Under the pieces are notes generated by a model. It was not told the DNA's origin, made no database searches, and worked only from the letters and a program-made list of their open reading frames with translations. The position numbers and the translations under genes were made by a program. Positions 1-64,000 of a DNA stretch of 64,000 nucleotides are shown piece by piece. Numbering within the stretch: the first letter of the stretch is position 1; each line of letters starts with the position of its first letter. Where the stretch lies: positions 58,855-122,854 of IMG/VR virus record IMGVR_UViG_3300027747_004524; one strand, written 5' to 3'. The stretch comes from a virus.

Positions 1-744
1 CATGGAGGGCTGTCTGTTGGGGGTGAAGCTTTTGTAGAAAGTTCTTGGGAAGATCTATTAAATGTTGATTTAAATTTTAGTTTTAACATTACCTTTATTG
101 AGGCGGTGCAATCATTTAAGCAACCAACTGCTACTTTAGTAGGAGCTTCTTCGACAATATCAACTTTGTGTGGATCTTGCACTTCTATGCCATCTACAAT
201 GTATTGTTACACTAATCTAGATAGGTCCTATCTTCTTTCTAGATTGATAGGCAAGAATTCTATAAACTTTCCAAAGTACTTTCCTTTGTATTATAGCACT
301 TTGCTTAAATCTTGGACTTCGAACTATCAGTTCTCAGGCTATGGTGATTCTGGCATAGAAAATTGGAACTTCGTCCTAAGCTGGTCGTGCTTAAATCAAA
401 TAGGCGGTGAAAGCTCAAGTCCTTATTGGAAGTACTCTATGTTTATTAACAGATCACTTTCAAGTAAGGATTTTGATACTAGAATTAATGTTACATTTCC
501 ACCCCAGGAGCTATGCCGTCTTATAAACAATTTGTCTGTAGACCTATCATTTAGTCTTAACACCATCACAGGTTACGTAGACAATAGCACCGTAGACGTC
601 ACAGATCTCGTTTCCATATCAGACAAAATTGGTGTTTTTAAAGATGCCACTTGGACCGCTGATCCTTGGTTGGACGTTAGGATATCTAGGTCAGCAGTTT
701 CTCCGCAATATCAAACTGTTGATTTATCTCCTTTACTTCCCTAA
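1..744 (+). CDS. Hypothetical protein, truncated by the window 5' edge (possibly structural)
   Basis: Frame 1 is open from base 1 (HGGLSVGGEAFVESSW...) to TAA at 744; no family recognised. Confidence 0.6.
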   Translation, partial: HGGLSVGGEAFVESSWEDLLNVDLNFSFNITFIEAVQSFKQPTATLVGASSTISTLCGSCTSMPSTMYCYTNLDRSYLLSRLIGKNSINFPKYFPLYYSTLLKSWTSNYQFSGYGDSGIENWNFVLSWSCLNQIGGESSSPYWKYSMFINRSLSSKDFDTRINVTFPPQELCRLINNLSVDLSFSLNTITGYVDNSTVDVTDLVSISDKIGVFKDATWTADPWLDVRISRSAVSPQYQTVDLSPLLP

Positions 745-769
745 AATATAGTTTAGGAGTCTATACTTT

Positions 770-1033
770 ATGGTGAACGTAAGTTATTGGGTTTTATCCC
801 TATTTTTTGTTTTATCTTTTTCAAATTTGGTCATTTTGTTTTTTGTTTCTGCTTTTTTAGTGCGATTTAGGCTGGATTTAATGAGCTTTTTAGCTGATTC
901 CTTACGTGTAAAGCAGCATCCTGTTTCACAAGAATTAGTAGACGCAAAACCTAAAACATGGGATGAGAAATACGAAGAAGAGGTTGAAATTGTTTCAAGA
1001 AGACTACGGCAGAGTGCTGATGGTGAATTGTGA
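770..1033 (+). CDS. Hypothetical membrane protein
   Basis: AGGAG RBS at about 755; N-terminal hydrophobic helix; stop overlaps the next start. Confidence 0.65.
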   Translation: MVNVSYWVLSLFFVLSFSNLVILFFVSAFLVRFRLDLMSFLADSLRVKQHPVSQELVDAKPKTWDEKYEEEVEIVSRRLRQSADGEL

Positions 1034-1995
1034 AATATACTTCGGTAAAATATTTAGATCTTAGGTCTAAAAGGAGGTTCGGTGTTGAGCTAGAAATGGG
1101 TCACACCGTTCCTAAATCTAGGGTGTCTAATATCATTAAAAGCTTTTCCGACAAGCCTGTTGTTTGCACTGGTTACAAGTTAAGTTCTAACAACAATTAC
1201 TGGCATGTTAAAGACGATTCAACTTGCGGCATATTTGGCAAAAACGGTCCTAAGGGCGTTGAAGTTGCATCGTACGTTGGTGAGAGTTTAGATGACATAG
1301 ACCACATTTCTTTTGTCGGAAGAATGTTGTCTATGTCTGGGTGCAAAACAAACTCTAATTGTGGATACCACATTCACGCAGAAGTAAAAGACTTCGATAT
1401 TAACAATGCTGGTATTTTATTGGCTAGATGGTTAAAAATTGAACCTTGGGTTGAAAGCATGATTTCGCCTCAAAGGAGAAATAGTAAATATTGTAGGTCT
1501 CTTTGTGGGCTAAAAACTTTTGACAAGTCTAAGCTTTGGAAGCCTCATGATCTTTTTGTTTTATTTGCTCCTAAAAATTTAGCCACGTTTGAAAATGAAG
1601 AAAGAAGAGTTTGTTTGAATTTAGTCAACTATGTAAAATACGTCCTTTTCCCAGAAGCAAGCAACCCTAGAGGAACCTTAGAGCTTAGATGTCCAGAGGG
1701 AACACTAGATTATAACGAGATAAAGAATTGGCTTTACTTTTTTTTAAACTTTATAGAGTGCTGTAAAGATGAACCTATGCCTTCCGATCTTGTTCCTTGC
1801 TCCACAATAGATGATTTTCTTTCATTTGTTGGATTGAATCATAAGGACAACAATTTCTTCATATTCAGCAAAGATCTTTTCGATACTAGAAATTGGTTGC
1901 TTAATCGTTTGGTCCTAAACGCCCCAGAGTTCTATAAAAAAAAGGCTAAAAAAAAGTTGTCTTTTTTGAATGAACAGGCACTAGATACTAAGTAA
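1030..1995 (+). CDS. Putative amidoligase (COOH-NH2 ligase type 2, Amidoligase_2-like)
   Basis: Motifs RRFGVELE, W..K.DST, GVEVAS, CGYHIH and TLELR typical of the family. Confidence 0.8.
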   Translation: MKYTSVKYLDLRSKRRFGVELEMGHTVPKSRVSNIIKSFSDKPVVCTGYKLSSNNNYWHVKDDSTCGIFGKNGPKGVEVASYVGESLDDIDHISFVGRMLSMSGCKTNSNCGYHIHAEVKDFDINNAGILLARWLKIEPWVESMISPQRRNSKYCRSLCGLKTFDKSKLWKPHDLFVLFAPKNLATFENEERRVCLNLVNYVKYVLFPEASNPRGTLELRCPEGTLDYNEIKNWLYFFLNFIECCKDEPMPSDLVPCSTIDDFLSFVGLNHKDNNFFIFSKDLFDTRNWLLNRLVLNAPEFYKKKAKKKLSFLNEQALDTK

Positions 1996-2034
1996 ACTTT
2001 TACTAACTTTAACTAAAATTAACTAAGGAGAACT

Positions 2035-2307
2035 ATGATAAATGACTTAATTATTGACAATATATACTTTGCTGACCTATTGGCTGCTGATTTCAAAAAG
2101 AGGTTTTATTTAGTATCTTATGATGAACTCCAAGCCGCAGCCTATCTTGGATTGGTAGAGGCAGCAAACAAGTTTAAATCAAACCCAAATAATGGGTTTA
2201 GGTCTTTTGCTAAATTCAGAATAATTGGAGCAATGAGAGACTATCTAAGAGAAATAAGATGGGGTTCTAGAAGGAAGCCGGTCGTTTTTGAATCTATAGA
2301 GTCTTGA
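2035..2307 (+). CDS. Sigma-70 region-2-only protein (FliA-like region 2)
   Basis: DELQAAAYLGLVEAANKF...FRSFAKFRIIGAMRDYLRE matches sigma region 2.1-2.4; AAGGAG RBS; stops after 90 aa. Confidence 0.75.
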   Translation: MINDLIIDNIYFADLLAADFKKRFYLVSYDELQAAAYLGLVEAANKFKSNPNNGFRSFAKFRIIGAMRDYLREIRWGSRRKPVVFESIES

Positions 2308-2350
2308 ATTTATCCATGCAATTTACTAGAATACACGCAGGAGAATCACT

Positions 2351-3190
2351 ATGAAAATATTTTACTTTTTGGCTTGCTTTCTGCTCCTTCAACAGTCTTT
2401 TGCCCAAGAAGCTACGCCCAAAGGATCTTCTTCTACCGTAGCAGATGAAGATCCTGAACTTAAGAATTTGCAATGGAACAGATATGTAAAGGGCGATTAC
2501 GTTGTTCTTAGCATCGATGAAAGCCAAGGAAGATGGCTAATTGATAATATTGACCTGGTATCAAAATGGTGTACAGGTAGGTGGGGGTTAAAAGACATAC
2601 CACTATCGAAAGAGTGCAGGATATTTTGTGTTCCCTCTAATCATTTATTAAAGAAACTATTTAACATAGAAGATTCTAAAGCAGAAGTTAGACGAAATAC
2701 GGATGGTTCAATAAGTATTAATGTGATTTGGCTGAGCTTAGAATCTTTTAACAAAGAATCGGTTGCTCCTTACTTAACTCACATACTTTTCTCCCAATCT
2801 TCAAAACCAGTTTGGTTTGTTAGAGGGGCAGAGATAATGAACTCCCCTTTGGCATCTATTAAATCTAAACTTCGTACAAAGGACTTAGGCCTCTCTTGTG
2901 AGAGCATTCTCTCTTTTACAGCAGAACAGTACGGCTCTTTATCTAAAGACAAAAAAGAGTCTTTCGATACGCAGTCTTTACTTCTTTGCCTGATGCTTCG
3001 AAAAGAACTTGGCCAAATTAAGCTGTTGTCTTTTTTAGATGGTTCCGATTTTAATTCCAATATTCGTAAAGTTTATGGATACAAAGACATGGCTGATTTT
3101 GAGTCTAAATATAAAATGTATTGCAATGACTTGTTAACTAAGATTAACACGGTTCCTGACTTTTATTTTATTGTGAAAGGAGTTGATTGA
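2351..3190 (+). CDS. Hypothetical exported protein
   Basis: Sec-type signal (MKIFYFLACFLLLQQSFA-Q); AGGAG RBS. Confidence 0.7.
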   Translation: MKIFYFLACFLLLQQSFAQEATPKGSSSTVADEDPELKNLQWNRYVKGDYVVLSIDESQGRWLIDNIDLVSKWCTGRWGLKDIPLSKECRIFCVPSNHLLKKLFNIEDSKAEVRRNTDGSISINVIWLSLESFNKESVAPYLTHILFSQSSKPVWFVRGAEIMNSPLASIKSKLRTKDLGLSCESILSFTAEQYGSLSKDKKESFDTQSLLLCLMLRKELGQIKLLSFLDGSDFNSNIRKVYGYKDMADFESKYKMYCNDLLTKINTVPDFYFIVKGVD

Positions 3191-3450
3191 TGTTTTATTT
3201 ATTTGGCTGGATTTTGTTCGGTCTTTTAGTAGGGATCGTTGCAAAATACATACATCCTGGAAAGGACCCTGTTGGGATTATCCCTTCTTTGATAGGTGGC
3301 GTGGTCGGCTCCTTTGTAGGAGGTTTAGTCAACTATACGCTGTACGGAACTTTATCGGACTTTAGACCCGCAGGTCTTTTTATGTCTGTTATTGGAGCTG
3401 TTGTGTTTTTTGCTTTTCTTCGTTGGTATTCTTCAAAAAATGTTAACTAA
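3187..3450 (+). CDS. GlsB/YeaQ/YmgE (transglycosylase-associated) membrane protein
   Basis: GWILFGLLVGIVAK..HPG...G...SLIGGVVGSFVGG...S.IGAVV pattern; three hydrophobic helices. Confidence 0.85.
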   Translation: MMFYLFGWILFGLLVGIVAKYIHPGKDPVGIIPSLIGGVVGSFVGGLVNYTLYGTLSDFRPAGLFMSVIGAVVFFAFLRWYSSKNVN

Positions 3451-3652
3451 AGACTTAGTAGAAAGCCTTCGACAAAGATATGATGTGCACCCTTTAGTTT
3501 TTAATCGGTGTGTAGGCCGAGCAAAGAACGACGCAGAGCTTTTTGACATGCTCGACTCATTTCCTAAGAAGTTTCCAATAGTTTGGTCTGAAGAGGAATA
3601 CAGGTGGATTACCACAAACGATCCTTACTTATTCCAAGATTTTGATCTATGA
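3440..3652 (+). CDS. Hypothetical protein
   Basis: ATG at 3440 overlapping the upstream stop; operon-like packing. Confidence 0.6.
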   Translation: MLTKDLVESLRQRYDVHPLVFNRCVGRAKNDAELFDMLDSFPKKFPIVWSEEEYRWITTNDPYLFQDFDL

Positions 3653-4245
3653 ATGTTTTTGAAGAGTACGCATCTCGTAAAAAAATAAGCTATCCAATAG
3701 CTTATCATACTTCCTCATCTTTGATTATTTTTGAATCAGACAAAAGAAAATGGAACGCAAAATTGTGTGTTTTGACTGTGGTGTGGAATTCTAATCCGCA
3801 TCATCCTGGAATGTACAAAATTTGCTTAAGGTCACCTTATAACAACGTTATTCCGCAAAATCTTTTACACTTAGACAAGACTCATTTTTTTGTTGAAAAA
3901 TCTTGGTTTGAATATGAGGAATTCTTTTACAAATGGAAACCTAGTTTAGAAGGGTTGCGTCCTGTTTATGATAGTGAATCTTTATTATCTGCGTGGGAAA
4001 TTTTTGTTTCTGTAAATGAATGTTTGTTTTTAAACCAATCAACCTTTGTAAAGAAAAAGCTTTTTGAAACTTTAGACCCCACCGCAACCCCCTCAGAAAG
4101 GCTTGCCTCTCTTTCTGAATTGACTTCCTCTTCTTCTTTTGACCATATGCTTGGTGCGTGGAAAAAAGGTTTTCTTGCTCCTATTGAAGAAGATTACATG
4201 AATTGGTATAAAAAGTTTATTGGGCTTTATCATGAAGAGTTTTGA
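3649..4245 (+). CDS. Hypothetical protein
   Basis: 198-aa ORF with ATGA overlap to the previous gene. Confidence 0.65.
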   Translation: MNVFEEYASRKKISYPIAYHTSSSLIIFESDKRKWNAKLCVLTVVWNSNPHHPGMYKICLRSPYNNVIPQNLLHLDKTHFFVEKSWFEYEEFFYKWKPSLEGLRPVYDSESLLSAWEIFVSVNECLFLNQSTFVKKKLFETLDPTATPSERLASLSELTSSSSFDHMLGAWKKGFLAPIEEDYMNWYKKFIGLYHEEF

Positions 4246-4525
4246 CAAAAAAAAGTTTGATTCACTTCAAAAGTCTGGCAAGGTCTGCATCCTGCAGTTT
4301 TGGTCTGCTTGGTGTGGCGATTGCTTCGATGTTGAACATCTAGAAAAATTTCAAAAGCACAATAGGGGTGTTTGCGTTTTTAGAGTTAACTTAGAAGACA
4401 ATGAAGAATTCGCAGAGAAGTATCAAGTTAAAATAACTCCTTCTTATCTATTCTTCAAAAACTTTAAGCTTCTTGAAACTCTTGTAGGAGTTCAAACCCA
4501 ATCTTCTCTTGAAAGGTCTTTATGA
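4232..4525 (+). CDS. Thioredoxin-family protein
   Basis: FWSAWCGDC active-site motif; cis-Pro TP motif; about 97 aa. Confidence 0.8.
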   Translation: MKSFDKKKFDSLQKSGKVCILQFWSAWCGDCFDVEHLEKFQKHNRGVCVFRVNLEDNEEFAEKYQVKITPSYLFFKNFKLLETLVGVQTQSSLERSL

Positions 4526-5565
4526 AAAGAGTGCTATTAACAGGGGCCAGCGGCTTTATAGGAACACATTGCTTAAAGTATTTTATTGAAAATACCGACT
4601 GGTTTGTTGTGGCAATAGACTCTTTTCGTCACAAAGGCACTTACTCCAGGCTTTCCGAAATTGATATTCCAAAAGACAGGGTTTGCATCTTAAATCATGA
4701 TTTGTCGGTTCCACTAGATGAGGTTCTAGAAAACAAGATTTTAGCAAGATCCATCGATCCATCTGGTTTGGTGCTAAGCTCTAAAATAGATTACGTTATA
4801 AACATGGCATCAGATTCTGCCGTGGAAAGATCTGTTTTAAATCCTGGTTCTTGTTGGTCCAATAACTGCAACTTAATTTTTAACGTTCTTGAATTTGCAA
4901 GAAAAGTTAAACCTAAGGTTTTTTTTCAAGTTTCTACTGATGAGGTTTATGGAGATTGCCCTCCCAATAGCTCTCATTTTGAGTGGGACACTATAATTCC
5001 TTCCAATCCATATTCTGCGTCCAAAGCAGCACAGGAAGCTCTTGCTATATCTTACTGGCGTACATACGGTGTTCCTGTTGTTATTACCAACACGATGAAT
5101 ACAATAGGCGAATGGCAAGACAAAGAAAAGTTTTTGCCTAAAATTATATGGAAAGTTGCAACAAACCAAGAAATGGAAATCTACGGCGAAAAGAATCAGT
5201 CAGGACATTACGAAACAGGTACTAGGTTCTACTTGCACGCTCAAAACCATGCTGACGTTTTTGTTTGGTTGGCAGACAAGCCGCTTTCCTCTTATGAAGA
5301 CGGAGACCCATTGCCAGATAGATATAACGTTGTTGGCGATGTTGAATTAAGCAACCTTGATATGGCGGAGCTTGTTTCTGAAATTATGGGAAAGAAGCTT
5401 AAATACCGTATAGTTTCTTCTGAGTCTGTTAGAAAGGGCTACGATAAGCGATATGCCCTTGATGGATCAAAACTCAGGGAAATGGGCTGGACTGCTCCTG
5501 TGCCCTTTCTAAGGGGCTTAGAGAGGATCGTTAGATGGACTTTAGATAACCCTTGGTGGGTTTAA
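4522..5565 (+). CDS. NAD-dependent epimerase/dehydratase, dTDP-glucose 4,6-dehydratase (RmlB)-like
   Basis: TGASGFIG, STDEVYG, PYSASKA and D.RYALD.SKL..GW motifs. Confidence 0.85.
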   Translation: MKRVLLTGASGFIGTHCLKYFIENTDWFVVAIDSFRHKGTYSRLSEIDIPKDRVCILNHDLSVPLDEVLENKILARSIDPSGLVLSSKIDYVINMASDSAVERSVLNPGSCWSNNCNLIFNVLEFARKVKPKVFFQVSTDEVYGDCPPNSSHFEWDTIIPSNPYSASKAAQEALAISYWRTYGVPVVITNTMNTIGEWQDKEKFLPKIIWKVATNQEMEIYGEKNQSGHYETGTRFYLHAQNHADVFVWLADKPLSSYEDGDPLPDRYNVVGDVELSNLDMAELVSEIMGKKLKYRIVSSESVRKGYDKRYALDGSKLREMGWTAPVPFLRGLERIVRWTLDNPWWV

Positions 5566-5598
5566 CAATCCTAATTTTGAATTAGTCAAAATACCCAT

Positions 5599-5626
5599 TT
5601 TACACGCACCCTTTTTCTGTTATACT
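5599..5626 (+). promoter_or_regulatory. Sigma70-like promoter, possibly giving a leaderless mRNA
   Basis: TTTACA-16-TATACT with TG extension; ATG only 5 nt downstream. Confidence 0.55.
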
Positions 5627-5631
5627 CCAAT

Positions 5632-6381
5632 ATGGCATGGTATTTTACTTCTGACTGGCATCTAAACCACTCTAACATCATTAAGTACTGTAACCGACCC
5701 TTCACAAGCATCGAAGAAAAAGAGCTAATTGAATCTGCTTATAAAGGCTTAATACCCTTAAAGAGCATTAAGATAAGTCAAGAATCTTTAGATAGAATGA
5801 ATAACTCAATAATAGAAGCAACAAACAATGTTGTTTGTGAAACCGATAACTTGGTAATTTTAGGTGACTTTTGTTGGACTTCTACTCCTAAAGATCAAAT
5901 TCGTGATTTAGTGTCTAAGTTAAGATGTAAAAATCTTTATCTGATATGGGGAAATCACGATAACAGACAGACTTTTTTACCTTTTTTTAAGGCAACATAT
6001 GATCAATATGTATTTCACATAGAAGGTCAGCATATATTTGCCATGCACTACCCTTGCAAATCTTGGTATAGATCTTCTTATGGAAGCTGGATGCTTTATG
6101 GCCATGTACACAACCAATTATGTCATCAAGATAATGGGCTTCTATCAGACACAGAGTCTTCTGCTCTTAAAAATGCACTAGAAAGTTTGGTTGGTTCTTC
6201 CTGCCCATCTATTGATGAGTCGTCTATTAACACTGCATATAACTCTATCTCTAGCATATTTCGAAAGAAACTTTTTGCACTCGATGTTGGCGTGGATAAC
6301 CAGAGAGAGGGTGTTCCATTTGGAACCCCTTGGAGCTTCAGTGAAATTAGATGTCACATGGAAAACAAACTTCTTGGTTAG
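5632..6381 (+). CDS. Calcineurin-like metallophosphoesterase
   Basis: SDWH, LGDF, GNHD, MHYP and GHVH motifs. Confidence 0.9.
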   Translation: MAWYFTSDWHLNHSNIIKYCNRPFTSIEEKELIESAYKGLIPLKSIKISQESLDRMNNSIIEATNNVVCETDNLVILGDFCWTSTPKDQIRDLVSKLRCKNLYLIWGNHDNRQTFLPFFKATYDQYVFHIEGQHIFAMHYPCKSWYRSSYGSWMLYGHVHNQLCHQDNGLLSDTESSALKNALESLVGSSCPSIDESSINTAYNSISSIFRKKLFALDVGVDNQREGVPFGTPWSFSEIRCHMENKLLG

Positions 6382-6489
6382 TTATAAGTCCTTGTTTTAA
6401 AAGCACTTGTAATAAAAACTTGCTTCATTACTTTTTACACCTGTTTTTCCCGATGCGTCCTGCTACTATTGTCTTAGCAGGATACTAAA

Positions 6490-7062
6490 ATGAGTTGCCA
6501 ACCAAAGCCCTGTTACGAACAGAGCCATATAAACGTTGAAGACTACCTTTATATGGTCGAAGCAATATCGAACAAGTTTAACTCCGAACGCGTAAGAAGC
6601 ATTAGAGACTCTGAAATCTACGGATATCTTTCACAAGAGCTGGTCTCCTGCCGTTTAAGATTCAATCCCTCCAAAGCATCCTTTGATAAGTACCTTTCTT
6701 CTCACCTTTTTAACAAAGCCATAGATTTTGTAAGAAGGTCGAAAAGAAAGAAGAGATGTCATGGTTGTTTTTCAATGGACCAAGAAGATATAAACAACCT
6801 TCCCCAGCCTAGTTCAAACAATGTTGTCTCTACTGATTTGCTTCCTACTCTTTTGGCAGAATGTTCTCAAGACTCTCCTAGAGACGTTCAGGACAGAATG
6901 ATTCTTATGGAGCACTACCTCACAGGAAGAAGTGTTGCCGAGCTTTCAAAAAAGTACAATACAACAAGAGTGACGATATACAACAGAATCAAGAAAAGCC
7001 TTAAAAAAATTAGAGAGAACCACAACTTATCTTTTGAAACTGGGGGTGATATTATGTTCTAG
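6490..7062 (+). CDS. ECF-like sigma-70 family factor
   Basis: Region 2-like FNPSKASFDKYL...AIDFVRR; region 4 HTH HYLTGRSVAELSKKYNTTRVTIYNRIKKSLKKIR. Confidence 0.75.
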   Translation: MSCQPKPCYEQSHINVEDYLYMVEAISNKFNSERVRSIRDSEIYGYLSQELVSCRLRFNPSKASFDKYLSSHLFNKAIDFVRRSKRKKRCHGCFSMDQEDINNLPQPSSNNVVSTDLLPTLLAECSQDSPRDVQDRMILMEHYLTGRSVAELSKKYNTTRVTIYNRIKKSLKKIRENHNLSFETGGDIMF

Positions 7063-7129
7063 TTCCTTGCTTTTATTGTTACTTCGTTAATTCACACTCA
7101 ATTTCACAATTTAGAATCGGAGATTTAAA

Positions 7130-7507
7130 ATGTCCCACTTTGAACCCAGACCTAACGTTAATCCGCCCTTTAAGGTAGATCTTTGTTGCAACGTCAACAT
7201 CGAAGTTCATGTTGCAATGAGACTTGGTGAACTTATTAAGGCATCGAGAACAGAAGACAAACAGCTTATGGCCTTGGGCCATAGACTCGCTTCTGCGATG
7301 ACTCATCTCATTGACCAATTAGACAACAGGCAGTTTGAAAGACTATCGCAGCATATGGACGAGCAGTCTGATGACTCCTACGAGTCTAATGATTCCGATT
7401 CTTATGTTACAAAGGCTAGACGCTCTTTTCCAAACTCAATGGATTACGTTAAGGGTTCCATGGATATGAAGGATTTTGTTTCGGCTGTTGCGTCTAAAAA
7501 AGAGTAA
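7130..7507 (+). CDS. Hypothetical protein
   Basis: GGAG RBS; followed by a terminator. Confidence 0.7.
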   Translation: MSHFEPRPNVNPPFKVDLCCNVNIEVHVAMRLGELIKASRTEDKQLMALGHRLASAMTHLIDQLDNRQFERLSQHMDEQSDDSYESNDSDSYVTKARRSFPNSMDYVKGSMDMKDFVSAVASKKE

Positions 7508-7528
7508 AGCTACCTATTTTTAGATCTC

Positions 7529-7563
7529 AAAAACCCCTGCCCTAAAAAGGCAGGGGTTTTTTT
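7529..7563. terminator. Bidirectional intrinsic terminator
   Basis: AAAAACCCCTGCC-ctaaaaa-GGCAGGGGTTTTT perfect stem with A- and T-tracts. Confidence 0.85.
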
Positions 7564-7595
7564 GTTTGACAATCAGCTACTTTTTACTTATTTTT

Positions 7596-7733
7596 ATGGA
7601 ATGTGGCCTTACAGATGACGACCAAACTCTATTTTTGATGAACGTTAGAAGGCAACCTTCATTATACAAACTTTTATTTGTTCCTCCTCTTGCTTGGTCT
7701 GCGGGCTTTTACCTATTTTCAAAAAGCATTTGA
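7596..7733 (+). CDS. Possible 45-aa small protein (not in the ORF track)
   Basis: MECGLTDDDQTLFLMNVRRQPSLYKLLFVPPLAWSAGFYLFSKSI; TTGACA-17-TATTTT immediately upstream (7566-7594). Confidence 0.35.
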   Translation: MECGLTDDDQTLFLMNVRRQPSLYKLLFVPPLAWSAGFYLFSKSI

Positions 7734-7757
7734 CGCATGGCTTTTATATGTTAAAAT
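7730..7757 (+). promoter_or_regulatory. Sigma70-like promoter
   Basis: TTGACG-16-TAAAAT with TG extension upstream of 7779. Confidence 0.5.
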
Positions 7758-7778
7758 ACTTTTTAAGAGGATTCTTTT

Positions 7779-8459
7779 ATGGGTATGTTTGATCGAATAG
7801 AAGTCCACAAGGAAATTGCTCTTCCTTATCCTAACGATTTTGGAAATTTCGATTTTTCTGAACTTGAATTCCAAACAAAATGTTTAGAAAACTGCCTTTC
7901 TGATTACATTCTTAAAAAAGATGGATTGTACTTGCTAGAAGACGGCAAACTAGTCAATAAGCAGTTTCATGGAGTCCTAGACTTTGGTGCGTATTACACA
8001 ACTGACTTAATTGATTACTTGATCGATTTTAGAGCAAAATACACAGACGGTACCTTAGTAGAAGTTAAATTACATAGATTCCAAAAGTTTTTTCATGAAA
8101 GCACAAAAGAAAAATTTAAGATTTTGAAGGATAGGGAAGAGAAAAGAAGAAAAAATATTTTTTTAAGACTGCAATCATTCTTTGTCCGCTTTATTGGGTT
8201 GAAGTCTAAATGGCTTGGTGTCTTCGAAAAAGATAACACTATAATTTCTTTGTACTCGCCCAAATTGATACTTCTTAGAAAAAGAGATTTTAGAGGTTGC
8301 TATTCTTATGGACTAATGCTAGAAAACTTTGACTTTGGTTTTAAGTTCAGCTTTAGTCATCACGATAATGTTTTTTGCATTAAGTTTTTTGGATTTGGCT
8401 TTGAACTAAGAAAGTTTTTAAGTCCACTTTTCGAAGATTTTATAAATGAAAAGACTTAA
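7779..8459 (+). CDS. Hypothetical phage protein
   Basis: 226-aa ORF with AGAGG RBS; MGMFD....FQTK start seen in phage hypotheticals. Confidence 0.7.
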   Translation: MGMFDRIEVHKEIALPYPNDFGNFDFSELEFQTKCLENCLSDYILKKDGLYLLEDGKLVNKQFHGVLDFGAYYTTDLIDYLIDFRAKYTDGTLVEVKLHRFQKFFHESTKEKFKILKDREEKRRKNIFLRLQSFFVRFIGLKSKWLGVFEKDNTIISLYSPKLILLRKRDFRGCYSYGLMLENFDFGFKFSFSHHDNVFCIKFFGFGFELRKFLSPLFEDFINEKT

Positions 8460-8709
8460 AGAGGGAGATAAGGTAAGGGTTTCTGGCGGACCTTACTATC
8501 TCACTAAAGAAGGAAAGAAAATTAAATTGGGCGAGAGGGGAGTCGGTACGTTCATGGGGATGCACCCAGACGGAAACGGAGCTCTCATAGCTTTTAACGG
8601 CGACAAGTCTTCTAGCTACGTTTACGTAGGTCCAACCCATGTGTCCCCCATAACAGGAACAACTATGACCTCCCACAAAATATCTAAAAAGAGATATCGT
8701 AGGTCTTAA
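8446..8709 (+). CDS. Small basic protein, KOW/SH3-like
   Basis: LKEGDKVRVSGGPY resembles a KOW motif. Confidence 0.55.
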   Translation: MKRLKEGDKVRVSGGPYYLTKEGKKIKLGERGVGTFMGMHPDGNGALIAFNGDKSSSYVYVGPTHVSPITGTTMTSHKISKKRYRRS

Positions 8710-8716
8710 TCTATTT

Positions 8717-11700
8717 TTAACTACATGTACCTGTAGTATTACAGGTTACTGTTCCTGAAACGGTTCCTATATTATTGGACGCATTATTAAAGGTAGCATT
8801 TCCGTTGATAGTTCCCTCGTTAACTGATGTGCCATTAAATATAGCGTTACCATTAACAATTGAAGTTCCGTCGTAGTTAACAGAATTATCATAGAAAGTA
8901 GCATTTCCGTTAACAACTCCTCCAAGGTAACGAACGTTGTTGTCTCTATAATTTTTTGAATTATCATAGAATGAGGTTATTCCATTTGTAAAGCCATGGT
9001 TGTTATTGTAGGTGTAAAACCGAGCCGCTCCTGTAACGATTCCAATGTTTGATGTATTACGAAACTCCCAAGTAGTAATCTCTGCATCCCCACCACCAGC
9101 ATTATTAACATAAGTTAGTCCTCCAACACTTCCGTTTGCATAGCCAGTAACATCTACCGCAACACCATATTCGTTCGAAGTCAAATAATTAAATGTAACG
9201 TTTCCATTAACTTGTCCTAAGTTTATTGCAGAATCATTAAAAGTAGCGTTTCCTGCTACTACTCCACAATTTCCTACCTCAAAGTCTCGTCCAATGCGAG
9301 AGCTGTTATTAAATGTTGCATTACCTTGAACTGTACCGTAATTAAAAACAGAGGTATCGTTGAAGGTTGCATTTTGATTAACAGTTACATAATTTACGTC
9401 ACTAACTCCGCCATTATACGTCCCAGCAGCAGAGCTGTTGTTAAATGTTGCGTCTCCTTCTATTACACCGCCTATCCAAGGCTCACCACCGTTGTTACCA
9501 CCAAAACCTGCACATGAATTGTCATTAAATGTTGCATTTCCTTTAACTCTTCCGTTCATAATAGAGTTGTTATTAAATGTAGCGTTACCATTTATTATGC
9601 CATAAAAGTTATCTCCGTGTTCGTTCGATAGCGAGGCATCGTTGTTAAAGGTTGCATTTCCCGATACAGTGCCTTGACACACTGCGTTGTCGTTAAATAT
9701 TGCGTCACCGACTATAGGGTAATCGTTGGTCACTATAGAAACGCACTTTGAACTATCGTTAAAGACAACAGGATTGTTTATCATGTATAATTTTCCATAG
9801 TTTGCTCCGTCGCCAGAAAGTAATGCGTTGTTGTTGAAGTTAGCTGTGCCATTAACCGTTAAACCTATCGCGAGCTCAGCGTTTACAACCAAGTTTAGAA
9901 TTGTAGGTGGTGTTATACTACTAGTGTGAGTTAAAGGAGAATCTACTACAACTAAACCTGTATACTGATCTGGTGCCGACGTCGAAACTGTATGGGCAGC
10001 ATCAGAGTACCAATTGGACGCGTTCCATGAACCCCCCGATCCCGCACTTCCTGTCCAGAAGTATCTTTCTACTAAATCGCAAGGTGGAGCTCCTATATCA
10101 ATCTGTCCAGACTCATATTGAACATGGTTTATGCAACCGTCACCATTTTGGTCTAGGGTTGTTGGGGATCCGTTTATATAATAAGTGCTGTCACATAAAC
10201 TATAACCACTGTCGTAGTCGCCGTTAGATGGATCGAATGTTAAACTTCCGCCTGAGTAGCTCTTTCCTTCCCAACATCCGTTACCAGTAGAGTCTAGTGT
10301 TGTTTCAACGTTATCAATGTAATAATAATAACTATTCCATCCTGTTGGTTGAATGTTTCCTTGATAATAAGGGTGATAGAAGACGAGGTCGGGACCGTTC
10401 CAAACTCCGTTTCCGTTAGAGTCTAGAGTTGTTTCAACGCTATTAATGTAATAATAATAACCATTCCATCCTGTTGGTTGACTGTTTCCTTGATAATATG
10501 CGGAAGTATTCCAGTATCCACTTCCATTAGAATCTAGCGTTGTTTCAACGCTATTAATGTAATAATAATAACCATTCCATCCTGTTGTTTGACTGTTTCC
10601 TTGATAATAAGGACTACCGTTCCAAACTCCGTTTCCGTTAGAGTCTAGTGTTGTTGCTTGTCCACTAACGTAATAAGTGCTGTCACATGTGAAATAACCA
10701 GTACCACTCGATGAATCAAATGTTAAACTTCCGCCTGAATAGCTCTTTCCGTCCCAACATCCGTCACCATTCTGGTCTAGAGTTGTTTCAGTATTGCCGA
10801 CATAATAATAATAACCATTCCAACCTGTTTGTTGACTGTTTCCTTGATAATATGCGGAAGTATTCCAGTATCCACTTCCATTAGCATCTAGAGTTGTTGC
10901 TTGGCCGCTAATGTAGTAAGTGCTGTCACATGAGAAATAGCCTGTACCATTGGATGAATCAAATGTAACTACTCCGGCTGAGTAGCTCTTTCCGTCCCAA
11001 CATCCTATTCCAAAAGAGTCTAGTGTTGTTGTTTGGCCGCTAATGTAATAAGTGCTATCGCAACTATTAAACCCTGTGCCGTTATTTGGGTCAAAATCAA
11101 TATTACCACCTGAGTAGTGAGCGTTATTCCAACATCCATCGCCATTCTGGTCTAGTGTTGTTTCAGTATTGCTGATATAATAATAATAACTATTCCAACC
11201 TGTTTGTTGAGTGTTTCCTTCATAATATGCTTGAGAACTCCAGTATCCACTTCCATTAGAATCTAGCGTGGTAATTTGTCCATCTTTATAATAAACTCCT
11301 GTGCACGAATTCCAACCATTATAAACTAAAGACGCTGTTGGCATTCCATTTTGATAGTCGGTGCTGTTTAAGCAGCCATTGCCACTACTATCCAATGCAG
11401 TTGCTTGGCCGCTAATGTAGTACACATCGTCACAAATGTTGTAACCGTTGTCTGTTGAAGGGTTGAAGAGAACCGAAGCAGGAGTTGCACCATTAAGTCC
11501 ATATAGAATATTATTCCAACATCCAGATCCATTAAAGTCTAGTGTTGTTGCTTGGCCGTTAATGTAGTAAATGCTGTTCCAATAACCGGATCCATTAAAG
11601 TCTAGTGTTGTTGCTTGTCCATCTATATAGTATGTGTTTCCATCCCAGCCATTCTCAAAAGGTGTAGGTGAAGGTGTAGGAGAGATACCTGTAGGTGAAG

Positions 11701-11785
11701 GCGTGGGAGAAACACCTCCTGCTACTCTGTTAAAAAAAGCTTTTTTAACACTATCATCATATCTAATAATCTTTGGGTTTGGCAT
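8717..11785 (-). CDS. Large repeat-rich, probably virion-associated/adhesin-like protein
   Basis: PSPTP linker; many YYI.G..TTLD.NG.G.W repeats; C-terminal GNATFN(D/N)(N/S)S beta-helix-like repeats; TAAATA motif upstream. Confidence 0.8.
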   Translation of the reverse strand: MPNPKIIRYDDSVKKAFFNRVAGGVSPTPSPTGISPTPSPTPFENGWDGNTYYIDGQATTLDFNGSGYWNSIYYINGQATTLDFNGSGCWNNILYGLNGATPASVLFNPSTDNGYNICDDVYYISGQATALDSSGNGCLNSTDYQNGMPTASLVYNGWNSCTGVYYKDGQITTLDSNGSGYWSSQAYYEGNTQQTGWNSYYYYISNTETTLDQNGDGCWNNAHYSGGNIDFDPNNGTGFNSCDSTYYISGQTTTLDSFGIGCWDGKSYSAGVVTFDSSNGTGYFSCDSTYYISGQATTLDANGSGYWNTSAYYQGNSQQTGWNGYYYYVGNTETTLDQNGDGCWDGKSYSGGSLTFDSSSGTGYFTCDSTYYVSGQATTLDSNGNGVWNGSPYYQGNSQTTGWNGYYYYINSVETTLDSNGSGYWNTSAYYQGNSQPTGWNGYYYYINSVETTLDSNGNGVWNGPDLVFYHPYYQGNIQPTGWNSYYYYIDNVETTLDSTGNGCWEGKSYSGGSLTFDPSNGDYDSGYSLCDSTYYINGSPTTLDQNGDGCINHVQYESGQIDIGAPPCDLVERYFWTGSAGSGGSWNASNWYSDAAHTVSTSAPDQYTGLVVVDSPLTHTSSITPPTILNLVVNAELAIGLTVNGTANFNNNALLSGDGANYGKLYMINNPVVFNDSSKCVSIVTNDYPIVGDAIFNDNAVCQGTVSGNATFNNDASLSNEHGDNFYGIINGNATFNNNSIMNGRVKGNATFNDNSCAGFGGNNGGEPWIGGVIEGDATFNNSSAAGTYNGGVSDVNYVTVNQNATFNDTSVFNYGTVQGNATFNNSSRIGRDFEVGNCGVVAGNATFNDSAINLGQVNGNVTFNYLTSNEYGVAVDVTGYANGSVGGLTYVNNAGGGDAEITTWEFRNTSNIGIVTGAARFYTYNNNHGFTNGITSFYDNSKNYRDNNVRYLGGVVNGNATFYDNSVNYDGTSIVNGNAIFNGTSVNEGTINGNATFNNASNNIGTVSGTVTCNTTGTCS

Positions 11786-11968
11786 GTCTTTCCTTTTTGT
11801 GCACTTACTATTACTTTATTTACGGACTTTTCGCCTAATTTTGAATTAGCTTTGGTAGGTTTTTGGTAATTTGGGTAGTTTATTCGATATCTTCAGCCAT
11901 TGATTTTACTTTTCTGCTTTTTGAGCTATAATACTTGGGTGTTCGTAACTCTCTAAGAAAGGATCTTT

Positions 11969-12460
11969 ATGAAACCTTGTTTTTTTGCTTTGATGATTGC
12001 CCTGACTACTCAGGTTCTTGCTGCTGATTCGACTTCTCTTACCACTCCTGACAATACCAAGAGTATTCTGACAACCGAGCAAGCTCAGACCGCTCAGGCC
12101 GCCCCTGCACAGCAAACCACTGCATCGGCACAGCCTTGTGCTTGTACCTCTAAATGCAGTTGCAATGCTCCTACCCTCTCTTATAGGGGCAAGGACAAGA
12201 TTGCTCCATGTGCTGTCCAAAAGGCGGGTTGTCTGTCTTTCTGTGAGAAGAGCACAGACGCTTGCTGCAACACAACCTCGCAGAGAGTTAGTGTCGAGGT
12301 TCCTATTTGTGCTCCTGCTTGCCCAACTAAGGAGTCTGTTACCAGAAGCCGAAACGGAAAGAGAGCCGTGTACGACTACGGCAGATATGAAGCCGTTCTT
12401 CGTGCAGATGATTCTGGTAACGTAGAAGTCAGATATAGAAAGAGATTGTTGGACCGATAG
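11969..12460 (+). CDS. Cys-rich exported protein
   Basis: Signal peptide (MKPCFFALMIALTTQVLA-A); multiple Cys; followed by a terminator. Confidence 0.7.
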   Translation: MKPCFFALMIALTTQVLAADSTSLTTPDNTKSILTTEQAQTAQAAPAQQTTASAQPCACTSKCSCNAPTLSYRGKDKIAPCAVQKAGCLSFCEKSTDACCNTTSQRVSVEVPICAPACPTKESVTRSRNGKRAVYDYGRYEAVLRADDSGNVEVRYRKRLLDR

Positions 12461-12485
12461 TTCCAACAATACTATTAATTGAAGT

Positions 12486-12519
12486 AAGCAGGCCATGGGA
12501 AACCATGGCCTGCTTTTTT
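12486..12519 (+). terminator. Intrinsic terminator
   Basis: AAGCAGGCCATGG-GAAA-CCATGGCCTGCTT plus T-tract. Confidence 0.85.
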
Positions 12520-12922
12520 ATGTGCTTACACAGACTTTTACACATCCACCACTGCCGCTTCCACCACCACCACCACCACCACCACCACCACCACTACCAC
12601 TACCATCGCCTTGGGAGCTTATTACAGTTGAGTATTCTTTTCCTGGTTGAGGTCTGCAACTTGATGGCGAGTTTTCACCACCACCAGAACCGGGATCACC
12701 ATATCCATTACATCCAAATGATATTGTAACTTTTACATTGCCTTTATTTGAAGACCAAGAAGGTGTTTGTGTAACCGATTTAGAGGGTACACATTCTCCG
12801 CTGTTGTTGCCTCCATTGTCTCCATTACCTCCGCCTTTACACGGTCTTTTAGACGGAGAGCATGATGATTGGCTCTTTAGTTGATTGTTCCAAGTTATTC
12901 TCTCTAGAAACTTAACGTCCAC
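12518..12922 (-). CDS. Gly/Ser/Cys-rich low-complexity protein
   Basis: GTG start with GGAGA RBS; CATAAATA upstream; poly-Gly near the C-terminus. Confidence 0.6.
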   Translation of the reverse strand: MDVKFLERITWNNQLKSQSSCSPSKRPCKGGGNGDNGGNNSGECVPSKSVTQTPSWSSNKGNVKVTISFGCNGYGDPGSGGGENSPSSCRPQPGKEYSTVISSQGDGSGSGGGGGGGGGGGSGSGGCVKVCVST

Positions 12923-12969
12923 ATTATCTCCTTTGTTCTATTTATGTAGAAACTAAGGAGATGTTAAAG

Positions 12970-13042
12970 AGCCGATGGTCGGAGTCGAACCGACGACAGG
13001 CAGTTTACAAAACTGCTACTCTACCAACTGAGTTACATCGGC
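12970..13042 (-). tRNA. tRNA-Thr(UGU), CCA not encoded
   Basis: Full cloverleaf: GCCGATG/CATCGGC acceptor, ACTC/GAGT D-stem, GCAGT-TT TGT AA-ACTGC, GTCGG-TTCGACT-CCGAC. Confidence 0.95.
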
Positions 13043-13100
13043 ATAAGCGTTTCGTATTCTCGATCTTGAGAAATTGTGAAAACCAAGATGTCTTAGATTA

Positions 13101-13155
13101 TACCACCTTTTTGACGCTGACACAATTCTTCTTCGCTTTTGTCAAAAAGGTGGTA
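13101..13155. repeat. Perfect 15-bp inverted repeat over the tRNA-Thr promoter
   Basis: TACCACCTTTTTGAC (13101-13115), 25-nt spacer, GTCAAAAAGGTGGTA (13141-13155); minus-strand TGgTATAAT overlaps the left arm. Confidence 0.8.
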
Positions 13156-13218
13156 AAAACGCCTAAATATAGATAGTGGGCATGTACCCAATTTTAAAAC
13201 AACAACATTACCTTAACA

Positions 13219-14049
13219 ATGAATAATTCAACCACACTAATCGTCGCAACTTGGGCTCGTCAAGATTCGCTGGATATTTCCAAAAGTATGTTGGTTAGAT
13301 CTTTTAAGAAACATAATCCTTTAGATTCTATTTATCATATTCATTTTAATCGTATCAACTACGCAGCATTAGAGCTAGAGTTTGCTGGTAAGTATGGGTA
13401 TCAATTTGAGTTCATACTTTATAGAATTTTTCTTCTTAGAGATGCTTTGAAAAAGGCCTACTTAAAAGAAGACTTTGAAAGAGTTGTTTTTTGCGACACA
13501 TCAGATGTGATTTGCCAGGGTTCTATTCAAGATATACCTAACAGTTTCGACTTGGATTCTTATGTGATATTCGGAGCAGAAAAGAATCAATGGCCCGGTG
13601 TAGAGGCAAAGAAACAATGGGCTAACTATAACGATTATTCTTCTTTTGATCTTAATAATCGTTATTTCATTAATGCTGGGGTTGTTTTGTCTAAACTCGA
13701 ATTATTCATTGACTTATTGGATCAATGTGTTTATAAGGCGCTTCCTACATTCCCTCGTTCATTAAATACTCTTGCTTATGCTGGAGATCAAGGCGTTTAC
13801 ACATATTATTACAACAACTTGAATTCTAAAGCAGTAACTCCTAAAATAAAATTAGATTATGGTAATTTTTTGGCACTCAATACGTTTTCAACATCTTTGG
13901 ACGATTACTACTTTCACAATGAAAAGGTTTACTCAAATCATACTGGGGTCGCACCAGTTTTTGTGCATGATAATGGTTGCAATCACCATGGGAGCCCAAG
14001 ACTCACTCAGGTGTTCAATCTAAACAAATTGTACGAGGATGAAACATGA
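13219..14049 (+). CDS. GT-A glycosyltransferase resembling the PLOD/LH3 GT domain
   Basis: VVFCDTSDV, IFGAEKNQWP, YFINAGV, DQGVYT, KLDY and P.FVH.NG motifs. Confidence 0.65.
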   Translation: MNNSTTLIVATWARQDSLDISKSMLVRSFKKHNPLDSIYHIHFNRINYAALELEFAGKYGYQFEFILYRIFLLRDALKKAYLKEDFERVVFCDTSDVICQGSIQDIPNSFDLDSYVIFGAEKNQWPGVEAKKQWANYNDYSSFDLNNRYFINAGVVLSKLELFIDLLDQCVYKALPTFPRSLNTLAYAGDQGVYTYYYNNLNSKAVTPKIKLDYGNFLALNTFSTSLDDYYFHNEKVYSNHTGVAPVFVHDNGCNHHGSPRLTQVFNLNKLYEDET

Positions 14050-14279
14050 ATGTTTGGCTTAAGTTCAATAGAGCCAGAAAGATAGCAGAGTTCTTACAAA
14101 AAAAGTACTTTGATATGCACTACGGCGATCCAGATGACCCCTTAGAATTTAAAATTCTAGAAGATCTTTGGAGTCATCCTCTGCACACCGTAGATATGTC
14201 TCTAAATATAGTTTGGGACGATAGAGATCGTCTTGTTTGGCTTCAGGTAGGAGTGAGAGAAGGATCGGTCCCCAGATAA
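14046..14279 (+). CDS. Hypothetical protein
   Basis: ATGA overlap with the previous gene. Confidence 0.55.
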   Translation: MNVWLKFNRARKIAEFLQKKYFDMHYGDPDDPLEFKILEDLWSHPLHTVDMSLNIVWDDRDRLVWLQVGVREGSVPR

Positions 14280-14372
14280 GGCTTTGACGCATCCGCCATG
14301 TGTGGAAGGCGATCTTGGGTCGTCAATTTTGGCGACCCTTGCATTTTTATTGTTTTGTGCTAAATTTGGTGC

Positions 14373-14630
14373 ATGGAAAAAGAGTTAATAGATCAATTTA
14401 TCCGTAGATTTGCCTACGGAAAAGAAATTAAGCAAATAGATTCTTTTGGAGCCCATAGTGGGTCTCCTTTTTACTTCTATTGCGAAGATTGTGGTATACC
14501 TACTGAAGCTTTCCCCGAACAACCAATAGTCGATCCCATCAAATCATGCAGCCAATGCGTTTTCCTTTCTGAAAAAAGAATGCTAGATCAAGCAAAAGCA
14601 GTGGCAAAAAAGTTTTTTGGTTTTGAGTAG
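14373..14630 (+). CDS. Hypothetical zinc-finger-like protein
   Basis: CEDC...CSQC pairs; TTGCAT..TAAATT promoter-like sequence upstream. Confidence 0.6.
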   Translation: MEKELIDQFIRRFAYGKEIKQIDSFGAHSGSPFYFYCEDCGIPTEAFPEQPIVDPIKSCSQCVFLSEKRMLDQAKAVAKKFFGFE

Positions 14631-14638
14631 GTGCTAAA

Positions 14639-14833
14639 TTGGAAGAGAAGTCTTTGTCTGAAATTTCGGCTGTTTTTTCTTTGGTTCTTCTGATTTTGAT
14701 TTTTGCTTTTCCTATGAACTTTTTGTGGAACAGCGTTTTGTTGGACCTATTTGGTCTTTCTCCTTCTACGTATTGGAAAATGGTGGGCCTTAGTTTCTTT
14801 GTGTATTTTTTTTCTAAGATAGCTAGGGCTTGA
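14639..14833 (+). CDS. Small membrane protein
   Basis: Two hydrophobic segments. Confidence 0.5.
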   Translation: MEEKSLSEISAVFSLVLLILIFAFPMNFLWNSVLLDLFGLSPSTYWKMVGLSFFVYFFSKIARA

Positions 14834-14858
14834 CAAAACACTCTATTTTTTTTATGAT
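14830..14858 (+). promoter_or_regulatory. Sigma70-like promoter
   Basis: TTGACA-17-TATGAT. Confidence 0.65.
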
Positions 14859-14895
14859 TGAATTAGTTCGGAAACTTTGCACGAAAGGAAACAAA

Positions 14896-15132
14896 ATGAC
14901 AAGTAACATTTTCTGGCAGCAGAAGGATTCCAAGACCTGCTGCAACTCTAACACCACAGCTCAGCTGGACGCTTCTTCTGAGATTAGTGCAACCAGCGGG
15001 GGTTGCTGCTCAATGTCTTCCTCAAAAGAAGACATTATTAGAGAAAGAGCATATTTTCTTTGGGAAGAAGCCGGTCGTCCCGAAGGAGATGGAATCGATT
15101 TTTGGATCGAAGCAGAGAAACAGTTTGTCTGA
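14896..15132 (+). CDS. DUF2934 domain protein
   Basis: EDIIRERAYFLWEEAGRPEGDGIDFWIEAEKQ is the DUF2934 signature; AAGGA RBS. Confidence 0.85.
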   Translation: MTSNIFWQQKDSKTCCNSNTTAQLDASSEISATSGGCCSMSSSKEDIIRERAYFLWEEAGRPEGDGIDFWIEAEKQFV

Positions 15133-15156
15133 TTTTCTATAAAACTCACTGTTTGA

Positions 15157-15194
15157 AAATAGGATAGGAACATAGTTCCTGTCCTATTTTTTTT
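15157..15194 (+). terminator. Intrinsic terminator
   Basis: AAATAGGATAGGAAC-ATA-GTTCCTGTCCTATTT plus T-tract. Confidence 0.75.
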
Positions 15195-15288
15195 GATCCT
15201 TTCATGTGCTTAGGAACGTAGGGGCAATTTCTGCACCTGTTCCCACAACATTGTTTTCTTGACGCCAATTCTTCTCTGGACATTGGCT

Positions 15289-15648
15289 TTATTTCTTTAT
15301 GTGCTTTATGCTCCATGGTTCTCCTTCACCGTTGTTTGCTGCAAAATTGCTGTTCTTTTTAAGATGGCTTGGTTCTCCTTTTATGTGTTTTATATTCCAT
15401 CTTCCACCTTCTCCGCTGTTCATTCTTTTCGGTGGGCTTCCTGGTATGTGCGTTATGTCGAATTGTCCTCCATCATTATTCTTAAATATTCTCTCGTCAA
15501 TTGACATATAAAATATTGCATCTGCACTTCTTGTGGGATACCACTGTGGAGGATACAAGCCTATCCCACCATAACCTAATGGATATAGCCCTGTTTTTGC
15601 ACCAGCGTTGGTTCCTTCGCTAATTAACCAATCTTTGAACTTTAACAT
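15289..15648 (-). CDS. Phage protein with an N-terminal capsid-targeting-like motif
   Basis: Starts MLKFKDWLISEG; repeated G.GG.W.IKHI motif; TAAATA 5 nt upstream. Confidence 0.7.
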   Translation of the reverse strand: MLKFKDWLISEGTNAGAKTGLYPLGYGGIGLYPPQWYPTRSADAIFYMSIDERIFKNNDGGQFDITHIPGSPPKRMNSGEGGRWNIKHIKGEPSHLKKNSNFAANNGEGEPWSIKHIKK

Positions 15649-15741
15649 ATTTTTATTTAGTCATTCTTTCCTAAATATGATTAGAATTTTTGACTCTCTT
15701 GATCGATTCTTGTATATTATTACCTATCGAAAGGTTAGCTT

Positions 15742-16353
15742 ATGGTTGGTACTATCCAACAATCGAAAGTTTTAGTTCTGAATAGGTCGTGGCTTGCTAT
15801 AGGGATAACCACTTTAGAGGTTGCCATAGCCCGCGTCATGTCCGTTTACGCAGACGGAACTCCTAAGGCAAAAATCGTTGATCCTGTAAATGATTTTAGA
15901 TCTTTTGATTGGACTGATTGGACAAAAATGAGACCGACTGCTGGTGAAAAAGGTATAAGAACTGTGAACTACGTTCTTAGAGTACCTGAGGTGATACAAT
16001 TTACAAAATATGACAAGATGCCATCTAGAAAAATACATTACAACCGAAGAACAATTTACTTAAGAGATAACAACCAATGTCAATATTGCTCTTCAAAGAA
16101 CGATCTTTCATTGGACCACATTATCCCTAGATGCCAAGGTGGATTGACTACATGGGATAATATTGTTGTTGCCTGTGTTAAATGCAATCTCAAAAAGGCC
16201 GGAAGAACCCCTCAGGAAGCAGGCATGAAACTTTTAAAAGTTCCATCAAAGCCTAAATCCAATCTTTTTGTGACTACTGTAAAAGTTAAGTCCTGGGAAG
16301 CATTTTTAGGCGAAGCATACTGGATGACGGAACTAGACCACGACCACGATTGA
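15742..16353 (+). CDS. HNH endonuclease
   Basis: RD...CQYC, LDHIIPRCQGG..TWDNIV.AC.KCN.KK. Confidence 0.9.
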   Translation: MVGTIQQSKVLVLNRSWLAIGITTLEVAIARVMSVYADGTPKAKIVDPVNDFRSFDWTDWTKMRPTAGEKGIRTVNYVLRVPEVIQFTKYDKMPSRKIHYNRRTIYLRDNNQCQYCSSKNDLSLDHIIPRCQGGLTTWDNIVVACVKCNLKKAGRTPQEAGMKLLKVPSKPKSNLFVTTVKVKSWEAFLGEAYWMTELDHDHD

Positions 16354-16361
16354 ATAATAAA

Positions 16362-16919
16362 ATGACACCGGCACCAATTTATACATTTTTAGTTAATAAC
16401 ATAGATTATGAGATCATATACTCTCAGCCACTTCCTAGTAGTATAGAGAATGTGATAGGCAATCTTAACGAACAAGCCGTTTATGTACCTTACATAAACA
16501 AGCCATTAAAGAATGGCGATGCTTTTACTCTTTATGGCAAGAGGGCACAAATAGTTTATGATATGTTCATTGGTAAACGTCCAAAGATTTTGGAACTTTT
16601 AGCCACAACAGATCATATTCCTACCTTGATAACAAAAGATTTAGAGTTTGATAAGGTTTCTTTGCCTATAAAATCTGCTATTTCTTCTAGCTATAAAGCC
16701 ACCATAATAAATCGTTCTAGTCGTGAGGCTTTCTTTATTACAAAGGCATTTGACTCAAATGGTGATTCTATAAACATTTCTTTGAGCTCAAACGAGAGTT
16801 TAGACCCTTCTTCTCCTTCTGAATCGTTCTCCGTAAGTGTAGTTGGTGGAGCTATTTTAGAGCTAAAACTTCAAGCTTCTGAAAAGTTCTATTTCACATA
16901 CAATGAACTAACTTTTTAA
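16362..16919 (+). CDS. Hypothetical protein
   Basis: ORF in an operon with the flanking genes. Confidence 0.6.
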   Translation: MTPAPIYTFLVNNIDYEIIYSQPLPSSIENVIGNLNEQAVYVPYINKPLKNGDAFTLYGKRAQIVYDMFIGKRPKILELLATTDHIPTLITKDLEFDKVSLPIKSAISSSYKATIINRSSREAFFITKAFDSNGDSINISLSSNESLDPSSPSESFSVSVVGGAILELKLQASEKFYFTYNELTF

Positions 16920-17428
16920 TGACTTCTTTAGAAACCAACGTTAAAGATTGTTTCATAATCTCTCCTAATAGGATTCGAGATGACAGGGGGTTTTTTCAAG
17001 AAACCTTTGAAAAAGAAAAATACAGTTTTTTACCTGACTTAAATTGGGTTCAATCTAATTGGTCTTCGAGTAAAAAAAATGTTTTAAGAGGCATTCATTG
17101 TGCTTCATATTCTAAATTGGTTACTTGCGTTAAGGGTTCTGTGTGGGACGTTGTTATCGACTTAAGAAGAGATTCGTTTAGCTTTAAGGAGTTTTTCTTT
17201 GCCGAGTTAAGCGAATCAAATGGCAGACAGATTTATGTCCCCAAAGGTTGTGGTCATGGTTTTCTTTCTCTAGAAGACGAATCTTGTGTATTTTATCTTC
17301 AATCTGGTCTTTACTCTGTTTTAGGAGAAGAAACTTTTAAGTACGATAGTTTTGGTGTTGACTGGCCTAAGAATGGCGAATATATTTTGTCTGAGCGTGA
17401 TTCTCTAGCAAACCCTTTTAAAGATTAA
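16919..17428 (+). CDS. rmlC: dTDP-4-dehydrorhamnose 3,5-epimerase
   Basis: D.RGFF.E, Q.N.S.S...VLRG.H, KLV.CV.G.V.DV.IDLR, .P.G.GHGF.SL. Confidence 0.9.
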   Translation: MTSLETNVKDCFIISPNRIRDDRGFFQETFEKEKYSFLPDLNWVQSNWSSSKKNVLRGIHCASYSKLVTCVKGSVWDVVIDLRRDSFSFKEFFFAELSESNGRQIYVPKGCGHGFLSLEDESCVFYLQSGLYSVLGEETFKYDSFGVDWPKNGEYILSERDSLANPFKD

Positions 17429-17431
17429 AAT

Positions 17432-18607
17432 ATGTGGTCCGCTATTTTTGCTTTTTTTGCTTCTTTGGTAGGCGTATGGGCAATATTTAAGTACGTACTT
17501 CTTATAGAAGTTAGAATAGACACTAATACTTTTAAGACTCTCTATGAGCTTTGCAAAGAAGAAAAAAAAATAATTCTTCATGAAGAGCTCACCATGGAGA
17601 ATAGGCATCCTGTGTCTTTTGCGGCATTCTGCTTTTTTAAGGGGGCCCCATGGTTCTACATAGACAGAAATGAACGACTCATGCAGGCCGGTTGGAATGG
17701 AAAAGATCATGTAACCAATGTTACCTGCCTTCGATGGAAATACAAACTTCTTAAGAACTACTTTAACCAAAAAATAAAAGACATGCAGCTAGAAGCTCTT
17801 GGTGTGCCTGTTGAGCTGATGCTTCCTTATGGGACTGATAAAATAGGTTCTATTAAGAAGAGTTATCCTGAGCCCGTTGTAGAAGATCATCTTTGGAAAG
17901 ACTTTGAAAAAGAAGTAGAAGAGGTTTCACAAGGTGCTAGAAACAAAACTAGTGCTTTGCTATATGGCTTGCCAGGTAACGGGAAAACTAGCTTTGTTAA
18001 GCATCTAGCAACAAAGCACAGGTTGCCGATAATGATTTTCACTTTAGACCCAGAATGGAACAATCATGATCTACTCCTGTTGTTTTCTCAGATACCTAAA
18101 AGATGTATTGTTTTATTTGAAGATTTTGATAATTATTTTGATAAAAGAAAATGTATCATGGGCGGTGAGAACAAGTTTGTTAAGTTTACCTTTGATATTA
18201 TATTGAATGGTCTAGATGGAGTTTATACAACTCATGAGAACGTAGTCTTTGTGATGACCGTTAATGATATATCTAAAGTTGATTCTGCTTTAAGAAACAG
18301 ACCTTCTCGCTTTAAGTACACAAGACATTTTGATAACCCCCCAATCGAAGTTAGGAAAAAAATTCTTCCTGATGATTGGGCAAATTCCACCGAAGGTCTA
18401 AACCTAGACCAAGTTTTTAGAATGGCAGAGTATAGAAAAAGAGGTCTCTCAGTTGTTGACTCTTTGAACATGTTGGAAAAGGAACTGAACAAAAGCGATA
18501 TAGAAGCTATAGCTTACGAACGTTTCAAGCACAGAGAATCACTATCCATAGAAGGATCTGCTGAAGAAGATTGGGATTACGCAATCGACTTTCTTAAATC
18601 AAAGTAA
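17432..18607 (+). CDS. Membrane-anchored AAA+ ATPase (BCS1-like) with a DUF2934-like C-terminus
   Basis: N-terminal TM helix; Walker A GLPGNGKT; Walker B LFEDFD; LNGLDGV; RPSRF arginine finger; IAYERF...GSAEEDW tail. Confidence 0.8.
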   Translation: MWSAIFAFFASLVGVWAIFKYVLLIEVRIDTNTFKTLYELCKEEKKIILHEELTMENRHPVSFAAFCFFKGAPWFYIDRNERLMQAGWNGKDHVTNVTCLRWKYKLLKNYFNQKIKDMQLEALGVPVELMLPYGTDKIGSIKKSYPEPVVEDHLWKDFEKEVEEVSQGARNKTSALLYGLPGNGKTSFVKHLATKHRLPIMIFTLDPEWNNHDLLLLFSQIPKRCIVLFEDFDNYFDKRKCIMGGENKFVKFTFDIILNGLDGVYTTHENVVFVMTVNDISKVDSALRNRPSRFKYTRHFDNPPIEVRKKILPDDWANSTEGLNLDQVFRMAEYRKRGLSVVDSLNMLEKELNKSDIEAIAYERFKHRESLSIEGSAEEDWDYAIDFLKSK

Positions 18608-19499
18608 AGTCTATGAATTGGGTTTCTAAAATTTCTCTGGGGAATAAAGCACCAGATGCCAGTTCTGGTGTTTCGCTGTTCTTCCATTTGGATTTAATTC
18701 TTCTAAGTATCTCTGGCGTGTGAGTAAAAAACATTTCTATTGGTTGAGTTGTTACATGTTCCTTTATAATGCTAAATCCTGACTCCCTTATTATTTTTTT
18801 GTAAAAACTGATTGGATCTAGAATTTTTAAAGTCCTCATCTCTTCCAGACCCATGGAAATAAGCTCCTCCTCAGTAAATACCAAATGCAGATAAGCTTTG
18901 TTTAACTGCTTGTAGATATGTGTTCCATGTCTGCTTGACCATGGATGAATTCTTAATATTACTTTTCCTGTTTGTGGTTTTTTAACGCTTTGTATCTTTG
19001 CTAGTTCTTCTTTTGGATTCTTCGTGTGATCTAATACGTCATTAACTAGAATTATGTCGAATGGGCCTAGCTTCTCTACATCTTCCCAATTGCTTGTAAG
19101 TGTGAGTTTGCTTGGTTTGTCGAAATGTTCCCATTCTTGGTTTTTTAAGTCATACCCGACTGATTGTTCTGCCTCTTGGTTTGCAACAACGTATGGTATG
19201 TGTCCCTCTCCACATCCAAAATCTAAAAAGCTTTTTTCTTTTAAGCTTTCTCCTATAAACTCCTCAACGATACCATTTGCTCTAGATATTTTGTCTTCTT
19301 CTGAATCTCCACATATTAGGTCTTTAGGAACTGCTTCTGGCCAAATGCCAGACTTCGAAAGCATCCTAAGCTCGGTAATCTCAGAAAGCTTGTCCACCGG
19401 TTCTGGTATTACTCTATTTTCTTCATCTAGAAGTGTTTTAAGAAAGTCACTTATGTGATTTAAGGCTCTTATATACTCTTTAATGTTTTTTTGGTTCAT
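18594..19499 (-). CDS. Class I SAM-dependent methyltransferase
   Basis: FLDFGCGEG, VGYD, FDIIL..DVLDH motifs. Confidence 0.8.
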   Translation of the reverse strand: MNQKNIKEYIRALNHISDFLKTLLDEENRVIPEPVDKLSEITELRMLSKSGIWPEAVPKDLICGDSEEDKISRANGIVEEFIGESLKEKSFLDFGCGEGHIPYVVANQEAEQSVGYDLKNQEWEHFDKPSKLTLTSNWEDVEKLGPFDIILVNDVLDHTKNPKEELAKIQSVKKPQTGKVILRIHPWSSRHGTHIYKQLNKAYLHLVFTEEELISMGLEEMRTLKILDPISFYKKIIRESGFSIIKEHVTTQPIEMFFTHTPEILRRIKSKWKNSETPELASGALFPREILETQFIDFTLI

Positions 19500-19543
19500 T
19501 TTTACTCTCTTATAATATAAGAGTTATCCTAATTAATTTACAT

Positions 19544-20326
19544 ATGGAAGATAAAAAGAATACTATATCTAGAACTATAGAAAGAAAACAGTTTGATGGC
19601 GACGTTGAGATAATAGTGCCTTTTTACGGCAAACACTCTAACGTAAGCAAATTGTTGCAATCTATATTTAACAGCATCCACTCTAACCGGTATCTTATTA
19701 CCTTGGTTGACGATGCTTCAAAGAACGACAACTACTACTCACAGATTCAGAAAGCAAATCTACCCGGCGTTAGAATTCTTAGAAAAACCACTAACGGTGG
19801 TTTTGGATCAGCCGTTAATTTTGCCCTAAAAAATCCATTTAAATTTTCTGAACCTGAAAGGGTAATTCCGTATGTTGTCATAATGCACTCAGACGTTTTG
19901 CCTTCTTCTAAAGACTGGCTTTTTAATTTAGGATCTTCTTTAGAGAGAATGAAGGCAGACGGTGTTAAGATGGTTTCTCCTCTTACCGACAATCCTGTGG
20001 ACCCAATAGAACGCTTGGTCTCTAAAACAATGAATCCGAATGAAGACGATTTTGTTTTAACAGAAGAAGAATTTTTACCAATGTATTGTTCTATATGCCA
20101 TAGAGACTTATTTAAGTATGTAAGTATTCCCGAGTTGCCGTCTCATGTTGGTTTAGAAGCAAAAGAGTTCGCTCAAGGAATGAGAGCTAGAGGCTTTTTT
20201 CAAGGAGTTTGTTGTAAGAGCTGGGTTCACCATGAAGGAGGATCGACATTAAAGCTGTTTGAGAAAAAAAGGCGTAGGCTCAATAATGTTGCCAAAAATC
20301 AAGGAACTGACGGCACAAACGTTTAA
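19544..20326 (+). CDS. Glycosyltransferase family 2
   Basis: IIVPFY, LVDDAS, NGGFGSAVN, HSDV, W..H.GG.T. Confidence 0.8.
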   Translation: MEDKKNTISRTIERKQFDGDVEIIVPFYGKHSNVSKLLQSIFNSIHSNRYLITLVDDASKNDNYYSQIQKANLPGVRILRKTTNGGFGSAVNFALKNPFKFSEPERVIPYVVIMHSDVLPSSKDWLFNLGSSLERMKADGVKMVSPLTDNPVDPIERLVSKTMNPNEDDFVLTEEEFLPMYCSICHRDLFKYVSIPELPSHVGLEAKEFAQGMRARGFFQGVCCKSWVHHEGGSTLKLFEKKRRRLNNVAKNQGTDGTNV

Positions 20327-20389
20327 TTCAGTTTCTATTTTTACTATATAATTTAGTAATGGATTATTCATTCAAGGAGGATTTTTTCA

Positions 20390-20545
20390 ATGAAATGCAA
20401 AAAACCAGACGGAACCTATACGGTAGCTTCTATGAAGTACTACTACCCACGTTGCAGTAGAATTCTTCAGTCTTTAGGCATTTGCAATGGTAAGGCTGGA
20501 GCATGGGTTGCAGCCGTAACTGTTTGTGCACAAAGACTCTTCTAA
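20390..20545 (+). CDS. 51-aa four-Cys peptide (not in the ORF track)
   Basis: AAGGAGG RBS; MKCKKPDGTYTVASMKYYYPRCSRILQSLGICNGKAGAWVAAVTVCAQRLF; TATAAT upstream and terminator downstream. Confidence 0.7.
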   Translation: MKCKKPDGTYTVASMKYYYPRCSRILQSLGICNGKAGAWVAAVTVCAQRLF

Positions 20546-20574
20546 TGTTTCATAAAATTTGAACACAAAAAAGG

Positions 20575-20606
20575 AGCCGCTGGGTAACCCCTGGCGGCTT
20601 TTTTTT
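20575..20606 (+). terminator. Intrinsic terminator
   Basis: AGCCGCTGGG...CCTGGCGGCT GC-rich stem plus T-tract. Confidence 0.75.
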
Positions 20607-20633
20607 GACAATTTTCTTTTTTCTTGGTACAAT
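20605..20633 (+). promoter_or_regulatory. Sigma70-like promoter for the csrA operon
   Basis: TTGACA-17-TACAAT with TG extension. Confidence 0.75.
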
Positions 20634-20674
20634 TTTTTTGTTCCGAAACTTTCTTTCAACATGAAAGGGACTTT

Positions 20675-20875
20675 ATGTTGGTGCTTAGCAGAAAAAAGAA
20701 TGAAAATATAGTTATTGGTGACGATGTAAAAGTTTATGTTGTAGACATTCGAGGCGACACTGTGAGGCTTGGCATAGTTGCACCCGACAATGTTCCGGTC
20801 CACAGAAACGAAGTTTACGAAGCAATCAAAGAACAACACTATGACCGCCCTTCAGCCCAAAGAAGAAGACATTAA
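20675..20875 (+). CDS. csrA: Carbon storage regulator CsrA
   Basis: MLVLSRKKNENIVIGDDVKVYVVDIRGDTVRLGIVAP..VPVHRNEVY. Confidence 0.95.
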   Translation: MLVLSRKKNENIVIGDDVKVYVVDIRGDTVRLGIVAPDNVPVHRNEVYEAIKEQHYDRPSAQRRRH

Positions 20876-21494
20876 GATTGTTTCTTTTTTAGAAAAAATT
20901 TCTGAAGAAGTAAGTTATCGCTTTTTTGGAAAGAAACTTTATTTAAGCATAAAGCCTAGGTTTGAAAAAAACCTGGGCTTTATGTCCTTAAACGATACAC
21001 TGTTTTTTGGGCCAAAGATTTTTTCTTTGACCCCCACACAGATTGTAATTGAAACTTTTCACGAGATGGTGCATCGTGAAAATGAAAAGAGAGGAAACAA
21101 GGACGTTGGAACAAACTGCTATCACAACAAGCATTTTCTTAAGGAATGCGTTCAACGTGGGTTTTTTGTTATAAAGCACAGAAATCAAGGTTGGTCATTG
21201 CTATCTCTTTTGCCACCTAGAAACGTAGTTGAAATCAATTCCCTAAAAAATCCAGAGAAAGTCACGAACACAGAAGCGAGCAAAGCGGTAAATGAGATTG
21301 TTGAAGAAATTTGTTGGAAATATTTTTACAACTGTAGGTCTTCTATTCCTTCAAAACGAGAATATACCTACAAGTATACATGCTCATGTCCTTCTCCATT
21401 CAATAGCATACGCTCAGGTCGTGGCCCAACTAGCATGAACCCACCTAAAATTGTGTGCATGGTATGTGGACAGATGTTTACCCCAGCTGAATAG
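20841..21494 (+). CDS. SprT-like zinc metalloprotease
   Basis: T.FHEMVH (HExxH), H...F, C-terminal Y.C.C...C..C zinc ribbon. Confidence 0.7.
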   Translation: MTALQPKEEDIKIVSFLEKISEEVSYRFFGKKLYLSIKPRFEKNLGFMSLNDTLFFGPKIFSLTPTQIVIETFHEMVHRENEKRGNKDVGTNCYHNKHFLKECVQRGFFVIKHRNQGWSLLSLLPPRNVVEINSLKNPEKVTNTEASKAVNEIVEEICWKYFYNCRSSIPSKREYTYKYTCSCPSPFNSIRSGRGPTSMNPPKIVCMVCGQMFTPAE

Positions 21495-21599
21495 GCAGAC
21501 TGGGCAAAATGGGAAGAAATGCCCTTTTTTGGGCGGTTTTACAACGCCAAAAACGCTGTTAAACTTAGGGCATCCCTCTACTTGGTGGCATGGTGCGTC

Positions 21600-22235
21600 G
21601 TGAGAATAATTTACCCCCCTAGACCTAAAGGCAGGATGCTTCCTTCCGATTTGCCTTCTTATGAGGCGACCGGTCAATGGGTTGCCCAAAGGAAGTTTAG
21701 GGGTTCTAGGATAGTAGTTTATATTGGCAAGGATAGGAGCATAACGGTAGGTTCAAGGCACGGCAAGCCTTTCGCAAATTTCGAATTTACTCCTCAGCAA
21801 AAAGATGAGCTAATTTCAACGTTGAACTTAGAAGAGGGAAAAGATTACTGGCTGGATGGGGAGCTTATGAACAAAGATGTAGGCTCCACAAAAGAGGTAA
21901 TATTTTTTGATATTCTTCAAGCGGGCAAGTACTTGTTCTATCGCCCAGCACAGATCGAGAGATTCCAGCTTTTAACCAACATTTGTAACTCTCCTTCAAA
22001 GTTGTGCAAGGCAGGGATTGCATTGGAAATCTCGAAAAACTTTTGGCTTGCTGAATTATTTGACAAGAATTTCGAAGACCGTTATAAAGAGAGCCTTCAA
22101 AATCCACAACTTGAGGGGTTGGTTCTTCGTAAAAAGAATGTTGGTCTAGACTTTACTGGAGAAAAGGAATACGAAACCTCTTCTCTTTTAAGGTGCAGGA
22201 AGCCCTTTTCTGAAGATAAGGGTTACGAGTTTTGA
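21600..22235 (+). CDS. ATP-dependent ligase, adenylation domain only
   Basis: Motif I QRKFRG, III WLDGEL, IIIa IFFDIL, IV LEGLVLR, V RCRK; GTG start; no OB domain follows. Confidence 0.7.
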   Translation: MRIIYPPRPKGRMLPSDLPSYEATGQWVAQRKFRGSRIVVYIGKDRSITVGSRHGKPFANFEFTPQQKDELISTLNLEEGKDYWLDGELMNKDVGSTKEVIFFDILQAGKYLFYRPAQIERFQLLTNICNSPSKLCKAGIALEISKNFWLAELFDKNFEDRYKESLQNPQLEGLVLRKKNVGLDFTGEKEYETSSLLRCRKPFSEDKGYEF

Positions 22236-22293
22236 AAAACTGATTGTTTTTTTTGTTTTCTTTTCTTCTTACTCGTGAAAAGGGATTTTTTCG

Positions 22294-23739
22294 ATGAAAA
22301 AAGCTAGTGGTGTCGAACAACTTCACGGCAACTTCTACAAAGTTCCATTTTCGTCAATTCTGACCCCAGATAAAACTGAAGATTCTAGCGACTACTCTTT
22401 CTCTAATCCTAGGCTGCTTACTCAGACCGGTCTTAACGCCCTTACTGATAAAAAAGTTTCTTCTGATCTGCGTGAAGATATCAAGAAAAGAACTCTTCTC
22501 ACAGCTTTAATTTGTAGATGGGTCGATCATAATGGAGAGCTAAGGCCACAGCTTGTTGGTGGCGACCGTAGATATAGAGCTTTGGATTACCTCATTAAAA
22601 GAAAAGAAGAGGTTGTTGATCCAAGAACTCAAGGTACTTCCAAAGCTACCGCAGATGTTGCATACGAGCACATCGTATGCCAGATCTTTTCTTGTGAAAC
22701 CGACTTGGATGCAGCAGTTCTGTCTTGGGCAGAAAACAAGAATAGAGTAGACTTAACAGAAGGTCATGAAATTGCTGCTGTCATGGAACTTAGAAAGTTC
22801 AATGTTCCTGATGATAGAATCTTAGAGGTTCTGCAAAAAGACTCTAAATGGTTAAAAGAGACGGATGATCTGATTGAATCTTTAGATCAAGAATCTTTGA
22901 ACCTTCTTTGTGAAGACAAGCTCAAAAGAGGAGCTGCCATTCACGTTGCAAAGATAGACGTAGAAAAGCGGCCAGCTGTTCTCAAGGCTGCTTTAGAAAG
23001 GTCCGAGGAAATCCACGATAGAAAAATCGAAGCCCTCGACAAGCAACTTGTTTCTGTTAACAAAAAGAAAGACAGAGCAGAGACAAAAAAGGTAATAGCT
23101 GAAGGCTGTGGCGATAAAAAGCTTCTGGAAAGAGCACAAAAAGTCCTCAATAGGTCTGAGGAAAGAGAAAAAGAAATAGCAGAAAAGCGTTCTAAGTCAA
23201 AGCCAATAGCCTCCAAAAAAATGGTAGAGGTTGCTTGTAAGGAGGTTGGCGTTGATGTTGATGAGTCCAAAAAAGCCGGGAAGAAATCCATCAGAAAGGT
23301 CATGGATCAAATTCAAGAAATAATTGAGAAAGAAGGCGAAATCTCCTTCCTGGAAGGCGAGAGCATCTTTCTTGATGTAACTTTCCTTGAGTTGATCAAG
23401 ATGGTTTTGGACAAGCACGCTTTGAACGACTCCATAGACTTTGCAGAAACTTTGTCTGAGTGGCGAGATCTCTTTCCAGAAGAAGGTTCCGTTGCTACAG
23501 AAGATGAGGAAGAAGAAGATCAAGACGAGGAAGAATCTTCTTTGACCGATCAAGACAATGAAGATGAAGACGAAGATGAAGACAAAGATGAAGACAAAGA
23601 TGAAGACGAAGATGAAGATAATGAAGACGAAGAAGACGAAGGTGGAGACGATCAAGCTGTAGAAGACAACTATTCTGAGGATAATTATCCTGAGGATTGC
23701 GACTTCTATAATGAAGAAGACTCAGAAGACGATGACTGA
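22294..23739 (+). CDS. ParB/Srx-like N-terminal domain protein with coiled coil and acidic tail
   Basis: QLVGGDRRYRAL (GxRR box), EN..R.DL...EIA; C-terminal roughly 80 aa dominated by D/E. Confidence 0.7.
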   Translation: MKKASGVEQLHGNFYKVPFSSILTPDKTEDSSDYSFSNPRLLTQTGLNALTDKKVSSDLREDIKKRTLLTALICRWVDHNGELRPQLVGGDRRYRALDYLIKRKEEVVDPRTQGTSKATADVAYEHIVCQIFSCETDLDAAVLSWAENKNRVDLTEGHEIAAVMELRKFNVPDDRILEVLQKDSKWLKETDDLIESLDQESLNLLCEDKLKRGAAIHVAKIDVEKRPAVLKAALERSEEIHDRKIEALDKQLVSVNKKKDRAETKKVIAEGCGDKKLLERAQKVLNRSEEREKEIAEKRSKSKPIASKKMVEVACKEVGVDVDESKKAGKKSIRKVMDQIQEIIEKEGEISFLEGESIFLDVTFLELIKMVLDKHALNDSIDFAETLSEWRDLFPEEGSVATEDEEEEDQDEEESSLTDQDNEDEDEDEDKDEDKDEDEDEDNEDEEDEGGDDQAVEDNYSEDNYPEDCDFYNEEDSEDDD

Positions 23740-23762
23740 GTAAAAAATAGTCATATAATTTG

Positions 23763-23806
23763 GAAAAAAAGAAGGGGTGGTAGGCTAACGCTTACCGCCC
23801 CTTCTT
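23763..23806. terminator. Intrinsic terminator-like hairpin
   Basis: AAGAAGGGGTGGTAGGC-TAAC-GCTTACCGCCCCTTCTT with flanking A-tract. Confidence 0.7.
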
Positions 23807-23820
23807 GCATAAATAGTTAT

Positions 23821-24111
23821 ATGATTAGTTTATGTCCAAACTGTGGGCACAAGTTGAGCAAAGAGCTTTTAGACGGTATTACACAATGCTGTCATTGCAA
23901 CAGGGTAGTGTCTACTACCATTCTAAACGAGCTGCTCTCGGCAGCATGGGACGCCCGTAAAAACGACCTTTCAGCGGAAGCCATCCAATGGCAGACCAAA
24001 CTTGACAAAGATTTTTCTAATTTGGTTTATTATTTCATTTGCGTTCTTGGCTACTCTCACGATGAGTTTTTAAATCTCATGCGAAAATTCCACCTAATAA
24101 ACAAATCCTGA
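23821..24111 (+). CDS. Zinc-ribbon protein
   Basis: CPNCG...CCHC; CATAAATA 5 nt upstream. Confidence 0.65.
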   Translation: MISLCPNCGHKLSKELLDGITQCCHCNRVVSTTILNELLSAAWDARKNDLSAEAIQWQTKLDKDFSNLVYYFICVLGYSHDEFLNLMRKFHLINKS

Positions 24112-24132
24112 AAAAAAATTTAAAAAATGGGT

Positions 24133-24160
24133 TTGCGAAAAAGATTTTTTCTGCTATACT
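24133..24160 (+). promoter_or_regulatory. Sigma70-like promoter
   Basis: TTGCGA-16-TATACT with TG extension. Confidence 0.55.
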
Positions 24161-24205
24161 GAATCCGTTGGTTCGGTTCCTTTTTAGCAAGAAAGGCTTT
24201 AAGCT

Positions 24206-24421
24206 ATGGCTAGAGTTAAGAAAGAGACCCAGGAAAAAGTTTCTGCAATTATGAAGGAGGCTTCTTTTATCTGGCAAGAGATTCACCCGAAGCTCGACCA
24301 GATTCAGAAGCAGTTCAACGAGATTGGTGATGGAGCAACCACCAGAAACAAGAAGCTTGAAAGAGTAATCAAATACTTTTCGAACTTTGTTGGTGATTCC
24401 AAGACTCCTTCCAACGACTGA
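24206..24421 (+). CDS. Hypothetical protein
   Basis: 71-aa ORF downstream of a promoter; host-like codon choice. Confidence 0.6.
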   Translation: MARVKKETQEKVSAIMKEASFIWQEIHPKLDQIQKQFNEIGDGATTRNKKLERVIKYFSNFVGDSKTPSND

Positions 24422-24430
24422 GGTGATAAG

Positions 24431-24925
24431 ATGCCCAAGGGCAAAAAAACATGTCCTGAATGCGGCATCGAGAGCGGTGTCCGTACCTCTACATGTGGGT
24501 GCGGACACCGCTTTTCTTTCAAACAACCTTCTGTGGATCAATCTCAAAAAGCTATCCACACAGCAAATACTGGTGTAAACATCGGTGCAAATACTGCTGT
24601 AAAGGTAGAACAAACAATAGTTGAAAGACCCGCACAAAGTCCTAGGCTATTCTCTTCTATCTCTTGTCCGCTTGTTCAAACCCCAGCAGGAAGATGTCCT
24701 ACAAAGCCACAGGGCTTCATTAAAAAGGACTGGCCCGATGGACCCGCTACCACTGAGGCTGTTGAGTCTTGGGCACTCAAAGTCTTTTCTAGCGGCAACT
24801 ACCTCCCAGATGCAGTCATATACTGGATTCATGAGTTTTGGGACATGAATCTTAATTATGGCGAAGAATACAAGAGAGTAAAATCAATTGTTCTAAGAAC
24901 TTTGTGCGGAAGTCAACAAGAATAA
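24431..24925 (+). CDS. Zinc-ribbon protein
   Basis: KTCPECG....VRT.TC.CGH.F; GAGGT RBS. Confidence 0.7.
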   Translation: MPKGKKTCPECGIESGVRTSTCGCGHRFSFKQPSVDQSQKAIHTANTGVNIGANTAVKVEQTIVERPAQSPRLFSSISCPLVQTPAGRCPTKPQGFIKKDWPDGPATTEAVESWALKVFSSGNYLPDAVIYWIHEFWDMNLNYGEEYKRVKSIVLRTLCGSQQE

Positions 24926-25135
24926 TTATACATTCTTTGTTACTTCTTTGCTATCAGATCTAATATCCGATCTACTTGATAGCTCACTTCTTAGTACTGT
25001 GATTTCTTTGTCTGCTTCTATTCCAACTCTTACTTTATTCTTATTGTCTATTCTAACAATAGTTATCTTGATATCGTCCATATTTGGACCTCTTAAGATA
25101 ATTGTCTCGTCTTTCTTTCTGCTCAGAACTAACAT
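24926..25135 (-). CDS. csrA: Second, divergent CsrA-family protein
   Basis: MLVLSRKKDETIIL....DIKITIVRID..KVRVGIEA.KEITVLRSEL; AGGAG RBS. Confidence 0.85.
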   Translation of the reverse strand: MLVLSRKKDETIILRGPNMDDIKITIVRIDNKNKVRVGIEADKEITVLRSELSSRSDIRSDSKEVTKNV

Positions 25136-25279
25136 CCTATTTCTCCTTTTCTTTTTCAAGCAGCTAATCTAAATTTTGCTTTAGCACATAAACCCTTTGT
25201 TTGTTTGTGCTTAGTCCTAAATCAATATAGTGGCAGGCTTTTATTTTTCACCTGTTCGCAAAAAAAAATAAACCTTGGT

Positions 25280-25308
25280 TTTACAATCCTACTTTTTTGG
25301 CGTACACT
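25280..25308 (+). promoter_or_regulatory. Sigma70-like promoter
   Basis: TTTACA-17-TACACT. Confidence 0.55.
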
Positions 25309-25394
25309 TCTTATAGAGACAAAAGACTTTGAGTAAAAAGCCCTTGCTCAAAGATTCTTTTTGAAAATAGAAGGGCTTTTTGGGAGATTGAAAC

Positions 25395-25844
25395 ATGCCT
25401 GCTAAAGGTTTTTCGTCCCTTGAAAAGAAGCTTCAGAAGACGGCCACTAGTCTTGAAGAACTTTTCAATGCCCTTGGCGATTTCGTCTCTGTCAACTTTG
25501 AAAGAGTGACAGATACGGTGGTCAAGGCCGGTAATAAGAAGGTTGTTCGTAAGGCCGCGAAGAAGGCTAAGGTTCAAAAGACCACCAAGGCCAAATCTTC
25601 GGGAACCAAGAGAGGCCGTCGTGCCGGTGGTGGTTTAAAGGAAGCACTTGTTGAAATCTGCTCTGAGGCTGGTAGTCCGCTTACTGAAGCGGAGATTGCT
25701 ACCAAACTCTTGGCCGATCAAACCAAGTACAAGTGGAACAAGAATGAAAGCACTCTCTATCAGACCCTTCGCAGGGCCGTCAAAGAGAAGCTGATTTCTG
25801 ATTCTGGTAGAGATAAGAACTCCAAGACCTATCAGGTCGCTTAA
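25395..25844 (+). CDS. Lys-rich winged-helix DNA-binding protein
   Basis: K/A-rich linker then LKEALVEIC.EAGSPLT..EIA.KL wHTH-like pattern. Confidence 0.65.
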   Translation: MPAKGFSSLEKKLQKTATSLEELFNALGDFVSVNFERVTDTVVKAGNKKVVRKAAKKAKVQKTTKAKSSGTKRGRRAGGGLKEALVEICSEAGSPLTEAEIATKLLADQTKYKWNKNESTLYQTLRRAVKEKLISDSGRDKNSKTYQVA

Positions 25845-25852
25845 AGAAAGGA

Positions 25853-26245
25853 ATGGTGGCATCTATGGCCGTTGCAGAAAAGTCTGGTAAAAGCAAGCCG
25901 AGCAAGGCTAGTATTGCTCGTGACTTCATGAAGAAGATCGGAGCATTCACCAAGAATCCACCCGAGAATTGGGTGGAGAAGGTTGAAGGACACTTGAAGG
26001 ACCAAGGTTTTTCCTTACCGGCTTCAAGCAGGGTCCAGATCTATGCCATTAAGAGCAAAGCAATGAAGAAAAGCTCGAAAAGTTCGAGCAAAACTTCTGC
26101 CAAAGCTTCTAAGAAGAAACATACCGGAAGTTTGCAGAAAGTGTCCATATCGGACCTGTCTGCTGCTAAAAAGTATGCCTCTTCTAATGGTGGCGTAGAG
26201 AAGTGCATTGATATCTTTAAGGCACTTCAGCTGCTTTCGAAATAA
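25853..26245 (+). CDS. Lys/Ser-rich basic hypothetical protein
   Basis: 130-aa basic ORF followed by a terminator. Confidence 0.65.
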   Translation: MVASMAVAEKSGKSKPSKASIARDFMKKIGAFTKNPPENWVEKVEGHLKDQGFSLPASSRVQIYAIKSKAMKKSSKSSSKTSAKASKKKHTGSLQKVSISDLSAAKKYASSNGGVEKCIDIFKALQLLSK

Positions 26246-26270
26246 GCTTTAATCAGCTTCTTTAAAAGAG

Positions 26271-26302
26271 AACCCTGCTGAGCTTGCTCAGCAGGGTTTT
26301 TT
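26271..26302 (+). terminator. Intrinsic terminator
   Basis: AACCCTGCTGAG-CTTG-CTCAGCAGGGTT plus T-tract. Confidence 0.9.
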
Positions 26303-26870
26303 ATTTGTTGTTTTTAGTGCTTTCCATTAGATCTTTTACATTGTCTTTACAGAAGCCATGCTTGCCTCTTTCAATGAATTCATAGATAACACCTGTTAGT
26401 TGACTTGGCTTTGTAAAAACTTGTGTTAATCCTGGACATGTTAGTGGTTTATTTGAGGAGAACTCTGCATAACCCTTTGTTCGCCATTCTTCCATCGTCT
26501 TCTCTACACTTTCTACCTGATATGCTATATGATGAACTCCTCCTACATTGTCTCTTCTAGCAACCCACTGTCCTACTATAGATTCTGGGTCACCGTCTGA
26601 TACGAATATTTCAGGAGGTAAGTGATATTCGGCAAACTTTGTCTCATCAATATCTCTGTTTGTGTTTGGTCCCACGTATTGTCTTATTAGCCAATGTAAT
26701 TCATCAACTACTGGCTTTTCTGGTGGTTCTAGTGCTATGCACTTAGCACAAGTTCCATCTGCAAAGTTAATGTCGAATTCTGTTTGAATTCTATAGCCCA
26801 ATGCATCAATGAAGAATTGGGCTGTTTTTTTTCTATCCAAGGCTCTATATGCAATGTGGTCTAGCCTCAT
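26301..26870 (-). CDS. VOC/glyoxalase superfamily protein
   Basis: LDHIAY, GGVHHIAYQV, QVFT...GVIYEFIER metal-binding motifs. Confidence 0.8.
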   Translation of the reverse strand: MRLDHIAYRALDRKKTAQFFIDALGYRIQTEFDINFADGTCAKCIALEPPEKPVVDELHWLIRQYVGPNTNRDIDETKFAEYHLPPEIFVSDGDPESIVGQWVARRDNVGGVHHIAYQVESVEKTMEEWRTKGYAEFSSNKPLTCPGLTQVFTKPSQLTGVIYEFIERGKHGFCKDNVKDLMESTKNNK

Positions 26871-26922
26871 GTTATTATCCCCTTTTTATAGTTAACCTTC
26901 AACTATAAAATAGTATTTTCTA

Positions 26923-27444
26923 TCAATTATCCAACGACCAATGCATAAAAAGTTTGGTCGTCCACTGGTCAGGCAAACACACCAAATCATCCCGCCAATG
27001 TTCCATAGTGCGGCCCAGCATCATGGCACCATCACCATCTTCAACATTAAGAACAACTGTATTCCCCTTTTTGTCTATGCAATAAAGAGGCCATTCGTTT
27101 GTTAATGTAGACTTTAATGATATTGATAGGGTGTAATCTAACCCAACCCTATCGACATGTTTTTTTAATCGCCCGCCGTTGTAGTAAATTCTTCCGTAAG
27201 TATTAGCAGGCTTTATTTTTATTTGAAGCTTTTTTGCTATTTGTGGTGTTAAGGCTCTTAAATATTGTTCAAACTCCGGGCAGTTTCCTCCATATGATTC
27301 TCCGTAGTGATCGGAGGCACCGCTCTCATGCTTCAGCATGTTTTCATTCTTCATCCGAAAAAGAATGTCCGTAAAATGCTGACAGATAGAAGGAGGTAAT
27401 ATGCCTTTTACATAAACGTAACCAAGATCGCTAAAGTGCTGCAT
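26923..27444 (-). CDS. 2OG-Fe(II) oxygenase
   Basis: RIYYNGG.LKKHVDR (HxD), GDG...G...HWR (distal His plus Arg). Confidence 0.85.
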   Translation of the reverse strand: MQHFSDLGYVYVKGILPPSICQHFTDILFRMKNENMLKHESGASDHYGESYGGNCPEFEQYLRALTPQIAKKLQIKIKPANTYGRIYYNGGRLKKHVDRVGLDYTLSISLKSTLTNEWPLYCIDKKGNTVVLNVEDGDGAMMLGRTMEHWRDDLVCLPDQWTTKLFMHWSLDN

Positions 27445-27466
27445 GTTGGTCTCATGATAAATTAAA

Positions 27467-27538
27467 TGGGACGTGAGGGAATCGAACCCCCGACCAAAAG
27501 ATATGAGTCTGTCTCACAGTTTCTCCTTTTGGCGTCCA
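27467..27538 (-). pseudogene. Degenerate tRNA(CAU)-like RNA
   Basis: Minus strand ...ACAGACTCATATCTTTTGGTC-GGGGG-TTCGATT-CCCTC-ACGTCCCA; T-arm intact, anticodon loop one nt short, D-arm absent. Confidence 0.65.
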
Positions 27539-27542
27539 CAAC

Positions 27543-27570
27543 ATTATATGCAAAAATCTTTTTTTTTCAA
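27543..27570 (-). promoter_or_regulatory. Sigma70-like promoter for the tRNA-like RNA
   Basis: Minus strand TTGAAA-16-TATAAT ending just upstream of 27538. Confidence 0.6.
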
Positions 27571-27620
27571 CGTAGCTCAGTTGGTTATTATTTTTTGATT
27601 AGACCATACTATATAAAAGT

Positions 27621-28187
27621 ATGGAATACGATAAGTTAAAGGGTTATCTTGATAAGAACATGACTCTAAGGCAAATTTCAATCGAAAGCAAAAAATGTCT
27701 TGCTTCTGTTCGTTATTGGATGAAAAAACATGGGTTTAAACCTAATTTTGCGAACTTTAAGGGAGGCTATAAACCTGGTCAAAAAATAATTGGCAATGAC
27801 AGATATTGTCCTTCTTGCAAAGTTTATAGAAACATAAACGATTTTTACTCAAGAAGGAAAACTAACTGCACGGGCTACTGTAAGACTTGTATATCTAAAA
27901 AGACTACTGAACGACAAAGAAAAATTAAGAAGGAGATGGTCGAATACAAAGGGGGCAAATGTCAAAACCCGAAGTGCTCCACGCCAGGAGGATATAGTCG
28001 TTCAATAAATGGTTTGGACTTTCATCATATAGATCCTTTGAAAAAAGAATTTAGTATTTCTCAAATAAGGCTTACTAAGATGAACAAAAAAATTAAAAAA
28101 GAGTTGGATAAATGTATTTTGCTTTGTGCCAACTGCCATAGAGAAAGACATGAAGAGCTGCTTCTTGAAAGAAAAAAAAGCACCTGA
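27621..28187 (+). CDS. Free-standing HNH (homing-type) endonuclease
   Basis: N-terminal HTH-like segment, CPSC/CKTC zinc finger, GGKC...LDFHHIDP..K.F.I...ELDKCILLCANCHRE.H. Confidence 0.85.
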   Translation: MEYDKLKGYLDKNMTLRQISIESKKCLASVRYWMKKHGFKPNFANFKGGYKPGQKIIGNDRYCPSCKVYRNINDFYSRRKTNCTGYCKTCISKKTTERQRKIKKEMVEYKGGKCQNPKCSTPGGYSRSINGLDFHHIDPLKKEFSISQIRLTKMNKKIKKELDKCILLCANCHRERHEELLLERKKST

Positions 28188-28193
28188 AAACAG

Positions 28194-28478
28194 TCCGAGA
28201 GGTGGGGCACGATCCCACAACCCACAGATTATGCAATCCACTTCGGCTTTCGCCGCCAGAACTTCTTCTGTTCGTGGTCTGGACTATGCCTTCACCTTTG
28301 TTGTTGCCAACTTTAGGTGGGTGATTATAGTCTCTACACGTTCCCTTTCGGGCTTCGCTCGGCGTTGGGTCGTCCTTTTGAGACAGGCCGTTCACCGAAT
28401 TTACACCTGACTAACCACCCGTTTCCAGATGGCCGACCCGTAAAAGTCTGTTGCTCTAACCAATTGAGCTACTCTCGG
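28194..28478 (-). tRNA. Intron-containing tRNA(CAU), probably tRNA-Ile2; exons 28478-28445 and 28233-28194; no encoded CCA
   Basis: Spliced form CCGAGAG-TA-GCTC AATTGGTTA GAGC-A-ACAGA CT|CAT AA TCTGT-GGGTT-GTGGG ATCGTGC CCCAC-CTCTCGG-A; all four stems pair. Confidence 0.9.
28234..28444 (-). ncRNA. Self-splicing group I intron (211 nt, no ORF)
   Basis: P1 GACU/GGUC with a U.G pair at U33; P AAATTCGGTGAA; Q AACGCCGAGC; R GTAGAGACTATA; S AAGGCATAGTCC; GNRA loops in P2, P6, P8 and P9; terminal omega-G. Confidence 0.9.
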
Positions 28479-28485
28479 AATGTTT

Positions 28486-29145
28486 TCAGACGCTCTTTTG
28501 TGTGATCACCTCTTCAACCAATGACTCAATTTTTTTCTTTGCAAACTTTTCCAAAGACAGTTCGTTTTTTGCCATCTCTGGAATTATTCTTTGACGAACC
28601 CAATTTCTTCTGCTGCCCTTGACTGCAGAGTTGGTTTCGTCCTCTACAATATAATGCTTTAATTTGTTTCTGTCAACGTACTGTTGAAAATCTTTTTTCT
28701 TCGTTAGAAGAAATGGGTGCACAACCTTATAGTTTGGAAATAGACTCCACAAGGGAATTGGTTCGTGATCTGGTTTCCCCCTGAAACAGTTCAGAAGGTA
28801 GCTTTCAATCCAATCGTTTAAGTGGTGGGCCGTTATTAGAATTCCTTCTTCCTCTTTGAAAATAGTAGAATAGAATTCAACTCTAGCTCTTCTGCATTCT
28901 GATTCTGTGTTTAGATTATTGCCATATCCACAAATTCCTTTTATGTGAAATTCTTCGCAAAACTTTTGGAAATTTTTTTCCATTTCATCGTTTTGTTCTC
29001 TGATTTTGTGGTTAAAGTGTACTCCAACAACCTTGTATCCTTTCCACATTAACCAATGCAAAGATGCTAAACTGTCTACTCCCATAGAAACTGTAACGTA
29101 AACAGTTTTTTCTTTGTTGAGTAATTGCTTTATGATCTTTATCAT
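28486..29145 (-). CDS. tilS: tRNA(Ile)-lysidine synthetase, catalytic domain only
   Basis: PP-loop SMGVDS, HFNHKIR, RR.R..F, TAHHLND..ES.LLN, HPFL, DETN, RN.VR..IIP. Confidence 0.85.
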   Translation of the reverse strand: MIKIIKQLLNKEKTVYVTVSMGVDSLASLHWLMWKGYKVVGVHFNHKIREQNDEMEKNFQKFCEEFHIKGICGYGNNLNTESECRRARVEFYSTIFKEEEGILITAHHLNDWIESYLLNCFRGKPDHEPIPLWSLFPNYKVVHPFLLTKKKDFQQYVDRNKLKHYIVEDETNSAVKGSRRNWVRQRIIPEMAKNELSLEKFAKKKIESLVEEVITQKSV

Positions 29146-29194
29146 GTTCCTATTTCCGAATTTTGAATTTGCCTAATTTCTTTTTGGGCAAGGC

Positions 29195-29223
29195 TTTACA
29201 TCTTGAAACCTACGTGTTATCAT
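29195..29223 (+). promoter_or_regulatory. Sigma70-like promoter for clpX
   Basis: TTTACA-17-TATCAT with TG extension. Confidence 0.6.
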
Positions 29224-29282
29224 TAGGTTGTGTAGGCTAAGTATGGGCTTAACAAGTACAAAATTTAGAATAGGAGATCTAA

Positions 29283-30554
29283 ATGGCTAAGAAAACTATG
29301 AGTTGCGACTTTTGCGGCAAACCAAACAAGGCGGTAGGAACTTTAATCGAATCACCTTCTTTTGACAAGGAGGTAAACGGAAGACCAAAGGGAACTAATT
29401 TTTTCATCTGCTATGGTTGCGTTGAATTAGCTCATAAGATGGCAAGACAAGACAACAAGAAACAAAACAACCAGCAGAAGCAAACAGAGACTTCGGCCTA
29501 TCCTGTTTCTCCTAATCCCAAAAAAGTTGTTGAGTTTCTTGATCAATATATTATTGGACAAGATTTGGCAAAGAAAACTCTTGCCGTTTCTGTTTGTAAT
29601 CATTATAAGCGTCTTATTTCTCAAGAAGACGATGATGTTAACATTGAAAAGTCTAACGTGCTTCTAATTGGCCCAACCGGATCGGGTAAAACTCTTTTTG
29701 CAAAAACCTTAGCAAAATATTTGAACGTTCCTTTTGCGATTGGAGACGCTACAACCCTAACAGAAGCGGGCTATGTGGGGGAAGACGTAGAGAACCTTGT
29801 TCTAAAGCTTCTTCATGCTTCTGACTTTGATGTTGAGGCCGCACAGAGAGGCATCATTTACATAGACGAAATAGACAAGATAGGCAGAACAAACAATAAC
29901 GTCTCCATCACTAGAGACGTTTCTGGCGAAGGTGTTCAACAGTCTTTGTTGAAGTTGGTAGAAGGAACTGTTTGCAATGTCCCTCCAGCAGGAGGCAGAA
30001 AGCATCCCGAACAACAGTTTATTCATGTTGATACCACCAACATTCTGTTTATCTGTGGTGGTACATTTACTGGTTTAAATGACATAATCAAGAAGAGAAT
30101 TGGTAAAACCGCTATTGGGTTTAACAACTCCTCTTCGGATAATATCGAAGACAAAGATCTCTCATTTCAGGTTGTTGAAGAAGACTTGGTTGAGTTTGGC
30201 CTGATTCCAGAGTTGATTGGTAGGCTTCCTTGCATCACTCCCTTGAAGCAGTTTGACATTGAATCTCTTGTTAGCGTTTTGTGTGATCCGAAGGACTCTC
30301 TAATCATGCAATACAAGAAGCTGTTTAGGTTTGATAACGTGGAATTAGACTTCACAAGGGAAGCTTTAGAGGCTATTGCCAAAAATGCCCTTGATAAGGG
30401 CACTGGAGCTCGCGGCCTTAGAAGTTCTATGGAGAAAATACTCCTTGAACTGATGTACGAAGCCTCCGATCATAGGGGAGAATCGATTGTGATAACCGAT
30501 GGCGTCGTTTTAGGTAAGGAAAAGCCTTGTTTTGCCAAAAATAAGGCTGCATAA
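29283..30554 (+). CDS. clpX: ATP-dependent Clp protease ATP-binding subunit ClpX
   Basis: C4 zinc finger, [47 protein letters not shown] loop, GARGLR. Confidence 0.97.
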
Positions 30555-30566
30555 CTAATTTAAGTT

Positions 30567-31130
30567 ATGCGAGTTTTTACCTATTTCGATAGCAATCTTT
30601 GGGATCTCCACAACAAAGGTTGGCGAAAGCTTGGTAGCATCGATGCTGTGGCATTGATGTCTCCTGACTTAGATGCGGATGACAGGAGGGAAATAGAACG
30701 CTTGTTTCCCTCCTGTCATCTTATTGATACATCTTTCTATGATATGTGCAATTTTATCCTTAGCCAAGTTAAGGACGGCCAAGAGTATTTATTTACATCC
30801 CCTGCCAACTACCCTCCTTTTGAATTTCCCACAAACAAAGATGCATTTTGTAGATCAAAGGAAGACGCTTCTTTAGACCTTAAAATGCAGCTTTCTGAAC
30901 CAATAACAAGTCTTTTGAATAAAGTAGACCTGATAAAAAGCACAGAGGTTGTGTTGGATTCATCCTTGATTTTCGGCACAACAGATTTTTGGGTTGCTTT
31001 TGTCGGCTTCCAGAATTATTTGAAGCAAGCTGGCTACTTTACCAACACAGTTAACGCAAAATATGGTGATTTAGTACTGAGTCTTTTTTATCGTAATTCT
31101 TCTTCCTTTTCTACAGAAATCCAGAAATGA
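30567..31130 (+). CDS. Hypothetical protein
   Basis: 187-aa ORF in the clpX operon. Confidence 0.6.
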   Translation: MRVFTYFDSNLWDLHNKGWRKLGSIDAVALMSPDLDADDRREIERLFPSCHLIDTSFYDMCNFILSQVKDGQEYLFTSPANYPPFEFPTNKDAFCRSKEDASLDLKMQLSEPITSLLNKVDLIKSTEVVLDSSLIFGTTDFWVAFVGFQNYLKQAGYFTNTVNAKYGDLVLSLFYRNSSSFSTEIQK

Positions 31131-31540
31131 CAACCCCTATATTTGTTTATGGAACGTTAAAAAGCGGTCACTCTAGGAACACTCTTCTAAAGGACCAGAG
31201 ATATCTCGGTACAGCATCAACAATTCCAAAGTATAAAATTTACAGATACAGCTCTTTTCCTGCATTGGTTTCTGACGATGATGGTAAGAGCATATTTGGT
31301 GAATTGTATGAAGTTTCTGATTCCTGCTTGGTTGAGTTAGATGAGGTTGAAGGCACAAAGTTTGGATTGTTCTCTAGGGGTACGATTCTTCTGAAAGAAA
31401 CTACATTTTTTTCTTTACCTCTATATAAGAGATCTTCAGACATGCTAATGGAAAACTCTGCGATAGCTTATTTTTTTGTTAACAAGGAAAAATTGTCTGC
31501 TTTAAAAGATTGTGGGAACAATTGGACCATTATGGAGTAG
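31127..31540 (+). CDS. Gamma-glutamylcyclotransferase (GGCT/AIG2-like)
   Basis: IFVYGTLKSG..N, GELYEV, LDEVEG. Confidence 0.85.
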   Translation: MTTPIFVYGTLKSGHSRNTLLKDQRYLGTASTIPKYKIYRYSSFPALVSDDDGKSIFGELYEVSDSCLVELDEVEGTKFGLFSRGTILLKETTFFSLPLYKRSSDMLMENSAIAYFFVNKEKLSALKDCGNNWTIME

Positions 31541-31940
31541 AGCAGTGAACCAACAATACTATTTCTTCTACCCCCTCCTTTCTATCTTAGTTTTGTTCTG
31601 TTTAAGATTTATCTTCTTACTTAGGAAAGAGAATAACAGGCTTTATTCTTTAAATAAAGAATTGGATATTAAATTAAAAAACGATATAGAAGATACTCTG
31701 GGGCTTGCTACATCCGAGCAGCTTGTAAAGCAATTAAGGATAAGAACAAACATGCCTTTTATACTTCTCTTACCGATAAAAGAGAGAGACTATAATGGGA
31801 TTACGATAGAGTCCCACGGCATAAATCAAACTTCTTGTTTTGCAATTCTTCATTTAGCAAAAGCTATAACTGCACAGAATTTTAAAAAAAATGGCATGGA
31901 GCCTCCTAAGCTTCCTCCTTTAAATGATTATTTTGAGTAA
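31512..31940 (+). CDS. Hypothetical membrane-anchored protein
   Basis: N-terminal TM helix followed by a coiled coil. Confidence 0.55.
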   Translation: MGTIGPLWSRAVNQQYYFFYPLLSILVLFCLRFIFLLRKENNRLYSLNKELDIKLKNDIEDTLGLATSEQLVKQLRIRTNMPFILLLPIKERDYNGITIESHGINQTSCFAILHLAKAITAQNFKKNGMEPPKLPPLNDYFE

Positions 31941-31999
31941 TCTCTATTTACTCAAGAGAAGTTTTCATATAAAATTCTTTCTATCAAAAGGAAGAATTT

Positions 32000-32860
32000 A
32001 TGAAAACTCTAAAAGACAGACATAGCAAAGCTAAAAACTATTGTGAGCGTGTTTTTGCTCACGACAACTTTAAAAGCACAAAAGAAGTCAAAAAGTTTAT
32101 ATCTAGAGTTTTTGACTTTTCTTCTCCAAACCTTCTTTCGCAAGAAGATGAGATTATTCTTTTTAAGAAGATGAATTATTTTAAGTTTAAGGCAAAGCGT
32201 TTGCTTGAGGTGGAAGATATTTCTGAGAAGAGACTTTTAAAGGCTGAGTCGTTCATAAAAGAAGCAAAAAATATTAGGAACTTTATTGCTGAGTGCAACT
32301 TTCGTCTTGCTAACCAAGTTTTGAAATGCAATATTTCGTACTATAAAAAGAACAGTTTGGTAGATTCCCTTTTGTCCGATGCCTACTTCGACATCATAAA
32401 GTCTGTTGACTACTTCAATTGGACCCTGGGCAATAGGTTCAGCACTTACGCCACATGGGTTGTTAAGAAAAACTTTTTCAGGGAATCGAAAGAAAACCAA
32501 AAGAGATCCAAAAAAGTTGTTCATCTGGAAGACTTTGATTCTTCTCTTATGAAGGAGGGTGAAAGCTCATTAAAGATAGAGCTTGATCATAAAAGCCATA
32601 AACAGGTGGTTTCAATTCTTCTTTCAATGTTGGAAACAGGAGACTGTGCTAAAGATCAAAAAAGGCAGGTTTTTATACTAGAGCATTATTTTGGCCTTAA
32701 TGGACAAGACGATTGTACACTTGAGGAAATAAGCCACAAACTTGGAATTACTAAGGAGCGAGTAAGACAGTTAAAGGAGAAAGGGCTCGATTGGCTTAGG
32801 GGCCAAATAGCACATATGAATTTAAATTACGATTCTATTTTCGAGTCTGTGAGGTATTGA
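32000..32860 (+). CDS. Sigma-70 family factor (group 1/2-like)
   Basis: LLS.E.E..LF.KMNY.KF, N.RL, F....G.RFSTYATW, YFGL....TLEEI...LGITKERVRQ. Confidence 0.9.
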   Translation: MKTLKDRHSKAKNYCERVFAHDNFKSTKEVKKFISRVFDFSSPNLLSQEDEIILFKKMNYFKFKAKRLLEVEDISEKRLLKAESFIKEAKNIRNFIAECNFRLANQVLKCNISYYKKNSLVDSLLSDAYFDIIKSVDYFNWTLGNRFSTYATWVVKKNFFRESKENQKRSKKVVHLEDFDSSLMKEGESSLKIELDHKSHKQVVSILLSMLETGDCAKDQKRQVFILEHYFGLNGQDDCTLEEISHKLGITKERVRQLKEKGLDWLRGQIAHMNLNYDSIFESVRY

Positions 32861-32885
32861 CAAACTAATTAATTTAGATCATAAT
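32857..32885 (+). promoter_or_regulatory. Sigma70-like promoter
   Basis: TTGACA-17-CATAAT. Confidence 0.6.
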
Positions 32886-32918
32886 AGGACCCTCGTCCAG
32901 AACACAAGAACAAGGGGG

Positions 32919-33167
32919 TTGCCTATGCTAAGAAGATATAAAATAATTAGCGGAGAATTTTCATTGGTCCTTAAAGAGGCCGATTGTGAAAAAGCTGCTT
33001 ATGAGGCTATACGTCTTCATAGTGAGAGCAGACACCACTCCCAGCTTGGTCAATTAACAATGGTGGAGTGCAAGCAAGAAGATGTTAAGTTTTTTTTCAC
33101 TCAAAACATTTTAGACGATCTTATTTATGAGCCAACAGCAGTAGCAAAAAATCTCTCCCGCTTTTAA
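32919..33167 (+). CDS. Hypothetical protein
   Basis: 82-aa ORF downstream of a promoter. Confidence 0.55.
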   Translation: MPMLRRYKIISGEFSLVLKEADCEKAAYEAIRLHSESRHHSQLGQLTMVECKQEDVKFFFTQNILDDLIYEPTAVAKNLSRF

Positions 33168-33238
33168 TTGTGGATTTATATGACATTGCGAACGGGTCAA
33201 TCGTCCCGCTGTACCGTGATCCGGTTCTTGATTAGCCT

Positions 33239-33997
33239 ATGATCTGCTACACGCGTAATTTCGAAGATGTTATTTTACAAAGAGTTTTTTCTGAAGTTGT
33301 TCAGGGCAGTTATTTAGACGTTGGTGCCTCTTCGCCCGTCTTGGATAGCAACACTTACGCTCTTTATGAAAAGGGCTGGCGAGGTGTTGCTATAGAGCCC
33401 ATCCCAGACTATAAAGACTCATGGGAGAAATATAGACCTCACGACATTCTGATAAATTCTGCCGTTGGTTCTTCCAAAAAAAATTTAACTCTACACATAT
33501 ACGATCAGGCCCCACAATGCTCTAGTGCCTCTAAAGATGTGCAAATTCACTTAGAATCTGCCGGTCTACAAAAAACTCGTACGTTAACAGTTTCTGTTTT
33601 GTCTTTAGATGATCTAGTAAACAAATACTTTTTACAAAAAGTTTTGCATCTTCTTTCCATCGATGTAGAAGGAATGGAAAAAGAAGTGCTGCAAAGTTTA
33701 GACTTAAGAGTTAATCGCCCTTGGGTTGTGATTTTGGAGGCAACTCTTCCTGGAACTTCAAAGCCTACCCACCACGCTTGGGAACCTTATTTGTTAAACA
33801 ATGGTTACTTGTTGACTTATTTTGATGGGGTAAATCGTTTTTATCTTGCCCAAGAACATAGGCGTCTTTTGGTGCATTTTGCTCTGCCCCCAAACGTTTG
33901 GGATGGGTTTCGCTCTATAAAGGAGCTAAATCTAGAGAGCCAAGTCCAACAACTAAAAGCCCAAGTCCAGAGTTTGCAAACGCAAATTTTGAATTAA
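33239..33997 (+). CDS. FkbM-family methyltransferase
   Basis: YLDVGA..P..DSNT..LY..GW.G..IEP, LSIDVEG.E..VL. Confidence 0.9.
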   Translation: MICYTRNFEDVILQRVFSEVVQGSYLDVGASSPVLDSNTYALYEKGWRGVAIEPIPDYKDSWEKYRPHDILINSAVGSSKKNLTLHIYDQAPQCSSASKDVQIHLESAGLQKTRTLTVSVLSLDDLVNKYFLQKVLHLLSIDVEGMEKEVLQSLDLRVNRPWVVILEATLPGTSKPTHHAWEPYLLNNGYLLTYFDGVNRFYLAQEHRRLLVHFALPPNVWDGFRSIKELNLESQVQQLKAQVQSLQTQILN

Positions 33998-34034
33998 GGC
34001 TATTCTTAAACTTAGCTTTAGCTGGGCAAAATCA

Positions 34035-34055
34035 TTGTACCCTATAAGGGTGTGC
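34035..34055. promoter_or_regulatory. 21-bp palindromic motif, copy 1
   Basis: TTGTACCCTATAAGGGTGTGC (ACCCT-ATA-AGGGT); 20/21 identical to 42857-42877. Confidence 0.6.
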
Positions 34056-34084
34056 CTCGGAGCTAAAGGCTTCCAAAAACTGGT

Positions 34085-34112
34085 TTTACAACGGTTTTTT
34101 GGTTGCTATGCT
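34085..34112 (+). promoter_or_regulatory. Sigma70-like promoter
   Basis: TTTACA-16-TATGCT with TG extension. Confidence 0.6.
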
Positions 34113-34202
34113 TAAGGTACCAAGAGAGTCAATCATTCTCTGGGACTCACAACGTTTGTGAAGTCCCTGAATTTAGAATGGCAACTTTCTAGGAGTAATG
34201 TT

Positions 34203-35144
34203 ATGTCTGCTGCTAAAAAGAATGTAACTGGTAAGTCTGCTCCTTCGAAGAGAGCCACGCTTTCTTCCATGGAAGTTCTGGCAAAGCTTCAGGATGATAA
34301 CGTTGATCTCAAGTCAACCGTTAAAAAGACCGAATCCAACAAGGAAAAGTGGGAGCTTCCGCTTGATGACTCCTCTAAGGAAGTCGCAAGTCAGTGGGTT
34401 TGTGCTAAGACTATAGCTGACATTGTCAATGCTAGGATGAACAATGTCAAAGAGCAGTTTTGCTCGTATGCTATCGAGAAGATGGCTGAGAAGATCTTTT
34501 CGATGAGATGTCATCCTGGAAATCCGAACGTTGTTCTCAAGAACAGCTTGGGTAAAGATGACCACAAGTTCATCCTCGTCATGCAGGATAACTTTAAGGT
34601 AGAAGTTCCCAAGAACTTCCCTGATGGAGTTAATCAGGTTGAGTGGCTGAAGGATCATTTCAAGGAACTTCTTCAGCAGGTTGGCTTGAGGAAGGACAAC
34701 GCAAGCAGCTTGGTTGAAAACGAGATGGAAGTTTTCCCCGTGACCGGTATTAGGAGCCTCACAGAACTTCTTGATGGTCACTATGGCGAGAAGAGGGTTT
34801 GGTTCGACAGCAGTGAAGAGGAAAAGGAAGCTGGCACGAGGCTTGCTGCCCTGCTTATGTGGGACGGAAGTTCGCCTACTCCCGATCCCCTTTCTGCTTC
34901 GGACAAGTCCATTGTTGTTCGTCGGGATACCACTGTTACGATGAAGAGCGACTTCTATAGTAGAGTTGCCCTTTATTGTGATAATGTCGAACAGCTTAAG
35001 GGTGTCTTGACGATTATCAAGCCCATCACGTTCCCGAGTTATAGTAAGTTTGCTATAAGCGATAGCGAGATGGATCGCACCAAGAGAAAGATCGAGGCTG
35101 CTGCTGAGATTCTTGGGTCTGGTTCTAATCTGGAATCTAACTGA
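34203..35144 (+). CDS. Hypothetical protein (host-like codon usage)
   Basis: AGGAG RBS; about 313 aa; downstream hairpin. Confidence 0.75.
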   Translation: MSAAKKNVTGKSAPSKRATLSSMEVLAKLQDDNVDLKSTVKKTESNKEKWELPLDDSSKEVASQWVCAKTIADIVNARMNNVKEQFCSYAIEKMAEKIFSMRCHPGNPNVVLKNSLGKDDHKFILVMQDNFKVEVPKNFPDGVNQVEWLKDHFKELLQQVGLRKDNASSLVENEMEVFPVTGIRSLTELLDGHYGEKRVWFDSSEEEKEAGTRLAALLMWDGSSPTPDPLSASDKSIVVRRDTTVTMKSDFYSRVALYCDNVEQLKGVLTIIKPITFPSYSKFAISDSEMDRTKRKIEAAAEILGSGSNLESN

Positions 35145-35152
35145 TCTGTTGT

Positions 35153-35215
35153 TTTGGCTAGGTGCGTGTGGTTTTCCTCCTTTTGCCCACGCACCTAGCC
35201 AAACTTTTTGGAGGA
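35153..35215 (+). promoter_or_regulatory. 16-bp hairpin whose loop is complementary to the downstream RBS
   Basis: TTTGGCTAGGTGCGTG / CACGCACCTAGCCAAA; loop TCCTCC (35175-35180) versus GGAGGA (35210-35215). Confidence 0.55.
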
Positions 35216-35222
35216 CATAACT

Positions 35223-36143
35223 ATGGAAGGCAGTAAATTTGACTTTGGTGGATACAGACACACCAAAGAGAACGCTATGCTTATAAAGCAGCGTAGACAA
35301 CGCATTTTAGAGATGAGAGATTCTGGTCTTTCATTTGATGAGATTTCAAAGGCATTTGGCTTATCAAAAGCCAGATGTAGGAAGATTTACTCGACCGCTT
35401 CTAACGGTAAAAAGCCAAAATCTTTGAATGTGTCTTTCTATGTTAGAGATGTTTTAAGAAGTCACCTTCCCCTTTTGATTCTCAAGGAAGGCTCATATGT
35501 AAAAATGAATTATCCTTTGCTGTTTATTGTTCTTGAGTCTAAGAACGACTACTTCAGGCAGAAAAAAGCAAAGCAATACATTAGAATGATAGTCCACTCC
35601 TCCAGGCAGGAGTTGTTGAATGCTTACAACAACCTTTTGCTTCGTTTTGGTCACAACAACCCTGCTAAGAAGTGGATTAGATCTGAGGGTGCTGTTGTTC
35701 CATCTTGCTTTTGGAACAATAAAGAAATCGAATCTTTTTTGCTTTCATGTTTGTCGATAAAGCATCCCTCACAGGACGCGGTCGATGTGGTTCTTCAGAA
35801 GGTAAAACAGATTCTTGATGTTTCTCCTGATTTCTCTTTGACAGATGATGAAAACGCTAAAGAAACTAAACTCGATCTTGACAACAAAACACTACCTAGC
35901 GATTTGCTAAACAAGTCGGACGAGCTTGTTTCTTATATTGAGATTATTAAGTCTGATGAGTCTCTAAAGAGAGAAGACTACATTTTTGTTTTGGATTCTG
36001 CTTTGGATTGTTTGAAGTCATTTAGGAGCATGTTTTCTTCGCCTGTGGTTGAAAAAGAGCCTGAAGAAGAGCCCGTTAAAGAAAAGGATAAGGAACCTAT
36101 TAAAGAAAAGCCAAAAGCGTTTTGGCCTAAACCTAAGTTTTAA
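35223..36143 (+). CDS. Protein with an N-terminal HTH (sigma region 4-like)
   Basis: ILEMRDSGLSFDEISKAFGLSKARCRKIY. Confidence 0.7.
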   Translation: MEGSKFDFGGYRHTKENAMLIKQRRQRILEMRDSGLSFDEISKAFGLSKARCRKIYSTASNGKKPKSLNVSFYVRDVLRSHLPLLILKEGSYVKMNYPLLFIVLESKNDYFRQKKAKQYIRMIVHSSRQELLNAYNNLLLRFGHNNPAKKWIRSEGAVVPSCFWNNKEIESFLLSCLSIKHPSQDAVDVVLQKVKQILDVSPDFSLTDDENAKETKLDLDNKTLPSDLLNKSDELVSYIEIIKSDESLKREDYIFVLDSALDCLKSFRSMFSSPVVEKEPEEEPVKEKDKEPIKEKPKAFWPKPKF

Positions 36144-36159
36144 TTTTGGAGGACTACTC

Positions 36160-36672
36160 ATGAAAAAGTTCATTTTAACGTTTTTGATTGTGGTTCTTGG
36201 AACCCCTCTTGCAGAGGCCCAGACAAAGACCCAGGCTAAGACAGACAAGGCACAAGAGGGCGTTAACGCTGCTATGCTTCGCAATTTTGAAGCCTGTAAT
36301 CGAGAGGACATTAATGCGGTTATGGACTCTTGTTCTATGGAAATGCCCGATAGGGACAAGTTTGAGAAAGAGACTTTGACTGTTTTTAAGGACAAGGACA
36401 TATATTATCGGCTTCTTGATTGCGAGCTGTTGGAGGTTAAGTTTCCTTATGCACTCGCAAGAATTAGGCAGCAGACTCTTTTAGAAGACAGAACTGCTAA
36501 CGACCAGGGCCAGAAGCTCTATAGGAATTCGAGTGCTCTTATACCGGACGAACACGTAGAATACCTTAACACCTTTAAGTATGAAAATGGCGAGTGGAAA
36601 CTCTTGGTTATTGTTAGCGAAATGAGGCCCTTTAATCCTGACAACTCTGATAAGAAAGAGACTGAGAAATGA
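36160..36672 (+). CDS. Exported NTF2/SnoaL-like protein
   Basis: Signal peptide; N.EA.N.EDI.A.M, F...NGEWKLL pattern; GGAGG RBS. Confidence 0.65.
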   Translation: MKKFILTFLIVVLGTPLAEAQTKTQAKTDKAQEGVNAAMLRNFEACNREDINAVMDSCSMEMPDRDKFEKETLTVFKDKDIYYRLLDCELLEVKFPYALARIRQQTLLEDRTANDQGQKLYRNSSALIPDEHVEYLNTFKYENGEWKLLVIVSEMRPFNPDNSDKKETEK

Positions 36673-36980
36673 GTGCCACAAAGAAAGATATAGCGAAAAT
36701 ATTTGCAGAAAAGACTTCTATTCATCCATCTACATCACTTAAAATGATCGATCAACTTTTTGATTCAATCACAGATGTTCTTGTGGAATCGGGTAGGATA
36801 GAAATAAGAAACTTTGGTGTGTTTGAGACAAAGAAAACCTTGCCTAGAAAGGCAAGAAATCCTAAAACTGGTGCTGTTATTTTCACCATTGAAGGACATA
36901 AGGTTAAGTTCAAAGCTGGAAAAGAGATGTTGGTCAAGTTGAACAACAAACCCGTACTTGTGAACGATCATGCAAACTAA
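36669..36980 (+). CDS. HU/IHF-family DNA-binding protein
   Basis: TKKDIA, GRIEIRNFGVF......RKARNPKTG, VKFKAGKEM. Confidence 0.95.
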   Translation: MSATKKDIAKIFAEKTSIHPSTSLKMIDQLFDSITDVLVESGRIEIRNFGVFETKKTLPRKARNPKTGAVIFTIEGHKVKFKAGKEMLVKLNNKPVLVNDHAN

Positions 36981-37521
36981 TTCCTTTGATATCAAAACCT
37001 TTGCGTCTTTTACCTCTCCTCTGGAGCGTTGTTCCTTTTTATGGGAGCATTATCTGTCGAGAAAGAGGCAAGACAACTTTGAACCATTGTGGGTTCTTAA
37101 ACCCTATTCTTTGGTTAAAAGCTTCTTAGACCTTGAAGGAAAGACAGAAGGTGTTTTTACCGAACAGGATTATTTTGTTCTTAATGAAACGATCAAGAGT
37201 CATGTTCAAAGAGACGGCACAGAGGTTCCCATAAAGACTGGCTTTCCAAATGAGGGATCACGCATAATGCATGACTGCTGGAAAGCTGGTAGTTTTTCTT
37301 GGTTGTTTATGGGAAGGATAGCCGCTCAAGACATATTTGAACACAAAGGATTCGTTGTTTTGAGTAGAGCTTTGCCCGACCACCTGTACGATCTTTTGGA
37401 TAAAGACTTTGCACCCCAAACATTGTTTGCTGCCTATAGTGTTGAGAATGATTCTAAGAACATTGGACCCGCTGTTTGCGTCGATGATCTTTTACAAGAA
37501 TTGGAGGATAAGCATGTTTAA
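36970..37521 (+). CDS. Hypothetical protein
   Basis: 183-aa ORF in an operon. Confidence 0.6.
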   Translation: MQTNSFDIKTFASFTSPLERCSFLWEHYLSRKRQDNFEPLWVLKPYSLVKSFLDLEGKTEGVFTEQDYFVLNETIKSHVQRDGTEVPIKTGFPNEGSRIMHDCWKAGSFSWLFMGRIAAQDIFEHKGFVVLSRALPDHLYDLLDKDFAPQTLFAAYSVENDSKNIGPAVCVDDLLQELEDKHV

Positions 37522-38116
37522 TCGAACCGCTATACTGTTCTGCTTGATGGCCTCTGTTTGCCACGCTGAAACCAACCCAGAGATTGCCGACTTTTTAAGT
37601 AATGTTGTGCAAGACTTTAACAGCCAAGACTGCGCAGCATACTCTTCTCATTTTGTTGAGTCTAACAGACAAAAGAAGAGAAGAGAGTCTGGGCTCTATT
37701 TTGCTTCAAACGATCACACCATGAAGTTGAAAGAGAACCATATTCTCTCAGAATCAGAAGATTCCGCCGAAGTTGCCGTTGCTTATTCTATAAAGGATTC
37801 TGACTATGTCTCTAGAGTTTTTCTTTCGAAGGAAGATGGTAGCTGGAAAATAAGCAAAGAGTTAGTTGTGCGTAATGAGTCTCCCTATTCGGACTCTGAT
37901 TCCGACTACCAGCCGGTTGTTCAAACTGGATCGAGACAAGTTTATACATCTAATCCTTTCTCTAACAGGCCTCTCCCGCCTCAGAATAACAATGTTCAAA
38001 ACTGCCCAGGCGGAAAATGTGGTGGCCCACAAGCACCATTTAGTACCTTAAAGGCCTGTAGGGACTATGGTTTTGAGCCAATTCCTTGTAGAAATGGAAA
38101 CTGCTCTATTAGATAG
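37514..38116 (+). CDS. Exported NTF2-like protein with a Cys-containing tail
   Basis: Signal peptide (..SVCHA-E); L.KEDGSWKI; C-terminal CPGGKC...CRNGNC. Confidence 0.6.
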   Translation: MFNRTAILFCLMASVCHAETNPEIADFLSNVVQDFNSQDCAAYSSHFVESNRQKKRRESGLYFASNDHTMKLKENHILSESEDSAEVAVAYSIKDSDYVSRVFLSKEDGSWKISKELVVRNESPYSDSDSDYQPVVQTGSRQVYTSNPFSNRPLPPQNNNVQNCPGGKCGGPQAPFSTLKACRDYGFEPIPCRNGNCSIR

Positions 38117-38119
38117 AGC

Positions 38120-38818
38120 ATGAGAGTAGCTGTAGTAACGCCGACGATAGGGACTGCATTTTTAAAAGAATGTCTACAATCGGTAGCAGACCAGTCCTAC
38201 AAAAACATAAGCCACTATATCTTTGTTGATGGTAAAGACCATTTCAATAAGGTCCGCAGAATAGCATCTTCTTTTCAAACAAAAAAGGTTCTATTAGAGG
38301 AAAATACCGGTGCAAATGGGTGGTTGGGACATCGGGTTTATGCTTCTTGCTCTTTTTTAGTAGATGCTGACTTAATTTGCTATTTAGATGAAGATAACTG
38401 GATAGAGCATTCTCACATAAGCTCTCTTGTAGATAAAATAAACCAAGGTAACGATTGGGCTTTTTCTTTGAGAAAGGTCTACTCCAAATCTGGGGAATAC
38501 CTTTTTGAAGACAATTGCGAATCCCTTGGTAAGTGGCCTGTCTACAATAACCCAGCTCTTTACCATGTAGACACCTCTGCCTACATGGTAAAGACAGATG
38601 TGGCATTAAAAATTGGTCACATGTGGTGCAAGAAATGGGACGCGGACAGGCAGTTTTTTGCTAATTTAAAGCATTTCTTTCCAAAGTTTGATTGCACTGG
38701 GCAATATACTCTTTGCTACAGGCTTGGTGGAAATACTAATTCTGTATCTAAAGATTTTCTTGAGATGGGAAACCTTTTAAACAAAAACAAATATAATAAA
38801 TTTCCTTGGTCTTTATGA
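38120..38818 (+). CDS. Glycosyltransferase family 2
   Basis: AVVTPTIG, QSV..Q.Y, YLDEDN, VDTS, DR.FF. Confidence 0.85.
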   Translation: MRVAVVTPTIGTAFLKECLQSVADQSYKNISHYIFVDGKDHFNKVRRIASSFQTKKVLLEENTGANGWLGHRVYASCSFLVDADLICYLDEDNWIEHSHISSLVDKINQGNDWAFSLRKVYSKSGEYLFEDNCESLGKWPVYNNPALYHVDTSAYMVKTDVALKIGHMWCKKWDADRQFFANLKHFFPKFDCTGQYTLCYRLGGNTNSVSKDFLEMGNLLNKNKYNKFPWSL

Positions 38819-38879
38819 TATTTTTCTATTGACCTACGTACTGTTTTGCTTTAAATTAATTATGATTTGGAGCAAAACT

Positions 38880-39140
38880 ATGAAAAATCTGTTACCAAGA
38901 GTCGATCCATCTGTAGGTGGTTCTTTAGAACACGAACTAGCTAATAAAGCTGATAAGGTTTATATTCAGGAGCAATTAGCTATTATAAAAGAAGAAAATC
39001 CTGTAATATCTTTCTGGATTGAAAACTTTTCTAAAAAGACTAGAGACAAAAAAGGGGCAATGTTTTGTGGCCTTATGGTTTTTAGACTACTAAATATACA
39101 GGCTGAATGTAATAAAATGAAAGAGGATATAAGGTTGTGA
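38880..39140 (+). CDS. Hypothetical protein
   Basis: GGAG RBS, ATG at 38880. Confidence 0.55.
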   Translation: MKNLLPRVDPSVGGSLEHELANKADKVYIQEQLAIIKEENPVISFWIENFSKKTRDKKGAMFCGLMVFRLLNIQAECNKMKEDIRL

Positions 39141-40019
39141 ATGAATAAGGTTTCTTATAAGCTAAATTTTAATACGGATTTATCAGAGAATAGTATAAAT
39201 CTTCTTATAAAAAATATTGAAGCAAGATTATCTTCCAATAAGAGTTTGTTTGAAATAAACTCTACTTTAGATTTTGAAGCTCTAAACCCCAAATCTAGAG
39301 TTCGTGTTTTTGAAGTTTCTGTGGAAGAAGTTTTAGAAAATTTGTCTGATGGCAAAAGGTCTTTTGTTTTTGAGGATAAAAGTTATTTGGTTAAGATGAA
39401 CGCACAGCGTTACTTTATGTTCAAAGAGAACCGTCGCTGTGTTTGCTGTGGCCTAAAAGGCACAAGGATGTTTCTTGAATATCACCCTTATGACATGACT
39501 CCTCATTTTAATCTTTATGGGGAATTAGATGACGGTCTTGTTTTGATGACAAAGGATCATATTCTTGCCAAGGCTTCTGGTGGAGATGACAGACACTCAA
39601 ACTATCAAACAATGTGTGCCATTTGTAATGGACTAAAAGGTCATACTTCTTTAACTCTAGAGTCTCTAAGAATGTTAAGAAGGTTTTTTGATGAAGCCAA
39701 GCTCAGTATGACAAAGAAACAGCTGCACACTTCCTTGGAAGGACAAAAACTTCGACTAAGAAAGAAAGAAAAACGATCTAGGCCTAAAAAGCCTAAGAAA
39801 GGATCTGTTTTCTTAAGTTGTGATATAGCCTGTTATGTTGATGCCAAAGGAGGGCTTTACGGTAGGCACATTTATGAGAAGAATTCTGACAAAAGAGTTG
39901 GTTGCATGAAAAAAGGTCTAATTTTGGATCCTATATTGGAATATCGTGGAGAAATTATTTGTTCTCTTGGCGAAAAAAGTTCTATAAGGATATTAAAGCA
40001 CAACCTTTGTCACGGTTAG
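39141..40019 (+). CDS. HNH endonuclease-domain protein
   Basis: CVCCG, MTKDHILAKASGG.D..SNYQTMC..CN..KG. Confidence 0.8.
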   Translation: MNKVSYKLNFNTDLSENSINLLIKNIEARLSSNKSLFEINSTLDFEALNPKSRVRVFEVSVEEVLENLSDGKRSFVFEDKSYLVKMNAQRYFMFKENRRCVCCGLKGTRMFLEYHPYDMTPHFNLYGELDDGLVLMTKDHILAKASGGDDRHSNYQTMCAICNGLKGHTSLTLESLRMLRRFFDEAKLSMTKKQLHTSLEGQKLRLRKKEKRSRPKKPKKGSVFLSCDIACYVDAKGGLYGRHIYEKNSDKRVGCMKKGLILDPILEYRGEIICSLGEKSSIRILKHNLCHG

Positions 40020-40705
40020 TAGACTTTGTTGGATCCGAGTAATGTAAAGTGCTTTGCAACTAAAGTTTCAATAATTGCTTCGCCTAGATAACCCCCTGTC
40101 CGCTCAGCAATTCTGTCACTTTCTCTCATTTCATGAACTATCTCTATCTGAATAGAGCTTACTCGCACATCTAGGTACCATTTTCTGAACAGTTGGTTCA
40201 TATTGTTTTTTGACCAACCTGCCATAGAGCTGCCTTGTGAAGCCTCGTATGTTGTAAACCCTAGGTTCTCTAGCCTATCTATAAAAAAGTTTTTTTTCCA
40301 AAGGTCGAAGGTTATGCTGTGTGGAATTCCGACCCCATACCCCAAAACCATATCCATCATGGGATCGTTTGCTAAGATTCTATGTCTATTCGACATGCCA
40401 TGAATGTAGAAGATGTTAACTTCATTGGTGCCACCCGACAGAATTTTATTTTTGAATCTGATTATTGGGTCAAAAAACTCTTCTCTCACAACGTCCTCGT
40501 GACAATGCAGAACATTGTTGCAGTCCGCATAATCGTTCATAAAGTCTACTTTTTCGCCTTTTTGCCACCCCATGTTGATTACGGCGTATGACTTCGTCTC
40601 CTTGGCAGCCTTTTCTGCCACCAAAGCCGTTCTTTCATCGTCAGCCCCGTGTGGGGCAATGATAATAATAGGCGTTCTCCCTTGGATTATTTTTACTCTT
40701 TCCAC
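40016..40705 (-). CDS. N-formylglutamate amidohydrolase-like Zn hydrolase
   Basis: IIAPHG..D..T, IHG, IQIEI motifs; TAAATA 4 nt upstream. Confidence 0.55.
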   Translation of the reverse strand: MERVKIIQGRTPIIIIAPHGADDERTALVAEKAAKETKSYAVINMGWQKGEKVDFMNDYADCNNVLHCHEDVVREEFFDPIIRFKNKILSGGTNEVNIFYIHGMSNRHRILANDPMMDMVLGYGVGIPHSITFDLWKKNFFIDRLENLGFTTYEASQGSSMAGWSKNNMNQLFRKWYLDVRVSSIQIEIVHEMRESDRIAERTGGYLGEAIIETLVAKHFTLLGSNKVY

Positions 40706-40759
40706 AAATTATTTATCAGCAACGCACAAAAAAGTAGATTATTGCATATATAATTTTCT

Positions 40760-40918
40760 ATGGGGAAAAAATGCAAGTCATCTCACACAAACTCTAATTA
40801 CCCCAAGGTTAGATTTGATCTCTCTAAAAAGCCACCGCTCGAAATAGTTCATCTTATTTCTGTTTTAAAGAAGCTGGAAAAACAAGGAAAAATAAAAATA
40901 AAAGAGCTTCAAAATTAA
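40760..40918 (+). CDS. Possible 52-aa basic protein (not in the ORF track)
   Basis: MGKKCKSSHTNSNYPKVRFDLSKKPPLEIVHLISVLKKLEKQGKIKIKELQN; TATAAT at 40749-40754. Confidence 0.45.
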   Translation: MGKKCKSSHTNSNYPKVRFDLSKKPPLEIVHLISVLKKLEKQGKIKIKELQN

Positions 40919-40946
40919 CTCTGATATTGATACCTTGGAGGAAATC

Positions 40947-41858
40947 ATGTCAGACTTTTTAATCACTGGTGGTACCGGTATGGTGGGTTCTGCACTAAGA
41001 ACCATTTTGCCCGATGCTTTATGTATTGACCGAGAATCTTTGCATAATTCTTCTTACAATGTAGAGCAAAAGGTTGTTGTTCATTTGGCTGCTAGAGTTG
41101 GAGGGGTCAAAGCGAACACTGACTATGTTGGTGACTTTTATTTTGAAAACTCGATAATCAATCAAAAAGTTTTAGAAAAAGCTAGAGTCGGGAAAGCAAA
41201 AAAAGTCGTTTCTATGTTGTCAACATGTGTCTACCCTGACGCACAGTACGTCACCTATCCACTAACAGAGGACCAGCTTCACATGGGTCCTCCTCATGAT
41301 TCTAACTTTGGATATGCCTATTCAAAAAGAATGTTAGACGTTATGTCAAGAGCATATCGACATCAATATGGTTGTGACTTTATAACTGTCATTCCTAACA
41401 ATCTTTATGGATTTAATGATAATTTTGATTTAAATAGTGGTCATGTTATACCTTCTCTTATAAGAAAAGTTTTTGAAGCAAAGATATCAAGGCAACCTTT
41501 TGTGGAAGTTTGGGGAGATGGTTCTCCTTTACGAGAGTTCACGTTTTCGATGGATGTAGCAAAGATTCTTCTCTTTGTTACAGAGAAATACTCAGGAGCA
41601 GATCCCGTAAACATAGGCAACTCTGAAGAACACACAATAAAACAAGTTATCGAAGAAATATGTCGTTATATGGAATACAGTGGCAGCATACATTGGAAAA
41701 CTAATTTCCCAAACGGTCAGGCTAGAAAACCTAGTAGCAATAAAAAACTTATCGATCTCGGTTGGAAAGAAAATGATTTTACTCCTCTAAAAGAAGGACT
41801 AAGACTTACCTGTAAATGGTTTGTTGAAAACTATCCAAATTTAAGAGGTATTTCATGA
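40947..41858 (+). CDS. fcl: GDP-L-fucose synthase
   Basis: TGGTGMVG, HLAARVGG..AN, STCVYP, YAYSK, PNNLYG.NDNF, VWGDGSPLREF, P.G..RK. Confidence 0.93.
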   Translation: MSDFLITGGTGMVGSALRTILPDALCIDRESLHNSSYNVEQKVVVHLAARVGGVKANTDYVGDFYFENSIINQKVLEKARVGKAKKVVSMLSTCVYPDAQYVTYPLTEDQLHMGPPHDSNFGYAYSKRMLDVMSRAYRHQYGCDFITVIPNNLYGFNDNFDLNSGHVIPSLIRKVFEAKISRQPFVEVWGDGSPLREFTFSMDVAKILLFVTEKYSGADPVNIGNSEEHTIKQVIEEICRYMEYSGSIHWKTNFPNGQARKPSSNKKLIDLGWKENDFTPLKEGLRLTCKWFVENYPNLRGIS

Positions 41859-42823
41859 AAACCGCAATCATAACAGGAGTCACCGGCCAAGATGGCTCCT
41901 ACTTGGCAGAACTTCTTCTTTCTAAGGGATATAAAGTTATTGGTCTAAAAAGAAGAACTTCTTTGATTTGCACCACAAGAATAGATGGTCTTTTAGACAA
42001 CCCCAACTTTGTTCTTGAATACTTTGACCTGAATGACTCTGGCTCTATAGAACGCTTGCTAATGAGATATAAACCCGAAGAGCTTTACCATCTAGCAGCA
42101 CAGTCGCATGTTAAGGTCTCCTTTGAAATACCTGAATCCACGATTGAGAGTATTGTTATGGGAACCACCAAAATATTAGAGTCTATAAGGAACTCTCTTC
42201 CATCTTGTAAGTTTTATCAAGCTTCTTCTTCTGAGATGTTCGGAGACAATCCAAACTATCCTTACAATGAAGATTCAAGATTCATGCCAGCTTCTCCCTA
42301 CGCAGCTGCTAAAGTCTTTGCTCATAACCTTGTAAGAAATTATCGCAAGTCTTATGGCATGTTTTGTTGCTCTGGTGTTTTATTCAATCATGAATCTCCT
42401 CGTAGAGGAGAAACTTTTGTCACTCGCAAAATAACCATAGGAGCAGCAGAGATAGCTCTTGGTAAGAGAAAAGAGCTCTTCTTGGGAAATATGGATGCTT
42501 TTAGAGATTGGGGTTTTGCTGGTGATTATGTTTATGCAATGTGGCTCATGATGCAACACGATAAGCCTGATGACTTTGTTGTAGCCACTGGCCAAGCTTA
42601 TTCTGTAAGAGACTTTTGCAAGATGGTTTTTGATTACTCGGGATTAGGTGACTATAAAAATTTTGTTAAGCAAGACCCCAAGTACTTGAGACCACATGAA
42701 GTTCCATATCTTCTTGGTGATAACTCTAAGGCTAGACTTGAGTTAAATTGGGAACCAAAACACAGCTTACAAGACCTTGTTAAAATAATGTATGACTTTG
42801 ATTATAATCGAATGAAAGTCTAG
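41855..42823 (+). CDS. gmd: GDP-mannose 4,6-dehydratase
   Basis: ITGVTGQDGSYLAELLL, AAQSHVKVSF, QASSSEMFG, SPYAAAK, FNHESPRRGETFVTRKI, RDWG. Confidence 0.97.
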   Translation: MKTAIITGVTGQDGSYLAELLLSKGYKVIGLKRRTSLICTTRIDGLLDNPNFVLEYFDLNDSGSIERLLMRYKPEELYHLAAQSHVKVSFEIPESTIESIVMGTTKILESIRNSLPSCKFYQASSSEMFGDNPNYPYNEDSRFMPASPYAAAKVFAHNLVRNYRKSYGMFCCSGVLFNHESPRRGETFVTRKITIGAAEIALGKRKELFLGNMDAFRDWGFAGDYVYAMWLMMQHDKPDDFVVATGQAYSVRDFCKMVFDYSGLGDYKNFVKQDPKYLRPHEVPYLLGDNSKARLELNWEPKHSLQDLVKIMYDFDYNRMKV

Positions 42824-42856
42824 CTTCAATTTCAAAGTTAAAATTCACCAACTTCT

Positions 42857-42905
42857 TTGTACCCTATAACGGTGTGCTTGACAAGTGCCGGATTCCTGTT
42901 ATGCT
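42857..42905 (+). promoter_or_regulatory. 21-bp motif copy 2 abutting a sigma70-like promoter
   Basis: TTGTACCCTATAACGGTGTGC directly followed by TTGACA-16-TATGCT. Confidence 0.7.
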
Positions 42906-42968
42906 TGTGAATGGGCCATTAGGCCCCACATAGCAGGAGACGGTCTACCCACAGGAGGTCCTTAACCC

Positions 42969-43976
42969 ATGTTAACCAGCGAACTGCCGGTAGTGATGCT
43001 GACTGCATCCCAAAAAGCCTTTGTCAAAAGTGAGCTTCTGAAGGTGACATCCTGTCTTGAACACTGGCAGGAAACATACAACCAAACTTTTTCGCCTGAG
43101 AAGCCGATCTCAATCTCGGGAATCAAGAAGAAGATTCTTGATTCTTCTCTTGAGGAAACTTTCCCACAGATCGTGCAGGCTAAAGCTCTGCTGAACAGTT
43201 TCATAAACGACCATGTGAATTCCCTTGGTGCTCCGCTAGAGTACACTGTTATATGTTCTTTTTCCGCCATGTGTATATCGTTGGCTAGAAGCAGATCGCA
43301 GAAAGTTTCTGCAGACCTTAATGTAGATCCTCAAAGTGTGTACGAAGACATCCTGCAGGATGCCTACGCTAGTGTGCATCACGCAATGTACTACTTCACT
43401 CAAAGCAACATACAGCTCTCTACTTTTGTTCTGAATGCCGTCAAGAGAAGTATTGAGAGATGTTCTCACTATAAGTACTCAAAGCTTTCCCCGATGTCTC
43501 CTGACGACATTCGAGACGTATACAAGTGTCGAACCGCAATGGGCGAAGACCCAGGAATGACTGTTGAGGAGTTGGCTCAAGAAGTTGGTTTAACACCCGA
43601 CAGAGCGGAAGAAGTTCTGTCTTACATGACAAAAGTTGTCAGATCATCGCAAAGTACTTCGTCCAATGATTCTTTCGACGTAGTTTCCAACATTCCACAA
43701 GATTCGTCTTCGTTGGAAGAAGTTGATAACATCGACACCGTAGACTTCTTGAAAAAGATCTTTGACCAGACTGATCATACAATGCTCTCTCTTTCGAAGG
43801 AGGAAAAAGAAGTCATTGCAGCTGCTGTCTTTTACCGCTTTGAAAGAGGATGGCAATCCACCTTTGCAAAGCAGTACATCAATCAGTCAACTGGTAGGCC
43901 CTACACAAGAGCCCGTATAGGTCAATTCTTTAGTTCTGCTTTAACAAAGATCAAGGCCCATTTGGAGGCCGCGTAA
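42969..43976 (+). CDS. Divergent sigma-70 family factor
   Basis: EDILQDAY...LSTFV.NAV (region 2), TVEELAQEVGLT (region 3), LSKEEKEVI...TRARIGQ..SSAL.KIK (region 4). Confidence 0.7.
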   Translation: MLTSELPVVMLTASQKAFVKSELLKVTSCLEHWQETYNQTFSPEKPISISGIKKKILDSSLEETFPQIVQAKALLNSFINDHVNSLGAPLEYTVICSFSAMCISLARSRSQKVSADLNVDPQSVYEDILQDAYASVHHAMYYFTQSNIQLSTFVLNAVKRSIERCSHYKYSKLSPMSPDDIRDVYKCRTAMGEDPGMTVEELAQEVGLTPDRAEEVLSYMTKVVRSSQSTSSNDSFDVVSNIPQDSSSLEEVDNIDTVDFLKKIFDQTDHTMLSLSKEEKEVIAAAVFYRFERGWQSTFAKQYINQSTGRPYTRARIGQFFSSALTKIKAHLEAA

Positions 43977-46129
43977 TGTCTGTTTTCCCAAATAAGTTTC
44001 CGTGCTTTTGTTCTAACAAATCTTGCTCTAAAAGATTAGGAGTAGGAGAAGGGTTGGTTCAAAGATTAGATCAAGGTTATGTTCCTTGGTGTAGAGATTG
44101 CGTTCCCGTTCGGATTGGGGCTCCTACAACCAAATCAACTATGAACGATAATTTTGAGATATTCACTCAATACGATCCTTCTATTGTGGCCCTGATAAAA
44201 TCTTTGCCAAAGTCCAAATGGAACCCCGATAAAAAGTGTTGGTCTGTTAGCAAGGAACTTTCAGATAGACCTAGAATATTGGAAGTTGCTGACTACCTAG
44301 GTATCGCTGTTCCCTCTTCCATAAAAGAGGTAGACACGACTAAAGCATTAGACCCAGCCCTTGTCACCGCTATAAACTCCAGCCCAATGTACCCCTTCCA
44401 GAAGGAAGGGTCTTTGTTCTGTGCGTCAAAAGACAAGTCTCTTTTAGGCGACGAAATGGGTCTTGGGAAAAGCGTCCAAGCCCTTATGTCCGTTCCCGGT
44501 TCCGCTCCTGCGGTGATCGTCTGTAGGGCAGGAATCAAATACAATTGGGTTGAAGAGGTTTCTAAATGGAGACCAGACTTAAAGCCCACAGTTGTTTCTG
44601 GCAAAGATGGTTTTTATTGGCCCGATGCTGGTGAGGTTGTAATAGTAAATCATGATATTTTACCTAAGATTTTTACGACTCCGTCCAAGATTGTTGGCGA
44701 AAGCAAGCCTCGATACGCAGAGAGGCTAAAGACTTTTAGGAAAGAATTGCTGTCTCTTAATCCTCAAGCGTCCTCTACATATCTGATTGTTGATGAAGCA
44801 CATGACTTTAAGAACTATGCTTCTCAAAGAAGCAAGAAGCTTAAAGAGATGTGTAAGCTTGTAAAAAAGGTGGTTGGCTTGACCGGTTCACCTCTTACAA
44901 ATAGACCGCCTGAGCTTTATGGTGTTTTTGATGTTTTGGGAATAGCTGGTGAAACTTTTGGTTCTTTTGAGAACTTTAAGAAGCTTTTTAATGCAACTGA
45001 AGAAACAGTTAACAAATCCGGTCAAAGAATGATTGTTTGGGGGATGCCAAAGCCCATAGTTCCGGAGCTTCTTAAAAGGACTATGTTAAGGCGATTGAGG
45101 AGTAACGTTCTTCCTGATCTTCCTCAAAAGACTTACACAACGATATTTACCGATCTTAATGACAAATGCCTTCTAAAGAAAATGGATGGTCTCCTAGGTG
45201 ATTGGGAAGATGTTATTAACAAGGGAGAGTTGCCGCCGTTCTCTTCTTTTAGTGAGATAAGAAAGAAGCTTGCTGAGAACAGAATTCCTCAAATGATAGA
45301 GTTCATTGAAGATGCTGAAGACCAGGGTATCCCTCTTGTTGTCTTTAGTGCTCATCTTCCTCCTTTAGATGCCCTCTTAACAAGAGAGGGCTGGGCTGTT
45401 ATTTCTGGAGATACACCTCCCGAAAGCAGACAAAAGATTGTTAACCTCTTTCAACAGAACAAACTTAAGGGGGTAGGCGTAAGCATTAGGGCAGGTGGCG
45501 TTGGAATAACTCTGACCAACGCATGGAAGGCTCTTTTTGTTGACTTAGACTGGACCCCCGCCGCAAACTGGCAGGCAGAAGACAGGATCGCAAGAATTGG
45601 TCAAAAGTCTAACAAGGTAGAAATAGTTAGGATGGTGGCTAATCATCCCTTGGACATTCATGTTAACAAACTCCTTTGCCACAAAATAAAGGTCATACAG
45701 GATTCGATTGATAACAACATAAAGGTTTGTGTTAGCGGCTCTGAGACCGAATATGAGTTTAAGACTCGTATGGATAAACTCTTAACTGAGCAGGAGTCTG
45801 AGAAGAAGGCAAAGATATCCGTTAAGGTTGCTCACATACATGAAAAAGAAGTTGCTAAGTCCAAAGGATTGGACTTATCTTGTTGTTCATCAAAAGCAGA
45901 CGTAATAAGACATGCGTTTAAACACATGCTATCGGTTTGTGATGGTGCACTTCAACGTGATGGAATGGGTTTCAATAAACCGGATTCGATTATCGCTCAT
46001 TGGGTCCTTTCTTCTGGTCTTAATGAGTTATTTGAATTGGAAGCGGCTTTTCTTATTCTCTCTAGGTACAAAAGACAGTTGAAAAAGAGTTTTCCGTCGC
46101 TTTTTGAAGAAGAAAAGATCGTCTTATGA
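43976..46129 (+). CDS. SNF2-family helicase (SMARCAL1/HARP-like)
   Basis: LGDEMGLGKS, DEAH, LTGSP..NRP.EL, RRL...VL.DLP, GGVGITLT, DW.PA...QAEDR..RIGQ; HARP-like W....K.W.V segment. Confidence 0.92.
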   Translation: MSVFPNKFPCFCSNKSCSKRLGVGEGLVQRLDQGYVPWCRDCVPVRIGAPTTKSTMNDNFEIFTQYDPSIVALIKSLPKSKWNPDKKCWSVSKELSDRPRILEVADYLGIAVPSSIKEVDTTKALDPALVTAINSSPMYPFQKEGSLFCASKDKSLLGDEMGLGKSVQALMSVPGSAPAVIVCRAGIKYNWVEEVSKWRPDLKPTVVSGKDGFYWPDAGEVVIVNHDILPKIFTTPSKIVGESKPRYAERLKTFRKELLSLNPQASSTYLIVDEAHDFKNYASQRSKKLKEMCKLVKKVVGLTGSPLTNRPPELYGVFDVLGIAGETFGSFENFKKLFNATEETVNKSGQRMIVWGMPKPIVPELLKRTMLRRLRSNVLPDLPQKTYTTIFTDLNDKCLLKKMDGLLGDWEDVINKGELPPFSSFSEIRKKLAENRIPQMIEFIEDAEDQGIPLVVFSAHLPPLDALLTREGWAVISGDTPPESRQKIVNLFQQNKLKGVGVSIRAGGVGITLTNAWKALFVDLDWTPAANWQAEDRIARIGQKSNKVEIVRMVANHPLDIHVNKLLCHKIKVIQDSIDNNIKVCVSGSETEYEFKTRMDKLLTEQESEKKAKISVKVAHIHEKEVAKSKGLDLSCCSSKADVIRHAFKHMLSVCDGALQRDGMGFNKPDSIIAHWVLSSGLNELFELEAAFLILSRYKRQLKKSFPSLFEEEKIVL

Positions 46130-46455
46130 AAAATTACTCAGATTTAGACTATTTTATCTTAGAGTCTTGTCGGAAGAGCCTTCTTTCGAAAGGTTTGGAT
46201 CTTTCTCATAAGCAGATACTGAAAAAGATCAAAAAGCTTCATAAGCTTTACGACAAGTTTAACTTCACACAACACAGTTTATTTCATCTTTGGAACATGT
46301 ATAATACTGATCCGCCTCATCCCCCTTATAACTACTTTTTTGAAACTCAAAATGAAGCGGCTAGTTTTGCGAAGAAGGCTAAAGAGAAGTACAATGTTAA
46401 ATGTGAAATAACCCCACAGAACAGTGTTTGGAAACTAACGGGTAAAAATGAATGA
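46126..46455 (+). CDS. Hypothetical protein
   Basis: ATGA overlap. Confidence 0.55.
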   Translation: MKNYSDLDYFILESCRKSLLSKGLDLSHKQILKKIKKLHKLYDKFNFTQHSLFHLWNMYNTDPPHPPYNYFFETQNEAASFAKKAKEKYNVKCEITPQNSVWKLTGKNE

Positions 46456-46891
46456 AGCAGACATAGAAGATTACAAAAAAATTGGTGTAGATGTAATACG
46501 GATTTATAAATCTGGGGGCCGCTGGCTTTTTAAGAAAGACGGCCACGAATACAACATGGCCCCAGCAGATGCGGTAGGGGCTTCTCTTTCTCCTACTGTT
46601 TTAGGAGCCAACCGTGTTATAGAACACGGTTGTAATATTAAAGGCATAAAAAACCCTGAAAAAGGTTTTTATTTGCTTTTTTCTACTCAATACTTTCCTA
46701 ATTCTGACGTCAAACTTACTTTCAAAGAGATTAAGTTCGACGGTTGGGTTTATAGTCTGGAAAGTATGTCTCTACAAGTTCCAAAAATTGTAGAATCAAT
46801 ATGGGTTTGTCCCTATTTGGGTGTTTATTATGCAAAAGGTGCCCCCAAAAACTTATATTTGAGGATTCTCCCAGATGAAAATTCAAATTAG
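46448..46891 (+). CDS. DUF6717-like protein
   Basis: YK..G.W.F, GF.L.FS..YFP, W.CP.L..YY...PK.LY pattern. Confidence 0.55.
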   Translation: MNEADIEDYKKIGVDVIRIYKSGGRWLFKKDGHEYNMAPADAVGASLSPTVLGANRVIEHGCNIKGIKNPEKGFYLLFSTQYFPNSDVKLTFKEIKFDGWVYSLESMSLQVPKIVESIWVCPYLGVYYAKGAPKNLYLRILPDENSN

Positions 46892-47072
46892 TGTAGAAAT
46901 ACTCAATAAGGGCCATTCTCTGACAGCTAAAGATTTAAAGGTCTTTGGAGCCATCTCTTTTATTAAACGCCTTCCAAAGGTGATTAAGAAGGCTATAAAG
47001 GTAGTCTGCTGGCCTTTTGATGCAACCGTACAGGTTCGCATATTAGATGTTCCGAAGGTGATTAATAAATAA
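46875..47072 (+). CDS. Hypothetical protein
   Basis: 65-aa ORF overlapping the previous stop. Confidence 0.5.
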   Translation: MKIQISVEILNKGHSLTAKDLKVFGAISFIKRLPKVIKKAIKVVCWPFDATVQVRILDVPKVINK

Positions 47073-47075
47073 CTT

Positions 47076-47384
47076 ATGAATTCTCAAAAATCAGTGGGTC
47101 TTTTTAGCGTTTTTCTTTTGTTCTTGTCCTTGGTAAGACTGTGGGATCGTGACGTTCTTGGATCCATTTTATTCTTCGTTTTTTCTGCTTTGTTTTTCTT
47201 TTCCTATTTTATGGAAAAACAAAGACTTGTGAAGCAAGAAGAATCGGACCAAAGAAAGAAGGTATTCACAAACCTCGCATCACCTAAAATAATATCAAAG
47301 AATGAGGGAAATTCTCAAATTACAACTTTAATTGTACCTTCCCTTGAGCTTTTTAACGAGATGAGAAAAGATGCAAATATATAA
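47076..47384 (+). CDS. Membrane protein
   Basis: Two N-terminal TM helices. Confidence 0.6.
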   Translation: MNSQKSVGLFSVFLLFLSLVRLWDRDVLGSILFFVFSALFFFSYFMEKQRLVKQEESDQRKKVFTNLASPKIISKNEGNSQITTLIVPSLELFNEMRKDANI

Positions 47385-47721
47385 GATAAAGCAACCTAGC
47401 TCGCACAAATTGTATGTAGCCTTGTCACAGGACGATGACACGCTTAACTTAAGCGAACTGTTGTTGGCTGGACACACTACGGATGAATCCATAAAAGTTA
47501 AAAAAGAGGATGTAGAAATCGTTTCTAATCCTTCTCCACCTTGGAAAGCTGCTTTCTTGGTTTGGAAAAACTCATTAATTATGAGCGAGATAGAGGACCA
47601 AGAATTTCGAAAAAGAGTTAAGTACAAGAAAAAGATCGTAGAACTGCTATCACACAAATACCAGATTGACATTGACATTCTTACCCAAATAGTTCACGAG
47701 CTTGAAGAAGCAGAGTATTAA
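47371..47721 (+). CDS. Hypothetical protein
   Basis: 116-aa ORF at the end of the operon. Confidence 0.6.
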   Translation: MQIYKIKQPSSHKLYVALSQDDDTLNLSELLLAGHTTDESIKVKKEDVEIVSNPSPPWKAAFLVWKNSLIMSEIEDQEFRKRVKYKKKIVELLSHKYQIDIDILTQIVHELEEAEY

Positions 47722-48686
47722 TCATCTTCTTTTCTGTCTAAGAAGTACTGCTTTACACGTTGGTTGTATTCTTTTGTGTTCTTCCAATGCATTAGCTTGT
47801 CTGGGTCTTTACACATAAACATTCTTGGATTTTCGCAAATAGCGTCAGGGATGTAGTCTTTCCTTCTTTGGTAATTTCTATTTTTGAAGGTTCCATGGTA
47901 GAGGTGATAGACTGTACTGTCTCTTAAGAACCCCACTCTTAAATTATTTTTTTCTACGTTATACGCATACTTCTTATAATTATCTGACCGTGTGCATGGT
48001 AGGTCTGCTTTTTTCTTTATTAGGCTGTTGACGAAGCATATGTCTCCCTCTCCCATTGAAACCCAATCATAGAAGCCATTTATTTTCTGAAAAACTTCTT
48101 TTCTGAAACACCAAGCGAAGCCCGGGTGGTAATACTGCTGCTCAAATTCTACCTTTTTAAAGATACCTACAGATGATGCTATCTGTCCTGTCTTTATAGT
48201 TTTTCTGTTTTTGTTAAACCATTTACACGTATCAAACGGTTGTACTACGTCATAGTAATCTAAAAGCCTGGACGATTCATCGTACCAATTTTCATTGTCA
48301 AAAATTATGTCACTATCTATAAAACATATTTTTTGAAAGTTTTCTTTTGAGCCTAGGATGTTGTACAAGTTCTCCTTGTAGAACATAAAAGAATCAGACT
48401 CGCCCCAGTAGTCAGCATCTACATTCTTTTTTTGCCCTGGGAACAATAGAGATATTGTCTTAAAAGGTATCCCATCAGACTTTAGCTTGTTTGTAACCTT
48501 AATCCAGTTTTCTATTGGCCTTTTGTATTCGACTATAGAAAAAAAACACATGCATACCAAAAGGTCTTTCTTGGTACAATTATACTTTGTGTTCTCTACC
48601 TTCTCTATTGGAATAGACTCTTGTAGCTTTTCAATTGAACGAGTCAGCCACTCATCATCTGGTTCTTTTACAACACCCATTTCCAT
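47718..48686 (-). CDS. GT-A fold glycosyltransferase
   Basis: KENLYN, FIDSDIIF (DxD), GFAW.FR...F.KI.GF, GEGD, HLYHG. Confidence 0.7.
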   Translation of the reverse strand: MEMGVVKEPDDEWLTRSIEKLQESIPIEKVENTKYNCTKKDLLVCMCFFSIVEYKRPIENWIKVTNKLKSDGIPFKTISLLFPGQKKNVDADYWGESDSFMFYKENLYNILGSKENFQKICFIDSDIIFDNENWYDESSRLLDYYDVVQPFDTCKWFNKNRKTIKTGQIASSVGIFKKVEFEQQYYHPGFAWCFRKEVFQKINGFYDWVSMGEGDICFVNSLIKKKADLPCTRSDNYKKYAYNVEKNNLRVGFLRDSTVYHLYHGTFKNRNYQRRKDYIPDAICENPRMFMCKDPDKLMHWKNTKEYNQRVKQYFLDRKEDD

Positions 48687-48877
48687 AAAAAGTTAAGTAT
48701 GGTGCAGATACCAGAAGCAAAGCATATAGCATAGAAAACTACTAACAGGCAACCTGTAGCCACTACGAATTGTGCTTCGACCTCATTTCTCTTCTTTCTT
48801 TTTTGATATACGATATATCCTAATGAGGCCAAGAAGACCACCAAAATCACCCAGAAGTTTTGTGATATCAATTCCAT
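48668..48877 (-). CDS. Small membrane protein
   Basis: Two TM helices separated by a basic loop. Confidence 0.6.
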   Translation of the reverse strand: MELISQNFWVILVVFLASLGYIVYQKRKKRNEVEAQFVVATGCLLVVFYAICFASGICTILNFLWKWVL

Positions 48878-48878
48878 G

Positions 48879-49622
48879 CTATTCCTTATTTAAATAATTT
48901 ATTAGGTTAGAACAATTAACAAGGCCCTTGTACTCTTTCTGCTGCTCATCCATTCCCTCTATGGCTTTTACAAGTAGCTTCTTGTCTATGTTCTCTTCTT
49001 TAATTATATATTGCCTTAGTAGGAACAAACAGAATTTTTCTTTTGTAAATCCCACGGTAACCTGTCTTTCAACCTTAATTAGCACCTTTGGTTCATTTGG
49101 ATCAAATTTCTTTTCCGGGAACCTTGGGTGAAAGTTGTACTTATCCTCATAGACCACGCTCCAGACAAATCTTTCAAACATACCGTTGTTTATTATGGCC
49201 TCAACGAGTTTTTTGCTGTTCTTCAGGTTCATTGGTACCGGTTTATGTATTTCTTCAAAAGATGTGCCAATCTTTTTTTCGGGCAACCAATGGCTTGCAA
49301 AAACCACATGGGCAGAACACATATAATCTCTGTCTTGATCAATTCTGTGTATTATGAGGTCTTCGTCTATTTCTTTTGCTATATCAAGATACTTGCTGCT
49401 TTTAAGCTTTATTGGGTAGTTCTGTAGTATAAATTCTTCACATATTTCGTAAAACCTTGGTTCGTTTTGGCTCTCAAAGAAGTACTTTTGGTTTTTGAGA
49501 CCCTCTTGCTTTTCATCTTGTATTCTTTGTGATTCTTCTCTGTTGGTCTCGAATACTTCGCTTTTTGATACTTTTTTAAGGTTTGGGAGGGTGCTGTATC
49601 CTTGTTTGTATGGGTGGAACAT
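48879..49622 (-). CDS. DUF3445 / heme-dependent oxidative N-demethylase alpha-subunit-like protein
   Basis: EDL.I, V.F.S.W....KIG..F..IH.PVP, ERF.W, .VERQ motifs; GGAGG RBS. Confidence 0.7.
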   Translation of the reverse strand: MFHPYKQGYSTLPNLKKVSKSEVFETNREESQRIQDEKQEGLKNQKYFFESQNEPRFYEICEEFILQNYPIKLKSSKYLDIAKEIDEDLIIHRIDQDRDYMCSAHVVFASHWLPEKKIGTSFEEIHKPVPMNLKNSKKLVEAIINNGMFERFVWSVVYEDKYNFHPRFPEKKFDPNEPKVLIKVERQVTVGFTKEKFCLFLLRQYIIKEENIDKKLLVKAIEGMDEQQKEYKGLVNCSNLINYLNKE

Positions 49623-49684
49623 TAAATAACCTCCTTTTTTCTTCTATTCTACGCTAAATAGATGAGTAAACATGGAACATTATT

Positions 49685-50323
49685 ATGACTGAATCCTTTA
49701 AAGAGTGGTTAAAAAACGAAGAGTTAAACGAACAAGGTTTAACTCGTAGAAAACTTTTGTCTGGTGGGGCCGCCGCTCTTGTAGGAGCATTAGGTTTAAA
49801 CAAGGCCATGGGAGCCAACACATCAGCTAATTCACCTGGAGTTACAGCACCAGAGGATTCGGTTGGAATGATTCCACAGATAAGAAATTGGTCTGATAGA
49901 GATGGTACATTCTCTAAACAAGGTCATTTAGAGAGTTTAGACAAAAGCTTTGCTTACATAAGATTCACTGATAGCCCTGATAAGCTTACAAGAATACCAA
50001 GGAATTGGTTGTCTGACGAGGACAAGGAATACTTATCAATGTTTGAACAAGGAAGAAGAACACATCCAGCAGGCGATGCACAAGTTCAAAATGGTCCCTC
50101 AACGGTTCAACAAGGACAGGCAGAGAAGAAACCATTTAATCCAAAGTTTGGACCAAAGCCTTCTACAAAGAATCCAACACCGATGCAAGTGTATAGGCAT
50201 CAAGTAAGAATAGCTAGAGATGGAGCACATCAAGTTAGTCTAGGAAAGAAACCTCCTGTTGATTACCTGATTCTTTATAGATACTACAACGGTATTATGC
50301 CCGACCCTCCAGAGGATGAGTAA
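49685..50323 (+). CDS. Protein with a capsid-targeting-like tag, Tat-like signal and SHD1 domain
   Basis: SFKEWLKNEELNE | GLTRRKLL-hydrophobic-AMG; RNWSDRDGTFS...IP...LSDEDKEYL (SHD1-like). Confidence 0.7.
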   Translation: MTESFKEWLKNEELNEQGLTRRKLLSGGAAALVGALGLNKAMGANTSANSPGVTAPEDSVGMIPQIRNWSDRDGTFSKQGHLESLDKSFAYIRFTDSPDKLTRIPRNWLSDEDKEYLSMFEQGRRTHPAGDAQVQNGPSTVQQGQAEKKPFNPKFGPKPSTKNPTPMQVYRHQVRIARDGAHQVSLGKKPPVDYLILYRYYNGIMPDPPEDE

Positions 50324-50966
50324 CATGAATTTTAAAGAATGGTTTGAAATAAACGAAGTAAAAGATGCCTGTTACCATAAAGTTAAAAAAAGGTATAAAG
50401 TGTTCCCATCTGCTTATGCCTCAGGGGCTCTGGTAAAGTGTCGTAAAAAAGGAGCGAAAAATTGGGGCAACTCTAAGAAGAAGAAAAAGAAAATGTACAA
50501 GGAAGATATTAATGAGGCTCTAAAAGATAGAAAGCAATACGATGATGCTACAAAGGCAATGATGGCTCTTCACTATAGTGGTTTTGATGTAGAAAATGCA
50601 TCTGCAAAAGAAATAGAAGTTGCTCTTGAAAAAATGGGTAAGAACCCAACAGAGGGAGCTTCTCCCGGACTTTTTGCAGCAAGGGTAAAGTCTGTTGCAA
50701 AAGGCACAGTTCAGCCAGAAGACTTTAAAGAAGGTACTTTTGACCTTGAAAAGAAAAGAGGCTTAAGAGGCTGGTTTGATAGAAATGGAGGAAAAGGTTG
50801 GGTTGATTGTAAGGCTAGCCGAAAAGGAAATATAGTTCCATGTGGAAGAAAGTCTGCTGGTAAAGGAGCAGAGAGAAAATATCCAGCTTGCAGACCAAAT
50901 TTATCAGCTTGTAACAAAAAAGGTACTAAAAGTAAGAAAAGCAGCAAAAGAGTTTCCTGGGATTAG
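50316..50966 (+). CDS. Basic phage protein with a capsid-targeting-like N-terminus
   Basis: NFKEWFEINE; KDACYHKVK.RYKV.PSAYASGALVKCRK.GA.NWG; LR.WF...W..C...PCGR...YP.CRP. Confidence 0.7.
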   Translation: MSNMNFKEWFEINEVKDACYHKVKKRYKVFPSAYASGALVKCRKKGAKNWGNSKKKKKKMYKEDINEALKDRKQYDDATKAMMALHYSGFDVENASAKEIEVALEKMGKNPTEGASPGLFAARVKSVAKGTVQPEDFKEGTFDLEKKRGLRGWFDRNGGKGWVDCKASRKGNIVPCGRKSAGKGAERKYPACRPNLSACNKKGTKSKKSSKRVSWD

Positions 50967-51030
50967 GCGAGTTTGGCTCCCTATTTCAGCATATCAGATG
51001 ATAATATGTCTTTATGAGGTAACATGATAA

Positions 51031-51708
51031 ATGAATGATGCTGTGATAGTGAGCGACATACATTTGGGCAGTTCAGTTTGTCAATCCAAGAGGGTGTTGG
51101 AGTTATTAAAGCATATTGAAACTGGTGTTATTGAAACAAAAGAAATTATAATTAATGGGGATTTGTTTGATAGTTGGGATTTTAGAAAGCTTAGAGGTTC
51201 TCATTGGAAAGTTTTGTCTAAAATGCGAAGTCTTGCTAAAAGCAAACATATTGTGTGGATAAATGGTAATCATGATGGTCCGGCGGAAATAATATCTCAC
51301 TTAATTGGGGTTGATTTTGTGGATGAGTATGTGCTTGTGAGTGAGAATAAAAAAATATTAATTTTACATGGAGATAAATTTGATAAATTTATAGTAGATC
51401 ATCCTATTTTCACAAAGATCGCAGACCTAACATACAGAGCTATACAAAAGATAGACAATAGCTTTTATTTAGCTAAATTGGCCAAAAGAAGCAGCAAGAC
51501 ATTTCTAAGATGTTCGGAGCAGATTATGGACAGGGCCAAGATTTATGCAGAGAGCAAAGGTGTTGATGTTGTGTGTTGTGGTCACACCCACATGATTATG
51601 CAAAACGAAAAAGATAAGGTTTGGTATTACAATAGTGGTTGTTGGACTGAAGATCCTTGTCATTATATATTAATTAATAAAGGACTAGCTAGTATAAATC
51701 AATTTTAA
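51031..51708 (+). CDS. UDP-2,3-diacylglucosamine hydrolase-like metallophosphoesterase
   Basis: VSDIHLG, NGD.FD, GNHD, LHGD.FD, CGHTH, NSG.W. Confidence 0.75.
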   Translation: MNDAVIVSDIHLGSSVCQSKRVLELLKHIETGVIETKEIIINGDLFDSWDFRKLRGSHWKVLSKMRSLAKSKHIVWINGNHDGPAEIISHLIGVDFVDEYVLVSENKKILILHGDKFDKFIVDHPIFTKIADLTYRAIQKIDNSFYLAKLAKRSSKTFLRCSEQIMDRAKIYAESKGVDVVCCGHTHMIMQNEKDKVWYYNSGCWTEDPCHYILINKGLASINQF

Positions 51709-51765
51709 AACTTACTAACAAAATTCTAACAATTGAGCATAAATACTTTAAAAGAGGGAATCTTT

Positions 51766-52020
51766 ATGCAAAATTTTAGATTGATTTTAAGATGTTTGTT
51801 TTTTGGGTGTTTCACTTGTTGGATGGTGGTTTCTATGTTGAGCACGGAGCTACAAATACTAACCAACAGTGGATTTTCCGAGTTTATGGCAAAGGATCTT
51901 TATTATGGCTATTTGTCTGTGAGAGTGTTTTATGAAAACATATGTTTCATATCGATAATTAGTTTTTGTTGGGGATGTTTGATGGGATTTTTTTGGAGGC
52001 CCAACACATTCAATCTTTGA
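51766..52020 (+). CDS. Membrane protein
   Basis: Two hydrophobic helices; CATAAATA upstream. Confidence 0.55.
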   Translation: MQNFRLILRCLFFGCFTCWMVVSMLSTELQILTNSGFSEFMAKDLYYGYLSVRVFYENICFISIISFCWGCLMGFFWRPNTFNL

Positions 52021-52202
52021 TTTTTATATATCTCATCCACATGATTTTGGTTGTTGGAATGAGTATTTCTATGAGCATTATTCCAACTAATATTAATTTA
52101 ATTTCTATATTTTGTTGATTTATTTTTTCAATAAAGTCCATGAGTGCAATGGTTGTTATCAAAAGATAAGAACAAATTAGAAAATATAATTAAAAGTTTA
52201 CG

Positions 52203-53132
52203 TCAAGAAGCTGCTAAAGCTATAGCCGCAAGGTCTCCATTAAAGGCATAAGATCCAATGTGCTTGGTTTTCATCCAAGGACACAGGAAAACTTTACCAC
52301 CGATCTTTCTCCACATCTGACAGAACATATAGTCTTCGCTTAAGTACCTATCTGTGCCACCACCGGTTATGCTGTCTTGGGTGTCTATGACTGTATCAAA
52401 ATAAGCATGGATATATCTCGAACCATCAAAGTTTTCTTGTCCTACATGATCTGGTTTGTATTGTATCTGGGGTAATTTTTGATTCATTGCCTCAAAAACC
52501 TGTCTCTTTATCATCATGTAGCCGGTTCCTATTTCTAAAACTTCTGTTGGATCGTATATCAAAAGCTTCTTTTCTCCTCTTCCAACTGGTGAGTTTTTGT
52601 CTAGGTTGAAAACGAAGGTTCCAACAAGTTTTTCTAGTTCCTTTGGAGGTAGTTCTGGATTTCTTCTTGCTGCTTCTGCGATTGCTTCCCAGTTAATTGC
52701 CTTCTTTGGATAGGGCCCACCTACTAAATCTTTTTCTAGTGCCAATAGTGCAAGCACATCGTGTGGATCAACTTGAACGTCTGCGTCTATAAATAGCAAG
52801 TGGGTGCAATCTGATCTAAGAAACTCATCAACTAGGTAATTTCTAGCTCTTGTTATGAGCGACTCATTGAACAGGAACGAGAATCTAACCTCCACATTAT
52901 TGGCAGTCATAAGGTTTTGAATACCGAGGCATGACATTAAGAAAAGTCCGTGTGCCATCCCTCCATACATTGGGCACGCAACAAACAGCTTATACTTTTT
53001 TTCTCTTACACCCGCTAAAGCTGCTTTGAGGGAATCTTCGGTCAAAGAAAGCTTCTCTTCAGATGATTGTGCTTCGGTTTGTGCCTGGGGCTGTACAATT
53101 TCTTGGCTTTCTTTCTTTTTCTTTTTGGCCAT
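52203..53132 (-). CDS. GT-A fold (glycosyltransferase-like) phage protein
   Basis: P.YGG, SLI.RARN, THLLFIDAD, YPKK, GTG.M.I.R.VF, LSEDY.FC. Confidence 0.7.
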   Translation of the reverse strand: MAKKKKKESQEIVQPQAQTEAQSSEEKLSLTEDSLKAALAGVREKKYKLFVACPMYGGMAHGLFLMSCLGIQNLMTANNVEVRFSFLFNESLITRARNYLVDEFLRSDCTHLLFIDADVQVDPHDVLALLALEKDLVGGPYPKKAINWEAIAEAARRNPELPPKELEKLVGTFVFNLDKNSPVGRGEKKLLIYDPTEVLEIGTGYMMIKRQVFEAMNQKLPQIQYKPDHVGQENFDGSRYIHAYFDTVIDTQDSITGGGTDRYLSEDYMFCQMWRKIGGKVFLCPWMKTKHIGSYAFNGDLAAIALAAS

Positions 53133-53190
53133 TTTTATGGTCTCCTTTTTTTTACGACACCAATATATATTAATTAACAGGAGTTTATAA

Positions 53191-54450
53191 TTGCAAAATT
53201 TTAAATTATTTTTTGAGAGCTTATCTGAGGCTGCTGATTTAAAAAGCCAAATACTTGAGAGTTCCTTTTTAAAAGAAATACGGTATATGGGCGGAAGGCT
53301 CTACTTCGTTGGGGGGGCTACAAGAGACCATTATCTTGGCACCCCCTCAAAAGATATTGACGTAATTATATCAAACATTCCCGCAGACCAACTTACAAAC
53401 ATACTGAAAAAGCATGGAACAGTGAGTAGTGTTGGAGAATCTTTTGGAGTTATAAAGTTTATTCCTAATGAGTTTAAAGTTAGTGAGCCTATAGACATAG
53501 CTTTACCAAGAAAAGAACGTCCTATGACGGCTGAGGAGAGAGAAAACTATAAGCAAAAATATGGAAAATACCCCTCTGCCTACCAGGCTTTTACCGTAGA
53601 ACCAGACCACTTTTTAAAGATAGAAGACGATCTACTTAGAAGAGACTTTACGATAAACGCTATCGCCCACGATCATCTTGGGAATAGTGTGGATCCTCAT
53701 GGAGGAGTGAGAGACATTAAAAACAAAGTAATTAGAATGGTCTCTGCGAAAAACTTCTCAGAAGATCCTCTTAGGATGCTAAGAGGCGTACAGTTTGCTT
53801 CACGCTTTGGATTCAAGATTGAGTCTAAAACATTCGATGCTATCAAAAAAAATGCTTCTCTCATAAATGGCATACCAGGCGAACGCATACTCGTTGAACT
53901 AGAAAAGATAGTTAAAAAAGGAAATCAACTTTTGGGTGCAAAATTGCTTTGTGAAACAAGCTTATGGCAGGAGATATCAAGCTTATCTTGTAAAGACCAT
54001 AGCAAGGATGCCGCTTTATTTGAAGAAAGCGAAAAGTCTAAAACCGTAGCAGAGTTTTTGTTTTTAATGATGTTCAATGTCGCATCCTCTCAAGAAGCTT
54101 CTTCTTTGATTAAGAGATTAAAATGCGAAATCATCACCGAGAAGCAGATAAAAGGATTGTATTACGCATGGGAGAGTGATGACAATCCTCATTTAGTTGT
54201 TTTTAATCTTAACAGAATTCACCCAACATGTTTGCGGTTACTTGTTCTACCCCAGCATGTTAAGAATTCTATTTCTTCTGATATGCCTAAAAGTGTTAAA
54301 GACCTACAAATAAACGGCAGCGATTTAATGAGCTTGGGCTATAAAGGAGAAGACATATCAAGTGCTTTTAGTAATATTTTAAGGCAAATATTTAATGGAT
54401 CTATAGGTAACTCAAAAGAAGAAATAATTGACTTTCTTCAAAGCAATTAA
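53191..54450 (+). CDS. CCA-adding/poly(A) polymerase-family tRNA nucleotidyltransferase
   Basis: VGGATRD, KDIDV, RRDFTINA, EDPLRMLR..QFASRFGF, ERI..EL.K; N-terminal FKLFFESLSE tag; TTG start with AGGAG RBS. Confidence 0.9.
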   Translation: MQNFKLFFESLSEAADLKSQILESSFLKEIRYMGGRLYFVGGATRDHYLGTPSKDIDVIISNIPADQLTNILKKHGTVSSVGESFGVIKFIPNEFKVSEPIDIALPRKERPMTAEERENYKQKYGKYPSAYQAFTVEPDHFLKIEDDLLRRDFTINAIAHDHLGNSVDPHGGVRDIKNKVIRMVSAKNFSEDPLRMLRGVQFASRFGFKIESKTFDAIKKNASLINGIPGERILVELEKIVKKGNQLLGAKLLCETSLWQEISSLSCKDHSKDAALFEESEKSKTVAEFLFLMMFNVASSQEASSLIKRLKCEIITEKQIKGLYYAWESDDNPHLVVFNLNRIHPTCLRLLVLPQHVKNSISSDMPKSVKDLQINGSDLMSLGYKGEDISSAFSNILRQIFNGSIGNSKEEIIDFLQSN

Positions 54451-56420
54451 AGATTCCATTTTATTTCTTGACCGTATGCCTCTAAATCAAAGTCCTTGTA
54501 TTTGTTAACAAAAGTCTTTCTGCAAGTTTCCATGTATTCGTTGAGTTTGTTTCTTGTGGTCGATCTTCCTTTGTGGATATAAACACATTTAGGTTCATAT
54601 AAGATTTTAAGATTTAGTAAATGAGCCCGATACTGCCAGTCTGTGTCTTCAAAATAAAGTGGCTTAAAGTTTTCATCTAGTAGCCCAACTTTATTAATTG
54701 CGTCTCTTCTTAGGTATAATAAAGAGCCAGAACAATATCCAACAAACTTTCTTATATTATGCTCTTTTTTGTTTGGGTCGTCATCTCTTCCAAAGTTATG
54801 TCCATAGCCGTTATTAAAAACCATACTACCCGCTTCTTCTAGTAGTCCATTTTCCATTATTGCCTTCCCCCCACAGCAGGCGATCTCCCCAGCAATGTAG
54901 GCGCTATCCTGTATTATGCTCATCCAGCATTTAGTTGTAATAACAGTATCATCGTTTAACAAGATTATGTCTGAGCTCTTGAATCTTTCTATAACTTTGT
55001 TGTGAGGCCTAGAAAAGTATTCATTTTCTTCGTTTCTTACGTATTCTATCTTCATCTTTCTAAACTTGTACTTTTGCACTATACTCTCTACCGCATCCTC
55101 AGAACCGTTGTCTGTTACTACTACTTGAAAGTTTTTATAATCTGTATTTTTTTCTATAGAGTCTAAACAAGAGTCTAGTATTTCTTGGTTTTTGTAGGTT
55201 ACTATCGACACCACTACATGCGGCTCTGGGTTTGTTATTTTTTTAAGAATAGTCCTAGCTGATTCTTTTGAAACCAAGTTTATTGTTTTATTAAATGCTT
55301 TTGTTGTAATTTCTTTTATAAGATCATCATTTAGAGAATATATTTGCTTTAAACAGCCTATAAACTCTCTATCGTTATTTGCAACGAAGCAGTCTTCAAA
55401 GTTATTAAGATCAAACCCTTCGATTCCTATTCTACTTGTTAACACAGGAACTTTATTCATTATCGCTTCGCAGATTTTGCCTTTTATGCCAGCCCCCCAT
55501 GTAAGAGGAGCTATCAAGACTCTTGCTTTTTTAAGATATTCTCTTATGTCCTCCACATATCCAGTAACAAATACATCCTTATTGTCTGCTAGGCTTTTAA
55601 TTTCTTCTGTTGGTGCGTCACCTACTATGTACAAAGAGCATTTCTCTTTAGACTCTCTTTTAAACTTTTGATATATATCATAGGTTCTTATTGCTGCTAT
55701 TATATTTGGTTGGTGAATGAAACCTCCAATAAATACGATATCATTCCCGCCTTGGAATTTGTCTTTTTGTTCCTCATGTATGTTCGACAGCACCCGAACG
55801 TTACTCAGCCTGCATTCATTTTCGATTTCGATTCTGTCGTTATGAGTTACTGAAAGTACAATGTCACACGACTTGTAGAATAGCTTTTCTGACTCTTTCC
55901 TTTCAAAACTTGGAGCCCTTCCTCGTTCCTCTCTCAGCCAATGCACATCTACACTGTCTCCTACAATTTTGGTATTTGGTAATATAGATTTAACCACATT
56001 GACATAATAACCGGACTCCCACCAAGAAAAAAAAGCAGATGAGAACTTCAAACCTTTTTTCTCAAAGTCTTTCAGCTTTTCTGCTACATCTATACCATAG
56101 CAAAAATGTTTTATTCCTAAACTATCAAGTTTTCTTTCGTACTCTTTATTTGGCCCTTCATTAACAAAATAATAAACGTTATTATTTTCAGACAATATAG
56201 ATAAGATCTCTAGCAACCTCTTGCCACCGGAGTTTCTGTTGTAGTACGGCCACTGTGGAGAAAAATATAGTATATTATTCTTTTGCTTTTCTCTAAAAGA
56301 TCTGTTTTCTTTATGACCTATTGTAAGATAATGTAAGGTCGCTTGAGAACCATCGAGATGCATCAGATCGGGATTGCATCTTTTATAAGATTCTGCATTG
56401 AAGTCTAAGGGCAAAGCCAT
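54447..56420 (-). CDS. Multidomain glycosyltransferase (GT4-like plus GT2)
   Basis: F.GGF.HQPN, APL..GAG.KGKI.EA, DNGS, FSRPHN, LLNDD, YFEDTD. Confidence 0.85.
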   Translation of the reverse strand: MALPLDFNAESYKRCNPDLMHLDGSQATLHYLTIGHKENRSFREKQKNNILYFSPQWPYYNRNSGGKRLLEILSILSENNNVYYFVNEGPNKEYERKLDSLGIKHFCYGIDVAEKLKDFEKKGLKFSSAFFSWWESGYYVNVVKSILPNTKIVGDSVDVHWLREERGRAPSFERKESEKLFYKSCDIVLSVTHNDRIEIENECRLSNVRVLSNIHEEQKDKFQGGNDIVFIGGFIHQPNIIAAIRTYDIYQKFKRESKEKCSLYIVGDAPTEEIKSLADNKDVFVTGYVEDIREYLKKARVLIAPLTWGAGIKGKICEAIMNKVPVLTSRIGIEGFDLNNFEDCFVANNDREFIGCLKQIYSLNDDLIKEITTKAFNKTINLVSKESARTILKKITNPEPHVVVSIVTYKNQEILDSCLDSIEKNTDYKNFQVVVTDNGSEDAVESIVQKYKFRKMKIEYVRNEENEYFSRPHNKVIERFKSSDIILLNDDTVITTKCWMSIIQDSAYIAGEIACCGGKAIMENGLLEEAGSMVFNNGYGHNFGRDDDPNKKEHNIRKFVGYCSGSLLYLRRDAINKVGLLDENFKPLYFEDTDWQYRAHLLNLKILYEPKCVYIHKGRSTTRNKLNEYMETCRKTFVNKYKDFDLEAYGQEIKWNL

Positions 56421-56421
56421 G

Positions 56422-56610
56422 TTACTCTGACTTTTTCTTTTTTGTTGTTTTCTTCTTTGTGGCTTTCTTAGCCTTCTTTTTCACTGACTTCTTTTTTACT
56501 TCTTCGGTTTTTTTTGTGCTTTCAACTGAAGGTTCTATCGAAGGTTCTTCTTGTTGTTCACAAGGCTTTTGAACGGTAAAAAATTTCTTTATAAGTTCAA
56601 CTAAATTCAA
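56422..56610 (-). CDS. Small Lys-rich protein
   Basis: KKKAKKATKKKTTKKK tail; in an operon. Confidence 0.55.
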   Translation of the reverse strand: MNLVELIKKFFTVQKPCEQQEEPSIEPSVESTKKTEEVKKKSVKKKAKKATKKKTTKKKKSE

Positions 56611-56984
56611 CTTGACGCCTTTCTTGGATGGATTAAAAAAGATTCTTCACCTATTGTGAGATAGATGGAGTGCTCTTTTATAATATAGCAAATTGAAGAA
56701 AGAAATTTAACGAACTTTTTTAGGTTATTTTGGCCTTTAAAAGATACTTCGTATCTTTCGTGCTTATCTTTTATAACTTCATCGTCTTTAGACCAAAAGC
56801 CATGTATTTTACTGGTTTCATGTGTATAAGCGTAATAATTGTTAACAAAGAAGTCATGGATTTTACCCCTGACTTCTTTGTTCAATTTTTTGACAGGTAT
56901 ATAGAATGTGGCTACTTTGCCTATGTGCTTAACATTAAGCTCTTGTTTTATCCATTTTTTGAAATTGATCTTATCTAACGCCAT
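56607..56984 (-). CDS. Hypothetical protein with a capsid-targeting-like N-terminus
   Basis: NFKKWIKQE near the start. Confidence 0.6.
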   Translation of the reverse strand: MALDKINFKKWIKQELNVKHIGKVATFYIPVKKLNKEVRGKIHDFFVNNYYAYTHETSKIHGFWSKDDEVIKDKHERYEVSFKGQNNLKKFVKFLSSICYIIKEHSIYLTIGEESFLIHPRKASS

Positions 56985-57666
56985 ATTTCTTTGCCATGCC
57001 AGCCTTGCTGTTAAGCATACCCATATAAGGTGGTGTTGACGTTGGAGTTGGCACCGTTGGGGTTGGAGTGCAATCTGGAGGCGACTCAGATGGACAATTT
57101 AGTGAGGCACAAGATGATCCTTCTTGGAAGTTTTGTACCTGATCTGCAGCATTACCTGAGGTCCAATCACCTAAGCTTCCTGAAGCACAACCGCTTATGT
57201 AGAATTTACCATCGCAGCCAAGGCTGCCAGTGCACCAAGCTCCTGACTTTCCACCAGGTGGTGGTGGTGGTGGTGGCGGTGGCGGTGGTGGTGTTGGACC
57301 AGGTGTTGCCGTTGGACCAGGTGTTGCCGTTGGACCAGGTGTTGCCGTTGGACGAGGTGTTGCTGTAGGACGAGGTGTTGCTGTAGGACGAGGTGTTGCT
57401 GTAGGAATTGGAGTTGGCATTTGAGGGCAATCTGCTCCTGAGCATTCGCAGTTGCCGTTGTTGCATGAAAAAGAAACGTCGCCATCTAGTGGTCCGCCGT
57501 TAGCTTTTTCTGCTGCTTCTTGACATTGTAGGTTGTTATAGCAAGGACCACTGCCACCATTTTGTTTTGCTTCGGTTTCCATTTTAGGACCACCAGCACT
57601 AACTGATCCGCCCTTTACTTGTACTCTGAAGCTACCTCCGCTAAATGAACCCTTTATGTCAGGCAT
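56971..57666 (-). CDS. Pro/Thr-rich, Cys-rich protein
   Basis: Two Cys-rich domains separated by (PTATPR/G)x6 and poly-Pro; GGAGG RBS. Confidence 0.7.
   Translation of the reverse strand: MPDIKGSFSGGSFRVQVKGGSVSAGGPKMETEAKQNGGSGPCYNNLQCQEAAEKANGGPLDGDVSFSCNNGNCECSGADCPQMPTPIPTATPRPTATPRPTATPRPTATPGPTATPGPTATPGPTPPPPPPPPPPPPGGKSGAWCTGSLGCDGKFYISGCASGSLGDWTSGNAADQVQNFQEGSSCASLNCPSESPPDCTPTPTVPTPTSTPPYMGMLNSKAGMAKKYGVR
57296..57403. repeat. Six 18-bp tandem repeats encoding PTATP(R/G)
   Basis: GGACCAGGTGTTGCCGTT x3, one hybrid unit, then GGACGAGGTGTTGCTGTA-type units. Confidence 0.85.
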
Positions 57667-57682
57667 GATCCTCCGTTATATG

Positions 57683-58336
57683 CTAAAGATGATTTTTAAT
57701 TATATACCATCTGTCAAAATTATTTCTGTATTTTTTAAGTGTTTCTTTTGGTAGATTTTTTGTTAACACACTTTTTTCTGTAGAAAGGTATGCTTGTATC
57801 TCGTCCATCAAAACCTTTTCACAGTAACCCCACTTTTTTAGTTCGGTCTTAATGGCCTTAAGCTTTTTAACGCTGATTAATTTTGTAATTTGGTCCATGC
57901 TTTTTTTATATTCTTTGTTTGTGTAGTACAAAGCATGAGCTACTTCATGCTTAAAAATACTAGATTCTATTGAGTCTACTCCTAACAAGTACGCTTTTTT
58001 AACATCTGTCATTTTGCATATTTTGTTTAAAGATTTATTCATTTCCCGGTCATAGGGGGTTTCAATTTTGCTCACCCCTTTGCATTTTATTGCCACTTTT
58101 AAAGGCACATTAAATCCAGACCAATCAGAAGTATAGGTGAAATTTCCTTTTTTTATAGAGGAATACCACTCTTTATAGTCCCAAAAAGAGAACTTTTTGC
58201 CTTTAAATCTTCTATTTTTTGACTCATAAAACTCTTGTATTCTTAGAAAGAGCATTGCTCTAATATAATTGTCTGGAACAATAAATACAAATACTTTTGG
58301 AAATAATTCTGTTATTTTGTACTCTATATTAGGCAT
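57683..58336 (-). CDS. Hypothetical protein with an HExxH motif
   Basis: F.R.QEFYES, FKHEVAHALYY, DEIQAYLST. Confidence 0.65.
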   Translation of the reverse strand: MPNIEYKITELFPKVFVFIVPDNYIRAMLFLRIQEFYESKNRRFKGKKFSFWDYKEWYSSIKKGNFTYTSDWSGFNVPLKVAIKCKGVSKIETPYDREMNKSLNKICKMTDVKKAYLLGVDSIESSIFKHEVAHALYYTNKEYKKSMDQITKLISVKKLKAIKTELKKWGYCEKVLMDEIQAYLSTEKSVLTKNLPKETLKKYRNNFDRWYIIKNHL

Positions 58337-58490
58337 ATGGATAAAAATAAGAAGAGATTCATAGGTACTATAGTTTCAACTCCTTTATTTATTTGGTTGT
58401 TTCAAATAATTTTAGGTGGGATGCTTCAAGCAATAGTTATGTTTTTTACAAAGAACAAACTAGAAGAAATGAAAGAAAAGAAAGAAAAAG

Positions 58491-59126
58491 ATGTCTAACA
58501 CAATCAGAGACTTAAGTGAGCTTTTAACACTTTTTGCGGACAACAACTCGAACCAGATTACCGCACAAGATTTAAGAGACCTTATAGTCACAACAGATTC
58601 CTGGAGATTTAGTGGCGACTACAATGATTTGGAAAACCTTCCCACTCTTGGAACCTTAAGCTCACAAAATGCTAACAATGTAAATATAACTGGTGGCAAT
58701 CTAAGCAACATAACAGTATCGGGTTCTTTCAATACAGGTTTAGATCTTTATCCTTATAGCTTTTCTACATCAAAGCTAAGTATTCGTTCTGCTATAGTAG
58801 ACCTTAAACAGATTGCTGAGAATGAAATATTCACGGTGCCAGCAAGTCATATTTTTTTGATTGATAGCATGGAGATCCTAACCACCATTATATCAGGAAC
58901 GAATAATACACTACAAGCAAGGTTTGGAAACAGTATAGATCCACAGGAATATTATCTTCCTTCACAGATCAACAACTTTAATTCTGGAGACAGACATATA
59001 ATTGAGGTTGCTCAAAATGCTTCTCTTTCTGGCACCACAATAACTTTTGGAGTTGTAACCCCATCATCAGCAGACTACCATGAAGGCTTTGGTTTAATTC
59101 ACGGAAGTTTGATAAAAGTTATCTAA
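58491..59126 (+). CDS. Virion-associated protein, short paralog of the fibre C-terminus
   Basis: LGTLSSQNANNVNITGG and a C-terminal domain align by eye with the end of 59228-63055. Confidence 0.75.
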   Translation: MSNTIRDLSELLTLFADNNSNQITAQDLRDLIVTTDSWRFSGDYNDLENLPTLGTLSSQNANNVNITGGNLSNITVSGSFNTGLDLYPYSFSTSKLSIRSAIVDLKQIAENEIFTVPASHIFLIDSMEILTTIISGTNNTLQARFGNSIDPQEYYLPSQINNFNSGDRHIIEVAQNASLSGTTITFGVVTPSSADYHEGFGLIHGSLIKVI

Positions 59127-59227
59127 GTTTTGACTTTTGATAAAAAATGTCTTTATAGTCTACAAAAAAAATTTTTTGAGATCTATAGATAAATTACAGT
59201 CAAAGCACTTTTAACTTAAGGAGTAAG

Positions 59228-62200
59228 ATGGGACAAGCTTATGTAGAACGTAAGAAAGTTGTCATTACTGGCGGATCTCCGTACGCCATAGACATATCAG
59301 GCAATTCTAAAGTCGGAGTAATAACAAATGGTACATGGAACGGTAGTTCAGTAGGAATCAACTATGGTGGTACAGGAGCCGCCACAGCATCCAATGCAAG
59401 AACCAACCTTGGTCTAGCAATAGGATCGAATGTACAAGCCTACAGCTCAACTCTTGATCAAGTTGCAAATGGAACTTATGTTGGTTCGGGCAACACAACA
59501 ACGGTTGGCACAGTAACAACTGGTACTTGGAATGCTTCTGTAATTGGAGTTCCTTATGGTGGAACTGGAGCCAACACCTTGACTGGATATGTTAAGGCTA
59601 ACGGCACAAATCCAATGACAGCAAGCTCAACAATCCCAGCAACAGACGTTGATGGGTTCAGCAATGCAGTTTCAAACTTGGTCTCCACAGTTTTGGCCGT
59701 TTCACCAGAACTAAGCTTAACTTATGATTCTGGCAATGACACTGTTACTATAGCCATAGACGATCCTACGCTCTTGGCAGTATCAAACGGAACATACACA
59801 GGCGACGATAGCATCACAACACTAGGAACAGTAACAACTGGTACATGGAATGCTTCAACCGTAGCAATCGCTTACGGTGGCACAGGTGCAACAACTGCTT
59901 CTGGTGCTAGAACAAACCTTGGATTGGCAATTGGAACAAACGTTCAGGCTTATGACGCTGAACTTGCTGCTCTTGCTGGTGTTACATCTGCTGCTGATAA
60001 GGTTCCATACTTCACAGGAAGTGGAACAGCCAATGTTGCGACTTTCACATCATATGGTAGAAGCTTGGTAGCCACAGCTAACTCAGCTGATGCCAGAACT
60101 ACACTTGGTGTGGTAATTGGAACAGATGTTCAGGCTTATGACGCTGAACTTGCTGCTCTTGCTGGTGTAACATCTGCCGCTGACAAGCTCCCATACTTTA
60201 CAGGAAGTGGAACAGCCAATGTTACAACACTAACTTCATATGGTAGAGATGTAATTGGTGCTGCCAACGCAGCTGGATTAATAAACACACTTGGCCTTGG
60301 AACAATGTCCTTGCAAAATGCAAACAATGTTTCTATAAGTGGTGGAACAATCACAGCCAATAGCGTCACAGTTAGTGGAAACCTTGTTGTCAATGGTACA
60401 ACAACAACCTTAAATTCAACTGAGCTCTCGGTTGATGATAAGAATATTACGCTTGCTGACACAGCAAGCCCAAGTGATGCATCAGCTGATGGTGGTGGTA
60501 TAACCCTAAAGGGTACAACCGACAAGACCTTTAACTGGGTTAGCTCAACAGGTTCTTGGACTGCAAGTGAGAATATGGACGTTGCCGCAGGCAAAGTCTA
60601 TAAGATCGGTGGAACATCAGTTCTAAGCAATACAACTCTTGGAAGCGGTGTTGTCAACTCATCGCTCACATCAGTTGGAACATTAACATCTGGTACATGG
60701 AATGCTTCAACAGTAGCCATAGCTTATGGTGGCACAGGTGCAACAACTGCTTCTGGTGCTAGAACCAACCTTGGTCTAGTAATTGGAACAGATGTTCAGG
60801 CTTATGACGCTGAACTTGCTGCTCTTGCTGGTGTTACATCTGCTGCTGATAAGGTTCCATACTTCACAGGAAGTGGAACAGCTAATGTTGCTACTTTCAC
60901 ATCATATGGTAGAAGCTTGGTAGCCACAGCTAACTCAGCTGATGCCAGAACTACACTTGGTGTGGTAATTGGAACAGATGTTCAAGCATACGACGCAGAA
61001 CTTGCTGCTCTTGCTGGTGTAACATCTGCTGCTGATAAGGTTCCATACTTCACAGGAAGTGGAACAGCCAATGTTGCAACTTTTACATCATACGGTAGAA
61101 GCTTAGTAGCCACAGCTAACTCAGCTGACGCCAGAACTACACTTGGTGTGGTAATTGGAACAGATGTTCAAGCATACGACGCAGAACTTGCTGCTCTTGC
61201 TGGAGTAACATCTGCTGCTGATAAGGTTCCATACTTCACAGGAAGTGGAACAGCCAATGTTGCAACTTTTACATCATACGGTAGAAGCTTAGTAGCCACA
61301 GCTAACTCAGCTGATGCCAGAACCACTCTAGGATTAGTGATCGGAACAGATGTTCAAGCATATAATTCTAACCTTTCTAATGTAGCTAGCGGTTCTTACG
61401 TGGGTTCAAGCAGCATCACAACATTGGGAACAGTAACAACCGGTACTTGGAATGCTTCGACCGTTGCTGTTAATTATGGTGGTACAGGTGCAACAAATGC
61501 AACTAACGCTAGAACCAACCTTGGTGTAGCAATTGGAACAGATGTTCAAGCATATAACTCCACCCTTTCTAATGTAGCAAACGGTACCTACGTAGGTGCA
61601 AATAGCATTACAACACTAGGAACAGTAACAATTGGTACATGGAATGCTTCAACCGTAGCCATAGCTTACGGTGGCACTGGTGCAACAAATGCTTCTGGTG
61701 CTAGAACAAACCTTGGTCTAGTAATCGGAACAGATGTTCAGGCTTATGACGCTGAACTTGCTGCTCTTGCTGGTGTTACATCTGCTGCTGACAAGGTTCC
61801 ATACTTCACAGGAAGTGGAACAGCCAATGTTGCAACACTAACTTCATACGGTAGAGACGTAATTGGTGCTGCAAATGCTTCTGCTTTGATAAACACACTT
61901 GGCCTCGGAACAATGTCATTGCAAAACGCAAACAATGTTTCTATAAGTGGTGGAACAATCACAGCTAGTAGTGTCACAGTTAGTGGAAACCTTGTTGTCA
62001 ATGGTACAACAACAACCTTGAATTCAACTGAACTATCAGTCGATGACAAGAATATTACGCTTGCTGACACAGCAAGCCCAAGTGATGCATCAGCTGATGG
62101 TGGTGGTATAACCCTAAAGGGTACAACCGACAAGACCTTTAACTGGGTTAGCTCAACAGGTTCTTGGACTGCAAGCGAGAACATGGACGTTGCTGCAGGC

Positions 62201-63055
62201 AAAGTCTATAAGGTTGGTGGAACATCAGTTCTAAGCAATACAACTCTTGGAAGCGGTGTTGTCAACTCATCACTCACATCAGTTGGAATATTAACAAGTG
62301 GCACATGGAATGCTTCAACCGTAGCAATCGCTTACGGTGGTACAGGTGCAAATACTGCATCCGATGCCAGAACAAACCTTGGTCTAGCAATTGGAACCAA
62401 TGTTCAGGCTTACGATGCTGAACTTGCTGCTCTTGCTGGTCTAGCTTCTGCGGCTAATACAGTTCCATACTTCACAGGAAGCGGAACTGCTGCCCTTGCA
62501 ACTTTAACACCTTATGGTAGAGACGTAATCGGTGCTGCAAATTCTTCTGCTTTAATAAGCACACTTGGCCTTGGAACAATGTCTTTGCAAAATGCAAACA
62601 ATGTTGCAGTAACAGGTGGAACGTTAAGCGGAATAACTAATCTAAGCGTAGAAGGTGTGTTCAACTCAGGCGTAAGCTTGGCCACTGATACATACTCAAA
62701 CGCCAAGGTGTCTGTTAGAACACCATTGATTAGCTTCAAGACGGTAGCTGAAACCAACTTGTTCACTGTCCCAGCAGGCTATATGTTCTTGATCGACACC
62801 ATGGAAGTTTTGACCACAGCAATATCTGGAGCAGGAACTGCACCAAATGTTAGATTCGGAAACTCAGGCGACTCATCAGCTTATTACTCAGCTGATACAA
62901 CCTTGAGCAACTCTGCTGGTTCAAGACACGTTATCGATATCCCACAGGATGCTGCAGCCGCAGGCACAGTAGTCACTTTTGGAATATCCAGTGTTTCCTC
63001 GGCTACATCCCACACTGGTTGTGGAATAGTAACAGGATACTTAGTTAAACTATAA
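59228..63055 (+). CDS. Long repeat-built tail-fibre-like protein
   Basis: Repeated GTWNAS.VA..YGGTGA..A..ARTNLGL, QAYDAELAALAG and LSV.DKNI modules. Confidence 0.85.
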   Translation: MGQAYVERKKVVITGGSPYAIDISGNSKVGVITNGTWNGSSVGINYGGTGAATASNARTNLGLAIGSNVQAYSSTLDQVANGTYVGSGNTTTVGTVTTGTWNASVIGVPYGGTGANTLTGYVKANGTNPMTASSTIPATDVDGFSNAVSNLVSTVLAVSPELSLTYDSGNDTVTIAIDDPTLLAVSNGTYTGDDSITTLGTVTTGTWNASTVAIAYGGTGATTASGARTNLGLAIGTNVQAYDAELAALAGVTSAADKVPYFTGSGTANVATFTSYGRSLVATANSADARTTLGVVIGTDVQAYDAELAALAGVTSAADKLPYFTGSGTANVTTLTSYGRDVIGAANAAGLINTLGLGTMSLQNANNVSISGGTITANSVTVSGNLVVNGTTTTLNSTELSVDDKNITLADTASPSDASADGGGITLKGTTDKTFNWVSSTGSWTASENMDVAAGKVYKIGGTSVLSNTTLGSGVVNSSLTSVGTLTSGTWNASTVAIAYGGTGATTASGARTNLGLVIGTDVQAYDAELAALAGVTSAADKVPYFTGSGTANVATFTSYGRSLVATANSADARTTLGVVIGTDVQAYDAELAALAGVTSAADKVPYFTGSGTANVATFTSYGRSLVATANSADARTTLGVVIGTDVQAYDAELAALAGVTSAADKVPYFTGSGTANVATFTSYGRSLVATANSADARTTLGLVIGTDVQAYNSNLSNVASGSYVGSSSITTLGTVTTGTWNASTVAVNYGGTGATNATNARTNLGVAIGTDVQAYNSTLSNVANGTYVGANSITTLGTVTIGTWNASTVAIAYGGTGATNASGARTNLGLVIGTDVQAYDAELAALAGVTSAADKVPYFTGSGTANVATLTSYGRDVIGAANASALINTLGLGTMSLQNANNVSISGGTITASSVTVSGNLVVNGTTTTLNSTELSVDDKNITLADTASPSDASADGGGITLKGTTDKTFNWVSSTGSWTASENMDVAAGKVYKVGGTSVLSNTTLGSGVVNSSLTSVGILTSGTWNASTVAIAYGGTGANTASDARTNLGLAIGTNVQAYDAELAALAGLASAANTVPYFTGSGTAALATLTPYGRDVIGAANSSALISTLGLGTMSLQNANNVAVTGGTLSGITNLSVEGVFNSGVSLATDTYSNAKVSVRTPLISFKTVAETNLFTVPAGYMFLIDTMEVLTTAISGAGTAPNVRFGNSGDSSAYYSADTTLSNSAGSRHVIDIPQDAAAAGTVVTFGISSVSSATSHTGCGIVTGYLVKL
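60785..61342. repeat. Three tandem 186-bp (62-aa) units inside the fibre gene; also a 1608-bp-offset duplication
   Basis: GTDVQAY starts at 60785, 60971, 61157, 61343; block at 60119 recurs at 61727. Confidence 0.85.
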
Positions 63056-63085
63056 TAAGTTTAATTTCTTAAGTTAGAAATAAGG

Positions 63086-63120
63086 TCGGCAATCGGGGAA
63101 ACTCGGTTGCCGATTTTTTT
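63086..63120 (+). terminator. Intrinsic terminator
   Basis: TCGGCAATCGGG-GAAA-CTCGGTTGCCGA plus T-tract. Confidence 0.8.
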
Positions 63121-63168
63121 TGTACACCGCCCATAAATAATTAAAACAACCTTATAGACGGGATACAG

Positions 63169-64000
63169 ATGCCACCGCCAGACGACATTTATAAGAATGC
63201 AGCTAAAAAAGAGTCCTATGCCAACCAGACTATGGATATAAAAGACTCTGTTAGGGTTGCTACTACCGAAAATATAAATTTAAATGGTTTAATGACAGTT
63301 GATGGCATCTCTTTATCTGAAGACAACCGGGTATTGGTTAAGAATCAAAATAACTCTAGTGATAATGGCATATACCTAGCCAAAAGTGGAAACTGGAAGA
63401 GGTCAAATGATGCAAACAGTAGCTCTAAAGTAAGTTCTGGTCTTTTTGTTTTTGTGGAAGAAGGCTCTACTAATGCTGATTCGGCTTGGTTTCTATCAAC
63501 CAACAACCCTATAGTTTTAGGTACAACGCCTTTGTCTTTTGTGAAATTCGGCCCCGCTAATATATCAGCAGAACTCAAGACCGAACTTTTAGCTGGTACT
63601 GGAATAAACTTAAGCTATGACTCTCAAGCTGATACATTGACTATAAATTCACAAACAACAACAGAACTCGTCGCAGGAGAAGGAATAGATTTAACTTATA
63701 ACTCACAGAGTGATGCTCTCACTATATCGGTCAATGCACAGGGAACAACTGGAGCACAGGGTAGCCAAGGATCATCCGGCAGTCAAGGTGTTCAAGGTTC
63801 ACAAGGTATAACTGGTAGTCAAGGTATAACTGGTAGTCAAGGTATAACTGGTAGTCAAGGTATAACTGGTAGTCAAGGTATAACTGGTAGTCAAGGTATA
63901 ACTGGTAGTCAAGGTATAACTGGTAGTCAAGGTATAACTGGTAGTCAAGGTATAACTGGTAGTCAAGGTATAACTGGTAGTCAAGGTATAACTGGTAGTC
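63169..64000 (+). CDS. Collagen-repeat tail-fibre protein, truncated by the window 3' edge (not in the ORF track)
   Basis: MPPPDDIY...[25 protein letters not shown]....RVLVKNQ....NGIY fibre domain, then G-X-Y repeats; CATAAATA upstream. Confidence 0.85.
63802..63999. repeat. Eleven perfect 18-bp tandem repeats (QGITGS)
   Basis: CAAGGTATAACTGGTAGT repeated without variation to the window end. Confidence 0.95.

Follow-up and report, generated by a model that had tools for sequence, protein, structure and literature searches.

An intron between U33 and C34 of a tRNA gene occupies the classical site of tRNA-fMet introns, a site less unusual than an earlier note on the DNA analysed here had implied. 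The fMet.2Ug type is the classical cyanobacterial tRNA-fMet type, Met.2Ug is listed as well, and Ile2.2Ug is catalogued, with an example in the seed alignment (Williams 2020, bioRxiv 10.1101/2020.01.27.920355). The intron of Azoarcus tRNA-Ile, for which self-splicing has been shown (PMC13168695), is located after U36, with a 5' exon of 39 nt and the guide GUG. The Leu.3Ug intron of cyanobacterial and plastid tRNA-Leu(UAA) genes aligns its exons via the anticodon stem and not via P10, as the title of Zaug et al. 1993 indicates (reference list of PMC3984707). According to a 2014 review, all phage introns known at that time resided in protein-coding genes, despite the many tRNA genes of phages (PMC3984707). 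Our literature search found no paper on a phage tRNA group I intron or on a phage TilS-tRNA cassette.

The window analysed here is a stretch of 64,000 nucleotides from a virus (IMG/VR record IMGVR_UViG_3300027747_004524, positions 58,855 to 122,854). Its intron is of a known bacterial type, found here in a giant freshwater phage, in a gene that very probably encodes tRNA-Ile2. Like bacterial position-2 (2Ug) introns, it has the site CU/CAUAA, a U before the splice site, a terminal G, a guide of the form GGG(U/C)C that pairs with G(A/G)CU, an IC3-like core, and a three-way P9 domain that ends in a GUGGUAAG-like sequence. It differs from them in that it lies in a phage genome, is ORF-free, and interrupts a tRNA gene coupled to a mini-TilS gene. 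A scan of bacterial genomes revealed dozens of introns at the U33/C34 site; the nearest bacterial introns, from a Blastochloris MAG (L104) and a Verrucomicrobia MAG (L059), are approximately 72% identical to the window intron. With the Azoarcus intron it shares the tRNA species, a similar size, and GAAA tetraloops in L2 and L9, and the core motifs GUGUAGAGACUA, CACCUAA and GAAGGCAUAGUCC are common to the window intron and the aligned Azoarcus-like phage introns. However, the window intron follows U33 and carries the guide GGGUC, and its P9 is a three-way P9/P9a/P9b domain, whereas the Azoarcus type has a single hairpin and ACAAACCGG. This three-way architecture is common to U33-site and tRNA-Leu-type introns and is not found in Azoarcus-like ones. 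As for the Leu.3Ug type, the window intron has the IC3 core, the three-way P9 and the 3' end ...AGUGGUAAG in common with aligned phage tRNA-Leu introns (L017; also Atu_ph07); Leu.3Ug is inserted one base further on (U34/A35) in a different tRNA. Unlike the introns of T4 td, nrdB and sunY, Twort, SPO1, Jug and crAss-like phages, all in protein genes, the window intron is in a tRNA gene, and it belongs to the bacterial tRNA-intron lineage.

The split tRNA gene and its intron

The earlier note had described a compact group I intron at U33/C34 of a phage tRNA, at positions 28234-28444. Both the intron and its site are upheld, the coordinates proved exact to the base on the minus strand, and the type is IC3 (Table 1). 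Joining of the exons yields a regular cloverleaf (7/4/5/5) whose anticodon loop is CUCAUAA, as expected from the claim that removal of the intron restores a 7-nt CT-CAT-AA loop. ARAGORN labels the joined exons tRNA-Met(cat). The cloverleaf is of the elongator and not the initiator type: the anticodon stem ACAGA/UCUGU lacks the three G-C pairs of initiators, and a C1-G72 pair is present. CCA is absent from the encoded 3' end. The T-arm word GGGTTGTGGGATCGTGCCCCAC also occurs in phage tRNAs with other anticodons and is therefore no marker for tRNA(CAU). The prediction that standard scanners would miss the gene or miscall it as Lys(UUU) was borne out in both respects, since default ARAGORN and Rfam tRNA miss it and ARAGORN in intron mode calls Lys(ttt). 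The same annotation fault is present in cultured GenBank phages, in a tRNA-Leu of Atu_ph07 and a tRNA-Lys of Gordonia phage Daredevil.

If the loop is to keep 7 nt, U33|...G|C34 is the one frame in which the 5' splice site is preceded by U and the intron ends in G; this U33 (28445) is able to pair with intron G7 as a wobble at the splice site. The ligated RNA junction predicted from the sequence is ACAGACU/CAUAAUCUGU. In L031, a syntenic 444-kb phage contig whose TilS is 72% identical, the same tRNA gene is intronless, and positions 3165-3239 of this contig read ACAGACTCATAATCTGT, which matches the predicted ligated junction exactly. The junction given in the earlier note, ACAGACT/CATAATCTGT, is thus identical in a natural intronless allele, which reads ...ACAGACTCATAATCTGTGGGTTGTGGGATCGT... 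in support of the 3' exon; given its sequence ...GCAACAGACTCATAATCTGTGGG..., the 211 nt are compatible with no other placement.

Covariance models, whose use the earlier note had proposed, also identify the insert as a group I intron. The Rfam model Intron_gpI (RF00028) matches with 26.2 bits (E 1.5e-4 for a 701-nt stretch, 6e-6 for the record), which is below the gathering score of 50. The Rfam seed sequences include no bacterial ones, and a working cut-off of 18-20 bits has been used for tRNA introns (Williams 2020, bioRxiv 10.1101/2020.01.27.920355). We also built a model, R1, on 12 other phage tRNA introns, excluding those of the window and of the loci L025 and L033. R1 matches the window over its full length at 28234..28448 with 134.2 bits (E 6e-31), and this is its sole match in the window. 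A second candidate intron in the record (G000:C1:4876-5057, 12 bits) lies inside coding sequence and was rejected as noise.

Conservation of the predicted fold was examined in an alignment of 14 introns. In the P2-P9 structure 83.9% of the cells are paired, versus 26-41% when the partners are slid, and compensatory changes occur at 29 pairs, a number reached by none of 500 shuffles. Changes of this kind are seen in P4, P5, P6, P8a and P9b, with compensatory pairs in P4, P5 and P6 also reported by RNAalifold, while P7 and P8 are invariant in 14/14 introns. In L033 and L025, P2 has undergone C-G to U-A and U.G to U-A substitutions that preserve its pairing. The earlier note had stated that all core elements are readable, and all helices were indeed found; however, the CACCT it had named as the partner of P3 belongs to P8, as its 5' strand. 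P3' proper is formed by the CACC immediately preceding this strand, as indicated by homology and by the compensatory pair GCUCCC/GGGAGC in L018. P1 is short, with 4 bp in the window and 3 bp in L025 and L011, and makes use of G30 and A31 of the anticodon stem. The guide tracks the insertion site: every U33-site intron has GGGUC, and insertions behind CAU or CUU come with GUG or GAG. Inspection by eye revealed no P10, the pairing of the guide region with the 3' exon.

Table 1. Features of the split tRNA gene, its intron and the neighbouring genes, in window positions
Feature	Position	Strand	Description	Basis
Split tRNA(CAU) gene	28478..28194	-	74-nt tRNA plus 211-nt intron between U33 and C34	
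tRNA(CAU) 5' exon	28478..28445	-	34 nt, positions 1-33, ends ...ACAGACT; acceptor CCGAGAG, D arm, anticodon stem ACAGA, C32 U33	read from sequence; ARAGORN cloverleaf concurs
tRNA(CAU) 3' exon	28233..28194	-	40 nt, starts CATAATCTGT; C34 A35 U36 A37 A38, stem UCUGU, variable loop GGGUU, T arm GUGGG-AUCGUGC-CCCAC, acceptor CUCUCGG, A73	
Group I intron, IC3 type, '2Ug' site	28444..28234	-	211 nt, TTTACGGG to GGATTG, ORF-free	
Internal guide sequence	28435..28439	-	GGGUC, intron nt 6-10	inspection
P1			exon G30-A31-C32-U33 with intron G7-G8-U9-C10; U33.G7 wobble at splice site	
P2 hairpin	28413..28434	-	9 bp, GAAA tetraloop	minimum-free-energy fold
P3 to P6a	28338..28407	-	P3 5' strand (GGUG), J3/4 AAA, P4-P5-P5a, P6-P6a (GAAA loop)	RNAalifold, pair counts
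Catalytic core	28282..28332	-	P7 GACUA/UAGUC, P3' CACC, P8-P8a	alignment; Rfam alignment concurs
P3' strand	28323..28320		CACC	homology
P8-P8a			CACC/GGUG, GCAA loop, CCUAAAG..CAAAGG motif resembling a tetraloop receptor	
P9 three-way domain	28238..28277	-	P9 CCAC/GUGG, P9a GAAG loop, P9b GAAA loop	
Omega-G (terminal G)	28234		G211 of the intron	
Mini-TilS gene	28486..29145	-	219 aa, PP-loop N-domain only, motif SMGVDS	
Free-standing HNH endonuclease gene	27621..28187	+	188 aa, convergent with the tRNA	

The adjoining TilS gene and the identity of the tRNA

The stop codon of a short TilS gene, which the earlier note does not mention, lies 7 nt upstream of the tRNA(CAU) gene on the same strand. 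Its product scores 101.1 bits with TIGR02432 (lysidine_TilS_N; cut-off 93.6) and matches PF01171 (6.7e-27), and the closest solved structures are all TilS (1wy5, 3a2k, 1ni5). The full-length equivalog NF007942 gives 59 bits against a cut-off of 606, and the C-terminal tRNA-binding domain or domains are absent. The protein belongs to a family of about 212-220 aa: there are at least 308 clusters of similar proteins of approximately 213 aa, many of them on contigs of 170-490 kb. A peptide-word search with a single TilS sequence returned no close relatives, which were found by an alignment-based scan. The PP-loop motif SMGVDS is invariant in 23 homologues, in place of the usual SGGxDS. In view of this motif and the missing C-terminal domains, both the activity of the predicted mini-TilS and its discrimination between tRNA-Ile2 and tRNA-Met are putative.

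A tRNA(CAU) gene is found just downstream of mini-TilS at 15 of 19 related IMG/VR phage loci, and also in L031, L033, L034 and L035. Four loci (L045, L051, L053, L054) have mini-TilS and neither tRNA nor intron within 1.5 kb. TilS homologues are additionally encoded upstream of Azoarcus-like intron-bearing tRNA(CAU) genes in the distant loci L016 and L023. ATA is the most used Ile codon of the phage, at 28 per 1000 codons or 46% of Ile codons, and in the relative G001, which is 91% complete, the sole CAU tRNA is the one linked to TilS. The adjoining TilS gene, the recurrence of the pair and the use of ATA suggest that the tRNA is very probably tRNA-Ile2, a predicted substrate of TilS. The earlier note's identification of C34 as the TilS target is likewise very probable.

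The same intron and junction could also belong to an elongator tRNA-Met, with TilS adjacent by coincidence or acting on a host tRNA. This would agree with the ARAGORN label, which is given from the anticodon alone, and with the tRNA-Ile(UAU) that G001 already has for AUA. It would also agree with the variable loop GGGUU and with the acceptor stem, which lack features of E. coli tRNA-Ile2; the stem has A4-U69 and G5-C68 instead of C4-G69 and C5-G68, pairs that E. coli TilS uses as determinants. However, the TilS-tRNA(CAU) pair is kept even though the TilS proteins are only 47-75% identical and the stems of the tRNAs differ, and it recurs in both distant loci named above. The phage tRNA sets examined favour codons ending in A or U, as the AT richness of such a phage demands; for AUG, a supplement would be superfluous. 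ATA leads the Ile codons. We consider the tRNA-Met reading unlikely, and tRNA-Ile2 is the identity used below.

Distribution of the intron and the question of gating

The intron is present at the syntenic loci of the window, L033 and L025, and missing from the same gene in four distinct relatives represented by five loci (L031/L032, L034, L035 and L026). Three other loci (L040, L041, L049) carry a different intron of 191 nt, inserted after U36. Members of the window intron's own family are found in tRNA-Leu(UAA) genes at U33/U34 (L010, L018). Its nearest relatives overall are phage introns, namely L025 (95% identical), the tRNA-Leu intron L010 (77%) and L011 (75%). X2, a contig from a second study that covers 27600-28556, retains the intron with 3 differences. 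A joint across the intron, which would mark an intronless DNA form of the window phage, was not found when contigs from four DNA runs were compared with the locus; the surplus depth at the core of the intron is due to partial matches that run into unlike sequence, that is, to introns from other organisms. The distribution fits an optional, mobile or selfish insertion.

Convergent with the tRNA gene is a free-standing HNH endonuclease gene (phrog_2255 HNH endonuclease, 2.5e-27; the Pfam HNH match is weak, E 0.004). A homologue with 52% identity adjoins the intronless tRNA in L026, no HNH gene is located beside the intron-bearing tRNA in L033, and the HNH gene in L025 is of another family. Since its presence is independent of the intron, we rejected the HNH neighbour as a specific partner in collaborative homing. 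A scan of the locus found no intrinsic terminator. There is a CACCU/AGGUG stem of 5 bp with a run of U behind it; its loop is too long for the terminator rule.

The earlier note had proposed splicing as a gate for AUA decoding. The order of events is fixed by the precursor, in which the 3' exon starts with C34 and P1 holds U33, and it is plausible that lysidine is formed only after ligation; this would apply equally to every bacterial tRNA-Ile2 intron. The intron could additionally be maintained as a regulatory gate or timer of TilS action and AUA decoding that controls AUA-rich phage genes, an idea to which the forced order, the 7 nt between tilS and the split tRNA, and the very frequent AUA lend some appeal. 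However, the same cassette operates intronless in the four close relatives, an unrelated intron is inserted at another site in others, and the same intron family resides in tRNA-Leu genes. Moreover, no conserved extra element or protein partner accompanies the intron, and the HNH neighbour comes and goes independently of it. A regulatory gate thus appears improbable; the presence and absence of the intron among relatives indicate a mobile element, and gating holds only as the order of events.

A related proposal is that the intron is not neutral. As lysidine must await ligation, the rate of splicing could set the time at which AUA decoding rises, provided that Mg2+, GTP, temperature or a phage factor tunes this rate; in a variant, the split gene would shield the tRNA that reads AUA from an endonuclease, or an anticodon nuclease, whose target is the undivided anticodon region. 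If true, tuned splicing would determine when intron-bearing giant phages translate their AUA-rich genes. We regard this as just as improbable as the regulatory gate.

Decay of the intron, with loss of splicing and a dead tRNA gene, might be suspected from the short P1 and the Rfam score under the gathering threshold. Nevertheless, no core helix or junction is damaged, and the 13 other introns have the same P7, P8 and J regions. The introns of the window, L033 and L025 are 95% alike with an invariant core, and their differences fall in loops or are compensatory (C-G to U-A in P2, U-A to C-G in P5a), a pattern that we count as selection for intron function. With exons that form a perfect cloverleaf, decay is very unlikely. 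The tRNA-Lys(UUU) called by ARAGORN in intron mode, with a 211-nt intron at 37/38 removed by proteins, is hardly credible, since this intron would end in U instead of G, Rfam and R1 identify the insert as a group I ribozyme, intronless alleles read CUCAUAA, and scans aimed elsewhere gave, as a by-product, no hint of a system that splices tRNA by means of proteins.

A proposed route to AUA decoding

We think it quite probable, judging from sequence, that the locus is a phage AUA-decoding cassette whose tRNA gene was invaded by a mobile group I intron of the self-splicing type. The mini-TilS gene and tRNA(CAU) would be co-transcribed, as their spacing on one strand suggests. The 211-nt IC3 intron would fold, and its guide GGGUC would pair with exon bases G30-U33 to form P1 with the U33.G wobble. 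By analogy with the known group I mechanism, free guanosine would attack after U33, the G-binding site would then be occupied by the terminal G (28234), and ligation of the two exons, which the anticodon stem keeps together, would give the loop CUCAUAA. Only the ligated tRNA would offer TilS an intact anticodon loop, in which C34 could be converted to lysidine, and lysidine-34 would switch the tRNA from Met/AUG to Ile/AUA. The intron itself would be a dispensable selfish element that adds a processing step; its family, that of bacterial introns at position 2 (U33/N34), is known from tRNA-fMet. No new mechanism is needed for what was observed of the intron, TilS and the tRNA.

Contrary to the protein-gene-only picture of the 2014 review, our data show that introns of the bacterial tRNA lineage are common in the tRNA genes of phages, have entered one cassette at two sites and move between tRNA-Leu and tRNA-Ile2 genes. 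Since standard tRNA finders miss such a gene or misname it (Lys for Ile2), giant phages are credited with less decoding capacity than they have. A one-domain TilS with its own tRNA would be a compact, portable AUA-decoding module, and could be a minimal system for TilS-tRNA recognition.

The split tRNA gene and its intron

The tRNA(CAU) gene is interrupted in its anticodon loop by a group I intron, which we confirm as the earlier note had seen it and at exactly the coordinates it gave (28234-28444). Once joined, the exons form a clean cloverleaf whose anticodon loop reads CUCAUAA; ARAGORN names it tRNA-Met(cat). As that note had foreseen, scanners fail on the split gene: it was detected neither by default ARAGORN nor by the Rfam tRNA model, and ARAGORN in intron mode called tRNA-Lys(ttt) with an intron at 37/38. 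This Lys frame was rejected, as its intron would end in U; U33/...G/C34 is the only 7-nt-loop frame in which a U precedes the 5' splice site and the intron ends in G. In the T loop (AUCGUGC; T arm, window 28199-28215), position 54 is A and position 58 is U, in place of T and A. Six other viral contigs (L003-L008) carry phage tRNAs, with anticodons for Thr, Gly and Lys, in which the 22-nt T-arm word GGGTTGTGGGATCGTGCCCCAC is repeated without change.

Features of the window and tRNA introns of other phages. Gene, exon and intron limits of the split tRNA are from sequence reading; helices are in intron numbering (window coordinate = 28445 minus intron position); slashes mark splice sites or paired strands.
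Feature	Position	Strand	Remarks
Whole split tRNA gene	28478 down to 28194	minus	
5' exon	starts 28478	minus	34 nt: CCGAGAG-UA-GCUC...GAGC-A-ACAGA-CU
Intron	28444..28234	minus	211 nt, UUUACGGG to GGAUUG
3' exon	ends 28194	minus	40 nt: CAUAA-UCUGU-GGGUU-GUGGG-AUCGUGC-CCCAC-CUCUCGG-A
P1	exon G30-A31-C32-U33 with G7-G8-U9-C10		U33.G7 wobble
P2	11-19 / 24-32		GAAA loop
P3	38-41 / 122-125		pseudoknot
P4	47-52 / 81-86		
P5, P5a			inside P4-P6 domain
P6	87-89 / 105-107		
P6a	93-95 / 100-102		GAAA loop
P7	113-117 / 159-163		GACUA/UAGUC
P8	126-129 / 149-152		
P8a	134-137 / 142-145		GCAA loop
P9	168-171 / 204-207		surrounds P9a and P9b (GAAA loop)
Terminal G	211 (window 28234)		
mini-TilS ORF	28486..29145	minus	219 aa, TilS N-domain; directly upstream of tRNA
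HNH endonuclease gene	27621-28187	plus	free-standing, convergent to tRNA
CsrA	24926-25159	minus	
Glyoxalase-fold protein	26301-26870	minus	
ClpX	29283-30554	plus	
GGACT-family protein	31127-31540	plus	
Sigma-70-family factor	32000-32860	plus	
Agrobacterium phage Atu_ph07 (L027)	MF403008.1, about 112.7-113.3 kb		tRNA-Leu(UAA), CUU/278 nt/AAAA
Gordonia phage Daredevil (L029)	NC_048021.1, about 41.8-42.1 kb		tRNA-Lys(UUU), CUU/238 nt/UUAA
595-kb uncultured phage (L028)	LR756511.1, 1150-1650		tRNA-Leu intron with internal HNH ORF

Covariance models, named as a check in the earlier note, find the intron as well. The full Rfam Intron_gpI model matches 28438..28257 at 26.2 bits (E-value 1.5e-4 for a 701-nt stretch, 6e-6 for the 123-kb record), below the Rfam gathering score of 50; the Rfam seed contains no bacterial intron, and 18-20 bits have been used for tRNA introns (Williams 2020). 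A model built from 12 introns, with the window intron and its two closest relatives left out, gave a single, full-length match in the window (28234..28448; 134.2 bits, E 6e-31). Additionally, a strict core pattern (GTGTAGAGACTA..CACCTAA..GAAGGCATAGTCC) run against IMG/VR contigs matched 17 of them, with all 17 matches lying within a split tRNA gene. We aligned 13 of these introns with that of the window, and RNAalifold recovered P4, P5, P6, P6a, P7, P8 and P9b from the alignment. In the P2-P9 structure as a whole, where P3 forms a pseudoknot, 83.9% of cells are paired, as opposed to 26-41% with slid partners, and compensatory changes are found in 29 pairs, which 0 of 500 shuffles reached.

The helices first read by eye stand except for P3: CACCT, the partner given for it, opens P8, and the real P3' strand is the CACC that immediately precedes. 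In the intron of the phage locus L018, P3 is fully compensated (GCUCCC/GGGAGC). We looked for P10 in the window intron and found none. In tRNA introns the anticodon stem keeps the exons together (Zaug et al. 1993, by its title as cited in PMC3984707).

In order to compare loci, we fetched the contigs of the closest mini-TilS homologues and obtained syntenic loci in which the genes run ClpX, TilS, tRNA(CAU), glyoxalase; this order is kept in L031, L034 and L035. The same cassette occurs without the intron in four distinct relatives (five loci). The tRNA on the 444-kb contig L031 (TilS identity 72%) has no intron and reads ...GAGCAACAGACTCATAATCTGTGGGTTGTGGGATCGT..., exactly the ligated junction that had been predicted, which leaves the 211 nt without any alternative placement; the short contig L032 is identical to it as far as it extends. 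The intron is also absent from L034 and L035 (65%; ACAGA-CUCAUAA-UCUGU) and from the 458-kb, 91% complete contig L026 (52%). It is present at the same site in L033 (75%; 211 nt, as in the window) and L025 (58%; 208 nt, 95% identical). The window, L033 and L025 introns have the same core and differ only in loops or by compensatory changes, which speaks for a functional ribozyme.

Identity of the tRNA and the upstream mini-TilS

The mini-TilS scores 101.1 bits against TIGR02432 (cut-off 93.6) and 6.7e-27 against PF01171, and its best solved relatives are all TilS; no PHROG family matched at 1e-5. Its family, about 212-220 aa long, includes at least 308 clusters of proteins of about 213 aa, many on contigs of 170-490 kb, and consists of the N-domain only, without C-terminal domains. 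The PP-loop is S-M-G-x-D-S, not SGGxDS, and is invariant in 23 aligned homologues. A sigma-70-like site inside tilS (28648-28676, minus strand; TTGACA, 17 nt, TATATT), about 170 nt upstream of the tRNA, is a consensus match only (11/12).

By an alignment-based scan, tRNA(CAU) lies just downstream in 15 of the 19 IMG/VR mini-TilS loci with downstream DNA, and in L016 and L023 the split tRNA(CAU) genes, whose introns are Azoarcus-like, follow distant TilS homologues. ATA is the commonest Ile codon in the 123-kb record (28 per 1000 codons, 46% of Ile codons). In G001, the record of L026, the TilS-linked gene is the sole CAU tRNA, and the other tRNAs of the set serve A/U-ending codons. The three G-C pairs that initiator tRNAs have are missing from the anticodon stem of the window tRNA. 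Taken together, these sequence features make it very probable that the tRNA is tRNA-Ile2, the AUA-decoding TilS target proposed before. G001 (458,813 bp, 91%-complete) carries 12 tRNAs, including tRNA-Ile(UAU) besides the TilS-linked tRNA(CAU), and so may have two AUA decoders.

Phage setting and known relatives

The source record, an IMG/VR virus of 122,854 bp, has genes for a tail-fibre protein and for a helicase of phage type. It is rated 25% complete, which implies a genome of about 0.5 Mb, resembling the 444-459 kb relatives. Freshwater metagenomes from several studies contain DNA contigs with the locus, and one contig covers the whole split gene with three differences. In contigs of the freshwater runs X3-X5, depth over the intron core (window 28240-28440) is several times flank depth; the extra depth comes from partial matches continuing into unlike sequence, so many related introns exist side by side in these samples.

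The four classical types of tRNA intron are Leu.3Ug, Arg.5Ug, fMet.2Ug and Ile2.5Ug (Williams 2020); position 2 in that scheme, CU/CAUAA, is the site of the window intron, and its seed alignment contains one Ile2.2Ug and one Met.2Ug example. A 20-nt word of the window intron was found in 62 of 185,579 species genomes, mostly in tRNA-fMet-like genes of CPR/Patescibacteria or Verrucomicrobia-type tRNA(CAU) genes, all of these interrupted at U33/C34. The bacterial introns closest to that of the window share about 72% identity with it. Therefore, the intron type and site are already known, and the phage setting is less known. A 2014 review places every phage intron known by that time in a protein-coding gene, although phages have many tRNA genes (PMC3984707), and our literature search found no later report of a group I intron in a phage tRNA gene. 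The cultured phages Atu_ph07 and Daredevil in GenBank carry tRNA genes split by group I introns, with neither gene nor intron annotated; the Atu_ph07 record instead places a "hypothetical protein" CDS across the 3' exon and part of the intron. The HNH ORF of L028 stops just before the P7 strand. The 12-intron model also matches L046:594-834 (plus strand; 52 bits, E 6e-11), another group I intron, with the tilS of that phage about 0.7 kb downstream. We conclude that the intron is a new, phage-borne example of an established type, and that the TilS-tRNA-Ile2 cassette around it recurs in phages.

Order of events and probable mobility of the intron

The tilS and tRNA genes are 7 nt apart on the same strand and would be transcribed together. 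By homology, the intron would self-splice at U33 and its terminal G through the standard two-step guanosine mechanism, and TilS would convert C34 of the ligated loop to lysidine; the tRNA would be charged by IleRS and then read AUA. IleRS charging and AUA reading are established for lysidine tRNA (PMC13602947). Splicing before C34 modification is a forced order of events, and to this extent the earlier proposal that splicing gates AUA decoding stands; as a claim of regulation it is not supported, since nothing points to a regulatory role.

In three loci (L040:2206-2397, L041:2206-2397 and L049:2875-3066), the orthologous tRNA is split after U36 (CAU/...G/AA) by a different intron, Azoarcus-like and 191 nt long; one cassette has thus been invaded at two sites independently. 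The U33-site family also occurs in phage tRNA-Leu(UAA) at U33/U34 (CU/UAAAA; L010:10174-10375, L018:2401-2595), with the guide GGGUC as in the window and not at the classical U34/A35 site. The presence of an HNH neighbour is independent of the intron. HNH genes convergent to the tRNA are also found in L026 (6805-7350, minus strand; 52% identical to the window's) and L025 (3525-4163, plus strand; another HNH family). L033, L034 and L035 have no HNH gene after the tRNA, and the neighbour in L031, an ORF of 271 aa, belongs to no Pfam family. SegB targets the tRNA cluster of T4, and by analogy the HNH neighbour may target the tRNA region in rival phages. The intronless relatives, the other intron at U36, the tRNA-Leu copies and the independent HNH gene are together the signature of a mobile, selfish element, which would be tolerated because it splices.
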